Assembly (NCBI RefSeq): GCF_028641065.1
Contig: NC_073396.1
Coordinates: 18,910,001-18,974,000 of the forward strand
DNA: 64,000 bases
Direction of reading: 5' to 3'
Source: Leucoraja erinacea
Taxonomy: Eukaryota
How positions within the stretch are numbered: position 1 is the stretch's first letter; each line of letters begins with the position of its first letter. Of the stretch, positions 1-64,000 are shown in pieces. Both the position numbers and the translations under genes were made by a program. Under the pieces are notes generated by a model. It made no database searches. It saw nothing but the letters and a program-made list of their open reading frames with translations, and was not told the DNA's origin.

Positions 1-859
1 ATATCTTCGGTTTAAACCAGCATCTGCAGTTCCTTCCTACAGATGTTATCATTCTGATCTTGGGAGTGATATTGTTCACTTTGAATGATCCCATGGTAAA
101 CATCTCCAGGTTTTTGGAGCCAACTAGGTGTTAATGCATCACAAGGTGAGAAGAAGGAGAAAGAATATGTCATACACCTCCTCAAACCTGTTCTGCCTGT
201 TTAGTAAAATTATGGCTGCTCTTTTAACTCATCCACTTTCCAACCTTAATACCCTGCCACCTTGATTCAGTGTCAAAAGGAATGTCACTCTTAGTATCTC
301 ATTGACCTTATGCCTGCTGTAGGCTAAAGGACGCACAGTGTTGCAGTAACTCATCTGGTCAGGGAGCATCTCTGGAGCATGGATAGGTGACATTTCAGGT
401 CGAGGCCATTCTTCAGTTAGAACTGCTGCCAGCCCAATGGGTTACTCCAGCACTTTGTGTCCTTGGTGTAAACCAGCATCTGCAGTTCTTTGTTTCTAAA
501 TTTTGCTTCTCTAAGCTGCTCAGTGGAAACGGCAAGGCATCTTCTCATTCCATAGCTGTTCCATTAACAGAAGCAGAGGTCTGTTGGTTGATCTTAGTCA
601 TGGGAGTCGTTGGGACCGATCTAGAGACTGAATGAGACCTTGCCCGCAAGCATTGCCACTTTTCATTTCACTGCACATCTCGTATGTGTATGTGACGAAT
701 AAACTTGACTTGAAAGGCTGAAATTATAAAGACAAATTTCATAACAATATCTTGGTACAGAGAAATGAGTTGCTCACTAGTGGCTAACGGAATTAATCGA
801 ATTCCTGCAGATAATTAGTTTCTTCAGGTAAGAGAATCAGGAATTTAAAAAATAATGTT

Positions 860-1610
860 AAATTGGGAGGGGGACTATTCAGAACTGAAATCGGGAACTG
901 CTCATACTCTGATGATTGGAAGTTTTAAGAGAGTAATGGATTTTGTTGCGTGTTGATGCCAAGGAGTATGCAGCAAAGGTCAGCAGACTCCAGGTCGTAA
1001 CTGCTGACACACGGAACCTGCTAAGGGATATAGAATTAATTGAGGGGACAAGAAGTTGGAAGATACAGTATGATGCTGGAAAATCTAAGGTTGGCCACAA
1101 TGGAAGAATGAAAAAGGAAATAATCATCTAAACAGTGGGACAGCAAACATTGCAGTACATTACAGAAACAGTGCAGAGAAGATTCACTGGACACGTCAAA
1201 AGGACTGATGTGTGAATAAAGATGCCAATTGGATTTCAGATGAATAAGAAGTGATCTTATTAAAACATAAGATTCTGAAGAAGTTTGATGTTTTCCTCTA
1301 GAGGGCATGTTTCAGATTAAGGTGGAGATGAGGGGGGGGAATTCTACTCTCAGAGGATCCTGAATCTACCCAAGAGAACTGTGGAGATTGAGTCTTTGAA
1401 GATATTCAAAGTAATTATTGACCAGCATTGGTATTGGTTTATTATTGTCACGTCCTGAGATACAATGACAAATAGTGTTTTTACAAGGGAGTGAAGGGGT
1501 ATTGGGAGAGGGGTAAAATGGTGTCAAGACCAACAGTAGATCAGCTGTCATATTGAATGGAGTGAAGACGTGGGCTGATTAGCCTTTTCCTGATTCATGT
1601 TACAATAGGA
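860..1610 (+). mobile_element. Old degenerate CR1 ORF2/3' fragment. Similar fragments near 6080-6480, 10100-11110, 11760-11990, 19240-19620, 20540-21070, 21670-22015, 25870-26750, 29265-29530, 34370-34650, 44700-45230, 47200-47700, 52870-53200, 61100-61570, 63600-63970
   Basis: Nucleotide similarity by eye to the 3' half of the CR1 at 36296-40187. Confidence 0.7.
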
Positions 1611-1806
1611 GAGATTTGAAGGGCAAAATAGCTCCCTGCTGTTCTTTTGTTAGTTGTTAAAATTTAAAGCCTCTCATTGTGGACACAGAGCAGATATGTG
1701 TCTCAGGCATGACTAATGGAGATGATGCCGTTAATTAACGTGATGAAGAACCAATATTTCAAGCTGTATCTGACAGGTTGTCTCTCTCTCCCCAAACCCG
1801 ACTCAG

Positions 1807-4800
1807 GTCACCAGATTGAATATGTGAAGGCTGCAGTTTGTTACTATGGTTATGGGTTCTTGGACTTCTATCAGCTCCCTGCTGATGGCAGTCGGGGCAG
1901 CCGAGATCTCCTCCTGGTCTTCTCTTGGCTACTCCTGAAAATCCACCTGTTTGAGAAGCTACTGGAACAGCAACGGCTACGTGTGGAGGATCAGGTATCA
2001 CTCTGCACGGTAAGAGTACTCCAGCACTCGACCCAAAACATCACCCATTCCTTCTCTCCAGACATGCTGCTGTCCCGCTGAGTTACTCCAGCATTTTGTG
2101 TCTACCTTAGAGCTTTATTTATCCCAGGAGGGAAATTGATCAATTGATGGAGGGGAGTCTGGTTTGTGTCATGGAGGGAAATTAAAGACACCCACTACTC
2201 CTGAATAAAAATGTTTCCAGTAGCAATGTTACAAAATTTTGAGATTTAAAAAATCAAGTCTGCAGTTTATCCCATCAGATAAAGCATAACAATAAGTTTA
2301 ATTTGACACCTAATTCACTTTTATATCTCAAGTAATAAAAAAGGTATGGCCATTTTCATACTCGGAAATTAGCATCTTGTTCCCTATTGATTTTCTATGG
2401 ACATAACAAAAATGCTGTGATCGTGGACAGTCAAAAGCCCATAACCTTCTTAAAAATTAAGAGAACTGAATGAAATTTTCAGTTATCATAGATTGAAGCA
2501 TTCTGAAACAAATATAAAATAATCTTACTTGGATGACCTGAAATTAAAGCATATAATTAGTTAGTTACCCAATTGTAGCTAATTTCAAATTTCAATTATT
2601 AGATCTAAACATCTATCCATTTCTTAATAAATGATTAACATTTTTAAATAGCCCAAGTGTCCAAATAATATTCACAAATAATTCACAATAAAACATGATT
2701 TTTAAATCTCATTTACATCAATTTATAGGCCAAATGGAAGGAATTTAGTGTTCAATTGCTGTAAATTAAAGTCCATTTAAATCGGCTTTCTAGTGGGTTC
2801 CTGTGAACGTGCTGGTTTAGAACGTTCACATTGCGCTGGATTTGTGCCCTCAAATGCCCAGAAAAATACTGCGGGATATAAAGAGCCCAAAATGAACTAC
2901 TCGCTATAGAAAACTTTATACACAGGGTTATATACAAGCCGCATTTAATGTAAAAATAAGGTACATACCTTTAATTGTTTGCTTTATAAAACCTTGGGGC
3001 TGCGAGAGATTGCGGGTTGAGAGAGTGGTTTTTAAACTACTATAACTATTATACAAGGCCATAAAAACTAATAATACCTTTTGCGACGGGGTCTTTCAGC
3101 GATTTTCCGTTAATGATTTACTAGGCTGAACATTTTCGATTGCAACAGCCTAGTAAAAATCGCGTTTTAAACCCGCCCCCTTCTAAACAGCGCCAAAATC
3201 GCGCACACGGGGTAGGGCAGATGCTCAGCCACGATTCAGGTAGGTTTTGTAACATACCCATTAACAGCCATCTTGAGTTTTTCATCCCTGCTAAGGAACA
3301 TTTGAGCATCAATTCACCCATTAGGTCTCATAATTTGGTACAATGTCCCTTCATTCTCCTAATGAGCCTATCCTGCGTCAGGCACCTAAATGATTTTCAA
3401 GGCATCTTGCTCCTTAAAATCGACATTGCTGTAACACCTTCAATTAGCACTGTGCAATGGTTGTCAGTGAGTGACAGTGTCTGCGATGATGTCTCTTGCT
3501 TTCAGTGCAGGCAGGCTGCTGCGGTAAGGCCCACAGATAAATCGGACAGTCCAGCAGGCGAGCACGCAGTGGGGATGGATGTGCGATACCTGCAGTGGTT
3601 ACAGGGAAAGCTGCGATTCCGCTGGAAGAGTCTTCACAGTGCCCAGCAGGAGCGGTGTGCCACCCTCCACAAGGTACCAATCACCAGCCCTGATATTGGT
3701 TGTGTGGCAGCATCAATTTCAGAACTGCACAAACTCGCCACACAGTGACATACTTCAACAATAATCTCCAGTGATTATGGCTTGGTAAAACATTCCACTG
3801 GTCACTTTTGCAGTTACAAATCTGATGCATTTTGCACATTAGATGTGGATGAAGTTATATTGTTCAGAATCACACTTTATTCACCAAGTATGTTTTGCAA
3901 CATACGAGGAATTTCATTGACCAGGTCAGTCATACAATTAAAAGCAACAGATCACTCAAAAAGACATTTTAACTTGAACATCCACCACAGTGACTCCTAC
4001 ACATTCCTAACTGTGATGGAAGACGAAATAAAGTTCAAGTCCTTTCTTTTGTTCTTCCTCGGTCGGGGGTCTTGAGCCCTCCGTTGACGGGACGATCTTG
4101 ACTCCCGTAGCCGGCGGCGTTCGGACCCTCTGCGTTGAGGCGATCAGCTCCCCCGATCCCATCCCCCCTACATAAACATACCGAAGAACATTAAAACAAA
4201 CTTTTAACGCAGTAAAAAATAACAAAAGAAAGAAAAAACTAAGACTGCTGGCATGGTGGCCATCTCCCTGGTGCCCCTGGTGGTCAATCTGCCATTGGGC
4301 GCTCCAGAAATAAGTCAATCTTCATAGCTCTCTGCCAGACAGGGACCCCATTAAACCTTATGATTCTTCCATCCTTCATCTTCATCTATTGGTATTAGTT
4401 CATTATTGTCACACCTGAGGTCGAGCGAAAAGCTGTGTCTGTGCTATTCATTCCAATCATACTATGAATGAGTACAATCATACACAACCATACACAAGTA
4501 CAACAGGTAGTGAAAAGGGAAAAACACCAGAGTACAGAATATATTGTTACGCCGTTATAACGTTACACAGCTAGAGAAAGTGCAGATTAAAGTAAAAGTG
4601 CAAGGTCTGCAAAGAGCTAGGTTGGGAGATACACCCGACCTTATGAGAGGACTGACTCTTCAGAACATAGAAGAGTAGGTCACAGAACAGGCCTTTGGGC
4701 CCGCAGTGTCTATACCAAACATAATACCTAGCTAAATTAATCTCATCTGCCTGCACATGATCCATATCCTTCCATGCCCTACATATCCATGTGGCTATCT

Positions 4801-7800
4801 AAAAACCTCTTAAATGTCACATCGTATCTGCCTCCACCAACACCCCAAGCAGCGCGTTCCAGGCATTCACCATCTTTGTGTTCAAAAACTTGCCCAGCAC
4901 ATCTCCTTTAAACTTTGCACCTTTCACCTTAAAGCTATGCCCTTTGATATTTCTAACCTATCTATGGTTACCAGCGGGAAGAAGCTCTGAATCTAGCAGT
5001 ATGTGCTTTCAAGCTTTTGTGCCTTCTGCCCAACATTAGCGGGGAGTAGAGGGAATGACTGCGTGAAAATGGTCCTGTCATCTGCTTTCCCGAGGGAGCA
5101 TGAAGTGTAGTTGGAATTGATGGAGGGGAGTCTCGTTTGTGTGATGGATTGGGCTTCATTCATAACTCACTGCAATTTCTTGCGGTCTTGGGCAGAATTG
5201 CCAAACCAAGCTGTGATGCTTTCTATGGTTCAATCTACTACATCGGTACAATGTCCCCAACCCTACCCATCACAACCATCTCTCTTCACATCATCCCCAA
5301 AACCCTCTCAATCACTCCCCTTGCACCAGTCACACGCAATTTGACCATTCAGGTCAATACCATTTGTTTCTCTCCATCTGAGATCATCTGGACTAAATCC
5401 CAGCTTAATCTCATGTGCTTTTAATATTCTACTTCAGAGGTTTCAGGAAGAAATCAAGATAATTAACTTGTGTAAAGTTATTATCCCTGAAATAGGCTTT
5501 AACTCGGCAGAGGAAGGAAGAAGTAAAAAGCCCCCTGAATGCATCAATTTTTGGGGGTTTACATCACAAAACAAGGAAAGAGGTGTCTGGCTCTGATCTC
5601 TGATGTTGCCTTTCAGATACACTTGTACACCAGAGGATGCCGCAGTGGGCAAAGCTTCAGTCATTTGTTTGCAACAGAAACACGGTTAATCCGAGATCCT
5701 GAGCGATGCAGTGAGGTGAGCTGGCTGAGCAGACCGTGGCAGCACCTACTCTGGTCCTGTGCATTCTTCTGCTTCCTCTCTACAAAGCTATCCTCTGTCA
5801 ATGTTAAGTGCCCACTTCATACTGTGAGCCACTAATCTCCTCTTGTGGGTGCTGACACACAGAACTTGGTGTTCGTCTTCTGCTGCCTGCAAATGCACAG
5901 CTGGATAGAAGTTTATAAAATTATGAGAGGCATAGATAGAATTGAATTGAATACATTTTATTAGCCAAGATGTATACATACAAGAAATTTGTCTTGGTGC
6001 TTTGCTCGCGTAACAACACGATATACAGTAGACAATTAAAAATAAAACATTATTATTTAAACATGTGAAGAATTAAATAGAAACATAGAAAATAGGTGCA
6101 GGAGTAGGCCATTTGGCCCTTTGAGCCTGCACCGCCATTCAATATGATCATGGCTGATCATTGCTGAAATAACAGAGTAGACAGAATCTTTTTCCCAAGG
6201 TGGAAATGTCAAAGACTTAAGAGCATAGCATTAAGGTGAAGGGGTAAAGTTTGAAGGATGATATGTGGGACGATGTTTTACATGAGTGTGATGGGTGCCT
6301 GGAACTCGCCGCCAGAGGTGGTGGTGGAGGCAGACAAAATAGTGGCATTTAAGAGGCTTTTAGATAGGCACAGGGAATGGAGGGATATGGATCACGTGCA
6401 GGCAGAGATTAGTTTACCTTGGCATCATGTTCAGCACGGGCATTGTGGGCTGATGAGCCTGTTACTGTGCCGTATTGCTCTCTGTGCTAAATTCTGTTCG
6501 CCTTTTGTATCACTCCTTGTGCCAGGAATTGGACATGCCCATTCCTGAGCTGAGCCGACTCTTGTGGCAGTGCAGTGGCACTGAATGGCAGCTCATGAGG
6601 ATGATGTCACACACTGCTGTAGAGTCACTCGTGCCATCCTTCGTGTATCGGTGTGAGAGTCACAGAAGCTGCTGATCTTGTCTTTGTTGAGTATATGTAT
6701 GAGGGTATTTTAGTATGGACTGCTAATTTGTGATCAAGCAGTGAGAATCTTGGACAGTTTCCGTTTTCTAGCCCAGGATCTATCTGAAGCCAGCTCCCAT
6801 GGTCCTGCGATCAGTGAACCACAGAGACTTGCTGCTGTCTGAAAAACTGAGTGATGTTAATGGAACAATTTAACGCAGCATGTAAAGATCTACAGAAAAG
6901 GGATTTATAGCAGTGGGCTAACAATTGCTCCTTATTTGTCCGATCTCTCAACGGTGAACTTTGTACCAGTAATGTTATGATTTTGTAATTACTCTCGGGT
7001 GGAGATTCGATGCTGGCATTTAAGCTGCTCCCCCACCTGCTATCCATTACTTTAGGACATCAGCAACGATCTCTTACTGTTCCTGTGCTAACACCGCTTC
7101 ACTGCTGTAGTTTGTGCAGCTCCTGGAGCGTGAGAACATGCGGCTGGAGGCGTACCTGGAGTGGAGGCAGCTGGAGCCACTATTTTGGCAGTGGATGGTG
7201 AGAGAGTGATATCATCTGAACTCTATCTATATGGTGTGGTAGGACATGACCGTCCGTGCTGTGTCTGCACGGCTTGGTAGAATAGTACATCCCCAGCTCC
7301 TGCTTTGTGATTGTGCTGACACACTTGTGAAGCTCCTCTTGAGGTTAAAATGAGCATTCACTCAACAGGGGCTGATTTCACCAATGCTAAGGAACCTGAT
7401 TTCCTGATGACTCCCAGTAAATGACGCTTTTCACAAGGAGCGGTATCCCTGACTCAAACCTGAACACTTGGTGATTGAGTTATACTTTACAGCATGGAAT
7501 CAGGCCCTTTGGCCCAATGCCCATGCCACCCGGGTCAGCATTCCTGTCCACATATCTGTCCACATGTTGTGAGATTCTACAAAGACGTCTAAGCCGCTCC
7601 ATGAAGAACGGACTCCTTTTCACCCCGGTCGGGAGATATAGAGCAGCCACGTTCCTGCGCTGGTGCAGCGCTGCTCCACACTGTCCCCATGTACAACATT
7701 TAGATGGAGGCTAACATATATGGAAGTAGGGGGCAGGAGGTGGGAGGTGGAATACTTTAACTCTTGCAGCATAAACAACATTCCCGATTATGAGCAATCA

Positions 7801-9205
7801 TGGCCCCATTTCAGAAATTCCCACTTTATCTCCTTCTGCAGTGTGAGACAAAGCAAGGGAGAGCTCTATAGGCCAACTGTCCCAACAGTTATGGTGCATG
7901 AATACAACTGAGTGCTATTATTTCAAAGGATGGTATACGTTGGCTGTGGGATTCTCAGCCTCTTTAGTTTAATTGTGAGTGTGCAAAAGAACGCACGATA
8001 CTAGTGACACAAGATACATTTAATAAAAATCTTCCTTGGCAGGAAAGTGTGCTGGCAGCTAAGCTACAAGACACGCAGAACCCACGGGATGAGAACAGTA
8101 TAGCAGCCACTGCACACTCACCAGCCCTGTCTGGTGACCACATTGACTGTGTTACCTTCAAAGAAATGGATCATCTCTCTAGTGAGATCCTGAAGTTGCA
8201 GATGAAGCTGCAAGATGGGCAAAAGACCAAGATCAAAACGGTAAACCTTCGACTTTGTTGTGCGTCAGTTAAAACAAATGATGTTTTGGAGAATTACCTC
8301 CACTCAGGTGCATTTTCCTCACACCTTGATAACTCAGAGCAGTTGGAATATCAGGCAGCTGAATATTTGCACCTTCCCAGCATAAGGAATACGTGTTTGT
8401 GCAAGACCAACATGTATTACTCTTTCCTCATTATCCTGGAAATGGCCAGGTAATGAATAAACACCAAATACATCTGTGCTGTCTTGAGCTGAAACATTGG
8501 AGGTTTAAGCCTCACCCTGCACAATCTAGGCTGCCACTTGCATACAGGGTGGAAGGAATGCTATTGTCAGAGAGGAGAACTGTGAGAGTGCTTTACTATC
8601 AGAATAACAGTATTGGGAGAGGGCTGTATGGCCAGAGGGGAAGACTATGAATGTGACACTAGTGGAGGGGCAGCATTGTTGTAGGAAAGGTGTGGGATGC
8701 TGCATTGTCACAGGAGAGGGCTGTACTGTGGGAGGGGTGCACTGGATGAATGCTGTGCCATCAAAGGTACTGTCTTGCACGTAACATGACTTTTCAAGAT
8801 ACCTTTAGCATTGCAAACCTGACCTGTAGCTGCCTGTCTTTATTGTAGACTGAAGACAAGGAGCGAGAAGTCCGATCTCACACAGGGTGGGATGAATTTG
8901 TTTGTCCAACACAGTGTGACGTGGAAAAGAAGCTGGGAGTGTTGCATGCCACAATTAGCCACCGGAGGAGACAACATGGCCATGCCAGGTTGGCACTCAG
9001 AGACGATTCTTCTGCCAAGAGTACAAAGTTTTCTGCGGCAAAACCAGACATTGGGTGTCTCACGGCACTGGAGGTGATCACACAGCTGAGAACTGAGGAG
9101 GCTGCGTTAAAGAGGGAGCTACAAGAAATGCAGCAACTCTGCAAAGAATCTCTTGGCGAGGTTGTGGAAAAGCTGGATGGTGTGATCTGCATGCCTCCAC
9201 TGTAG
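1807..9205 (+). CDS. TEDC1: Tubulin epsilon and delta complex protein 1 (C14orf80), 5'-partial. Coding exons 1807-2009, 3506-3673, 5617-5715, 7111-7197, 8043-8240, 8849-9205
   Basis: Peptides QLPADGSRGSRDLLLVFSWLL, DVRYLQWLQGKLRFRW, IHLYTRGC, LERENMRLEAYLEWRQLEPLFWQWM and C-terminal GVICMPP resemble human TEDC1 as recalled. All exons have AG/GT ends with compatible phases. AATAAA ~50 nt after the stop. N-terminal exons were not found and probably lie upstream of the window. Confidence 0.92.
2222..3259. mobile_element. AT-rich non-autonomous DNA transposon, superfamily unassigned
   Basis: Imperfect terminal inverted repeats AGCAATGTTACAAAA / TTTTGTAACATACCC and a sharp compositional contrast with the surrounding TEDC1 intron. 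Confidence 0.7.
3865..4262 (-). repeat. Unclassified, probably young interspersed repeat in a TEDC1 intron
   Basis: CpG-rich block in a CpG-poor intron that ends in AATAAAG on the minus strand. Only one copy in the window. Confidence 0.4.
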
Positions 9206-11359
9206 CTAGGAAGCCCTGGTGATTTACAGGCCGATAACTGGAGAGAGGTGACTGAAAATAAAAGTCTAAGCTCAGCAGGCCCAGTCCTGTACTCACCCAA
9301 AGGGAGTATGCAGTGAGAGTCAAGATTGGTGTGTTGAGATGCACCAGCCACTGAGCTTGGCTCTGTCATTGAAAAGTAACGGAGAGGATGGAGCAGTAAG
9401 GCTGCAAGATGAGCTCCAGCAAGGTCCCTTCCACGCAGCTGCCTTCCATTTGACTCCCATCCATGTGGCCCCCACTGGCTAATGGTGCAGTGGCATTGCA
9501 GCCCCAGGGGAGATTGTTAGTCTCTTTCAGTTCCTGGTACATAGATGAGGGGGGAGACTGTGGCCTCACAGGACAAATTTCACCGAAGATCAAACACTTC
9601 AGAATCGCTCAGTCCTGGTATGATTTTAACTCTTGTTCACACTAGTCCATAGTTGATGAAAAATGTTGGTATGTTTCTACACTGACTGGATAAAAGGTTC
9701 TCACTGGACTGTCCTCCTGTTTGTACCTAGGAACTGAAGCAGCCCATTGCCTGTTCTGGCATTCATTTGGTTCAGAGGTTAACTGTCTGCCAACTCCATT
9801 TAGCTGTCTTGATTCTTTAACCATCTTTCATGCCCTAAAATGAAAGTCAATTATCCCTGAAAGTTGTTATGAAAACCAGTCTCTGTGGCTTGTTAGTGGA
9901 GTAAACTCCACATTTCCATGCACTTTGTGCAGCACTTAGGGTTTTCATTTTACCTTTTCTGGACATTCTGAGTAATTATGTAATAAATCTTTACCAGCTA
10001 TCAGGTAATACTTGTTCATTGTGATCTTAATGAATAAAGAATGTATGATTCATATATGTGAGATGTACTTGGAAACATTCATGCACGATGAAAAAAGGTT
10101 ATTCTTGATTAGTACGGGTGTCAGGCGTTATGGGGAGAAGGCAGGAGAATGGGGTGGAGATGGAACGATAGATCAGCTATGCTTGAATGTTGGTATAGAC
10201 ATGATGGGCCGAATATCTAATTATGCTCCTATAACTTATGAAGTCTTGATCCAAATTTACATTTGTTTCAAGTCAGCAAGACAGGATGTGTGTGAATCGT
10301 AGTCTACTGGGGTTTGATGGATTGTGAATCAGGCAGAGATGAAGATTAATCTAATAAGTGATTTCGATAAAAGTGCTGGATGTAAAGTATCCCAGTTTTC
10401 TGAACACGGAACGATAGGCAGTGTCAAGGAAACAAAGCCTGCCAAAGGATCTAAACGTGGCAGATGCAATACAACTTGGGGAAATTAGAATGCTGGAATA
10501 TTGTTTAAATGGTGTGAATAATAAAACTAATGTTTAGAAAGATCTGGAGTCCTTGTACAAGAAACACAAAGTTAGCATTCGAGTACAAGGCAAATAACAT
10601 GATGGGTTTTATTACAAGGTGGTGAAGTACAAAATACCAAGTTTTGCAACAGCCATGCAGGACTGTGAGATTGTACATGAATTTTATGTGCAGTTTTGAT
10701 TTTACATACAGTTTAAAATACTTGCCTCGGTGGCATGGCATAGAAAGTGCTCTGTTACATCCAGGAATTCTGATGGTAGCTTATGAAGAAAGGGCTAGCC
10801 TGTGTGACCTATACATTCAGAAAGCCAATCTTATTGAATGAGGCGAGCAAAGTTTCTTCTGCAAAAGAGCTGTGAAACTTTGGAATTCACCATTCTTCTC
10901 TGGTGAACTGTGGAGGTTGAATTAATATATATTCAGGGCAGAGATAGATTTTTTTAAATTACCAATGATCAAGACTAGAGACTAAGCAGAAAACAAAACT
11001 CTGGACTCTCAGGATGAACCAGCGATGAGATCATATGTGATCCAACTGAACTGAATGACGGAGCAGGTTTGAGAGATTATTCAGCTGACCACGGCTCCTA
11101 TTTCTCTGGCATTACATTATCCTTATCAGCCTTGGCTCCATGTGGTGCAATGATGCAGTACCTTTACACAAAAAGATCACTGAATCACAGTGGTATTAAA
11201 AATAATAATTCATTATAGTGGCTGGTTTATAGGAACAAATCTAGTTATTTAGAGAAACGTAGTGCAATCAAATCGTTCGACAAATTTCCTGGCAATCTTT
11301 CAAGATATAAGAGGCAGACTCAATAGGGAGGAACCTGTAAGATGGAATTTAGGTTTTTA

Positions 11360-11657
11360 GTTTTAGAGATATAGCATGGAAACAGGCCCTTTGCCCTACT
11401 GAATCCGCACCGACCAGCAATCCCCGCACACTAACACTATCCTACCCACACAAGGACAATTTACAATTATATAAAGCCAATTAACCTACAAACTTATACG
11501 TTTTTTTGAGTGTGGGAGGAAACCGGAGATTCTGGAGGAAACCCACACAGGTCACGAGGAGAATATACAAACTCTAGACAAGCACTTGGCAAGTCAGGAT
11601 TGAACCTGGGTCTCTGGCGCTATTAGGCAGCAAATCTACCTCTGCTCCACCGTGCCA
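11360..11657 (-). mobile_element. tRNA-derived V-SINE (HE1-like). Further copies near 13975-14100(+), 15120-15425(-), 16905-17098(-), 23968-24125(+), 30860-31130(-), 32765-33020(+), 34865-35050(-), 61790-62225(+)
   Basis: A/B-box-like head (GGTAGAG..GCTGCC...GGGTTCGATCC), V-domain GTTTCCTCCCACA and a CR1-like tail GGGCCTGTTTCC. Confidence 0.8.
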
Positions 11658-12789
11658 TACAATATATTTAGATTTCCAGAAGTCATTTGATGTGTTGACT
11701 TTCATACAGAGAGTCAGAATAAATAGGTATTTTTCTTAGGAGGGGGGGGGGGGGGGGATGATTTAATGGGAACCTGAGGAGCAACTTTTTTTACACAAAG
11801 GATAGTAAGTATATAGAACAAGGTGCCAGAGGAGGTAGTTGAGGTAGGTATTATCACAACATTTAGACAGGTGCATGGATAGGATAGGTTTAGAGGAATA
11901 TGGGCCAAATGCAGGCAGGTGGGACTGGTTATATATGGGACATGTTGGTTGGCATGGGCAAGTTGAGCCAAAGGGCCTGCTTCCACACTGTGATTCTGAC
12001 TTTTCAGGCGGGAAGGATGCAACCAGTGGAGATTCCCGAGGATCAGTTGTGGCCCTTAATTATTTACTATTTATATTAATGATCACCCACTCTTCTTATC
12101 TGCAGGTGTCCCCAACCTAAAATGGTGTTTGTCCATTTCCCTTCACTGATGCTGCCTGAACCGTTGAATGTGGCTTTTTTGCTCAATATTCCAATCTCCA
12201 TGTGTCTCCATCTTTCTGCTATTTTCAAAGTTGCTGTTTAAATACTAGGAATTTTGTATAAATGTAGGTTAGCTTGACAATTTCAGCTCATTAACTCCCA
12301 ATGGCAGAGTCCTACTATGCCATTGGGAGTGTTTATGATTGTTTAATTAATGCAGAATGTAAAGGAGGGGGTGGGGTGCACAGCTCTTTTATACACTCAG
12401 GATTTCTGAGAGTCAAATAAAAGTGGGGCTTCCCTGATACAAAAAAAAAACAATTCCTGGAACATAAAAGCAACGTGGATTTCCATCTACCGCAAAGAAG
12501 AGGTAAAAGACGGAAACGAGGAAGGTATGGTGGGGGGTGCTGTAATTACTGTAAATACTTGCACAGAAGATGAACAGAAATTCGTTTGTGTTTGGTGCTC
12601 AAAGATCATAGAGCGGAGCGCTGGGGATCCGTGTGTTTCTCGCCTGTCCTTTCCTCTCTTTCATGGCCCAGAGCTGGTAGTTCCTGGCATAACAATAAAC
12701 CTGTTTGTGCCTAGGTCAATGGCGAGTGGCGGAAGACCGGAAAGCGCTCAATCTCCAGCCTGGGGGACGGATATGTGTGTAAAAAAAAG

Positions 12790-12829
12790 CAAAGATCTTA
12801 TAACGGAGATCCCGCTTTGTAAATCTTTG
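12790..12829. mobile_element. Second palindromic micro-element copy
   Basis: CAAAGATC...AATCTTTG flanked on both sides by T(A)7-8G. Confidence 0.65.
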
Positions 12830-12847
12830 TAAAAAAAGTGTGTAGGA

Positions 12848-12985
12848 GTCTGAAGAAGGGTCTCGACCCGAAACGTCACCTATTCCTTCTCTCCAGAGAT
12901 GCTGCCCAAAGATACTAGAGGAGCTCCGCTCTATAATCTTTGATGCTGCAAGTCCCACTGAGTTACTCCAGTTTTTTGTGTCTAC
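12848..12985 (+). repeat. Penelope-like terminal-repeat fragment with a hammerhead-like core. Related pieces at about 1-42, 330-500, 2028-2105, 22475-22580, 27960-28125, 43335-43455, 46230-46325, 57588-57680
   Basis: Shared CTGAAGAAGGG..CCCGAAACGTCACC...GATGCTGCC...GAGTTACTCCAGC sequence in both orientations. Family assignment is from recall. Confidence 0.6.
12907..12942. mobile_element. 36-bp palindromic micro-element with an apparent 8-bp target duplication
   Basis: CAAAGATACTAGAGGAGCTCCGCTCTATAATCTTTG flanked by ATGCTGCC/ATGCTGCA. It interrupts a repeat that is uninterrupted elsewhere in the window. Confidence 0.75.
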
Positions 12986-13184
12986 GGACGGATATATGTG
13001 ACGGGCTACTGGCTGCTTCCGGAAGAGCCCAGGACACGGTGAGTAACCAAAGATTATAGAGGAGTCCCCGTCTTTCTGAAGTCGCCGAGTCGCCCGCGCA
13101 GCAGATACATCGCGGGCCGGTATCTCCGGGAACCGCGGGCCCGCGACCTCAGAGGCCCGGAGTCGGGGCCTCCGCTCTGATCCA

Positions 13185-13700
13185 GAGAGTTGTGGATGCA
13201 GCCCAGTCCACCACACAGAGCACACTCCCCACCATTAACACCATCTACACTTCACGCTGCCTCGGGGAAACAACCGAGGATCACTCTCAAGGTCCGGACC
13301 TGCAACCTCGCCTGTCCATTCCCGACCCAGAGGCTGCCCGACCCGCTGTTACTCCAGTACATTCACATCCCGCTCATTCCATTTTCTCCCTGCCTTTGTC
13401 GAGCAAAAAAATATGAGCTCATATCACCAGATTCAAGAACAGCCTTTTTCCCTTTGTTATCAGGAGACTGAACCGTCCTCTCATAAGCCAAGGATATATT
13501 CACGATCTCCCATCTTACCTCACTGCAGCCTTTGCAGTTTTTTTTATCTGCACTTTCTCCGTAGCTGTAGCACTATATTTCGGCACTGTTACATTTCTCT
13601 CTGGCATTACCTGATGTATTCGTGCATATTGTGATTTGCCTGGATAATGTGCAACCCATGTTTTTCACTGTATCTCGGTACACGTGACAATAATAAATCA
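13185..13700 (+). mobile_element. Rex-Babar-type LINE 3' fragment. Other copies near 4330-4660 and 4965-5230(-), 18215-18420(-), 28190-28490, 33700-34145, 42070-42440(-), 42820-43240, 45495-45850(-), 48030-48230 plus 49621-49690, 60710-60890
   Basis: Degenerate RVVDAAQS..TLPTI..IYTSRCL and RFRNS.FP peptides, with a shared tail TTTTCACTGTACCTCGGTACACGTGACAATAATAAA. Confidence 0.65.
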
Positions 13701-14233
13701 ACATCAATCTCTGGTTTTGGTCCTCATCCCCAAAGCCTGCAGATTATTTACTCTGATGAACTTCTCCCTCTGTTGAGCACTTAAAACAGTAAAGGGTTGC
13801 TCCAGGGTTGGCATTAGCATTGGCACCCTGGCCCTGCCTGATCTTGCTGGTGCTCGGATGACAGTTCAACTGAACATGATTACCTGTGGAGGGGTGTAAC
13901 AGACAGCCTTGGTCCTATCTCACTGATTGACCCATGCCTTGTGTCCACTTCCACATGTGATTCCCAAACAAAGAATGGTAGAGCTGCTGCCTTACAGCAC
14001 CAGAGACTCGGGTTCGATCCTGACAGGGGTATTGTCTGTAGAGTGTTAGCACGTTCTCCTTGAGACAGCGTGCGTTTCCCCCGGGTGCTCCGGTTTCACA
14101 CTTGACTGAGAGATACAGCGTTACATGAAAGCAAAGTTGCTGCAATCGTTCACAAAGTTTTCTGTCCTTTCAGGAGCCCAGGCTGATCACTGGTCTGTCT
14201 CGGAGTGGGGTCAGAAGTTTTCTGAATATTTTG

Positions 14234-17200
14234 ATGGAGGAGGTGAGTGCGTGAACATAATTACTGGTATCCCAGGCCATTAGCTTTTCCCCCCCTATAT
14301 AACTGGTCATCCAGCATGGGCAACCTGTAGACATCACTGTACTTTAAGGCAGGAGAATACACACAGCATTGGATGAGGTTGGCGTGAAGACGTCTCTTTG
14401 TAAAGCGGAAATTTGTTCTACAAAATTTTCAGTTCTTCGTCAAAGTGTATTTTAATCCTACAGTATTACAATAAATGGGCCAATCCTGGGATGAAAGCTC
14501 AGTCACCACTGTAGTTAGTTCCGCCACATTTGGGCTGGCGTTTAACATAATACTGCCGTGTAATCAGTACATCTGCACAACATTAGAGCGCACGCTCTGC
14601 TGGTCTCTGCAAGTGCCTGCTTGATGCTTGCTGCATCTCCTAGGTCTCAGGATGAGTGCCAGGCCCAGGCGGACCTCTATGCATGTCACAGGGCTGACGT
14701 TTGCCATGGCAATGGGTCAGGAGATGTGGGAAGAGGACAAGGACAGATGGTGATTGGTCAGGATGGTGGGAGTAAATGGTGATTAATCTCTCCTCCCAGT
14801 TCTGTCCTGCCTTTGCTCATAGCTCAGTTCGCCACAACATCCTCTGTTACAGGTCCCTAAAGAGAGAGTGGAGGCATCGCTGGATGAAGGTGTGGAGCAG
14901 CTGCAGGCTGACATCTGCCAGCTCATGGTGACAGCACAAGGTGAGTGCATGCATCATTGCAGCTGTTTCTCCCACTGACTCTTGTGGTGTGGTGGATCCC
15001 AAAATATCCCTCCTCAATCTCCCTTTAGAGATCTTTGGACGTGCTCACCACCATCTCTCTGGTCCTCGAGACTTCTTGGTATCTTACGATACTATTTATC
15101 CTGAATTCTTTTAACTTGTTTATTTTAGAGATACAACGTGGAAACAGACCCTGTGGGGCCACCAAGTTCAATCTCCCGTTCACACTAGTTCTGGGTTATC
15201 CCACTTTCACACACTCCCTACACACTAGAGGCAATTTACAGAGAGCCAGTTAACCTACAAACCCACAGGTCTTTGGGATGTGGAAGGAAACTGGTGCACC
15301 CGTTGGAAACCCACGTGGTCACAGGGAGGACATACAAGCTCCACACAGACAGCACCTGAGGTCAGGATGGAGCCTGGGTCTCTGGCGCTGTGAGGCAGCA
15401 GTTCTACCTTCTGCACCACTGTGTCACCCTTCTGTAAGAGTCTTGCCTTACTGTCTTTGCTTTAAACCCTATTTGTCACATTTCTGCCCACCTGGCCAGC
15501 CCATAAATATCTTCTTACGAACTACAACCATCTCCCCGTCAACACCCCCTCATGGTCTCTGCATTTGCTTTGTGTTTCGTCGTGCTGGAAGCTTGGACAG
15601 TGATCCCTGGGCCAGTGGGTTTATCGCAGGTGGTGACGTTAATGTAGACGGGATTCAAAATCTATGGGAGATTGATCGGTAATCTTGTGGGGTTGATGCA
15701 GGAATGACATGTTTAATTATTTGTTCCCTCCACAGATCCGAGTCCTGTGGAGATTCAGCACCACGGTCTAGACAGCAGCAGTGTTGCCGAGCACCGCAGC
15801 TGCAGCCACCAGTGCAACGTCACTGTTCCGGAGGGAGGGAGTGATGTCCCTGCGGTAACGCCGCCAGCTCAAGGGGTCGTAAGTTCCTGCCCGGGGGACT
15901 CTGGCACAGCACAGCAGGGTCGGAGCGGTGACACTAGTGATTGTCTTCCTGCTACCGGAGAGGAGCGGCCGCTCTGCAGCGAAGCAGCGAGCCAGCATGC
16001 TGAATTTAAGTTTAATTTCGCAATCCCTGAAGCAGGTGCTGGTGTTAATCTTACAGGAGAGTCAACGGCTGATCCCGCACCAAGTCAGCAGCTCGAGAAT
16101 GTGGAAAGTACAGCTTCCAAATCCACGCGGAAGAAAAAGAAGAGAAATAGAACGCAGAACAGTAAAACCCAAGCTGGAATCCGCAAAGATCAGGAGCAGC
16201 CGAGCCAGAACAGTCAGGGGGAAGAGAGGAACAGCGTGGGTCTGGTACGGAGACCGGGGCGAATCCCAGGGATCTCTAACTGGGAACAAACGAGTTGGGA
16301 GAGGCACCAGCTGGAATCCACTCGCTCATTGACTCGACAACTAAGAAATAGAGAGTTGCATTTCTATAGCAACTTTCACCTCCCATTCACAAGAGCCCCA
16401 ATACTTATACAGCGCAGAAACAGGCACTTGAGCCCAATCTGTCCACGCCTGTCTGAGTTAGTCTCGCAAAAACCTGCCTGCATTTGGCCCATATTACATG
16501 GATAGGACAGGTTTAGAATGATATGGGCCAAATGCAGGCAAGTGGCACTAGTTTGGATGGGACATGTTGGTAGTTGTGGGCAAGTTGGGCTAAAGGGCTT
16601 GTTTCCACACTGTATGAAGTTATATCCTTCTGAACCTTCACTGTCCGTGTACCTGTCAAAATGTCCTTTAAGCATTGTAATTGTACCCACCTCTAGCACT
16701 TCCTCTCGCAGCTCTTTCTGCATACCCACCACTCTCTGTGTAGAAAAAGTTGCCCCTCAGGTCTCCTTTACATTTGTCCCCTCTCACCTGAAGTCTATGC
16801 CCTCCAGTTTTTGACTGCAGTACAATAGTACTGCTGTACGTTGCCAGAGTCCTTGCTTAAGTGCAAGTGGACAATGTCTACTGCCCTCGTCAATCCTCTT
16901 TACAATTCAGAGATACAGCATGGAAACAGGCCCTTCGGCCCACCGAGCATGCTAACCACCTGTACACTAGCACGATCCTACACACTAGGAACAATTTACA
17001 ATATTACCGAATCAATTAATCTACAAACCCGTACGTCTATGGAGTGTGGGAGAAAACCCATGAAGTCACATAGAAACTCCACACAGATAGCACCCGTTAG
17101 TAGTGCAGTTTGCTGGACGTTTCTCCCAGCTGGGGTTTGTGTGTTTCTTGTGATGCCTGTACCTTGAGTGTGCTGCTGTAACATCTCCTGTCTTCTCTCC

Positions 17201-19956
17201 CAGTCTCCGGAGGAGCAGCTCCAGCGAGAGGTGGACTGGTGTATCGAGCAGCTGAAGCTGGGACTGCAGTCCCAGAAAAATACTAAGAAACGAGGTGCGT
17301 TACAGGATCTGGGAGTCGGCCAAGCTCACGAGGACTGGGTCAGTGCCCAGCCCTCGATCCTGCAACATGCCCGCTACAGAAAATGTCCCATTGGAGCCAC
17401 ACTTGGCCTACAGCGATCAAGTGCCCTTGTCCTGTGATCACACACCCTCCATCTTATCCATATCCCTGTAATCTTATCTCCTGTCATTGGTCCAGTTCCT
17501 TACAATGCTGCTGTTGTGCCTGTATGGACCATTGAGTCATAAAGACACACAACCCTTCGGCCCACTCGTCCAACTTTGCAATTGAGCCAGTTCTTCTTGC
17601 CCGCATTTGGCCCCTATCCCTCTAAACCATTCCTATCCCTGTACCTGTCCAAGCGTTTTTCAAATGTTGATAAAGTACATGCCGCAACTACCTCCTCTGG
17701 CAGCTCGTTCCATATACCCACTGGCCTTTGTGCAGAAAAGGTTGCCCCTCGGGACCCTTTTAAAACTTTATCCCCTTACCTTAAGCCTGTGCTAGCTGGT
17801 TTTAGACCCCCGTCCTGAGAAAAACACCCTAACCTTGTCTGAGCCCCCATGATTTTATCATCACCCCTCAGGCCCAGCAGTCCCGGTATCATGGGATCAA
17901 GCTCTAAGTCCCAAACATTTTCCGAGGCAATGGCTTCCTTAATGTGCCCCCCCCCCCCCCCCAGTCTTTGACCCATCTCCTTCACCCCACGTTGCCTGGC
18001 TGATGCCTCTCTACACTTTGTGAATTTAAACACAGATTACGTCCCTTACCCCCGAGCATGTGGCTGAGTGCAGCCGGGTTTGAGTTGCATCAGGCGAGCT
18101 TGAGATCGCACCGTCTTTGTTGGATGAGATGCAGGATGGGACCATGTGGGAGGGTTGTTGACGTCACCGGGGAAGCTCCCTGTCGGAGCGGGCACTGCCC
18201 TAGACCAGACTACCTTTAGGTTTATTATTGTCACACGTACCGAGGTACAGGGAAAAGCTTTGTTTTGCATCCAAACAGATCATACAATACCATACGTGAA
18301 TACAATCAAGTCAAACAGCAACTATGAGGTAGCTTGACATCAGTGCAAAATGTACAATAACAAGAGCAAGGTGGGAAATACAGATTGCAGAGTATAGTTC
18401 TCCGTATTGTAACGCATCAGTTTCAGAGACAAAGTCCAATACCCATAATCTGCCCACCATAGTGTCATCTGCAAACCTGTAGCAGGAGGTAGAGCCCAAT
18501 TTGGCCGCACAGAAGTTAATGTAGTTAGGGACTGAGAGCACGTCCTTGCGGGGCACATGTGCTGAGAATTACTGTGGAGGATGTGTTGCCTGATATCCTC
18601 ACTGACTGGGGTCCATGGATTAGGGAGTCAAGCATCCAGTGGCAGAGAAGACCTGGTTCCTAGAGCCAGGGTTAGGCCAAGTGTTTGAGCCCGAGTTAGA
18701 GGCAGGGTAGGGTTTGGGGTAAAGGATGAATGGATGTTGTGACCCGCTTTGTATTGCAGGCGAGGAGGCCGTCCGTGCACTGTGCACCTTGCACAGCAAG
18801 AGGGCGCCACTCGTCAAGAAGCGGCAGCTGATGAGATCCATGTTTGGAGACTACAGGAAGAAGATGGAAGAGGAGAGGCAGAAGCAGTTCAGGCTGATGC
18901 TGACAGGTGAGAGGAGGGTGGGCGGCCCTCGACATGGGAGAGGAGGAGCGGGGACAGTGAACTAAGAGGGACATTGGTTCACTAGTCGATCAACACGTGG
19001 CTTGATATCGGTTCAAAATGACAGAACATTTCCAGCCATGTACCAGAGACTAGCGATTAGAGGGCTGGAGAGTACGTCCGTGCAGCGGGGAACGCTGCTA
19101 CCTCATCCCCAGGAACAATCCTGACCTCCAGGATTGTGCGGAGTTCTCCCCACCAGTTTCCTCCCATGATCCAAAGGAAAGCTGGTAGATTAATTGGCCA
19201 AAAGCATCAGAGTTGATGGGCAAGGAGTGGTGGGTTAAGTTCATAAGTTATAGTAGCAGAATTAGGCCATTTGGCCCATCAAGTCTGTCATTCAATCATG
19301 GCTGATCTATCATTCCCTCTCAATCCCATCTCCTGCCTTCTCTCCACAACCCCTGACACTCGTACTAATCAAGGATCTATCAATCTCTGCCTTAAATATC
19401 CATTAACATGGCTTACACAACCGTCTGTGGCAATGAATTCCACAGATTCACCACCCTCTGAGTAAAGAAATTCATCATCTCCTTTCTAAAGGTACGTTCT
19501 TTTACTCTGGTCCTAGACTCTCCCACTAGTGGAAACATCCTCTCCACATTCCCTCGATCCAGGTCTTTCACTATTCAACGAGTTTCAATGAGGCCCCCCT
19601 TCATCCTTCTGAACTGTAGCTAAGTTCGAGGAGGAGTGACGCACTGTCCCCACAGATCCGGTGTGAATCTGATGGGCCAAATGGCCTGCTCCTGTGTTGT
19701 AAGGGAGCCTTGTTGTGCATGGTCAGGTGTTCTGCTGTGTGCGTTGTCAGCTGAGGCATTTGTAATTGTATTTCTTCCAGCTACAAAATCGGCCAGCATT
19801 AAACCAGTTAAAGAACAAACCAGGAGCAAAGTGTTGGGGAAAATTGCAACAAAATCACCAGAGGTTGAGGCGGCCCCTGCATCAGGCTCCGTGAGTCCTG
19901 AGAAGATCACGGTCGAGGCAGGAGAGCCGGCTCCATTCCGGTTTAATTTCTTCTGA
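14234..19956 (+). CDS. C8orf33: UPF0488 protein C8orf33 homologue. Coding exons 14234-14242, 14853-14940, 15736-16244, 17204-17294, 18760-18906, 19781-19956 (339 aa); non-coding exon 1 probably ends at 13038
   Basis: EEQLQREVDWCIEQLKLGL, APLVKKRQLMRSMFGDYRKKMEEE and C-terminal FRFNFF are typical of the family. Exon lengths sum to 1020 nt with canonical splice sites. AATAAA near 20117. The N-terminal exons are less certain than the last three. Confidence 0.88.
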
Positions 19957-22900
19957 GCAACGGGTGAAGGGTGAACAAGGTGTGCAGCCTCAGAGCTCCC
20001 TCTTCACTCCCGAGGGTGAAGTAACGGATTCTCTTGGTGTGACCTATTCTGGTGCCTCTGGCAAAGTGGAGCCAGCAGAGTGATGTTGAAAGGCTACATG
20101 GAGAACAATAATTAGATAAATAAACTTGCTTTTATTTTCCCGTCAGGTTTGATTTTTACACTTGCACAGGCTCAGAACAGCTGCCTGGTCAGTCACAACC
20201 GGCCTGTGGAGCTCCAGTTTCCGACCACACTTCTCCCCGGAACCCAGTCCATGCACTACACATCCATCGCCTTCCCTCGGTTAAACCTAGTCACGCTGTA
20301 AAAAACTACATCCTGTTGCATCGTTTAAAAAAACATGAATAAATACACAGCTCAGTTTGTTCCAGGGCACTTGATTCTCACAGCCCACGGCCCTGCTTTT
20401 TCCCCAGGGTCACACACGTGGCTCTAACTGCCCTGTGACGGTGCAGTGCTGGAGACATCTCCACCGCTCCCTCCGACTTTAGAAAGCCCCAAATGCAACT
20501 CTGCTGTGGGAGGGAGAAGAGCGATCTGCAGCGAGGTAGCTTGACTTCAATACAAAATGCCTGAATATTATTCAGGACAAGGTACCAACAGACATTTTAA
20601 TGGAAAATCTTAATGCAAAAATGACTTTTTGAGAGGGAATTAGTGTTGTTTCTCAAGCTGTTACCTGTAAAAGCAGGTCAGTCAGTGGGTGCTGGTTTAT
20701 TAAATACTTTCAGTGAAGTAGCACACAAGATGTTTTGGACTGGTGGTTAATATCTGCATGAATTTTGGATTAGATAATGGACAGAACAATATCAGTTCAT
20801 CACCAAAACATTGGTTGTAAAACTGCGGCGGCTCTGGCAGAAACACTGGCAGCATCTTTGATAACAGGTGAAGTTGTGAAAACAGGAGGGCGGCTAATGA
20901 TGACCATTATTTATAAAGGCAGCGAGGAAAGTTGGGGAAGTCCAGGTTAGAGGTGATCCTGGGAGAGGATCTACTGGCATTTGGAGTCTGAACTGATCGG
21001 GATGGTCAGCACTGGCGTGTGTGTGTGTGTGTGGAATCGTCTCATAAATCTGTTGGAGGTTTTCTGAAAAGGTCAGATAAATGATTGGGCAGACCAGTGG
21101 GCATTGTCAGTGTGGGGCAGACCAGTGGGCATTGTCTGTGTGGGCCACACGTGGGCAGATGGGAGTAGCTTAGATAGGTATCTAGTTTGGCCCTGATTCC
21201 ATGCTACCCATTCAAAGGTAAGAGCCTGGAAACCATTGGTGTTCATTGGGTGTGTGCATGAATCAATGTACTTTACATCCACAGCAAGGAGGTGGAACGT
21301 ACACAGTACATCAGCTGCAAAACAGAGACGTGTGTGCAGGAATAGGGAGCATTGAGGAAGGAGTTGGTAACACTCAGTTCAGCACCACAGTCAGCAGATA
21401 AAAGGCCCCAAAGGAAAGCTGGCCCTGTCCCCTGTACTAAATGATTCCAGAGTTAATGGGAGCCCTCATGGCACAATGGTCCCCTCATCCCGTGCAGTGG
21501 AGAGCGATGGGACGGGATCCCCACATTTCTGCTGCTTTGGTTTGAAGCTTGGTTTGATCGGGTTGGACTGCCAACCACGGGAGCTTGGTCCAATGTCCCT
21601 GAGCCCCAGCGAGCTGTTGGGCCTGGGGAGGGGGTGCAGTCACACTGGGCCAAGCTGCAGAAGACCGTGACTTAAGTCCTGAGCTATAGGAAGTGGGTGA
21701 GCAGGCTAGGTATCCTTTGAGTGCAGGAGGATGAAGGGTGATCTTACAGAGGTGTACAAAATCATTGGATAGATCAGGTAAACACACAGTCTCTTGCCCA
21801 GAGTTGTGGAATCAGGAACCAAAGGTGAGAGGGGGAAGATTTAAAAGGAACCTGAGGGGTAACTGTTTTTTTACACAGGGTGGTGGGTGTATGGGACAAG
21901 CTGCCGGAGGAGGTAGTTGAGGCAGGTACTATCGCAATGTTTAAGTAACATTTAGACAGGTACATGGATAGGATAGATTTAGAGGGATATGGACCAAACG
22001 TGGGCAAGTGGGACTAATGGAGCTGGGACATGGTCTACTAGCATTTAGAGGGGCAGGACTGATGGGGCTGGTATCCACAACGACTTTAAACCCCTCAGCT
22101 GTGGGTAACGGGGACAGCCGGCCAGTGATCCTCAGGGTGGGGGCGCTGCAGGTGAATGTTTCACTGCCATTCCCAACCTCTGCTCCGTCCACACTGACCA
22201 GGCCACCGGTCAGCACTACAGCGGCCTGCTGGGCAGCTGGAGGGGGCGGAGCGTTCACTCAGCGACAGAGGGAGGGGGAAGGTGACGAAGGGTGCGGGCA
22301 GTGCAGGGTCTATGAGAGGATACCTGTTCACCAGCTCCCCATTCACTGCACAAAATTCAATAGGAACCTGAGGGGTAACTTTTTCACTCAGAGGGTGGTG
22401 GGTATATGGACGAGCTACAAAGGGAGGTGGTTGAGGCAGGTACTGTAACAACTTTGAAAAGACAATTAGAGACATGTAGAAACAGGGAATTGCAGATGCT
22501 GGTTGACAAGCAAAAAGTTCTGGAGTACCTGAGCAGGTCAGGCAGCATCTCTGGAGAAGCTGGATAGGTGATGTTTCTTAAGTCTGATGGATACATGAGT
22601 ACATGGATAGGAAAGGTTTAGAGGGATATGGGCCAAGTGCGGGCAGGTGGGACTAGTGTAGATGGTGCCCCTTGGTCGGCAGGGACGAGTTGGGTCGAAG
22701 GGCCAGTTTCTACACCGTGTGACTCTAGGACAATAGCACAATGCGCGGCATTTACAAAACAGGAATTTCTTGGTTACAAGCAGAACGACGGGAGGAACGA
22801 ATGTGGAGAGGAGGCGAGAAACAGGGCGAGAAATGAGAGTTAAATGTGGAGAGGCAGCAGGCGTGTGTCACAATGTTCCCAGGTGGTCTGCTGCTGTTGA

Positions 22901-23287
22901 TCGAGGACAGAAAGGTGACGCTTGTTCACGACTCGACATCTCCTGGACTTTGTGAGGATCCTCGCTGTTCATCGAGGTGTAGACCGCTCCACCCAGGCGC
23001 GGTGGTCCGTGGGATGCTGCGTGTGGACAGGCACCAAATGAACACGCCAAGAGACGTGGTCTGAAGCATGTGGAGATAACTGATCGCCTCGCTAAAAACT
23101 CACGGCTTAAGGCAGCGATTGGCACCAAATCAAAGCAGAGGTTGAAGGCCGAAGGTCTGCCAAACATATAAGTTTATTTGTTTTTTACAGAAACGTCTTT
23201 GCTTTGTGTGAATCGTTGAGGGTGGAGGGATAGATGAGGAAACGGCAGAGGCACTGGCTGTGTTCTTCTCCCGTCAGACACTTGCCT

Positions 23288-26200
23288 CTAGGAGTTCTGA
23301 ATGTTGGCCAAGAACTGCTTTGCCCACCACTCCTCCAGGTCGATCGGAACAAAGTCTACAAAACCAGAGTAGGAAGTGTATCAATGGAGCACATCCCAGG
23401 CTCAGACACAGAATGAAGCTCCCTCTACACCACCCCATCACACATTCCCGGGGACAAACGCAGAGTGAAGCTCCCTCTACACTGTCCCATCTCACACGGG
23501 GCCAGCAGGGATTGGATGCCAAGACCCCCTCACCTCTGTGTTTTCCTCAATCACTATCCGTCAAGCAAGCCCCAACATTTTACCTCCGGTGATGGACAGA
23601 GGGGAAAGCAGTGTCGGCCCTCTACAGCTCACACCCTGTGCCTGGGCTGGGGTCACTGCCATGTGTGTCTCTGCCACAGTCTCAGCTCAGAGAATCGGCC
23701 AAGGACAGCTCCGGTCTCACTGAGTGGCCCAGGGCCTTGTCAATGCTGATAGTCATTGGCCTTCCCCTCCAACCACCTTTTATCTCTCCTCCAATATTTT
23801 TAAAACTAATAAAGAAAAACAAAACTCTCCGCTTTAACCCTGACATCGGCCGTGACTCAGCAAAGCTGCCTCAGTCAAGTCACAAGGCTGTGACTCCAAG
23901 CCACTCTCGTCATTACTTAATATTAGATGTAAAATTGCTGGCAACTGTTGTGGAAAGTTTCTGGAAGCAGTGCAGCGGGTAGAGCTGCTGCCTCATAACT
24001 CCAGTGATCCGGGTTTGGACCTGGCCTCGGGTGCTGTCTGCATGGAGTTTGCACGTTCTCCCTGTCTCCATGCGGGTTTCAGACCGGTTTCTTCCCACAT
24101 CCCAAAGACATTCTGGTGGGTAACTCGCCCCCGGGGTAGGTCAGTGGCTGTAGGATCGGTGATGGGATGCGAGGAAGATTCACTTTTAGTTTTTGGAGTT
24201 GCAGCATCTGCAGCTGTTGTGGTTTCCCCTTAACTCCCACTCCCCCTGCTGCCTCTGGCACGGCCATTTCCTTAACTCTTTATTTTGTTCTCCCCAACTC
24301 TTTTATTTCCTGCACACTGGAGGGTGCGGGTAGTTTCACTGCTCAGAGCGCCGCGGGGAGTGGAGAGGGGCACCGACCAGACTTACTGCTCAGGTTCTGG
24401 CTGGGTGATTTTTCCACGTACTCCACTGCCCCGCAAGGTCGTTGGCTGTTCTCAGAATGCCGGCTGGCCAGCAACTCCTCCTCCACCTGTTGCCAGGCTG
24501 CGGGAGAGAGAGAGAGAGTCTTGTCACGAGGAGCGAGACATGGTGGGAGACAGAGGGGAGGACACAGCAGGAAGGGTGCAGGGGGAAGGTTAGAACATAG
24601 AATGGTACAACACAGGAACAGGCACCTCCTTACATTCCTGGCTAGTCTTTCCTCAGCTTCCCTTTAACATCTTTTTGTCCACTTCTGCTGTATTCTATCT
24701 CTCCAGTCGTCACACTTATCGCTAACTACCCCCCCCCCCCTTAATCCTCTCAACTGAACAACCCCCGCCCCCCTTTATACTCCTTCAAATCATTCCTTCA
24801 AACTGAAATATAATTTTTCAGCCAAGAACATTTGCCATTGCCTGCCGACTGTCTTTCCTACAGCCATACAGCACAGAAACAGGCCATTCGGCCCAATTCA
24901 TCCATGCTTGCAAACTAGTCTTCGGCATTAAACTTTATCTTGCACTAAACATTATTCTCTTTATCCTATATTTGTACACTGTGGGTGCCTTGATTGTAAC
25001 CATGTGTAGTATTTTTCCTGACTGGATAGCGCACAATAAAAAGTTTATTTGCTGTACCTCGGTACACATGACAATAATAAACAGAACCTTTGTGCTAATT
25101 CATCTCCCCACTCTACTGTAGCTCACTTTGTCCTTGTCCTGTTGTAACATATGTAAAACACAGTTGTTTCCAGCCTAGACTTCTTACACACACGCTGAAC
25201 ACTACATTCCAGAGTCAGTAGTCCCTAGGGGATGTTTTACTCGGAGATTGTCTTATTAAACCAGCCTCATTATCCATTCCCACACCTAACACCAACTCCC
25301 TGCTTGAACCTTGAGTGGTTCTACCTGTTGAGCAGACAATTTGCATTCATCAAACTCTGGAATGCTGGAGGCTGAGGGGAGAGCTGATAGAATTATGAGG
25401 AGGTAGACAATAAGAACGTTTTCCCCAGGGTGGAAATGTCAAAGACGGCAGGGTGTAGCATTAAGGTGAGAGGAGGAAAGTTGGGCCAGGGTTAGGCCCA
25501 GGGGACTGGTTTGGTTGGGGGACTTGGTGTGGATGATTGGACCAGAGGGCCTGTTTCTGTGCTGTACGACTCAGACTCTCATAGGACAGGCTGTCTGAGT
25601 GCTGGTAACTGGAGATTGGGACTACACCCAGTCTGTAGTTGGCCCGCACACACAGCTCCTCCACACTGACTACACTCGCTTCAGTCCACTCCACAGCCTG
25701 CACTCTAAACATAGAAAAACAATCTGAACGGACGTTTCTTCACAGAGAAAGTTAACATCCATCCATGTGACCTTTTAAACTTCTGAACTGAAATTATTTT
25801 TCTGCTGGGTTTAATTATTGATCAGTTTGCTAAGCATCTGTCCCACAGCCCCAGATAAACTGCTTGTGTGTGTCATAGTCATACAGCAGAGAAGTCATCT
25901 ATTCCGACCAAGATGCCCCATCCACGCCATCTCCATCTGCCCACATTTGGTCTATATCCCACTAATCCTTTCCTATCCATTTACCTTTCTAAATGCCTTA
26001 TAAATGTTGTTACGGTAACTGCCTCAACTACCTCCCCTGGCAGCTCGTTCGATATACCCAACACCTGTGTGAATATGTTGTCTCTCAGGTTCCTATTAAA
26101 TCTTTCCTCTCTCACTGTAAACCTATGCCCTCTGGTTCGTGATTCCCCTACTCTGGGTAAAAGACTGTGCATTCACCCTATCTATTCCCCTCATGTGTCT

Positions 26201-29200
26201 TCACTTTACTGACTTTTGGCCATTCCCATGGGTTTAAGGCCACTGCTCTCTCCCTATGTCCCTTTCCACTTGGACAGATGGGCTGAGGAATGGCAAATGG
26301 AGTTTAATGCAGATCTTTGTTGTGTTTTGGGCAGACTAACAAGGGCAGTGAATGGGAGGGCCCAGGTGAGTGTTGTAGAACAGTGAGATGTAGGTGCAAG
26401 TGCATATCTCCTTGAAGGTGGCAATAGTGGTAGATAGGGTGGTCAAGAAGGCTTTTGGCACATTGGTCTTCATCAGTCAGGGTATTGAATATAAAATGTG
26501 GGATGTTATATTACAGTTTTACAAGATATTGGAGAATATCTAAATTTGGAATATTGTGTTCAGTTTTAGTTACCCTGGTATGGGGATGTTGTTAAGCTGG
26601 AAAGAGTGCAGAGATTTATGAAGATGTTGGCTGGACTTGAGGGCCTGAGCTATAGAGAGAGGTTGGGTAGGCAAGGACTTTATTACTTGGAGTGCAAGAG
26701 GCTGAGGGGCGATCTTACAGAGGTGTATAAAATCATGAGGGGGAATAGATGGGATGCATGAGGCAACCCCTCAGCGATGGGGAAAGTCTGTAAGTGCCGA
26801 GACTGGCAACAGGTGGGTGTAACGCTGGGCCATGTGAAGTACGGGAGGAGCTTTAAGGAAAGTAGATGTAAAGCGAGATGCCAAACTAGTCGAACAATTC
26901 GCAAATCAGCTGGGATTGAAAGGATAAAGTATCGGGCGAAAGTATCACAGTGAATCAGTTTCCAACTCGATAAGTCAGTCAGGGCCGTTAATGATTAAAA
27001 CTCTGCAACTAACAAATATTAACCCGTGCGAGAGAGGGGAAGAGGCATAGGCCATAGGTCCATGTGGCCAGGCATTTCACTGCAGCTAAACCACCCCCCA
27101 CCAAGACCATCGGCTCGACGGGACATGACAGGAGTGGACTGGATGGGACAAGACTGGACGGGGTCAGGAGGGGATAGAAGGGCCACAGGGTCTACCGTCC
27201 CAACACCAGGCCTTCCAGTTGCCAGCACTGAGGGGCGAGGACAAGGCAGGCGAGGACACTCACACACACACTGGACCATGGCTGCTCATGCACTGAGGTC
27301 AAACAACGAGCTGCATTTATTGGGGACTCTCCAGAGTTGGGGTGTGAGACAAGCTAACCCACCAGGGAGAGACTGAGCCGCTGGGAGCAGAGGAGGGGGC
27401 CATAGACTCCTCCTGAACTGACTGTGTGAAATACAGATTGTTGTTCCTTGACCTCTGCCCATGGAGCGGGGAAAGGGGGGGGGGGGGTTAGTGGAAATGG
27501 GAGGGGGCAGGACTAGGCAGTAGGGGGTGGAGGTGAAGGTGTCCCGGAGGGGCAGAGAGAGGGTGGAGGACAAGGGGGAAAGCACCACGTGGGAGGTGTG
27601 TGTGTGTGTGTGGAGCAGGATAGGAGAGGGGGGCAAGGCAGGGGGTCGGGGGAGATCTCTCAGTCGCGGCCACCCTCCTTACCCTGATAGACAAAGCGAA
27701 CGTTCTCCTCGTGTGCCGGCGTGTGTTCCTCGTCCTGTCGTGTCTCGGTGACCCCCGGCGACACGTAACGCTTGCCCGTCACTCGGTTGAAGACCAGTCT
27801 GGGGGCCGGGCCGCTGGGGGAGAGAGAGAGACAGGGTGACCACCAGGAGGAGACCGAGCCAGCGGCGGAGAGACTGACCCACTGGGAAATAGACTGAGCC
27901 AGTAGGAGTGGAGGAGCAGCCAAGACTCCCCCCCACACCAACTGCTTGAACACCTCCCTAACAGAAGACACAAAGTGCTGGAGTAACTCAGCGGGTCAGG
28001 CAGCATCTCTGGAGGACATGGATAAGTGACGTATTGGGTCCGGATCTCTTGTCAGGCTAGTAGGTGCCCAAGAGCTGTCTATCTTTGTGTCTATCTTTGA
28101 TACAATCCAGCATTTGCAGTACTTTGCATCTACACCTCCCTCCCAGACCCTGGTCTCAATGGGTAGAGTGTGACAGGGGTTTGGGGGGGGTGGACAGCAC
28201 CACCCCCAGATTCAGGAACAGCGTCATCCCCACCAGACTACAGAAGCGTCCTCTCAAGCTACGCTGCAGTCCTAATCTCCCAACCTACCTCATTGCGAAC
28301 TTTGGACATTTCCTCTGTAACTGTAATGCTGTAACATTATATTCTGCCCTCTGGTATTTTTCGCTTTGCACTCACCGCCTGTTGTACTGTATGCGGTTTG
28401 ATTGTACTTGTGTATGGTGTAATTTGGGTGGAGAGAGCACAAACAAAGGTTTTCACTGTATCTCGGTCCACGTGACACAACAAACCAACCCTGTAGTTCC
28501 AGCCCTGCTCGAGCATCAACGACTCTGGCCCACAGCAACGAACACACCCCCTTGAAGCAGTGGGCTGAGGGACCTATTTCCATGCTGTATCTAGACTAAA
28601 CTAAACTAGACTAGACTGTTCCATTATGATAGCTGTTTCTGGGGTTGTTTGGCCAAACATTTGTCCACTCAACATATCTGGATGGAGCCAGTTTGTTTGC
28701 AAATCCAGCTTTCCCCATGGACTCAAGAGTTTATTTTTCCAGGAACTTCATCGAGCTGGGCCTAAGGTCTGGACCAAACCCCGACCTATGAGTCAAAAGG
28801 ACCTCACTGGCAGCGCCAGGACCTGACAGGCAGTGGGACTGGTGTGCACCGCTGGCGAGGACCAGTCACCCAGTGATGCAGAGGTAGGCGGTGAGCGGAC
28901 ACTGACGGCCATGGAGCTGGTCAGTCAGTGAATGTGTCGGCACAGAACCAGAGTGAACAGGGGTCTGGGGCAAGTCAGTCAGTGAATGTTCGGGGCAGCC
29001 AGCAGTCCAGCACAGTCACAAGGCCAAGGGCAGTAACACCGACAGCCAAGGTCGGGCAAGTCACTCGGGAGTGGGAGCTCAGAAATGGACTTTGGTCCTG
29101 ACTGCAGCCGCTAGGCTGGTTAACGATCCCACTGGCTCACGTGGAACAAGGCAGTTGTGTGGCATTCGTTAACTGGCCAGGCTCGGCGACTCTACCCTCA

Positions 29201-31690
29201 CCATCCACTCTCCCCTCCCCTACCCTCACCATCCACTCTCCCCTCAAGGTTCACTCTCATAAGTTCATAAATCATAGGAGGAGAATTAGGCCATTCGGCT
29301 CCTCAAGTCTACTCTGCCATTCAATCATGGCTGATCTATCATTCCCTCAACCCCATTCTCCTGCCTTTTCTCCATAACCCCTGACACCCATACTATTCAA
29401 AAATCTGTCAATCTCTGCCTTAAAAATACCCGCTGACTTGACCTCCACTGCCATCTGTGGCAATGAATTCCACAGATTCACCACCCTCTGACTAAAGAAA
29501 TTCCTCTTCATCTCCTTTCTGAAGCTATGTCCCTTCCCCTCGCGGTGACTGATGGATTCACATTTAAACCACATCACATCGATTGTCCCCTCACAATTGA
29601 TCACCCCAACCCAACTCTGATTACAGGTTGCCCAACCAACCTCATTGAATAGTCATTGGAAACATTTGCAGGATACTCCATAAATCAATTCTGTATCTGT
29701 TCTGTTCCTGCCCTGGGAGAATGTGATGGGAGGGCATGAAGGAAGCTTCACTCTGTTTGACCCTGGGAGTACATTATTGGTCAGAGTAGAGGGAGCTTCA
29801 CTCTGTGTCTGACCTTCGGAGTGTGTGAAGGGTCAGTGCAGAGGGAGCTTCACTCTACATCCAGTCTTGGGTCATACAGTGCCCACCATAATGTTTGGGA
29901 CAAAGACCCACCATCATTTATTTATTTGCCTCTGTACTCCACAATTTGAGATTTATAATAGAAAAAATCACACGTAGTTAAAGTGCACATTGTCAGATTT
30001 TATTAAAGGCCATTTTTATACATTTTGGTTTCACCATGTAAAAATTACAGCAGTGTTTATACAGTACCCACTTTAACCACATGTGGGTTTTTTCTATTAC
30101 AAATCTCAAATTGTGGAGTAATATTATTCCAATGAATTAGATCATAAAGCTTTGAGAAAGAGTTTGTAATCTGTGATAGTGAACATATCTGTAATCAGAA
30201 GCCAATAGTTCAAAGTGCACTGATCCTGTCAATATTGTGGTGGGTTGTAAAACAATAAACTACAGACTGTAAAACTTGTGAATGAAAGGATTTTAGAACT
30301 GATTTGGATCATAATTAGAGGCAGAATTAAGCCATTCGGCCCATCAAGTCTACTCTGCCATTCAATCATGATTGATCCACCTTTCTCTCTCAACCCATTC
30401 TCCTGCCTTCTCTCCACTTCCATCAATCCTTTAAAACCATAACAATTCAAAAACGTGTCAATCCCCGTTTAAAAAATATCCAATGACAAATTCACCACAA
30501 TCTGGCTAAAGAAATTTCAGCTCAGGTATGCTGGATAACCGGTGAAACAGAGTTAGCGCCCACACAGATGATCGATGTTTCGGGTTGGACTCTACACCTC
30601 CAGCACCCGTCACCTCGTCCCTCTATCAACCAAATCACCAACCTTCCCCCACCTGGTCCTGGGCCACGTCCATCTCTTCCCTTCTCCTCAGTGTTTCTAT
30701 GGGCCGTAGGGCCCACACTTTGCTTCCTGCAAGAACTCGAGCCCCTTTGTCACCGCTTTCCCAGCCAGACTTCAGATGTGCCGTCTCTAACTCTCTCTTC
30801 TCTCAGCCATCCTCCTGGTTAAGGATTTACTCACTGTTACTGTCGGGCAAGGGGCTACAGTTTAGTTTAGAGACACAGAGGGAAACAAGCTCTTTGGCCC
30901 ACCGAGTCCGCGCCAGTCATTGATCACCCGTTCACACTAGTTCTATATTATCCAATTTTCCCACCCACGCCCTGCATACTAGGGTCAATTTATAGAGGTC
31001 AATTAACCTGCAAACCCGCACGTCTTTGCGATGTCGGGGGGGAAACCGGAGGAAACTCACGCGGTCACAGGGAGTACGTGCAAACTCCACACAGACAGCA
31101 CCCGAGATCAGGATCGGACCTGAATCCCTGGGACAGGGGCACGGGGCAAGGGCAGGGCGTTCAATGACAGAGCTCCCGGTGTTCGGGCGGGATCTGCCCG
31201 CCGGGCCGGTGTCCGGTTGTCGGGCGGGGGTCGGTTTCCCGGGACCTGGCAGTGCCGCACAGACTGTTGCAGCCGCCACATGGTCGCCCGGGGAGGAGCC
31301 GGCGTGAAGGTCACATTTACTCCCGGCGCTGCGGCTCCGATCCACCGGGCGGGCAGACTGCGCTTGTCCTGCCCGGACCGGCCCGTCCCACCCCGGGCTC
31401 GGGTGTCACCTTCACCGCAAGGTCATCGGGGTCGCAGCCCCCCCCCCCCCCTCCGGTCTCCGCCGCTGCCCCCCGGTACCACCTGGTCTCACCTCTCCGC
31501 CGGCTTCTGCTTCAAGTCGCAGCCGGGCTTGGCTTCGATCTGCTGGGACGGACCTGCGGGGGAGAGAGAGGCAGAGAGTGAGTCCCGGTCCCATCTCCCG
31601 GTCTCCCGGTGCCCCCTCCCCCCGGTCCCAGCTCCTACCCGTCCTCCGCTGCGTGGCCAGCCGGCTGGGCCCGCGGGTGATCGTGTACAT
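23288..31690 (-). CDS. MCRIP2: MAPK-regulated corepressor-interacting protein 2 (FAM195A). Exons 31690-31639, 31553-31493, 27813-27683, 24497-24387, 23355-23288 (140 aa)
   Basis: MYTITRGPSRLATQRRTG, PRLVFNRV, AHEENVRFV, AWQQV and FVPIDLEEWWAKQFLANI match MCRIP2 rather than MCRIP1. Phases are compatible (423 nt). Minus-strand AATAAA at 23173-23178. Confidence 0.95.
23385..23500 (-). repeat. ~52-bp minisatellite units (AGTGAAGCTCCCTCTACACTGTCCCATC)
   Basis: Two tandem units; reverse complement of the array at 29710-29858. Confidence 0.8.
29710..29858 (+). repeat. ~52-bp minisatellite, three units (CCCTGGGAG...AGAGGGAGCTTCACTCTG)
   Basis: Direct tandem repetition is visible. Confidence 0.85.
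29877..30120. mobile_element. Short truncated derivative of the same Tc1 family
   Basis: TA|CAGTGCCCACCATAATGTTTGGGACAAAGACCC left end similar to that at 48233, followed by a partial inverted copy. Confidence 0.85.
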
Positions 31691-31840
31691 GGTCCGTTCG
31701 CAACGCGCTCCAGTCCCGGCCGCCGGGCGGGCAGGCGCCGCCTCCCGGGGCCGCTTCCCGGGATCCGCCCCACTCCCGGCCGGAGCCGGCCCCCCCCCCC
31801 CGGGACCTCCCCTCCCCTTCCCTCCCTCCGGGGATCAGGC
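31130..31840 (-). promoter_or_regulatory. CpG island over the MCRIP2 promoter and exons 1-2
   Basis: Very high GC and CpG density around the ATG at 31690. Confidence 0.8.
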
Positions 31841-32149
31841 AAAGGACAAGGCAATGACAAGTCGAATTTAATTTGCACAAGTGTGAAGGTCAGCATGGCT
31901 GCGGTGGGCCGAAGGGCCTGTTTCGATGCTGTACAACTCTAACCTCGCACTTCATTCAGGGCCGCCAGCAAAGATCCTGTCGCAAGCTCTTTGGCCACCA
32001 GCCTCTCACCTCGCTCCTCACCCGGGAGATCCAAACCCGGCCGGAGCCACTCAGCACGGGGGGGTCACCTCTATGCGGCTCACGGTGGGTAAATGTAACT
32101 GGCGGTGATGAAGGGGGGAAGTCTGGATTGTGACCTTGTGTGTTAACAT

Positions 32150-32660
32150 AGAACAGAACAGCACAGGAACAGGTCCTTCGGGCCGCAATGTCTGTGCCGA
32201 ACATGATGCCAAAAGAAACGGATCTACTCAGCCCGACCCATATCCCTCCATCCCTTGAATATCTAGAAGCCTCTCAAACACCAGTCTTGTCTGCCCCCAC
32301 CACCACCCCTGGCACTCACCACCCTCTGTGACAAAAAAAAATTCCCTGCACATCTCCTTTAAACTTTACCCCTTTCACCTTAAAGCTATGCCCTCTAGTT
32401 TTTGACATTTCTACCCTGGGGAAATAAGTTCTGTCTATTCTATGTATCCCTCTCATCATTTTATATACTTCTATCAGGTCTCCCCGCAATCTCCAGTGTT
32501 CCAGAGAAAACAATCCAAGTCTGTCTAACCTCTCCCTGTAGCTGAAACTCTCTAATCCAGGCAGCATTCCGATTAACCCTCTCAGCACCCTTTCGGAAGC
32601 CTCTACATCCTTCCTGTAACAGGGTGACCAGAACTGCCCGCAATGCTCCAGGAGTGGCAC
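32150..32660 (-). mobile_element. CR1 LINE 3' fragment
   Basis: Peptide LEHCGQFWSPCYRKDVEASERVLR...SYRERLDRLGLFSLE..RLRGDLIEVYK. Confidence 0.85.
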
Positions 32661-35600
32661 AGTGGGCCGATGGGCCTGTTTCTGTGCTGCGGGGCTTTAT
32701 GACAGCAGGATATTACTGCAACTGCCCAGACCCAATACCCAGACTTCCCTAACCATCTTTGGCCTCACAGCGCCAGAGACCCGGGTTTGATCCTGACTAC
32801 AAGTGTCTGTACGGATTTTGTACGTTCTCCCAGTAACTGCATGAATTTTCTCTGGGTGGTCCAGTTTCCTCCCACATCCCAAAGACATGCAGGTTTGTGG
32901 GTTAATTGGTTTCTGGTAAATTGTCCTTAATGTGTAGGACAGAACTAATGTACAGGTGATCGTTGGTCGGCCCAGGCTCACTGGGCCAATGGGCCAGTTT
33001 CCAAGCTGTATCTATAAACTAAACTCAATTTCCCACAGTTCCGTGGGATGTGGTACAGAGTTAGGAACCCTGAGAGAAGATGGACTTAGGATGGAGGAGC
33101 AGGAAAGATAATAGGTTGAATAAAAAGAGATAGTCAGGTGGCAGGTAACTTTACAGTCATAGTCACACAGCATGGATGAACGCCCTTCAGCCCAACTTGC
33201 CCATGCTGACCAAGATGCCCCATCTACGCTAGTCCCACTTGCCTGTGTTTGGCCCATATCCATTTAAACCTATCCTATTCATGTACCTGCCACAAAACAA
33301 CCATCTCCAACAAGAGTCTGATCCTCACCATTCAATGGTATTACCGTCCCCAAGTCTTCTACCAACTTGTTGTATGTACTCTTGGCCAGAATGTCATGTG
33401 GACCTGCACAAGGTGTGGCTGGAGAGCAGGTCAGAGGCTAGGTGTCCATGAACAGGTAACTCCCCTCTTGATATCCCAAGGTTCTGCCACCATCTCCCAG
33501 ACACAAGCCAGGCCTGTGCCTTGCAAGGATGAGTGTCATCCCAACAACTCCAAGCTTGGCATTGTCTATGACATAGCAATCCACTTGATCAGCATTCCAT
33601 CGACCAACTGCAACTGCACTCCCTCCATCACCAGCGTAGTGGCTGCCATCAACAAAATGAACTGTAGTTACACTCCTGGGCAAATCTGATCACTTCCCAC
33701 ACCTCTCCTACCACACAGACCAGACTTCCCACCATTAACTCCACCCTCACTTCACGCTGCCTCGGAAAAGCAGTCATAATAATCAAAGATTTGTCCCACC
33801 CCAGTCATTCCTTTTTCTCCTTGCTCCTGTCTGGCAGAAGCTTGAAAGTGTGCACCACCAGACTGAGGAAGTGTTTTCCCCTCTGTTATCAGGCTTTTGA
33901 ATAGTCCTTCCTAGAATACCATCTGATTCACCTCTACCCCATTGCGGACATTGAACTTTGTCTATGGAACTGATGCGCTACAATGCTGAAAACTATCTTC
34001 TGCACTCTGTATGTTCCTTTTTGCTCAACCTAATGTACTTGCGATTGACTTGATTGTATTTATGTGTAGTATTATCTGATCTGTTTGGATAGCATGCAAA
34101 GCAAAGTTTTTCCACTGTACCTCGGTACACGTGACAACAATAAAGCGAAAGGAAAGACAAGGGCAGTCAGTGTGTGACACCTCCATCTGTGGAGACCCCC
34201 CTGAACCACACCCCATCTTGACCTGGATGTAAACTGCTGTTTTTTCATCATCACTGGGTCTGGGCCCAGGGCTGTGACACTTCAACAGGTCAGGGCAAGT
34301 CTGGGCCGATGGCTAAAACTGTACAGAGGGAGTGGTGGTAAACGGAATAAGGAATAAGAATAAGGGATAGGCCATGGGACTGAGATGAGGAAAAACCTTT
34401 TCACCCAGAGAGTTGTGAATCTGTGGAATTCTCTGCCATAGAAGGCAGTGGGGGCCAATTCACTGGATGATTCCAAGATATAGTTAGATTTAGCTCTTCA
34501 GGCTAAGGGGATCAAGGGATATGGGGAAAAAGCCAGAAGGGGGGTACTGATTTTGGATGATCAGCCATGATCATATTGAATGGCGGTGCAGGCTCGAAGG
34601 GCTGAATGGCCTACTCCTGCGCCAATTTTCTGGTTCTATTTTCTATGATTCTATGAATCCTTGTCAAACCTCCGGACAGGGGTGAACGTTCTTTGGCCAT
34701 TTGTTGTAAGATGAGCTGGGAGTTAACCCTGTGCTCTCAACAATCCTTATCCTCAGCAGCACCAGGGCAGGCCATTGGAACAATACCCCATGGCTGCTTA
34801 TCGGAGTTTGCTGAATACAAATTGGCTGCCCATGTTAATTGAATTGAAAAATTGAAAGATATTCCATGGAAACAGGCCCTTTGAATCCAAGCCGCCCATC
34901 AATCACCCGTTCACCACTAATTCTATGTTATCCCACTTTCTCATCCACTCCCTACACTCTCGGGTCAATTTTTACAGAGGCTACAAACCCGCAATTTTGG
35001 GATGTGGGAGGAAACCGGAGCACCCGGAGGAAACCAAATCAGTCACACGGAGAATATGCACTATGCATGTACAAACTGCCTATCCCAAGTAAATATATAA
35101 CAGTCATATTCCCGAACAACATCTGGTGCAGGGAAAGCAAATTTCTAAAATAAAATACAAGTCCCATGAGCTGTTCTTCAAATATTTACTGCTGAATAAA
35201 TAAGCTTTCTGTGGAAGCAACCCATTCTCAATCACAAACATTTCGTGGCCAGTCCTTGGATTGGAGACTGTGTCCTGCCGTCGAACACAGCGGAGTGCTG
35301 ACCCTCTCTCTCTCTCTCTCTCTGTGCTCCCTCTGGTATTGCTGGTGGTGTTCAACCAGTGGTCAGTGGGTGGATGTTCACCTGCCTCAGTGATCTGGCC
35401 TCCACACCCGCGTGCCAGGACCGCAGAAGCTGGGTTGCTGAATATGTTTACCGTGTATAAAGCGTCCTCTGAACAGGTGGGTGAGCTTTGGCTGTATCCC
35501 TGCCAAAAGCATCTCCCCCCCCCCCCCCCCAGAGTCAGGAGGTCGTCATCACTGAGCTGGGCTTTGGTGGATCTAACCACCATCCCCCCCGAGCGATACC

Positions 35601-35892
35601 AAACCTTGCGGAGCGGAGATCAGCAGGCCCGGTGTGGAGCACAGGTTGGGAATGGGCAGGGACATTAAATATACCACATACCAGAGGTTATAGTGAAAAC
35701 GTAATGAAAATATAATCACACACATGACAGAACGAAGAGAGACCAAGGTGCATTTTTGCATAGGTCATCTGGCCATAACGCAGGGCTGCTGTTGGGTGGG
35801 GAGATGGGCGGTGGGAATGTAATAAGTTCCCTCAGTTATAAATCTCTGTAACATTAACGTAATCCGTTTCTAGTCCAAATTTGGTGCACCAT

Positions 35893-38800
35893 TCACTGGG
35901 AAGGGATGCCTTTGTCCTTTTGCTCCAGCTTGTGGCCCACTCCTTCATACGTAGAGTTGTTCAGATTCTGCAAGGTTTTAAGTTTGGTCTCCAGATCCCT
36001 CCTCTGCTCCAGTATTCCTGTCAGTATGTGTAGGGTCTGCAGAACCCCGGGGCTCTCGGACCTGGCAACTGGAGTCCCTGCCGGAGACTCATAGCTCTTT
36101 GAGGGTTTTGCTTTCAACTGAAAAACAGAGAGAGATTTTTAAGAAAAAAATGTTTAGAATCGTGTTTTACATCATCAGAGAACTCCAGAGAACTTGAGAT
36201 ATCAGCAAACATGCAATTATTGTTATGTGGCCAAACACAGTGGTCAATTTAACACAAAGACCAGCAAACGATCAATGAATTATTGATCAATGTCACCAGC
36301 TCCTTACGTGGAGCTCGGAGAAGCAGCAAGCAGAAGCAGAGAGAGAAGAGACTACTGGCTTGAAGGTCCGTGGGAAAGAAGGGGTCCGAGGGAAAAAAAG
36401 TTTAAAACTGAGGAATTTGATTCGTAACTTGGTGAATTATCAGCCAATTTATCAGCCAATATAAACACGGTTGCTCTGGGAGAGCGGCCTTGAGAGGGAA
36501 GTGTGAGTCTTTGGCTCGAGAGTCTTGAGAGAAAAGAGTGAGTCTTTGGCTCGAGAGTCTTCGGCGAGGAGGCTGAGGAGAGGAGACTATGCCAAAAGCT
36601 GGAGAGGACGGGACGCAGTGAACACATGACGGGTAAGATGATTCCGTGTGATGCTTGCAGGATGTGGGAGGCCAGGGACACCGATGGAGCCTCTGCTGCT
36701 ACAACTGTGGTAAGTGTGTCCAGGTTCAGCTCCTGAAGGACCGTGTTGGGGCACTGGAGAAGCAGCTGGATGACCTCAGGGCCATCTGGGATAACGAGAG
36801 TTTCCTGGAGAGAACCTACAGCGAGGTTGTCTCGCCAAGGTTACAGGAAGAATGAAGGTGGGTGACTGAGAGAAAGGGGAGTAACCGTGGAGTGCGGGAG
36901 ACCCAGGCGGCTGTGCCTAATGAAAACAGGTACACCCTCTTGGGAGCTGTCGGGGGAGATGCTTCCAGTCCAATGGACTGCAATGCGAGTTTAGAGAGTT
37001 AGGAAGAAGACTGAAAAGCAGGACTTCTAGGGTGTTTATCTCTGGATTGCCTCCAGTACCTCATGCTAGTGAGGACAGGAACATGGAGATAGGGGATCTG
37101 AATGTGTGGCTGAGGGGCTGTTGCAGGGAGCAAGGATTTAGATTTATAGACCACTGGGATCTCTTCTGGGGTAGGGGTGATCTGTACAAAATGGACGGGT
37201 TACACCTTAACTGGAGGGGGACCGACGTTCTGGCAGGCAGGTTTGCTAGGGCTACACGTGTGGGTTTAAACTAAATGGTGGGGGGGAGGGATTGACAAAT
37301 TGGGAGTATAAAGATGGAGTTAAAGGGAAAGTGATTACAGGAAAAGTTACAAAAGACTCCCGAATTAATGGGAAGGAAAGTCCGAGAAGGGATAAGAGAA
37401 TAAAGTCAGGGTCAATAGGGACTGGAGTGAGAGGGGAGGTGAATACCGAAGTCAAAGTGTTGTACATAAATGCGTGAAGTATAAGAAATAAAGTGGATGA
37501 GCTTGAGGCTCAATTAGAAATTGGCAAGTATGATGTAATGGAAATTACAGCGACATGGCTGCAAGAGGGCCAGGCTGGGAACTGAATATTCAAGGGTATA
37601 CGTCCTATCGAAAAGACAGACAGGTGGGCAGAGGGGTGGGATAGCTCTGTTGGTGAGGAATGAAATTCATTCACTGGCAAAGGGTGACATTGAAACAGGA
37701 GATGTGGAGTTAGTATGGATAGAACTAAGGAATTGTAAGGGTAAAAAGACCCTAATGGGACATCTACAGGCCCATAAACAGTAGCCTGGATATAGGGTGC
37801 AAGTTGAATCAAGAGTTAAAATTGGCATGCGTAAAGGTAATGCTATGGTTGTTATGGGAGATTTCAACATGCAGGTAGACTGGGAAAATCAGGTTGGTAC
37901 TGGACCAGAAGGGAGTTTGTGGAGTGCCTCCGTGAGGGATTCTTAGAGCAGCTTGTACTGGAGCCATCCAGGGAGAAGGCAATTCTGGATTTAGTGTTGT
38001 GTAATGAACCTGATTTGATAAGGGAACTTGAGGTTAAGGAGCCATTAGGAGGTAGTGACCATAATATGATAAGTTTTAATCTACAATTTGAGAGAGAGTA
38101 GGATAAATCGGAGGTGTCAGCATTACAGTTAAACAAAGGGGCTATGGAGCCATGAGGGAGCAGCTGGCCAAAGTTGACTGGAAAGATACCCTAGCAGGGA
38201 TGATAGTGGAACAACAATGGCAGGTATTTCTGGGAATAACACAGAAGGTGCAGAATCAGTTCATTCCGAAGAGGAAGAAAGAGCAACAGAAGATAACTAA
38301 AAATGCAATACGGGGAGAAAAGATGAGGTACGAAGGTAAGCTAGCCAAGAATATAAAGGAGGATAGTAAAAGCTTCTTTAGGTATGTGAAGAGGAAAATA
38401 TTAGTTAAGACCAAAGTTGGACCCTTGAAGACTGAAAAGGGTGAATTTATTATGGGGAACAAGGAAATGGCAGATGAGTTGAACAGGTACTTTGGATCAG
38501 TCTTCACTTAGGAGAACACAAACAAAATCTCCCTGATGTACTAGCCAGACGATCTGGGGTGACGGAGGAACTGAAGGAAATTCACATTAGGCAGGAAATA
38601 GTGTTGGGTAGACTGATGGGACTGAAGGCTGATAAATCCCCAGGGCCTTGATGGTCTGCATCCGAGGGTACTTAAGGAAGTGGCTCTAGAAATTGTGGAC
38701 ACATTGGTGATAATTTTCCAATATTCTATAGATTCAGGATCAGTTCCTGTGGATTGGAGGGTAGCTAATGTTATCCCACTTTTTAAGAAAGGCAGGAGAG

Positions 38801-40940
38801 AAAACGGAATTATAGACCAGTTAGCCTGACATCGGTGGTAGGGAAGATGCTGGAGTCAATCATAAATGATGAAATAGCTGCACATTTGGATAGCAGTAAC
38901 AGAATCAGTCCGAGTCAGCATGGATTTACGAAGGGAAAATCATGCTTGACTAATCTTCTGGATTTTTTTGAGGATGTAACTAGGAAAATGGACAAGGGAG
39001 AGCCAGTGGATGTAGTGTACCTGGACTTTCAGAAAGCATTTGATAAGGTCCCACATAGGAGATTAGTGGGCAAAATTAGGGCACATGGTATTGGGGCTAG
39101 AGTGCTGACATGGATAGAAAATTGGTTGGCAGTCAGGAAATAAAGAGTAGGGATTAACGGATCCCTTTCAGAATGGCAGGCAGTGACTAATGGGGTACCA
39201 CAAGGCTCGGTGCTGGGACATCAGCTATTTACAATATATATTAATGATTTAGATGAAGGGATTACAAGTAACATTATTAAATTTTCAGATGACATAAAGC
39301 TGGGTGGCAGTGTGAACCGTGAGGATGCTATGAGAATGCAGGGTGACATGGACAGGTTGGGTGAGTGGGCAGATGCATGGCAGATGCAGTTTAATGTGGA
39401 TAAATGTGAGGTTAGCAAAAATAGGAAGGAAGATTATTATCTAAATGGTGTCAAGTTGGGAAAAGAGGAAATGCAACGGGATCTGGGGGTCCTTGTTCAT
39501 CTGTCAATGAAAGTAACCATGCAGGTACAGCAGGCAGTGAAGAGAGCGAATGGCATATTGACCTTCATAACAAGAGGTGTTGAGTATAGGAGCAAAGAAG
39601 TCCTTCTGCAGCTGTACAGGGCCCTAGTGAAATCACACCTGGAATATTGTGTGCAATTTTGGTCTCCAAATTTGAGGAAGGACATTCTTGCTATTGAGGG
39701 AGTGCTGCGTAGGTTCACAAGGTTAATTCCCGGGATGGCGGGACTGTCATATGCTGAGAGAATGGAGTGGCTGGGCTTGTATACTCTGGAATTTTAGAAG
39801 GATGAGAGGGTATCTTATTGAAACATATAAGATTATTAAGGGTTTGGACACACTAGAGGCAGGAAGCATGTCCCCAATGTTGGGGGAGTCCAGAACCAGG
39901 GGCCACAGTTTTAGAATAAGGGGTAAGCCATTTAGAACGGAGATGAGGAAACACTTTTTCACATAGAGAGTTGTGAGTCTGTGGAATTCTCTGCCTCAGA
40001 AGGCAGTGGAAGCCGGTATTCTGGAAACTTTCAAAAGAGAGCTAGATAGGGCTCTTGAAGATAACGGAGTCAAGGGATATGGGGAGAAGGCTGGAACGGG
40101 GTACTGATTGTAGATGATCAGCCATGATCACATTGAATGGCGGTGCTGGCTAGAAGGGCCGAATGGCCTACTCCTGCACCTATTGTCAGAGAGAAATGGG
40201 AGGGATTTTCATCCACAGAATCGTTTTCTCTTCAGTTTTGACCTCCAGATGCACACATCTCATGATTTGAAAGCTTGTTGTTGGAGATCCAAACAGCGTG
40301 CAGCGTGACCAGTGGTGAGAACCCACCCTGCTGGGATGCTTGTGGCATCCACCTGAACTTGTTTGGAGGGCACAGGGATGGGGGAAGGGATGTGAGACAG
40401 CAGTTAGTGGGATACGCTGCCTTTGTGGTGAGTGAGGGTGGGTGAAGGGATGTGGGACTGACGAGTTGGGAGGACATGCCGTGGTTGTGGTGAGGAGAGC
40501 TGGGGAAAGGATATGGGAGGGAATGTGGAACTGGACAGGTGGGAAAACATGCTGCCATTGTGGGGAGGGGAATGGGGGTAGAAATGTGGGATGACATGGG
40601 AGGGATGTGGGATGAGACGCTGCAGTTGTGTTGGTGGGAGGGGGAAGGGATGGGGAAAAGACGACATGGGAGGGATGTGGGAGCACATGCTGCCATTTTG
40701 GTGAGGGACCACAGTGAGGTGGGTGCAGGGCATTGCCTGCCATACCTTCCCTCCATTCAGTCTCCGCAGCAGCAGATGGAGCCATAAGGCCAGGGGCAGC
40801 ACAGCCAGGAAGCCGAAGAAGTAGAGCCAGGCATGGGCCTCCTCCTCGTCAGCGAAGCAGAGGCTGTGGAGAGGGAAGGCCAGGCAGTACTGAGGCTTGG
40901 CCTCATTCATGCCGAACAAGTCTTTGAGAAAGAGGTCCAT
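35893..40940 (-). CDS. Unidentified two-exon gene for a putative 139-aa single-pass membrane protein with a C-terminal coiled coil. Exons 40940-40746 and 36117-35893
   Basis: Exon 1 has ATGG, strong GC3 bias, the hydrophobic run AWLYFFGFLAVLPLALWLHLLL followed by RR, and a phase-0 donor AAG|GTATGG. Exon 2 follows a long pyrimidine tract plus CAG and is open in phase 0 for 74 aa. No homologue recognised and no clear polyA signal seen. Confidence 0.6.
36296..40187 (+). mobile_element. Near-full-length inactive CR1-clade (HER1-like) LINE: ORF1 (zinc finger/leucine zipper plus SGNH esterase) and ORF2 (AP endonuclease plus reverse transcriptase)
   Basis: ORF1 pieces CDAC, CGKC..LLKDRVGALEKQL and YKMDGLHLN. 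ORF2 pieces LDLVL..GSDHN, YLDFQKAFDKVPH, GVPQGSVLG, FSDD and LEYCVQFWSP. CR1 3' tail. Multiple stops, frameshifts and internal deletions. Weak possible TSD aatgtca/attgtca. Confidence 0.95.
40330..40735. repeat. Degenerate G-rich tandem repeat (GGGAGGGATGTGGGA / ACATGCTGCCATT units)
   Basis: Several imperfect units of ~60 bp beside the donor of the unidentified gene. Confidence 0.65.
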
Positions 40941-41029
40941 GGACGAGCTGCAGTCAGCTGTACGGTGGGGCAAGGAGGACAAGGTGGACTTCAGCCGGGA
41001 GAGCAGCCATGAGGTCCACAGCTGGAGCC

Positions 41030-41730
41030 TGAAGTCACCGACGCCTGTGCATGACGTCACAAAGCGTCACCATGTGCACTCCAATCACAGCGCGCTGCAT
41101 GTGTCATGTAATCGCATCGTTGCAACACGACGTCATGGCGTCGCACACGTGACTGCCCAGTTGCACCGTATATCGTCGCCGCGGCCCGTGATGCAAACGT
41201 CACTGAACCGTCGTTACGTCATCGGTTCATTCATGAGAGCTGCTGCTCGCCCACAATGCCCCGCGAAGGAAGCCGTCTTCCGGTCTCCATGGAAACCGGG
41301 CCTAAGGGTCGAGGGCACAGAAACAGCCTGCGGTTCGCTTAGAGCGACGGGAACACCGCGCGGGGTGACGGCCTCGGCGGACCCCGGTCACCGGCGCCAT
41401 GTCCTTCAGAGACCTGAGGAGTAAGAGCCTGGGCCCGGGGAGGAGGCTGTGGGGAATGAGCCGCCGCTCGGACACCGCGGGCCCGGCCGGAGAACCTCCC
41501 CCGGGTGACGCTTGGACTCTGTCGCTCCCGGTGCTGGGCAAGGGGCGGCGGCCGGGAGCGCGGGTCTGCTCTGTCCTGGCCTCGGTCCATGACCGCAGGG
41601 GCAACCGGGTGGTCAGGCCATGGAGCGGTGCCGGGCCGCCCTGTTTTTGTACCCAGTCGGCTGCGGGGCTCGACATCTCTGCTGCCGGGTCCCGTGGATT
41701 GTGTGAGTGGCGGGGAGGGAGGTGCGGAAC
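41030..41730. promoter_or_regulatory. CpG island; CLUAP1 promoter, probably bidirectional, with an RFX X-box (41283-41296), CRE (41052-41059) and CCAAT (41081)
   Basis: GTCTCCATGGAAAC fits the X-box consensus ~100 nt upstream of the CLUAP1 ATG. TGACGTCA plus several further ACGTCA motifs. High CpG density. Confidence 0.78.
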
Positions 41731-44700
41731 GTGCAAAGTCATGTTTTTGTCATTTGCTCCGACAACGGGACGATGCACCGGGCCTGGAAACAATGCAAAT
41801 GGATAATATATAATGAAAAATAATATTATTTTCCTAGGCTGAGGGTCGGCTGCACAGCTCACCCGGTCGATGGGATAACGCGAGTATTTTGACAGCATTT
41901 GTACCTGCCAGAGGAGGTAGTTGAGGCAGGAACTATAACAACATTTAAACGACATTTGGATATGTACTGATAGGAATGGTTTAGGGGGTCAAATGCAGGC
42001 AGGTGGGTCTACTCTAGATTATAGCTGCCTCAACTATCCCGCTGGCAGCTCATTCCACCTACCTGACACATTTAGTTTATGGTCACACGTACCGAGGTAC
42101 AGTGAAAAGCTCTTTGTTGCGTGCTAATCAGTCAGCAAAACGACTGTACACTATTACAATCATAGCCGTCCTCAGTGGACAAACACAGGATAAAGGGAAT
42201 AACATTTAGTGCAAGGTAAAGTTCGATTAAAGATGGTCCGAGGGTCTCCAATGAGGTAGATGGGAGATCAGGACCTCTCGTTAGTTAGTGAAAGGACGGC
42301 TCAGTTGCCTGATAACAGTGGGAAGAAACTGTCTCTGAATCTGGAGGTATGCGTTTTTGGACTTCTGCACCTCTTACCTGATGGGAGAGAGGAGAATAGG
42401 GAGTGAGACTTGATTATGCTGGTGACCTTGCCGAGGCAGCGTGAAGTTAGTGTTTGAGTTAAGAACTAGTTCTGCCAGGGGAGTCGGGGTATTGGTGTAT
42501 CTTCGTATGATATCTGCCTCGGGGCGAACTCCACTCTGTAGTCCGGATCCCCGGCTGTCCATTGACATTGTCTGTTGCATTAATACTGATTATCTGCTAT
42601 CATTTGTTCCCTGCAGACTTTACCGAAATGATGAGGGCTCTGGGATATCCTCGTCTCATCTCCATGGAAAACTTCCGGACTCCAAACTTTCCTCTGGTTG
42701 CTGAAATTCTCATTTGGCTTGTGAAAAGGTTTGTGACCTAACAGATGTATCAGGTTATAAATCATAGTTAGATTGACTTGCATAAAGCTGGAGTAGGCCT
42801 TGCAGTTTCCAAGAGCTAGCACTGTGGCCAATCCATCGCACAGACCAGTCTCCCCACCATCGACTCCATCTCCATCACTCAGCCAACGTCATCAATGACC
42901 ATTCACACCCCGGTCATTCCTCCACCTCCCGTTGGGCGAAAGATATAAAAACGCCAGATTTAGAAACAGCTCCTTCCCCGCAATTATCAGGCTACAGAAC
43001 GATCCTCTCATAAGCGAGGTTGTAGTCCCAATCTTCCCGCATACCTCATTGTGCACTTACACTTTCTTTTACACACACTTTCTCTGTAGCTGTAAGACTA
43101 TATTCTGCAACACTATATTCTGCCCTCTGGTTGCCTTTTTTTTCTTTGCACTACCTGTTGTACTCGTGTACAGTATGATTTGACTGGATAGCTCATAAAG
43201 ATTTTCATCGTATCTTTATACACGTGACGACAATAATAATAAGCAACTGGTTGGTAACAACATTTCTCTATGCGTGCCCTATTTATTGTGAAACTGAGCC
43301 CCTTCAACAAAAGAAAGAGTAGCTGGAGGAGCTCACCTGAAGAAGGGTCCCGATCCGAAATGGCGCCTGTCCTTTCCCTCCACAAATGCAGCCTGTCCTG
43401 CTGAATTCTTGCGGCACTGTGTTTTGCTCCAGACTGCAGCATCTGCAGTTGCTGGTGTTCCCAGTGAGATTGCTGCTGGGTGCAGCCAGAGGTGATGGAG
43501 GTAATGTGAATGGAGCGGTAACTGATGGTGCCTGTGTTTTGTCGCCAGGTACGAGCCTCAGACCGACATCCCCACGGATGTGGACACCGAGCAAGACCGG
43601 GTCTTCTTCACCAAAGCTGTTGCTCAGTTCATGGTAAGCATCGAGACACGGGAGATCAGACGTAAGATGTAGGAGAAGAATTAGGCAATTTGACCAATTG
43701 AGTCTGCTCAAGCCTTGGCAACATACCCAGCATCAAACCCAGGCCAGGGTGTGAGGCAAGCAGCACGGCGCAGTTGCTGGGTAAGGAGGAGACGGTTTGT
43801 GATGGTATTTGCCTTATTGCATTGCAGGCTACCAAAGCTCACATTAAACTCAACACCAAGAAGCTGTACCAAGCCGATGGGTATGCAGTGAAGGAGCTGT
43901 TGAAGGTCACCACTGTCCTGTACAACGCCATGAAGACAAAGCGAATGGACACAAACAATGATGTCGAGGAAGAGGGTTCCAAGTTCAAGTTTGACTTGGG
44001 GTCAAAGGTGAGCTGCGGGGAATGAATCCATGTGGCTGTGGGGTGTAAGAGTCACTCGTTCACTGTGGCCCACAGCGCGGGAGTGGCTATTGTTTAATGA
44101 CTAATGGTAAACAAGAGAAGTGGAGGGGGGTTAAAATCGCCTGAAATGTACTCTGCAAGAGGTTTCCTTGGAACCAGCAGTCTACAGTCACTGGTGTTTG
44201 GTGCTTTCAGCTCCCCTTCTCAGTTCGTCAATTTTCCGATCTTGCGCTGCGTTTAAACTGAAGGTTTATTTAACACATTGACTTTACTGCACAGTAACCG
44301 AATGGTTGCCCACTCACCTGGCCATGTAGATGTGAGGTTTTAATCTCACTTTAGGGGCAGCGTAATTCAGTCTGGGGCAAACCTGGAGGATTCTGTAAAA
44401 TGTTTATGTAAAACATGAGTGTATATGTTTCCAGCACCCCAGATGAGGGATTTCCCTACTGTTTTTGTCACCATGCTTTCACTGTAATAATGTTTCACAA
44501 ACGCTGACTTACAGCATTACTATTTTCTTACTGGTCACAGATTTCAGATCTGAAAACTGCAAGACAACTAGCCTCGGAGATAACCTCCAAAGGAGCAACC
44601 GTGTTTGATTTACTGGGAAAGGAAGTGGATCTAAGGGTGAGTTTTCAGAAGCTAATTGTCTGTTAATTATAAACAACAATAAATGTTGCACGATTTGCAA

Positions 44701-47700
44701 ATGACTCAACAAATTGGTGGTGATGTGAACGGAGAGGAAGGTTGTCTAATGATGTGGATGTGGATGAGATGACAAATTGGGCAGAAGGTTGGTAAATGGA
44801 AATTAATCCTGTGGGTGTCAAGTGATGCATTTGGCAAGAAGGAGATAATTGCATTGGAGAGAGTGCAGAGGAGATTCAGCAAGGTGTAGCCCGGATTGGA
44901 AGACTGGGAAGATTCACCGCCTTGCGTGAGAAGAATTTTCCACATCCTTTTTGATCTTCAGGTGTCTTGTGCGAAGAATACCATCCCTCATTCTTCAAAG
45001 CTTCAACAAATGCAAAGCCGGATTCTTTAGCTGCTTGTAACAGGCAAATCCTCATCCCAGCATTTAGCCCAGCAATCCCTCTCCTGGACTGCCCGCAACC
45101 CTGGGATATCGTGTTACTAAATACGTGGGCTGAAACTCTACAATTCTGCAGGTGAGGTTTCACCCACACCCTGTACAACTGCAACTAGACTTCCCTATTT
45201 CTAAACTCCAATCCTCTTGCAGTAATGTCCAGTTGTACCGGGCTTGCTGGATGGGTTAAATTTGTGTGACTCTTACAGGACTATGCTTGTCTGCAGTCAG
45301 CGATGTTTCTCCTTCCACAGATGCTGCCAATTTCTTCCAGTGTTTGGCTCTTTCGTCTCTGACACGTCACATTCCCTGTTTTGCAGGAGATGAGAACAGC
45401 AGCAATTGCACGACCCTTGGAGATCAATGAGACGGAGAAGGCACTCAGAGCAGGAATTAAGGAGGTTCTTGTGAGTACCCACATCTCTTCACATAGATTC
45501 AGCTTTATTATTGTCACGTGTACCGAGGTACAGTGAAAAGTTTTGTTTTGCAAGCTATCCAAAGATCAGCTATACTATACATAAATACAATCAAGTCTAA
45601 CTCAAGTCAATAGATAGGGCAAAGGGGAAGATATGGAATGCAGAGAATAGTTCTCATTATTGTAGCCCCTTAGTTACAGAGACAAAGTCCGATGTCCCCA
45701 ATGGGGTAGAGGTGAATCAGACAATACCCTAGCTTATGGAAGGACCGTTCAGAAACCTGATAACAGAGGAGAAGATGCTGTTCCTGAGTCTGGTGGTGCA
45801 CACTATCAAGCTACTGTACCTTCTGCCGGATGGGAGTGGGGAGAAGAAATGACCGTTGAGCAGGAGCAGGAGTGTTCAGAGAGTTAACTTCCATTTCACT
45901 TGCTCTTTGTTTTTCCTCGTGTCCGGAGTCCAGGCGTGGTGGGTGTATCTGGGCAAAGCCCAGGCGGCAGGGAGCTCCTGTCAGCATTTATTCTGTTCTC
46001 TCTGTTCTCTCTGTTCTCTCTCACTGTTCATCCTCCGTCTGGGAGGAGCTGAGTCAGCAAGCAGTGCCTGGGGCAATGCCTTGTCTCCCTGCTTCCTGCC
46101 CCACCTCCCAATCAAATTAGGTTTAGGTTTATTATTGTCACGTGTACCAAGGTGCAGTGAGAAGCTTTGTTTTACATGCTATCCAGTCAAGTCTGATATG
46201 CCATCCATAGTTACAATCATGTCAAGCATGGGTACACAAAAAAGCTTGAGAAACTCAGCGGGTGCAGCAGCATCTATGGAGCGAAGGAAATAGGCAACGT
46301 TTCGGGCCGAAACTCTTCTTCAGATGGGTATTACTGGGTGGAGAAGGAGAGAGGCACAGTGTGGTGTTGCTGCTTGTGTTTCAGGAACAAGTGCAGAAGA
46401 CCAAGGACATGTTGAACAACGTGGCTTCTGATGAAGCCAACCTGGAGGCCAAGATTGAGAAGAAGAAGCTGGAGCTGGAACGCAGCAAGAAACGGCTGCA
46501 GACCCTGCAGAGTGTCAGGTCAGCTGGCAACCCAGTCTGCGCTGCTGTTGCACTGTTGCCACGCTGCCCCTGTGCTCGTGAGCAACATGTGACGGCAATA
46601 GCAGGCAGGAGCATGGTCTGTGGGGCGGCTGCATGAATCAGCCCCTGGGCAGCAGAGGGTGAGAGAGTCCCTGCATCACATCAAAGCCCAGCTGAGAGTT
46701 TTCCAGACTGTCAGGGAGCAAAGAGAGCCCAGAGGGTGGGCGGCTAACCGAGCTGTGGGAGACGCAAACTGAAATCATAAATAATTTACTCGCCCCAAAA
46801 CCAGCCCACCCAGCCGTTCCGGCTGCTGTTTCTCAGTAGATTGAGACTGGGACATTTGGATTAGAAGTGATTTGTTCAATTTTGATGGTCCCTAACGTAC
46901 AATTTCAATGTGATATCCAGGCATTCACTGACCACTCCAGTGTTGGTAAAACACCCCTTAAATCCCACCTTGTGCAAGTTACTACAGGAATCACACAGGC
47001 TGAGATTTCAGTCATAAATATTCTGATTCAATAATTTGGCTGGTTTAAGAATTAATTAATCAGGCTTTGTTTGCATGGAATGTTACTGTTTGGATTCTCC
47101 AGTGACCGTAAATCTTTGCTTCACTTGACAAAGTTGTTCATTTTGACCATTTTCTGTCGTTCACTGGACAAGTCCAAACAAGTAAAATGTAATAAAAATG
47201 GATCTGAAAAGCATCATAGAGTTGTACAGTATATAAATTGGCCCTTTGGCCCACCATGTCTATGCTGACCATCATGCTTGTCTATACGAAGTGGGGATCA
47301 GAACTGCACACAACACCGAGGGCAGCTAAAACAGCGTTTTGTATAACGGTAACGTGTCGTCCAACTTGTAACATTCAGTGACTCGGCGGACAAAGGCGAA
47401 CGTTGCACACCCTCCTCACCACCTAGTCAACCCATATTGCCACTTTCAAGGAGCTATGCACTTCTACTCATAGATGCCTTTGTTTAACACCACTACCAGG
47501 GCCGTGCTATTTTCTGTGTGTGGCCTGCTCTGGTTTAACTTCCCAAAATGCATCTTTTCCCACTTGTGCGAGTTAAATTCCATCTGCTGTTCCTTTGCCC
47601 ACGTTCCCAGTTAATCTAGGTCCTGTTGTATGCTTAGACAACATTCCTCACTGTCCATTGCATCATTAATTTTGGTGTCATCTGCAAACTTACAAATCGT

Positions 47701-50700
47701 GCTGTCTGCACTCATCTCTCATTAACCAGGTGAGGTGGGAAAGCTGAGTGCCAGTTAGCGAAGGGGAAGTGGGGTGGTTGGAGGTGGCAGATGTCTACAT
47801 TTGAACAGGAAGCACTCTGTTGTATTTCAGGCCGGCTTTCATGGACGAGTATGAGAAGATCGAGGAGGATCTACAGAAACAGTACGAGAGCTATGTGGAG
47901 AAATTCCGGAACCTGTGCTACCTGGAGCAGCAGCTCGAGGACCTGCACAGGATGGAGCAGGAGAGGTTTGAGGTAGGTGTTGACCTTACTCCCGCCCGGC
48001 AGAAGTTACAGAAAACACACACGTCCTTATAGGAACAGCTTCTTCCCCTCTCGTATCAGGGTTCGAAATGGTCCTTCCATAAGCTAGGGTACTGCCCCAT
48101 TCACCTCTGCGAACATTGGACTTTGTCTCTGAAACTGATGCGCTACAATGCAAAAAACTATATTCTGCACTTTATAGTTTCCCCTTTGCTCTATCAGTTG
48201 TACTTCAGTTTGACTTGTGTTTATGATGGGTACAGTGCCTTCCATAATGTTTGGGACATAGACCCATAATTTATTTATATGCCTCTGTACTCCACAATTT
48301 GAGATTTGTATTTTTTTTAAATCACGTGGTTAAAGTGCACATTGTCAGATTTTATTAAAGGGTATTTTATACATTTTGGTTTCACCATGTCGAAATTACA
48401 GCTGTGTTCATACATAGTTCCCCCATTTCAGGGCACCATAATGTTTGGGACACATGGCTTCACAGGTGTTTGTAATTGCTCAGGTGTGTTTAAATGCCCC
48501 CTTAATGCAGGTATAAGAGAGCTCTCAGCACATTGTCTTTCCTCCAGTCTTTCCCTCACCTTTGGAAACTTTTATTGCTGTTTATCAACACGAGGACCAA
48601 AGTTGTGTCAATTAAAGTCAAAGAAGCCATTATGAGACTGAGAAACAAGAAAACTGTCAGAGACATCAGCCAAACCTTAGGCTTAACAAAATCAACATTT
48701 AGAACATCATTAAGAAGAAAGATCACTGGTGAGCTTACTAATTGCAAAGGGACTGGCTGGCCAAGGAAGACCCCCACTGCTGATGACAGAAGAATTCTCT
48801 CTTTTATAAAGAAAAATCCCCAAACATCTGTCCGACAGATCAGGAACACTCTTCAGGAGTCGGGTGTTGATTTGTCAATGACCATTGTCTGCAGAAGACT
48901 TCATGAACAGAAATATAGAGGCTACACTGCAAGATGTAAACCACTGATTAGCCGCAAAAAGAGGATGGCCAGTTTACAGTTCACCAAGACTTAAAAGAGC
49001 AACCACAGTTCTGGAAAAAGGTCTTGTGTACAGATGAGACGAAGATTAACTTATGTCAGAGTGAGGGCAAGAGCAAACTATGGAGGAGCAAAGGAACTGC
49101 CCAAGATCCAAAGCATACCACATCATCTGTGAAACACGGTGGTCGTGGAGGTGTTATGGCCTGGGCATGTATGGCTGCTGAAGGTACTGGCTCACTTATC
49201 GTAATTGATGACACAACTGCTGATGGTAGTACCATAATGAATTCTGAAGTGCATAGATACATCCTATCTGCTCAAGTTCAAACAAATGCCTCAAAACTCA
49301 TTGGCTGGAGGAAAGACTAGGTGCAGAGAGCTCTCTTATACCTGCATTAAGGAGGCAATTAAATACACCCGAGTAATTACAAACACCTATGAAACCATGT
49401 GTCCCAAACATTATGGTGCCCTGAAATGGGGGGACGATGTATAAACACAGCTGCAATTTCTACATGGTGAAACCAAAATGTATAAAAATGGCCTTTATTA
49501 AAATCCAACAATCTGCACTTTAACCACATGTGACTTTCTATTACAAATCTCAAATTTGTGGAGTACAGAGGCAAATAAATAAATGATGGGTCTTTGTCCC
49601 AAACATTATGGAGGGAACTGTATATCTGATCTGTTTGGAATGCATGCAGAACAAAGCTTTCCACTGCACCTTGGTACATGTGACAATAATACACCTAGAT
49701 CTAGGAACATGGATGCAAGAGCCAGGCTGCTGTAAACCCTATGATTATTTCCCCACAAAGGGTTAATTCCTGTCCCGTTCCATCTGAGATCACGAGCTGA
49801 AGGAAAGTTCAGCTGTGCGGGGGATACGCAGTCCAGCCTTGCCGCTTTTCCGCTCTGCCTGTCACTGACCATTGAGCTGCCTCTTGTACCTGTGGTTAAT
49901 ATTCGGCAGAGTAATACAGAAACTCTTGTTTGCAAAATGCTTTAACCGTGCCTCGTTCTCATGCAACTTGTAAACTGGCATCCGTCTGATCCTCAGGAAA
50001 CTGAAAACACGTTGCGGCTGATGCAGAATAAACTGAAGGAGGAGGAGAAGCGGCTGATGAAAAGCTCTGGTAAAGAGAGAAGCTACTTTTCTGTTGTTCA
50101 TAGATTGCTGTATAATCCACAATGCAGGCACGTGAGCAACTCACTGATCAGTCTGGCCCAGGTATCTGTGGCCACAGCAACTCTGCCCTTGCTGTGGAAT
50201 GTTATAGCTTGACCTTGTGAACACGAGCTGTGGGTGAGCCAAGCAGCTGCTGATTTGCTTCACTTGTCAGCCAGACGGATGCCGCCCTTGGGGTGTTCTT
50301 GCCCCCAGGCACCAGGCGAATGTATCTCATGGTGTTGGCACCACAGAGCCATACCTGATTGCACTGAGCACCAGTCTATTCTGGAAACACACTGACTGAG
50401 ATAGTGGATTCAGAAGATCACATTGTGATTCATAGGATCTGGTGTTCCCTAGATCCAGCCTGTACTATAAAAGCAGCTTCCAGGTCCTGCTCTGCCTCCC
50501 CTTGGAACCTTCTGTCGGTGTCCCATCATCTGCCTCCATCTACCCCTTCTTATATCTTCACCTCTTGAGTCCAGGGCTACCTTGTCCAGATCTCCATGTT
50601 TGAATCTTGGTTCCCCTGTCAGCTCACCAAGGTGACTTGCATCTACTGAACTCTGGTAAACGTACTCTCGAATCACCACAAAGTGTCTTTACTTCATTCA

Positions 50701-53495
50701 GCCCGACAAACCAAACGTCACTCCCTAGGACAAGTGAAAAGGCACTGAAATTGTTCGGCCATCTCCCACAACCATCAATCACTTCCTTCACTTTAAAACA
50801 CAAGCCAGCAACCTCTTGAATGTTCTGACTCCATCCTGTGTCCTGACATGTCTGAAACCGAATCAGATTGTTGGAAAGCTGAACAGGGGCTGACAATCGG
50901 TGCCATTACCAGGATGATCTATTCCCACCTTTCGCAATCCTTGAATCGGCTCCTTGACCACCTGCCCCCCTCAGTCAGCCCTGATAAGCTGGAGGTTATC
51001 TAAAATCCTGCCGTCTGGGCCTTGACTTGTACCCATTCCCATTCACATATCACCCCTGTTCAAACTGACCTACTTAGACTTGTGGTTAAACAACATGTCA
51101 GTTTGAGATAACTAACTTATTCCAATGACTGTGTCCTTTCTACATCATCTCCAACCTTGAAAAATTGAGAAATTTAAATTCCTGCAATTCTGTGCCTTTT
51201 GCTTCCCCCCCCGCCCATTTGATATGCACTGATAGTGATGCATGTGACCGCCTGCCAGCAACTTCTGGAATTCTTGCCCAAATGTCACCATCGGAGCATT
51301 TTGGAATGTTTCACGGCATTAAAGGTACTATATCAGTGGGGATTTGTTAATTGGCCATTGCTCTGCAACTAACGCTGTAACATTATATCCAGCACTTTGA
51401 TATTTTTCTCTTTGCACTACCTGTTGTGTGTGGCTCAATTGTACTTATGTATGGTATGATGTGATTTAATTGGCTAGCACATAAACAAAAGGTTTGCACT
51501 GTGGCAGAGTGCACGTGACAATTACAGACCAACCTTTCCCACCAGCAGGCAAAGAAGATGATTCTGACATGGAGATGCAGGAGGACGAGGGCTCCGACAG
51601 TGACGTGGAGGACAGGCGCCCACTAAAGCCACGCCTCACTAGGGAGCTGCCAATTCACGGTACGTGTCTGCCTGAGGTGAGGTTAACGTGAAGGGGTTTC
51701 AAGACCAATGGATCTATCCTGTAAATGAGAATAGCCAGGATACAAAAACTCTGCACTCAATGGTTGAATTCGTCACTGCTGCTTTGTGAATTTATCAGCT
51801 TCATTTCAGCAATACTCAATGGAGGCTGATTACACGTCTCGCTGTTGCTTTTTCATTTCTCTGTATAATATTACATCAGTTTCTGCTTTTACTGACAGTT
51901 TGAGTTTGGGCTGTGAGCCTGCAACTCATGTGTGTAGCCTGTCTGCCAGTGTTTTATGTTTGGGCATCCAGCTTTAATCAAATCGCTCACTGTTGACAGG
52001 GAGAGTTGGTGGTCGCGTGGTTGGGACGATGCACGGAGGGGACACAGAGGAAGAGGTAAGAGACCAAACCGCTTGCGATCTCACACTCGCGGCTCAGAGA
52101 TGCCAGCGTTTGTTGCACCAGAGTGGGCTCTTGTCCTTTCAATCCTTAACCATGGCTTCCTCAGTCCATTTCCCACCACAATGCCCATCTCTTACTTCCC
52201 TTTCTGTAATCATCTCAAACTGCTCACCATTGGTGCCTGGTTCATTTGTGTTCCAAACTCAGTTCATACTGATTTGTAAAATCAGTCCAGCCTTGCTGCT
52301 TTTGGCTGAGTTTGAGTTAAATCTTTTTTTGTTGCTTTCCATTCTTGCTCCCATGAAGCTGCAAACACTGTCTACTTGGTCAAAGGAGGCCGAGAACACC
52401 AACCCCAGCAAGGTCAGTTCAGACATCCCTCTGCTGCTGTGACTCAATGTAGTGTAGCTATGTGCATTTAGTGCAATGCTTTGTGAACCACTGTCCCTTT
52501 TGTGCATTGATCTTTATTGTTTGCTGCCCCTGCTGGATATTGGAGCCAGCAGGGGCAGAATCCACATCTGTGGTACTTGTATCTCAGCAGGTCAGGATTC
52601 TTTAGACAGGCAATATTTTGAGTCAGGACCTTATTGATTTTCAGTCCAAAGAGTTCAGAGCTAAAATATTGTCTTTCCATTTCCTTCCACAGACACTGAC
52701 AAGTTCCTTCTGCACTTTGTTTACTCAAGATTCCAGCATCTTGTCCCCAGTTGTGTTTCTCAATCACCACCTACACATTGCTCCCATAACCCATGACAAA
52801 ACCTTGGCACAATGTAACTTGGTTAGGCCAAAGGGGTTGTTTCCGTGCTGTATGGTTCCAATTTAGTTAGGAAAGTGAGGATAAATGTCCAAGGGAGAAA
52901 TTGGTCTACCCTATAAGAGGCATAGATAGGGTAGACCATAAGAATCTTTCTCCAAGGATGGAAATGTCCAACACTAAAGGACATAAAGGTGCTCAGGGGG
53001 GGGAAGTTGTTTAAAAACAGTGGTGGACGCCTGGAATGCAGTGTCGGGGGGAGGGTTGGAGGCAGGTACAATAGTGGCATTTAAAAGGCATTTAGATAGG
53101 CATATGAAAGTGCAGGGAATAGAGGGTATGGATCATGCTCAGGTAACTGAGATCAGTTTAACTTAGCATCATGTTTGGCACTGAAGGGCCTGTTTCGTGT
53201 TATTATGGAAACCTGATGTGATTATTTCAGAAACACTGCTGCCAGCCTTCAGTGTTAATCAGATAGGGAGCTGCAGGTGAGGCAGGTATTTTAATTAAAA
53301 GCATCATTGACAGTTATTGATTCATTGTTGAATTTCCTTCCGGTGCAGGATGAATCAGAGAACAGTGAGGATGACGATGAGGAGGAAGAATATGAAATTG
53401 TTGATGATGATGAAAGCATCGACATTCAGCCAGATCAGTCTGCCACACGAATACACAAGCAGGAGCTGCTCGATGAAAGTGACAACGACTTTTAG
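41399..53495 (+). CDS. CLUAP1: Clusterin-associated protein 1 (IFT38). Exons 41399-41420, 42617-42728, 43549-43633, 43828-44007, 44541-44636, 45387-45470, 46385-46518, 47831-47972, 49997-50069, 51549-51659, 52000-52055, 53349-53495 (413 aa)
   Basis: [74 protein letters not shown] and C-terminal DESDNDF. 1242 nt, all GT-AG and in phase. ATTAAA at 53761. Confidence 0.98.
48233..49620 (+). mobile_element. Tc1/mariner transposon derivative with long inverted ends and a truncated transposase
   Basis: TA|CAGTG...ACTG|TA termini and ~315-bp inverted ends containing a repeated CATAATGTTTGGGACA. Transposase remnants: paired-like HTH, GWPRK, TDETK and [11 protein letters not shown]. The distal catalytic D and E are missing. 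Confidence 0.95.
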
Positions 53496-53841
53496 TCGGA
53501 CATGGAGCAGCAACTGATGCAGAACAAAGTCTAAGTGCAAGGCTCTGGTGATGGACTTGCTGGCTTGCTCCAGCTTCTTATTCCAGTGTATTGTGCAGTG
53601 AACAGCTAACTGGCAAGGGTACAAGTTGGTGCTGAAGCAGACAGCACATCCAATTCCAGTGTAGTGATGTTTGTTACATTCTCAATTGCATTGATCTGGG
53701 GTTCTTGGAGTTTTCTTTTAAAATCCACTATGCAAACTAAAATGTTACAAGTTACAATATATTAAAACAGATTTCAAATATCTCAATTTCCTTCGAAGAC
53801 CAGCTACCTTGGCCCCATCATGAATGCTAGTTCCTGCGTAA

Positions 53842-54770
53842 TCTATATATTACTAAAACTTTGTATGCGTGTGTGGTATTTCAAAATCCCACCAAAACAG
53901 TACACATTAGCGCTACCATCTTTGGCCACCTTACTCACCATTGTCTTGGGATGTAAATGAAACCAGTTTCGTTCAGATGGATGTTATATTTTACAAGTTA
54001 TTGACATTTTAAACCTTACAAAAATCACTTTTCAAACCACTTCTCAGACTTGCCCTGCCTGTCAGATGTGTTCAACCTCACAATGGGATCCCGAATCTCA
54101 TTTACACGATTTTCAAAAAGAATCACGCTATTTTCAAAAAAAAAGGGTAAAAAAAAAACAAAACAATTTTCAAATTCCATCAGGGGGGGGGGGGGGGGGG
54201 GAGAAGGCAGGGATGGGGAGGTGAGGAGTGGGCAGCAGGGGGATAGAGGGAGAGGAGTGGGGTAGGGAGGGGAGAGGGATTATAGAGAGGGACTAACAGA
54301 GTAAAAGAAAGGGGGGGGGGAAAGAGGCGAGGGAGGGAGTGGTGGAGGGGCGGAGGAGAAGGGAAAGAAGAGGGAGGGGTAATGGAGGAGGATAGAGATA
54401 GGAAGAGGGATGGTGAGGTAATGGAGAGGAGGGAGGGCGTGAGGAGGAAGCAGAGGAGGGCAGGGAGAAGGATGATAATGGAGGGGGGGGGGTGAAATAG
54501 GGGACTGAAAAGGGAAAGTGAGATGCGTTCACATTTATCTTATATTTTACATGTTATTGCCATTTTGAACTTTAAAAATGTTGCAGTCGCGCTCCCACTT
54601 GCCGGCCGCGCCTGCGCAGTTGGGGGATGGTCGCAGTCACTCGTGTCACAACGGGGAGCTCTGACGTCACAACAGGAACCCGTTAGTCGCGCCTGTGCAG
54701 TTGGGGGCTATGGGTGAGTGGTGGATTACTGCGTCGAGGGATCAGCCCAAGGGGTCTGCACCTGGTCTAG
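53842..54770 (+). mobile_element. Non-autonomous Helitron (~930 bp)
   Basis: A|TCTATATATTACTAAAAC 5' end and CTAG|T 3' end with no TSD. Imperfect subterminal hairpin CAGCCC-AAG-GGGTCTG ~8 nt before CTAG. Internal purine-rich low-complexity tract. Confidence 0.82.
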
Positions 54771-54899
54771 TATACAATAGAATCCTTACCTACGCATTGC
54801 CTGGTTCTTCAGCTACAAACCTCCAGCAATTTCAATGGATCTGTATGACCCATCTGCATGTCCTGTGGTCTTCTGATAGCAACAAATAACTGCAGAGAC

Positions 54900-57326
54900 A
54901 GTGGTTATTGCTGTCGATTTTAATTAGTCAGTGTCTGGATGCTTACAGTAGCCACATCACCATTCATTCCATATCCCTGCACCAAAAAAGCCAGTCTATA
55001 CAGATGTGCAAACCTTGTATTTCTGTACAATCACAATTACCATGGATGATCAATGCAATGTTAATTCCCTGGTCGTCAGGCAGCTTCTGTATAAACAGCA
55101 AGTATTGATGCTTAGATTAGCTCTGGTGATGAAACAGTACACAAACCAGTATCAGAATTTTCTTTAAAAACAGTTTGAGCTAAATCTCACATTGGTTTTC
55201 AATTGTCAGGACAGTACATTGATAAGACTATTTGCATTTAAGACATTTTATACATTGTGACAGTATCATCTTCTTCATGGTAGCAAGTGCGAGTTAATGC
55301 ATTCTCCATAAAGAAATCAACATTGAACCTGCTTCCTTCTCAGTTTCTTACTATATACAGACACAATCTATTGACTTTACAAAATTGAGAAGCTCTCAAG
55401 TGATTCCACTGAATGCACTGGTTATCAGACTCCAGTACAAATCTGCCTTCATTCTATAAAAAATAACTTTCTACTGTAAAGGATAGAAAATTCAAAATAT
55501 ACATTGATTTACACAAGAGACAATGCAGCAAAGTTTACAAGCAGACAGCAATGCCTTGCATCAGATACAAGAGGTACTGGGAGAACTCAGAGCTGAAGCA
55601 CCCAAGGCCTCGCCATGTAACAGAACATCTTTGCACAAGGTTAAAGAAAACTTGGACTGAAAAACAATACTCCAGCACTAGCAGCCATTGTTGCTGAACG
55701 AGGGAGCCACAATCTGCAATCCGTTCCCTCATCCACATGGATGCAAGGCACCAGTTATCTGGGCTAGCCAAGGAATGGGCATTCTTTGCAATCTCTCAAC
55801 AATTTTCCTCTAGGCAACCACCAAGACTGAGATGAGGAAGGGTCCTGAACAGCAGCTTACCACAATGCTGCAAAGGGAGAGGAGTCGGTATTACCGAGCT
55901 GGGCAGTCTTGTGGATTAAACACACACAATACCAGTGGCAACTACTGACTGCAACTCTCCCACCTCTTGTTGAATATATAGATCTCAACTCCTGCATTCA
56001 TTTTTAACCAGCAAGTAGGCATGCTCTCAGCTATTGGGTGTTAAAAGTGCTCAGGTGATTTATTTTAGGAAAAAATGGAGTAAATAAATACTCAATAAAT
56101 ATTGTAGTGTCACTGGGCACCTGGGCTGATTTGCACCGACCTCAGATGCGATGAGTGGGTGAACTAGGAGAGTGTACAGAAACAAGGACTATGTCAGCGA
56201 GCATCACCGGACAGCCATGTCAAACAACGATCAGTGCAACAATGGTGAGGCAAGAATAGCGATCAGGTGTGTACACACCTGGTGTCAGTTATAAGTGTCA
56301 TTGTCAAATGTTGTACAAAGCCATCAGTGTTTCTGGTGCTACTGGTACTTGGAGTGCAATTGGAGTGCAATTGGCGTGTAGTGATTTGTGGGGAAAAATG
56401 CACAACTAGTACAGAACTCGTGCACACTGATCAAGGGAATGTGGTTTGTGATGCAGTCCCTGGATTAGGACATCAAGTCTCTTCACATCAACGGCCTGTT
56501 GTGGCAGACCTGGGGTGTGCGCAATACAGTCAGTCCTTGCAGCAGGCAGATAACCACAAGCCTGACAAGACACGAGTCAGGCCAGTACACCGGCCAAGTC
56601 CTGCAGCAGAGTGTTGATCAGACTTCTTGCAAATGCCAGGCAACATCATTGCACAACTGAAAGAAAACTTGTCGAGCATGGAGTAAAAGGGCAGGAAGAC
56701 ATTCCTAGAGGGGCAATGAGTAGGTTCATGACCCTAAACAAAGGCTGGAGTCAGATCCCAGGTTCAAGGTGTGACCATTGAGTTGGGTTATAGACCGGAG
56801 GAAGGCTGGATTTGAGGACATAAATCTGGATTCCCCACCCCCCCAGCCAACCCTGCAGAGAAGCCGACTAGCTGCTCCTTGTAGAATGGAGTCCCGCAGT
56901 AGAGCTCAGAGTGGGTGCAGCATTATTTAGGTTCCCACTGACATGAACTCTGAGTCCGGCCTTATGCAGGCTGCTCCCCACTGCCCCGCACCCCATTATC
57001 ATCAATGTGTTGACTTGGTTCACTGCATTTTAGTGACACGATTTACTGTTACCGGCCATTAGCTGGGTATTTTGGTCCTGGGGAGACATGACGACCATTC
57101 TGCGATCCTCACACAAGAGCGACTGGAAACGGAAAACAGAAAACCTGCAAGAAATTACCAACTGCCTGTCGTACCTTGGCACACGGACAGGAAGACAAAG
57201 TGAATGCTGTGTGGGTTTACACAGGTCCGTGGTTCAAGAGTTAGGACAGAATTCTGCAGCCAAATTGCCTGACCATTTACACACAAGTGACAGAAGAGCT
57301 ACTGTTTGTACACTGGTCCCGGGAGG
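54900..57326 (-). other. RAB11FIP3: Probable RAB11FIP3 3' UTR with candidate polyA signals AATAAA (56059-56064) and ATTAAA (54919-54924)
   Basis: 2.4 kb free of recognisable repeats directly after the stop codon, in a window otherwise dense with them. Confidence 0.6.
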
Positions 57327-60300
57327 CTAGGAATGGGCCTCCTCCGCTTGTTTGATCTCTAAAATTGCAGGATTCGTCTCCATGATTGCAACAACAATCC
57401 GGTCAATGTAGTCCTGTAGCCTGTAGTTTATCTCTTCCTGCTTCTGAATTGCATCCATAAGCTGTGACAAAACAGAAACCACATTGAGATGATCACAACT
57501 AGAAAGTCTACCCCAGATACACAGATCTCACTTTCCCCAAACTTTGCTGAGGTGCTGGAGGCAGACAATCACCTCCCCCCACTTTCAATCTGAAGAAGGG
57601 TTCAGACCCGAAATGTCAACCATCCTTTTTCTCCAAAGATGCTGCCTGTCCCGCTGAGTTACTCGGGCATTTTGTGTCTACCTGCACTGTTCAGTGTTCT
57701 ACTGGAGATTAGTGTAGAGAGTCAGTGCGGGTGGGGCAGGATGGGCTGAAGGGCCAGATTCCAGGCTGTATAGCTTAGTTACGACAGACCTCTGACCAGC
57801 CCAATGTCAGACTTAAGTCAAGATCGGCTTGTACTCGCTAGAATTTAGAACATTGAGGGGGGGGGGATCTTATAGAAACAGGCTAGATGCAGGAAGATTG
57901 TTCCCAATGTTGGGGAAGTCCAGAACAAGGGGTCACAGTTTAAGGATAAGGGGGAAATATTTTAGGACCGAGATGGGAAAAACATTTTTCACACAGAGAG
58001 TGGTGAATCTCTGGAATTCTCTGCCACAGAAGGTAGTTGAGGCCAGTTCATTGGCTATATTTAAGAGGGAGTTAGATGTGGCCCTTGTGGCTAAAGGGAT
58101 CAGGGGGTATGGAGAGAAGGCGGGTACAGGATACCGAGTTGGATGATCAGCCATGATCATATTGAATGGCGGTGCAGGCTCGAAGGGCCGAATGGCCTAC
58201 TCCTGCACTTATTTTCTATATTTCTATGTTAAACACCACCAGCCGAGTCCTGAGAAAAGACTGCATGCCGTGGTTATAAATAACCGCACTTACACAAGTA
58301 TTTAATGACTAAATGATTATAAATTAGGTTGAAGACAGACTTACTTCATCCCTGGACACTGAGCTGATTTCCGCAGCCAGGGACTCCGAGATGGACGTGG
58401 TGTAAAGGCTCTTTGCCCCCTGGATGCTCAGGTTGATAATCTGCCCGTTCAGCTCATCGTTTTGCTCCTTCAGATTTCGGTTGTCCTAGAACGAGAGACA
58501 AGGGGTTAATGCTGATCCCATGGGTGGCCCGTGGAGTGGGGTTCGAAAGTACAAGGAAGGGAAGGAGGGGGCAAGTGCCCCGGGGAAGTACCCCTCTGGT
58601 AATGCTGACCCCATGAACGGCCCCCGGTGGGGAGGCGGGGGGGTGAAGGAGAAACAAACAACATAAGTCCCGGCGAAAGGCCAGTGTCCTGGGGAAAGGG
58701 GAGGGAAGCATGAGAGCAATGGGTTAATGCCCACACCAAGAGCCCACCAGAGTGCCAGCTACCCGTACCTGCTTGAGGCGTTTGATCTCATGCTCTAGCT
58801 CAGCCTCGCGGTTGCGGCTGTTGTACTCCTGCAGCCCGATGCTGCTGGATCGGCCCCGCAGCCTCTCCGCCTCCAGCTTGAAGAGCTGTAGCTGCTCCAG
58901 TTGCTTGCGCAGATCTTCGATGAGCTGTGGGCAGAGAGAGATGGGTCACAAAGGGGGTTGGGCCAGGGAGAGGCAGATCAGGATGGCAACCGCTCCACCA
59001 TACAGGAACTTCTGCTGCTCAAAACCACACTCTCCAGCTCATTCAAAGTGCTAGAGACAGGCTTTTGTCCCCAACCACCAAGTGCTGGAGGAACTCGGGT
59101 GGTCAGGACAGGAAACACTTCTGGTGCAGACCCTTCCAAAATCTTCAGACTTTTGTTCGGCGTGGTCAAGAATGGGAGAAAGGACTCGGGTGCCTCACCT
59201 CTTGAGTGGTTTCCTTCTCCTTCTGGAATTGGTATTTCTTGTGCCAGAGTTTATCCGACAGCTTCTGGTTGTTCTCCTGCTCCTCCTTCAGCTTCTGCAT
59301 CAGATCATCCATTTCATCCAACAGCTTCCGCTTCTCCTGAAACAGTAACGCCTCAGTAACAGTACCTGCGTAGACCCCTCGTCAATCACTGCACCATGCG
59401 TAGACCCCTCCCCAATCACCCATCTCCCCCGCCACAAAGTGTATGTCCTGCCTCCCCCTTCATGCCCATAACCACCCCTTGGCATTTGCCACAGATAAGG
59501 CCCCATCTCCAGCGCAACCCACGCTCTTCTGGAACCACGGGCAAGAGGTCAGGTCTCTCAGCAGCGGGAGTTCGATCAACAGTCAGCAATGTAGGCAGGT
59601 CAATTAAATAATTGAGGCAGGATGCCAGGACGACTAATGAACTGGAGTAGCTGGGAATTTAATTTAGTTAAATAAATGTGGAAATAAAATGGGTTCAGAA
59701 AAGATTTACGAGGATGTTGCCAGGACTAGAGAGTGTGAGCTAGAGGGAGAGGTCGAGTAGGCTGGGTCTCTATGCCATGGAGCGCAGGAAAATGAGGGGT
59801 GATCTTATAGAGGTGTACAAAATCATGAGAGAAATAGATCGGGTAGACGCAGAGTCTCTTGCCCAGAGTAGGGAATCGAGGACCAGAGGACATAGGTTCA
59901 AGGTGAGAGGAAAATGATTTAATAGGAATCCAAGGGGTTTTCACACAAAGGATGGTGGGTGTATGGAACAAGCTGCCATAGGAGGTAGTTGAGGCTATGA
60001 CTATCCCAACGTTTAAGAAACAGACAGGTACTTGGATAGGACAGGTTTGGAGGGATATGGACCAAGCGCAGGCATGTGGGACTCATGTAGCTGGGACATT
60101 GTTTGCCAGTGTGGACAAGTTGGGCCAAAGGGCCCGTTTCCACACTCTATGACAAAGCAGCAGCATCAGTAACGGCCATTGAATGAGTTTTCAAATGGTA
60201 GTTCTAATGTTTTTCAGGGAAAGGAATCCTACTAAAGATTGAGCCTTTGTGCCAATGACACACAGGAAGGAAACGGAGCAGATTATTAACAGCCTCTGAA

Positions 60301-63300
60301 ATGGTGCGTGAAGCTTTACAGCTCAGGAGTGGTCAGGGATGGACTTTACACCAGCACCGATGTCTCGTCAATAACTAATAACACAGTGGGGGGGGAGGGT
60401 GTTTGCTAGTGTACCAGATACAGTGGTCAGCCAGGCAGTACAAGGGGTTAAAGCCAGCGTCAGCAATAGAAGTGGACCAATGCGCAAGTTAAGTGACTAT
60501 CGCCGTGCTGGGACAGAGCAAGGGAATCAAATCTGTACCTCCTCCAGCCGCTCCGTGTTGGCCCGCAGGCAGGGAATGCAAGCCCGCAGCTCGCTGTTCT
60601 CCTCGTCCAGCTGTTGCAACCTGTGTAGACAGATGCACCAAGCGTCACTTCCTGCTGCGTTCATTCTTGGGACCTCCGAGCCCACCCACCATTCACTGTA
60701 CTGTCTCTGGAACTGATGCACTACAATACTGGGAACTGCATTCTACCCTCTGTATCTCCCTTTTGTTCTATGTATTGTACATGAATTTGACCCGACTGTA
60801 TTTATGTATAGAGTATCTGATCTGTTTGGATAATACAACAAAGCTTTTCACTGTACCTCAGTACACATGATAATAATAAATCTAAACCTCAATGACAGGA
60901 GGCAAGACTCAACATTAACGCAGGCCCAACTCCAGCCCAAGTACAAGGGTTGAACAATTTACTGACGGTGCTTCTGCTGTTTGGGAAAAGTCCTATTCAC
61001 AGTGACAACACTGACCCTTATTACACTGCAGGCAACTTGGGCAAGTCCAAAGAGGCTTCGATGCAAAAGGCATAGACAATGTGTATGGTGGTGGCAATGG
61101 AAGGGGGGGGGGGGAAAGAGTGGGAGAGAACATCAGGGAGACAGACTCTCCAACCCTTCTATCTAATCATGATTGCTCTTTCCAGGTCTTGTCCATGTTA
61201 TTCAAGGCCATCAATTCTCCACACATTCACCCATCTCCTCTTTAAATACTGCAACCTCCACTCTCTGTGAGAACAAATGCCAGCGTTTTAGATGATTATT
61301 ATCCCCTTATCTTATAAACAGCCCCTCATTTAAAACCCTCCGAGCATTGGAAACATCACATCCACCCCATCATGCTTCCTCTTGATCCTGCATCTTCCAA
61401 TGCAATGATCCTTTTAAACACCAAAGAATACAGACTAAGTTTTTCCAGCCACTCGTTAGTGACATTCCCACCAAACTGCTTCCAATGCTGCTAGATCCTC
61501 TGTTAAATAAGGGGACAGAGCTGTACCCAGTGCTCTAAGCGTGGCTTCACCAACACCCTGCACAATTGTAAAGATACAATAAGCCTCCAGTAATCTTCTA
61601 TCAGCTTTCGCAAATACCGATGGTTTGGGATGCAGGAATATATGCGAGAACAGAACATTTCACTTTCTGGCCAATTAGTTTAACTTGGCATCATGGTCAG
61701 CACAGGCGTTGTGGACTGAAGCTGTTCTTGTGCAGTTAATGTCTGGTGCCACTCACTGCTAATCGCCAGCCTGGGCTCGCATCCTATGCTGCACAGTGGC
61801 AGAGTGTCTGCCTTGCCGCGCCAGATACCCAGGTTGGATCCTGACTATGGGTGCTGTCTGTACAGAGTTAAGAGCTAGATAGGGCTCTTAAAGATAGCAG
61901 AGTCGGGGGATATGGGGGGGGAAGGCAGGAACGGGGTACTGATTGGGGATGATCAGCCATGATCACATTAAATGGCGGTGCTGGCTCGACCTACTCCTGC
62001 ACCACCCATTATCTATTGTATGTTCTTCCTATGACTGCTTGAAGTTTTCTCCGGGTACTCCGGTTTCCTCACACACTCCAAAGACGCACAGGTTTGGAGA
62101 TTAATTGGCTTTGGTCAAATTGTAAATTGTCACTGGTGTGTAGGATAGTGCTAGTGTACGGGCTGATTGCTGGTTGGCACGGACTCTGTAGGCTGAAGGG
62201 CCTGTTTCCACGCTGTATCTCTAAAGTGAATAACAGGGCTCCTTCTCTGTTCTCCCCCAGGGTGAGCTCTGCCACCTCTGCAGGAGAGCTGGAGGAAGGC
62301 ATGACCCTGGCCCTCGAACGGTTAACACGGGCGGTTACCTGGTGTGTAGATTCTCCATCTCGATCACTTGCTCCCTCTCCACCTTGCTCAGAACATCTTT
62401 CTGCTTCTTGATTTCCTCCAGTAACATCTCCTCAGACTTGTTCTCCTGCTCTTTTAGCTGCTCTTCCAAAGCATTGGCCCTGTTTGGAGATGGTCAGAGA
62501 ATGAGCTGCGTTGCACCCACCCACAGAAGAGCCTCCGCGCTCACCAGCCCCATGCGGGGGGGTGGGGGAAGATCGCAGCTGAACCAAGCCACCCGCTTGT
62601 TTTAACACCAGTCCTTTAAACTAACAGCGGCTCAGGGTGGCATCACCGGTGAGGGAGCAACTTAAATGAGCTGGAAATGTGAGTTACAAGGCTAAACGTA
62701 GTCCAGAGTGATAGAGTGTGGAAACAGGCCCTTCGGCCCAACTTGCCCACAGTTGATCAGCTCCCCTCCCTCTGCAAGGTGACATTGTAAAATGCAAGTT
62801 AACCCCTTGCTCCAATGCAGTCAATACGTAGAGGGCAGAGATGGAGAGGGCCGGTGGCTCCCGCTATACCCATCCCCCAGGGGCTCTGGCACACGTCCCA
62901 CACCCCCCCCCCCCCCGGGGTCCCCCCCCCCCCCCCCCCAGTCACTACATCCCTTACGGATCCTACTGCACCCCCCCCACCCCACTCTAGCCCTCACTGC
63001 CCACCCACCCACCCCCCCCCCCTCCCCCCCACCGGCACTCTAGCCCTCACTGCCCACCCACCCACCCCCCCCCCCCCCCCCACCGGCACTCTAGCCCTCA
63101 CTGCCCACCCATGGCCACTCCCACCCCCCTCGGACCTCCCATCGCCTTCCACTCTCAACCCCCCCCCCCCCCCTCTCCAGAGCTCCCACCACCCCCTCCT
63201 CCTCTCCCCCAGGGCTCACACCTATGCACCAGTTGCAGGTTCTCTTGTTTCAGGCGGCCGTGCACCTCTCCGTTGGCTGTGTTCTCCTGTTCCAGCTCCG

Positions 63301-63325
63301 TCACTCGTTTCTCCAGGAATATCAC
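57327..63325 (-). CDS. RAB11FIP3: Rab11 family-interacting protein 3, 5'-partial. Exons 63325-63222, 62479-62339, 60620-60539, 59336-59199, 58924-58769, 58485-58345, 57461-57327
   Basis: Coiled-coil peptides RLKQENLQLVHRANALEEQLKEQE, LQQLDEENSELR and DNRNLKEQNDELNGQII, then the Rab11-binding domain LMDAIQKQEEINYRLQDYIDRIVVAIMETNPAILEIK (FIP3-type rather than FIP4). 897 nt in frame. Confidence 0.95.
57822..58228 (+). mobile_element. Well-preserved CR1 LINE 3' fragment in the last RAB11FIP3 intron
   Basis: SRTRGHSLRIRG..FRTEM..FFTQRVVNLWNSLP peptide and CR1 3' tail. Confidence 0.88.
59693..60150 (+). mobile_element. CR1 LINE 3' fragment
   Basis: Degenerate C-terminal ORF2 (RFTRMLPGL..RGDLIEVYK) and tail. 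Confidence 0.8.
62900..63175. repeat. C-rich low-complexity tract with three CTCTAGCCCTCACTGCCCACCC units
   Basis: Tandem repetition and long C homopolymers. Confidence 0.85.
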
Positions 63326-64000
63326 CTGCCCGCCAGACAGAAGGAGAGACAGACAATGTGAGGCTGGTCCCCAAGAGCAGGGGGCCAGGTAAGGACCCGG
63401 CCAAGGTGTGTTCCTGTCCCTGTGCCCAGCCCCAGCCCCACCGAGGGGCTGCTCCGGCCCAGCCACATGGAGAAGGGGCAGCACCGGGACGCCAGCTACT
63501 GTGGGAGGAGAGCCAGCCCTCAACACCAGGTCTAGAGCACAGGCTGTGAACAGGCCTGGGCTCAAGCCCTCTCTCCCAGTCAATCATGTACACCATAGTG
63601 CAGCACAGGAACAGACCCTTCGGCGCACAATGTCTGCCGTACACGTCATGTTAGACTAATCTCCTCTGCCTGCACTTGACCCATATCCTGCCATCCCCTG
63701 CCTATCCTTGTACTTATCTAAATGCCTCTTAAATGCTACTATCGTATCGCCACCACCACCCCTGGCAGCACGTTCCAGGCACCCACCACCCAATGTAAAA
63801 ATATTGCCCCACGCAAATCCTTTAAACTTTCCCCTCTCACCTTAAAGCTAGTCATTGACATTTCCACCCTGGGACAAGGTTCTGACCGTCTACGATACCC
63901 ATGTCTCAATTTTATTAATTGCTGTCAGGTCTCTCCTCAACCTCTGGTGTTCCAGAGAAAACAAACTCTCAAAATAGCATAACTTTGTTGGTGGCAGAAA

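Follow-up and report, generated by a model that had tools for sequence, protein, structure and literature searches.

A spliced orphan gene divergent from CLUAP1 in the skate Leucoraja erinacea, encoding a predicted single-pass membrane protein

Results

In a 64,000-nt stretch of the genome of the skate Leucoraja erinacea (hereafter the window; GCF_028641065.1, NC_073396.1, positions 18,910,001 to 18,974,000), a minus-strand gene with two coding exons lies head-to-head with CLUAP1. A sequence-only reading of the locus had joined two minus-strand ORF segments in phase 0 into 139 residues. Canonical splice sites and two junction-spanning Logan contig proteins bear this out, and the gene is confirmed as real, spliced and uncharacterised. 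The features of the locus are:

35265..35892, minus strand: probable 3' UTR, with an approximate end estimated from the lengths of contigs
35893..36117, minus strand: exon 2 coding part, residues 66-139 and stop (Ser/Pro linker, amphipathic helix, tail); contigs of two runs, codon test
35959..36054, minus strand: predicted coiled-coil-forming helix, residues ~87-118; heptad test, model
36118..40745, minus strand: GT-AG intron of 4628 nt, with LINE remnants on the plus strand
40746..40940, minus strand: exon 1 coding part, residues 1-65 (N-terminal segment, membrane helix, basic patch); contigs, reads, codon test
40767..40829, minus strand: predicted transmembrane helix, residues ~38-58; hydropathy, flanking charge, model
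40857..40886, minus strand: Cys19-Cys28 hydrophobic segment, predicted beta-hairpin, possible disulfide loop; model strands 18-21 and 26-29
40941..41036, minus strand: 5' leader, open in frame with exon 1; limit at 41036 set by one contig and raw reads
40954..41010, minus strand: out-of-frame uORF of 18 codons within the leader
41052..41221, no strand: CRE cluster, in which a full palindromic CRE (41052-41059) stands among six half-site counts
41283..41296, no strand: X-box, a 14-bp imperfect palindrome
41399..41420, plus strand: CLUAP1 first coding exon, the divergent partner; contigs end at 41420 and the RefSeq N-terminus maps there

The coding exons, 40940-40746 and 36117-35893, are joined through GT/AG sites: the 195-nt coding part of exon 1 ends in AAG/GT, and exon 2 begins at 36117 at a CAG acceptor after a pyrimidine tract and closes with a TGA stop at 35893. 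The LINE remnants in the intron show as RVT_1 matches (38787-39140; 39144-39794). P0001 and P0002, the proteins encoded by two Logan contigs (973 and 1144 nt), match the joined frame across the junction at 137 and 136 of 139 residues, respectively; both contigs are too short to hold the intron and thus give independent support for splicing. Nine raw RNA reads over exon 1 terminate at the donor, four of them only partly aligned; most are first-mate-plus, the pattern that a minus-strand RNA would give when the library is stranded. The check proposed from sequence, RNA across the 40746/36117 junction, was borne out in part: two short contigs encode the spliced protein and reads reach the donor, but no joint junction row occurred among the contig matches listed, in a table swamped by repeat-derived contigs, and the junction letters did not appear in the reads. 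Exon 1 was found in four of four contig runs guessed to be RNA (three studies; the record lists no RNA-holding run) and in one raw run, where it was scarce (9 of 12.9 million reads). One contig runs 11 nt past the donor, so unspliced molecules exist. The gene is single-copy; no processed copy, paralogue or repeat origin was found in the genome.

The RNA 5' end lies near 41036, and the main ATG, which follows the uORF, has a weak context. At the other end of the transcript, contig pieces cover 35280-35439, 35336-35504 and 35536-35985; a search for a canonical polyadenylation hexamer there found only a weak variant, at 35190.

Synonymous codon choice is of coding type in both exons, in the splice-joined frame. 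The codon score of exon 1 (15.9) was reached by 0/1000 stop-free shuffles and 0/811 genomic tiles and is mid-range for real genes, with 54 of 116 held-out GPCR tiles scoring no higher; that of exon 2 (3.1) was reached by 6/1000 shuffles and 13/577 tiles, many of the 13 being real exons, retroelement frames or exon 1 of the same gene. When the inferred 1144-nt transcript was dinucleotide-shuffled 2000 times, an ATG-initiated ORF of at least 139 codons arose in 66 shuffles, and one with an equally hydrophobic helix in 0/2000.

Exon 1 is free of indels and stops in all three related DNA sets (organisms B, C and D), an observation of modest weight at their low divergence. Its changes relative to these organisms comprise four silent and four replacement (binomial p 0.11-0.19, from the few changes of exon 1 only), or six and eight with a 22-codon upstream extension included (p 0.13-0.25); purifying selection on exon 1 is not significant, nor, at so few changes, is dN/dS significantly below 1. 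The two replacement changes confined to C or to D lie inside the membrane helix and are conservative, and the codons for Cys19 and Cys28 are unchanged or silently changed in B, C and D. Replacement variants at residues 9, 12, 74 and 128 segregate among RNA data of the same label. The in-frame codon at 41006-41004, 22 codons upstream of the main ATG, is CTG in the skate and organism B and ATG in C and D; on this comparison, the upstream ATG of C and D appears to have been lost in the skate. The extension is Ser/Leu/Arg-rich and non-hydrophobic, with three K/R and one D/E as read in the window; its GC3 is 0.86, its codon score is not significant (108/1000 shuffles), and D has one of its arginines replaced.

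The protein is predicted to be single-pass and N-out, with a basic juxtamembrane patch and a cytosolic four-heptad helix. Hydropathy over 19 residues peaks at 2.06 (residues 39-40 onward), net charge is -4 before the helix and +6 after it, and a single-sequence fold model (overall pTM 0.32) places a helix at residues 32-63, with pLDDT about 90, and another at 88-133. The heptad a/d string of residues 87-114 was matched by 17/1000 shuffles of the C-terminal part. These values agree with the hydrophobic helix and heptad-like C-terminus first described from the letters, the C-terminus being cytosolic by prediction. The protein has a single hydrophobic helix and the best 8-residue hydropathy of the extension is 0.55, so on hydropathy a cleaved signal peptide was not found.

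The family had gone unrecognised in the sequence-only reading, and protein, Pfam and PDB searches likewise gave no match to a characterised family. Among 5.8 billion proteins, exon 1 and whole P0001 as queries retrieved no homologue besides P0001 itself. The same collection holds RefSeq CLUAP1 proteins of skates, rays and sharks, so the gene is unannotated and either lineage-restricted or fast-evolving; the orphan protein is missing from three skate RefSeq proteomes that do contribute a CLUAP1 to it. No Pfam family was found on the exons, the extended exon 1 or the whole protein (the last up to E = 1), PDB sequences gave a single match at E 1.7, and Rfam gave no family over 33000-43000. With the single-sequence model as query, a fold search returned nothing at E 0.001 in the PDB or BFVD, and VIA-align returned generic long helices only (best Z 5.4; 0/48161 at Z 8). 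No relative was found in viral and metagenome contigs; the ESM Atlas gave no usable match, a result that says nothing of absence or novelty. Literature searches found nothing on CLUAP1 in skates. The available portions of the literature on CLUAP1 with X-box and RFX did not have the orphan neighbour as a topic, and those on CLUAP1 with bidirectional promoters and on elasmobranch orphan genes held nothing relevant.

Separately, phmmer against 1.84 billion representatives gave three non-self matches: two CHAT-TPR proteins of bacteria and an ORF made of a 58-residue tandem repeat. We discarded all three, since their scores were sums of weak matches to repeats, with no stretch better than a pairwise E of 3e-4.

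The evidence supports a CpG-island promoter common to the orphan gene and CLUAP1, whose later exons carry the Pfam Cluap1 match. The two ATGs lie head-to-head and 458 nt apart, as anticipated (~460 nt) together with a near-palindromic X-box between them. This X-box is real but nearer CLUAP1, a known IFT-B gene: it lies 102 nt from the CLUAP1 ATG, in the 5' part of one CLUAP1 contig (from 41182), and 342 nt from the orphan ATG, 246 nt upstream of the orphan RNA 5' end. An X-box-like pattern, written after the site was seen, occurs in 4/2000 shuffles of the inter-ATG region; a looser consensus has 6 matches in the whole window against 3.5 expected, and 13/100 shuffles reach 6. CRE half-sites number 6 against 1.6 expected (5/2000 shuffles), and the full site (31/2000 shuffles) stands 15 nt from the orphan RNA 5' end, unchanged in B and C. 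The RNA start near 41036, its spacing from the full CRE and the in-frame upstream ATG in two related organisms are newly seen here. CRE sites are frequent in housekeeping CpG-island promoters. The X-box is closer to CLUAP1 and explicable without a second gene, and the element adjoining the orphan RNA 5' end is the CRE cluster rather than the X-box; hence RFX control of the orphan gene, and its co-regulation with CLUAP1, is conjectural.

Mouse data give this arrangement some context. In the portion of PMC4498915 available, RFX2 targets are considered with an X-box window of -500 to +50 around the transcription start, inside which the skate X-box falls relative to the orphan RNA 5' end, and CREM and RFX2 are described as the two master factors of spermiogenesis, controlling largely separate gene sets. 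RFX2 was bound at both Cluap1 and 1700037C18Rik in mouse testis, yet the knockout table (PMC4498915 Table S1) carries no differential-expression entry for either.

Discussion

The reading we favour, tentatively and at a probability of roughly 0.4, is that this single-copy spliced gene encodes a 139-residue single-pass adaptor, N-out and with a cytosolic coiled coil, that acts most likely in ciliated cells or spermatids. The protein would insert by a signal anchor without a cleaved signal peptide, acidic before the helix and basic after it. Its Cys19-Cys28 loop would then lie on the lumenal or outer side, and its four-heptad helix, carried on a flexible linker, would bind partners or itself in the cytosol. 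The shared promoter may have a low basal output that CREB/CREM, acting on the proximal CRE, and RFX, acting on the X-box, increase. The protein could serve as a tether at the acrosomal, nuclear-envelope or ciliary membrane, a role for which FAM209 and other small, lineage-restricted membrane proteins of sperm offer the analogy. As a whole, a ciliary or sperm role is one that the gene may have.

FAM209, as far as the accessible text of PMC8627553 describes it, is a 170-aa single-pass protein of the spermatid inner nuclear membrane, N-out and C-in, reported in mammals only. It resembles the skate protein, for which this topology is predicted, in being small, lineage-restricted and devoid of a recognisable domain. 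Unlike it, FAM209 carries a cleaved signal peptide and has a Pfam domain, PF15206, of its own; both were looked for in the skate protein and not found, and six sub-threshold PF15206 matches in the genome all fell outside the window. Like RFX/X-box ciliary genes such as CLUAP1/IFT38 of IFT-B, the orphan gene has an X-box within a few hundred bases of its start, but IFT genes are conserved across metazoans (PMC2873420) and the orphan gene has no detectable homologue outside the skate's close relatives.

The favoured reading draws on the splicing, codon-choice and topology results, the intact exon 1 of the three related sets, the X-box inside the RFX2 target window and the CRE cluster. In its favour, too, an uncharacterised gene flanks CLUAP1 in mammals (PMC9902602), and both genes are RFX2 ChIP targets in mouse testis (PMC4498915 Table S1). 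Against it, low presence in all RNA sets examined fits broad weak expression as well as specific expression; the absent homologue leaves no family evidence for function; CREs are common in housekeeping CpG-island promoters and unspliced molecules are present; selection is not significant, four replacement variants segregate, the upstream ATG is lost, and the main ATG stands in a weak context behind a uORF. Also against it, RFX2 binds Cluap1 and the adjoining gene in the mouse without a differential-expression entry for either, and RFX2 and CREM gene sets are largely separate in what is available of PMC4498915.

It is possible, if rather doubtful, that the gene instead encodes a broadly and weakly expressed membrane protein of the ER, Golgi or mitochondria that shares a bidirectional promoter, with the X-box serving CLUAP1 only and no link to cilia or sperm. 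Low-level RNA in every set examined and the position of the X-box, which falls within a CLUAP1 contig at 102 nt from that gene's ATG, would suit such a protein, as would the Ser/Leu/Arg-rich, non-hydrophobic extension of C and D, which we take to resemble a mitochondrial presequence loosely. Yet the ATG of that extension is missing in the skate and B, D has lost one of its arginines, and a conserved housekeeping homologue was found neither in sharks and rays nor in other vertebrates, which is unusual for a basic organelle protein.

We consider it unlikely that the divergent transcript is non-coding or decaying and yields no functional protein, its ORF either being left over from a once-coding gene whose selection has relaxed or having arisen by chance. 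The changed start codon, uORF, weak Kozak context, missing canonical polyadenylation signal, replacement polymorphisms, non-significant dN/dS and absence from three skate RefSeq proteomes that include CLUAP1 would fit this, and codon bias would persist in a recently decayed gene. A chance ORF, however, is hard to square with codon bias in both exons in the splice-joined frame and with the failure of all 2000 shuffles to yield such an ORF with a membrane helix, and the lack of disabling changes in exon 1 in three of three related sets argues, with modest weight at low divergence, against decay.

Less probable again is an orthologue of a named vertebrate gene diverged beyond recognition, the candidates being FAM209, by its similar layout, and C16orf90, on the same side of CLUAP1 in mammals. 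We take C16orf90 to be the orthologue of mouse 1700037C18Rik and to lie head-to-head with CLUAP1, and DUF4644 is presumably its family. The mature codon bias of the skate gene implies an old gene, the layout of FAM209 (170 aa, single-pass, N-out, C-in; PMC8627553, in part) is similar, and the mammalian order is NAA60, C16orf90, CLUAP1 (PMC9902602, in the section available). C16orf90 is alike in being a small uncharacterised gene on the 5' side of CLUAP1 (PMC9902602), bound by RFX2 in mouse testis along with Cluap1 (as 1700037C18Rik; PMC4498915 Table S1), and is known at transcript level only in the available part of PMC10298883. Sequence similarity is nevertheless absent, and the membrane helix belongs to the skate protein. 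Pfam gave no family up to E = 1, and the DUF4644 and FAM209 profiles are silent at the locus; DUF4644 matched neither P0001 nor any part of the genome, the genome result alone not showing absence. The far-side neighbour in the skate is a FAM195/MCRIP gene, not NAA60, and FAM209 has its cleaved signal peptide and its restriction to mammals (PMC8627553, as accessible).

The order of parts also recalls reovirus FAST proteins, which in the accessible text of PMC7830690 have a short ectodomain, helix, basic patch, amphipathic helix and disordered tail. By prediction, the skate protein fits this layout (100-200 aa, a 20-40-residue ectodomain, one helix, a polybasic stretch plus an amphipathic helix), and it comes nearest the p10 type in size, two-cysteine hydrophobic loop, single helix, polybasic patch, amphipathic helix and disordered tail. 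We therefore weighed, as a long shot, a cellular small fusogen acting in gamete or cell-cell fusion: the product of an intron-containing vertebrate gene that would have converged on the FAST layout and whose expression in skate spermatids CREM and RFX would turn on through the CLUAP1 promoter. Its 139 residues, 37-residue N-terminal segment and two cysteines around a hydrophobic 10-residue stretch, then one helix, basic patch, amphipathic helix and disordered tail, follow the FAST order, but the gene is cellular, carries an intron and has no sequence match to the viral proteins, residue 2 is Asp rather than a myristoylation glycine, the helix lacks a palmitoylated di-cysteine beside it (features that PMC7830690, as far as available, calls essential in p14/p15 and p10), and the shared features are mostly generic for N-out single-pass proteins. 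Were it true, cartilaginous fish would have a protein for gamete or cell fusion of a kind not known from other vertebrates.

The adaptor reading stays our preferred one. Whatever its role, the gene was missed by annotation in skates whose adjoining CLUAP1 is annotated, and its mature codon bias without a detectable homologue points to an old, fast-evolving or lineage-restricted protein, predicted to be membrane-bound. If broadly expressed or decaying, it would be an ordinary orphan at a bidirectional promoter. If enriched in testis or ciliated tissue, it would be a new candidate among the small membrane proteins with a part in building sperm or cilia. In that case, orphan genes unrelated to each other would have settled behind the RFX-bound CLUAP1 promoter in skates and mammals alike, making this promoter a cradle for lineage-specific genes.

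A spliced gene opposite CLUAP1

The orphan gene, an unannotated minus-strand gene of 139 codons transcribed away from CLUAP1, has the two-segment ORF proposed in a sequence-only reading, every coordinate of which proved correct. Its coding parts are:

40940-40746, minus strand, exon 1: ATG at 40940, 65 codons, GT donor after 40746
36117-35893, minus strand, exon 2: 36117 to a TGA at 35893, 74 codons, preceded by a pyrimidine tract and CAG

The CLUAP1 ATG lies at 41399, and the two start codons are 458 nt apart, against a claimed spacing of about 460 nt. CLUAP1 is identified by a Pfam match and RefSeq proteins; since a CLUAP1 exon of the window shares 98% identity with CLUAP1 of Amblyraja radiata, and a Leucoraja erinacea isoform matches the window at 100% over its first 82 residues, the source is a skate. 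Two RefSeq CLUAP1 isoforms (488-489 aa) start with 82 residues from CLUAP1 intron 1 (41456-41701) in place of the conserved first exon, and are possibly intron-retention models rather than real isoforms.

Gene order across 1713-64000 is TEDC1 (+), a DUF4615 gene (+), FAM195/MCRIP (-), the orphan gene (-), CLUAP1 (+) and a RAB11FIP3-like gene (-), the last a weak Pfam match (E 0.012) and the first three assigned by Pfam. We take TEDC1 to be a centriole gene and the DUF4615 gene to be C8orf33. This order is unlike the mammalian one, reported as NAA60, C16orf90, CLUAP1 (PMC9902602). Repeats in the window include LINE remnants antisense to the orphan gene in its intron (36924-39794; GDSL/esterase-like and reverse transcriptase matches in broken frames), a Tc1-type transposase fragment in a CLUAP1 intron (48506-48991) and, just inside the orphan-gene intron, degenerate G-rich short repeats (40400-40740), for which DNA contigs of three related organisms, B, C and D, vary in unit number or fit more than one unit.

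The orphan-gene transcript exists and is spliced. Exon 1 as a query matched only P0001, a protein of 139 residues encoded by a Logan contig of 973 nt; its cluster has one further member, P0002, from a 1144-nt contig. The two differ from the joined ORF at 2 and 3 residues and are otherwise equal to it. Both contigs are too short for the 4628-nt intron and thus support spliced RNA, bearing out the proposed joining of the two segments; the evidence for the junction itself comes from these two proteins. Protein and DNA searches of the skate's own genome matched no locus but this one, which rules out a retrocopy as the source of P0001 and P0002. Exon 1 was covered in all four contig runs guessed to be RNA and exon 2 in two of the four; one contig ends at the donor, 40746, with 3 letters unplaced, and another runs 11 nt past it. 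A sample of about 5/100 of one oligo-dT run (12.9 million reads) gave 9 raw reads at 40660-41060, none passing the donor into the intron, 4 matching only partly and most in the direction that a minus-strand RNA would give in a stranded library. The 5' limit of 41036 is common to one contig and the raw reads; we use it as a provisional transcription start, given the small number of reads and the fact that a contig end by itself does not mark a start.

Predicted protein

Hydropathy gives a single hydrophobic helix at about 38-58, flanked by net charges of -4 before and +6 after. By the positive-inside rule, positive charges next to a membrane helix favour the cytosolic side, so the protein is predicted to insert N-out, C-in, with no cleaved signal peptide; two sequons at 118-119 would then be cytosolic and unused. 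A single-sequence AlphaFold model (pLDDT 72, pTM 0.32) puts two helices at residues 32-63 and 88-133, joined by a disordered linker, and ahead of them a small hairpin (18-29) between Cys19 and Cys28. The heptad pattern at 87-114 was matched by 17 of 1000 shuffles.

A shared promoter

The interval between the start codons is a CpG island holding the anticipated X-box, a 14-bp imperfect palindrome at 41283-41296. With the pattern applied, the window has no second such site. The box stands 102 nt from the CLUAP1 start codon and 246 nt from the 5' limit of the orphan-gene RNA. The sequence-only reading had missed a CRE cluster here: a full palindrome lies 15 nt from the RNA 5' limit, and half-sites number 6 where 1.6 would be expected (a count reached in 5/2000 shuffles), with 0 or 1 in other CpG-rich tiles of the window. 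The full CRE is unchanged in B and C; D carries 3 differences of unlisted position, which may or may not fall in the site. We take 1700037C18Rik to be the C16orf90 orthologue, head-to-head with Cluap1. In mouse spermiogenesis, CREM and RFX2 are described as the two sequence-specific master factors, with largely separate gene sets, and Table S1 of that study has both Cluap1 and 1700037C18Rik as RFX2 ChIP targets, neither with a differential-expression entry there (PMC4498915).

Our leading reading, at a probability of about 0.4, is that CREB/CREM and RFX would drive the orphan gene from the back side of the CLUAP1 promoter, the gene's product being a small membrane adaptor that carries a cytosolic coiled coil and works in spermatids or ciliated cells. 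A ciliary role is plausible, with the shared promoter as its one direct support. A protein of some organelle unrelated to cilia is the less probable but foremost competitor, and the X-box needs no second gene to explain it, because RFX factors target IFT genes and CLUAP1 belongs to IFT-B (PMC2873420).

Coding signal and selection

A synonymous codon model was trained on 8714 codons from 30 GPCR matches in the skate's own genome, with stop-free dinucleotide shuffles and, for exon 1, stop-free 65-codon tiles of the window and GPCR flanks as controls. Exon 1 scored 15.9 bits, reached by 0 of 1000 shuffles and 0 of 811 tiles; 54 of 116 held-out GPCR tiles fell at or below this score. Exon 2 scored 3.1, reached by 6/1000 shuffles and 13/577 tiles, and many of those tiles are real exons or frames of retroelements. 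In both exons the signal lies in the splice-joined frame. Shuffles of the inferred transcript yielded an ATG ORF this long in 66 of 2000 cases, and one with an equally hydrophobic helix in none. The orphan gene looks coding, and its strong bias at third codon positions is more in keeping with an old gene than with a recent de novo origin. Downstream of one GPCR match (L016), a stop-free flank tile with a high codon score resembles a further aminergic-receptor helix-6 fragment and may be a broken duplicate.

Selection was compared among the related organisms in exon 1, which has no indels or stops in B (possibly the same species as the window or a sister species), C or D. Its coding part has 8 variable sites (1 from RNA reads only), half silent and half replacement (4 each), a split that does not depart significantly from neutrality (p 0.11-0.19); both cysteines are kept, and the two replacements found in C or D alone (Phe to Leu, Phe to Tyr) lie inside the helix. 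A new detail is position 41006, an in-frame ATG in C and D that would add 22 residues, and CTG in the window and B. The leader is open in frame (GC3 0.86), its own codon score, reached by 108/1000, not being significant. A decaying or non-coding transcript is rather unlikely; it is kept alive by the CTG/ATG change, the weak context of the window's main ATG, an 18-codon uORF upstream of it and four replacement variants among RNA data of the same label.

Relationship to known families

Word-seeded searches of 5.8 billion proteins gave nothing but P0001; three extra phmmer matches among 1.84 billion representatives were rejected as repeat artefacts. The control, a CLUAP1 exon query, recovered RefSeq proteins of skates, rays, sharks and a chimaera, and its cluster contains three skate species; since their CLUAP1 was retrieved and the orphan protein was not, the gene has no protein annotation in those skates. 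For cartilaginous fish that are less closely related, the gene would be either unannotated, too diverged or absent. Pfam, PDB, ESM Atlas and fold searches gave no usable match, upholding the initial impression of no recognised family, and the open literature (subscription journals lay outside the search) yielded nothing on the gene.

That the gene is an orthologue of a named one, diverged past recognition, is improbable, though compatible with the other readings. The orphan gene occupies the position of C16orf90 beside CLUAP1, but the DUF4644 profile, which we take to be the C16orf90 family, does not match its protein. FAM209, as described in PMC8627553, is similar in size and predicted topology but has a domain and signal peptide that the orphan protein lacks. 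A FAST-like fusogen is very improbable: reovirus FAST proteins show a like order of parts (PMC7830690), but their acylation sites are missing here. The orphan protein is placed in none of these three families, and its gene is a real, unannotated membrane-protein gene at a bidirectional promoter.
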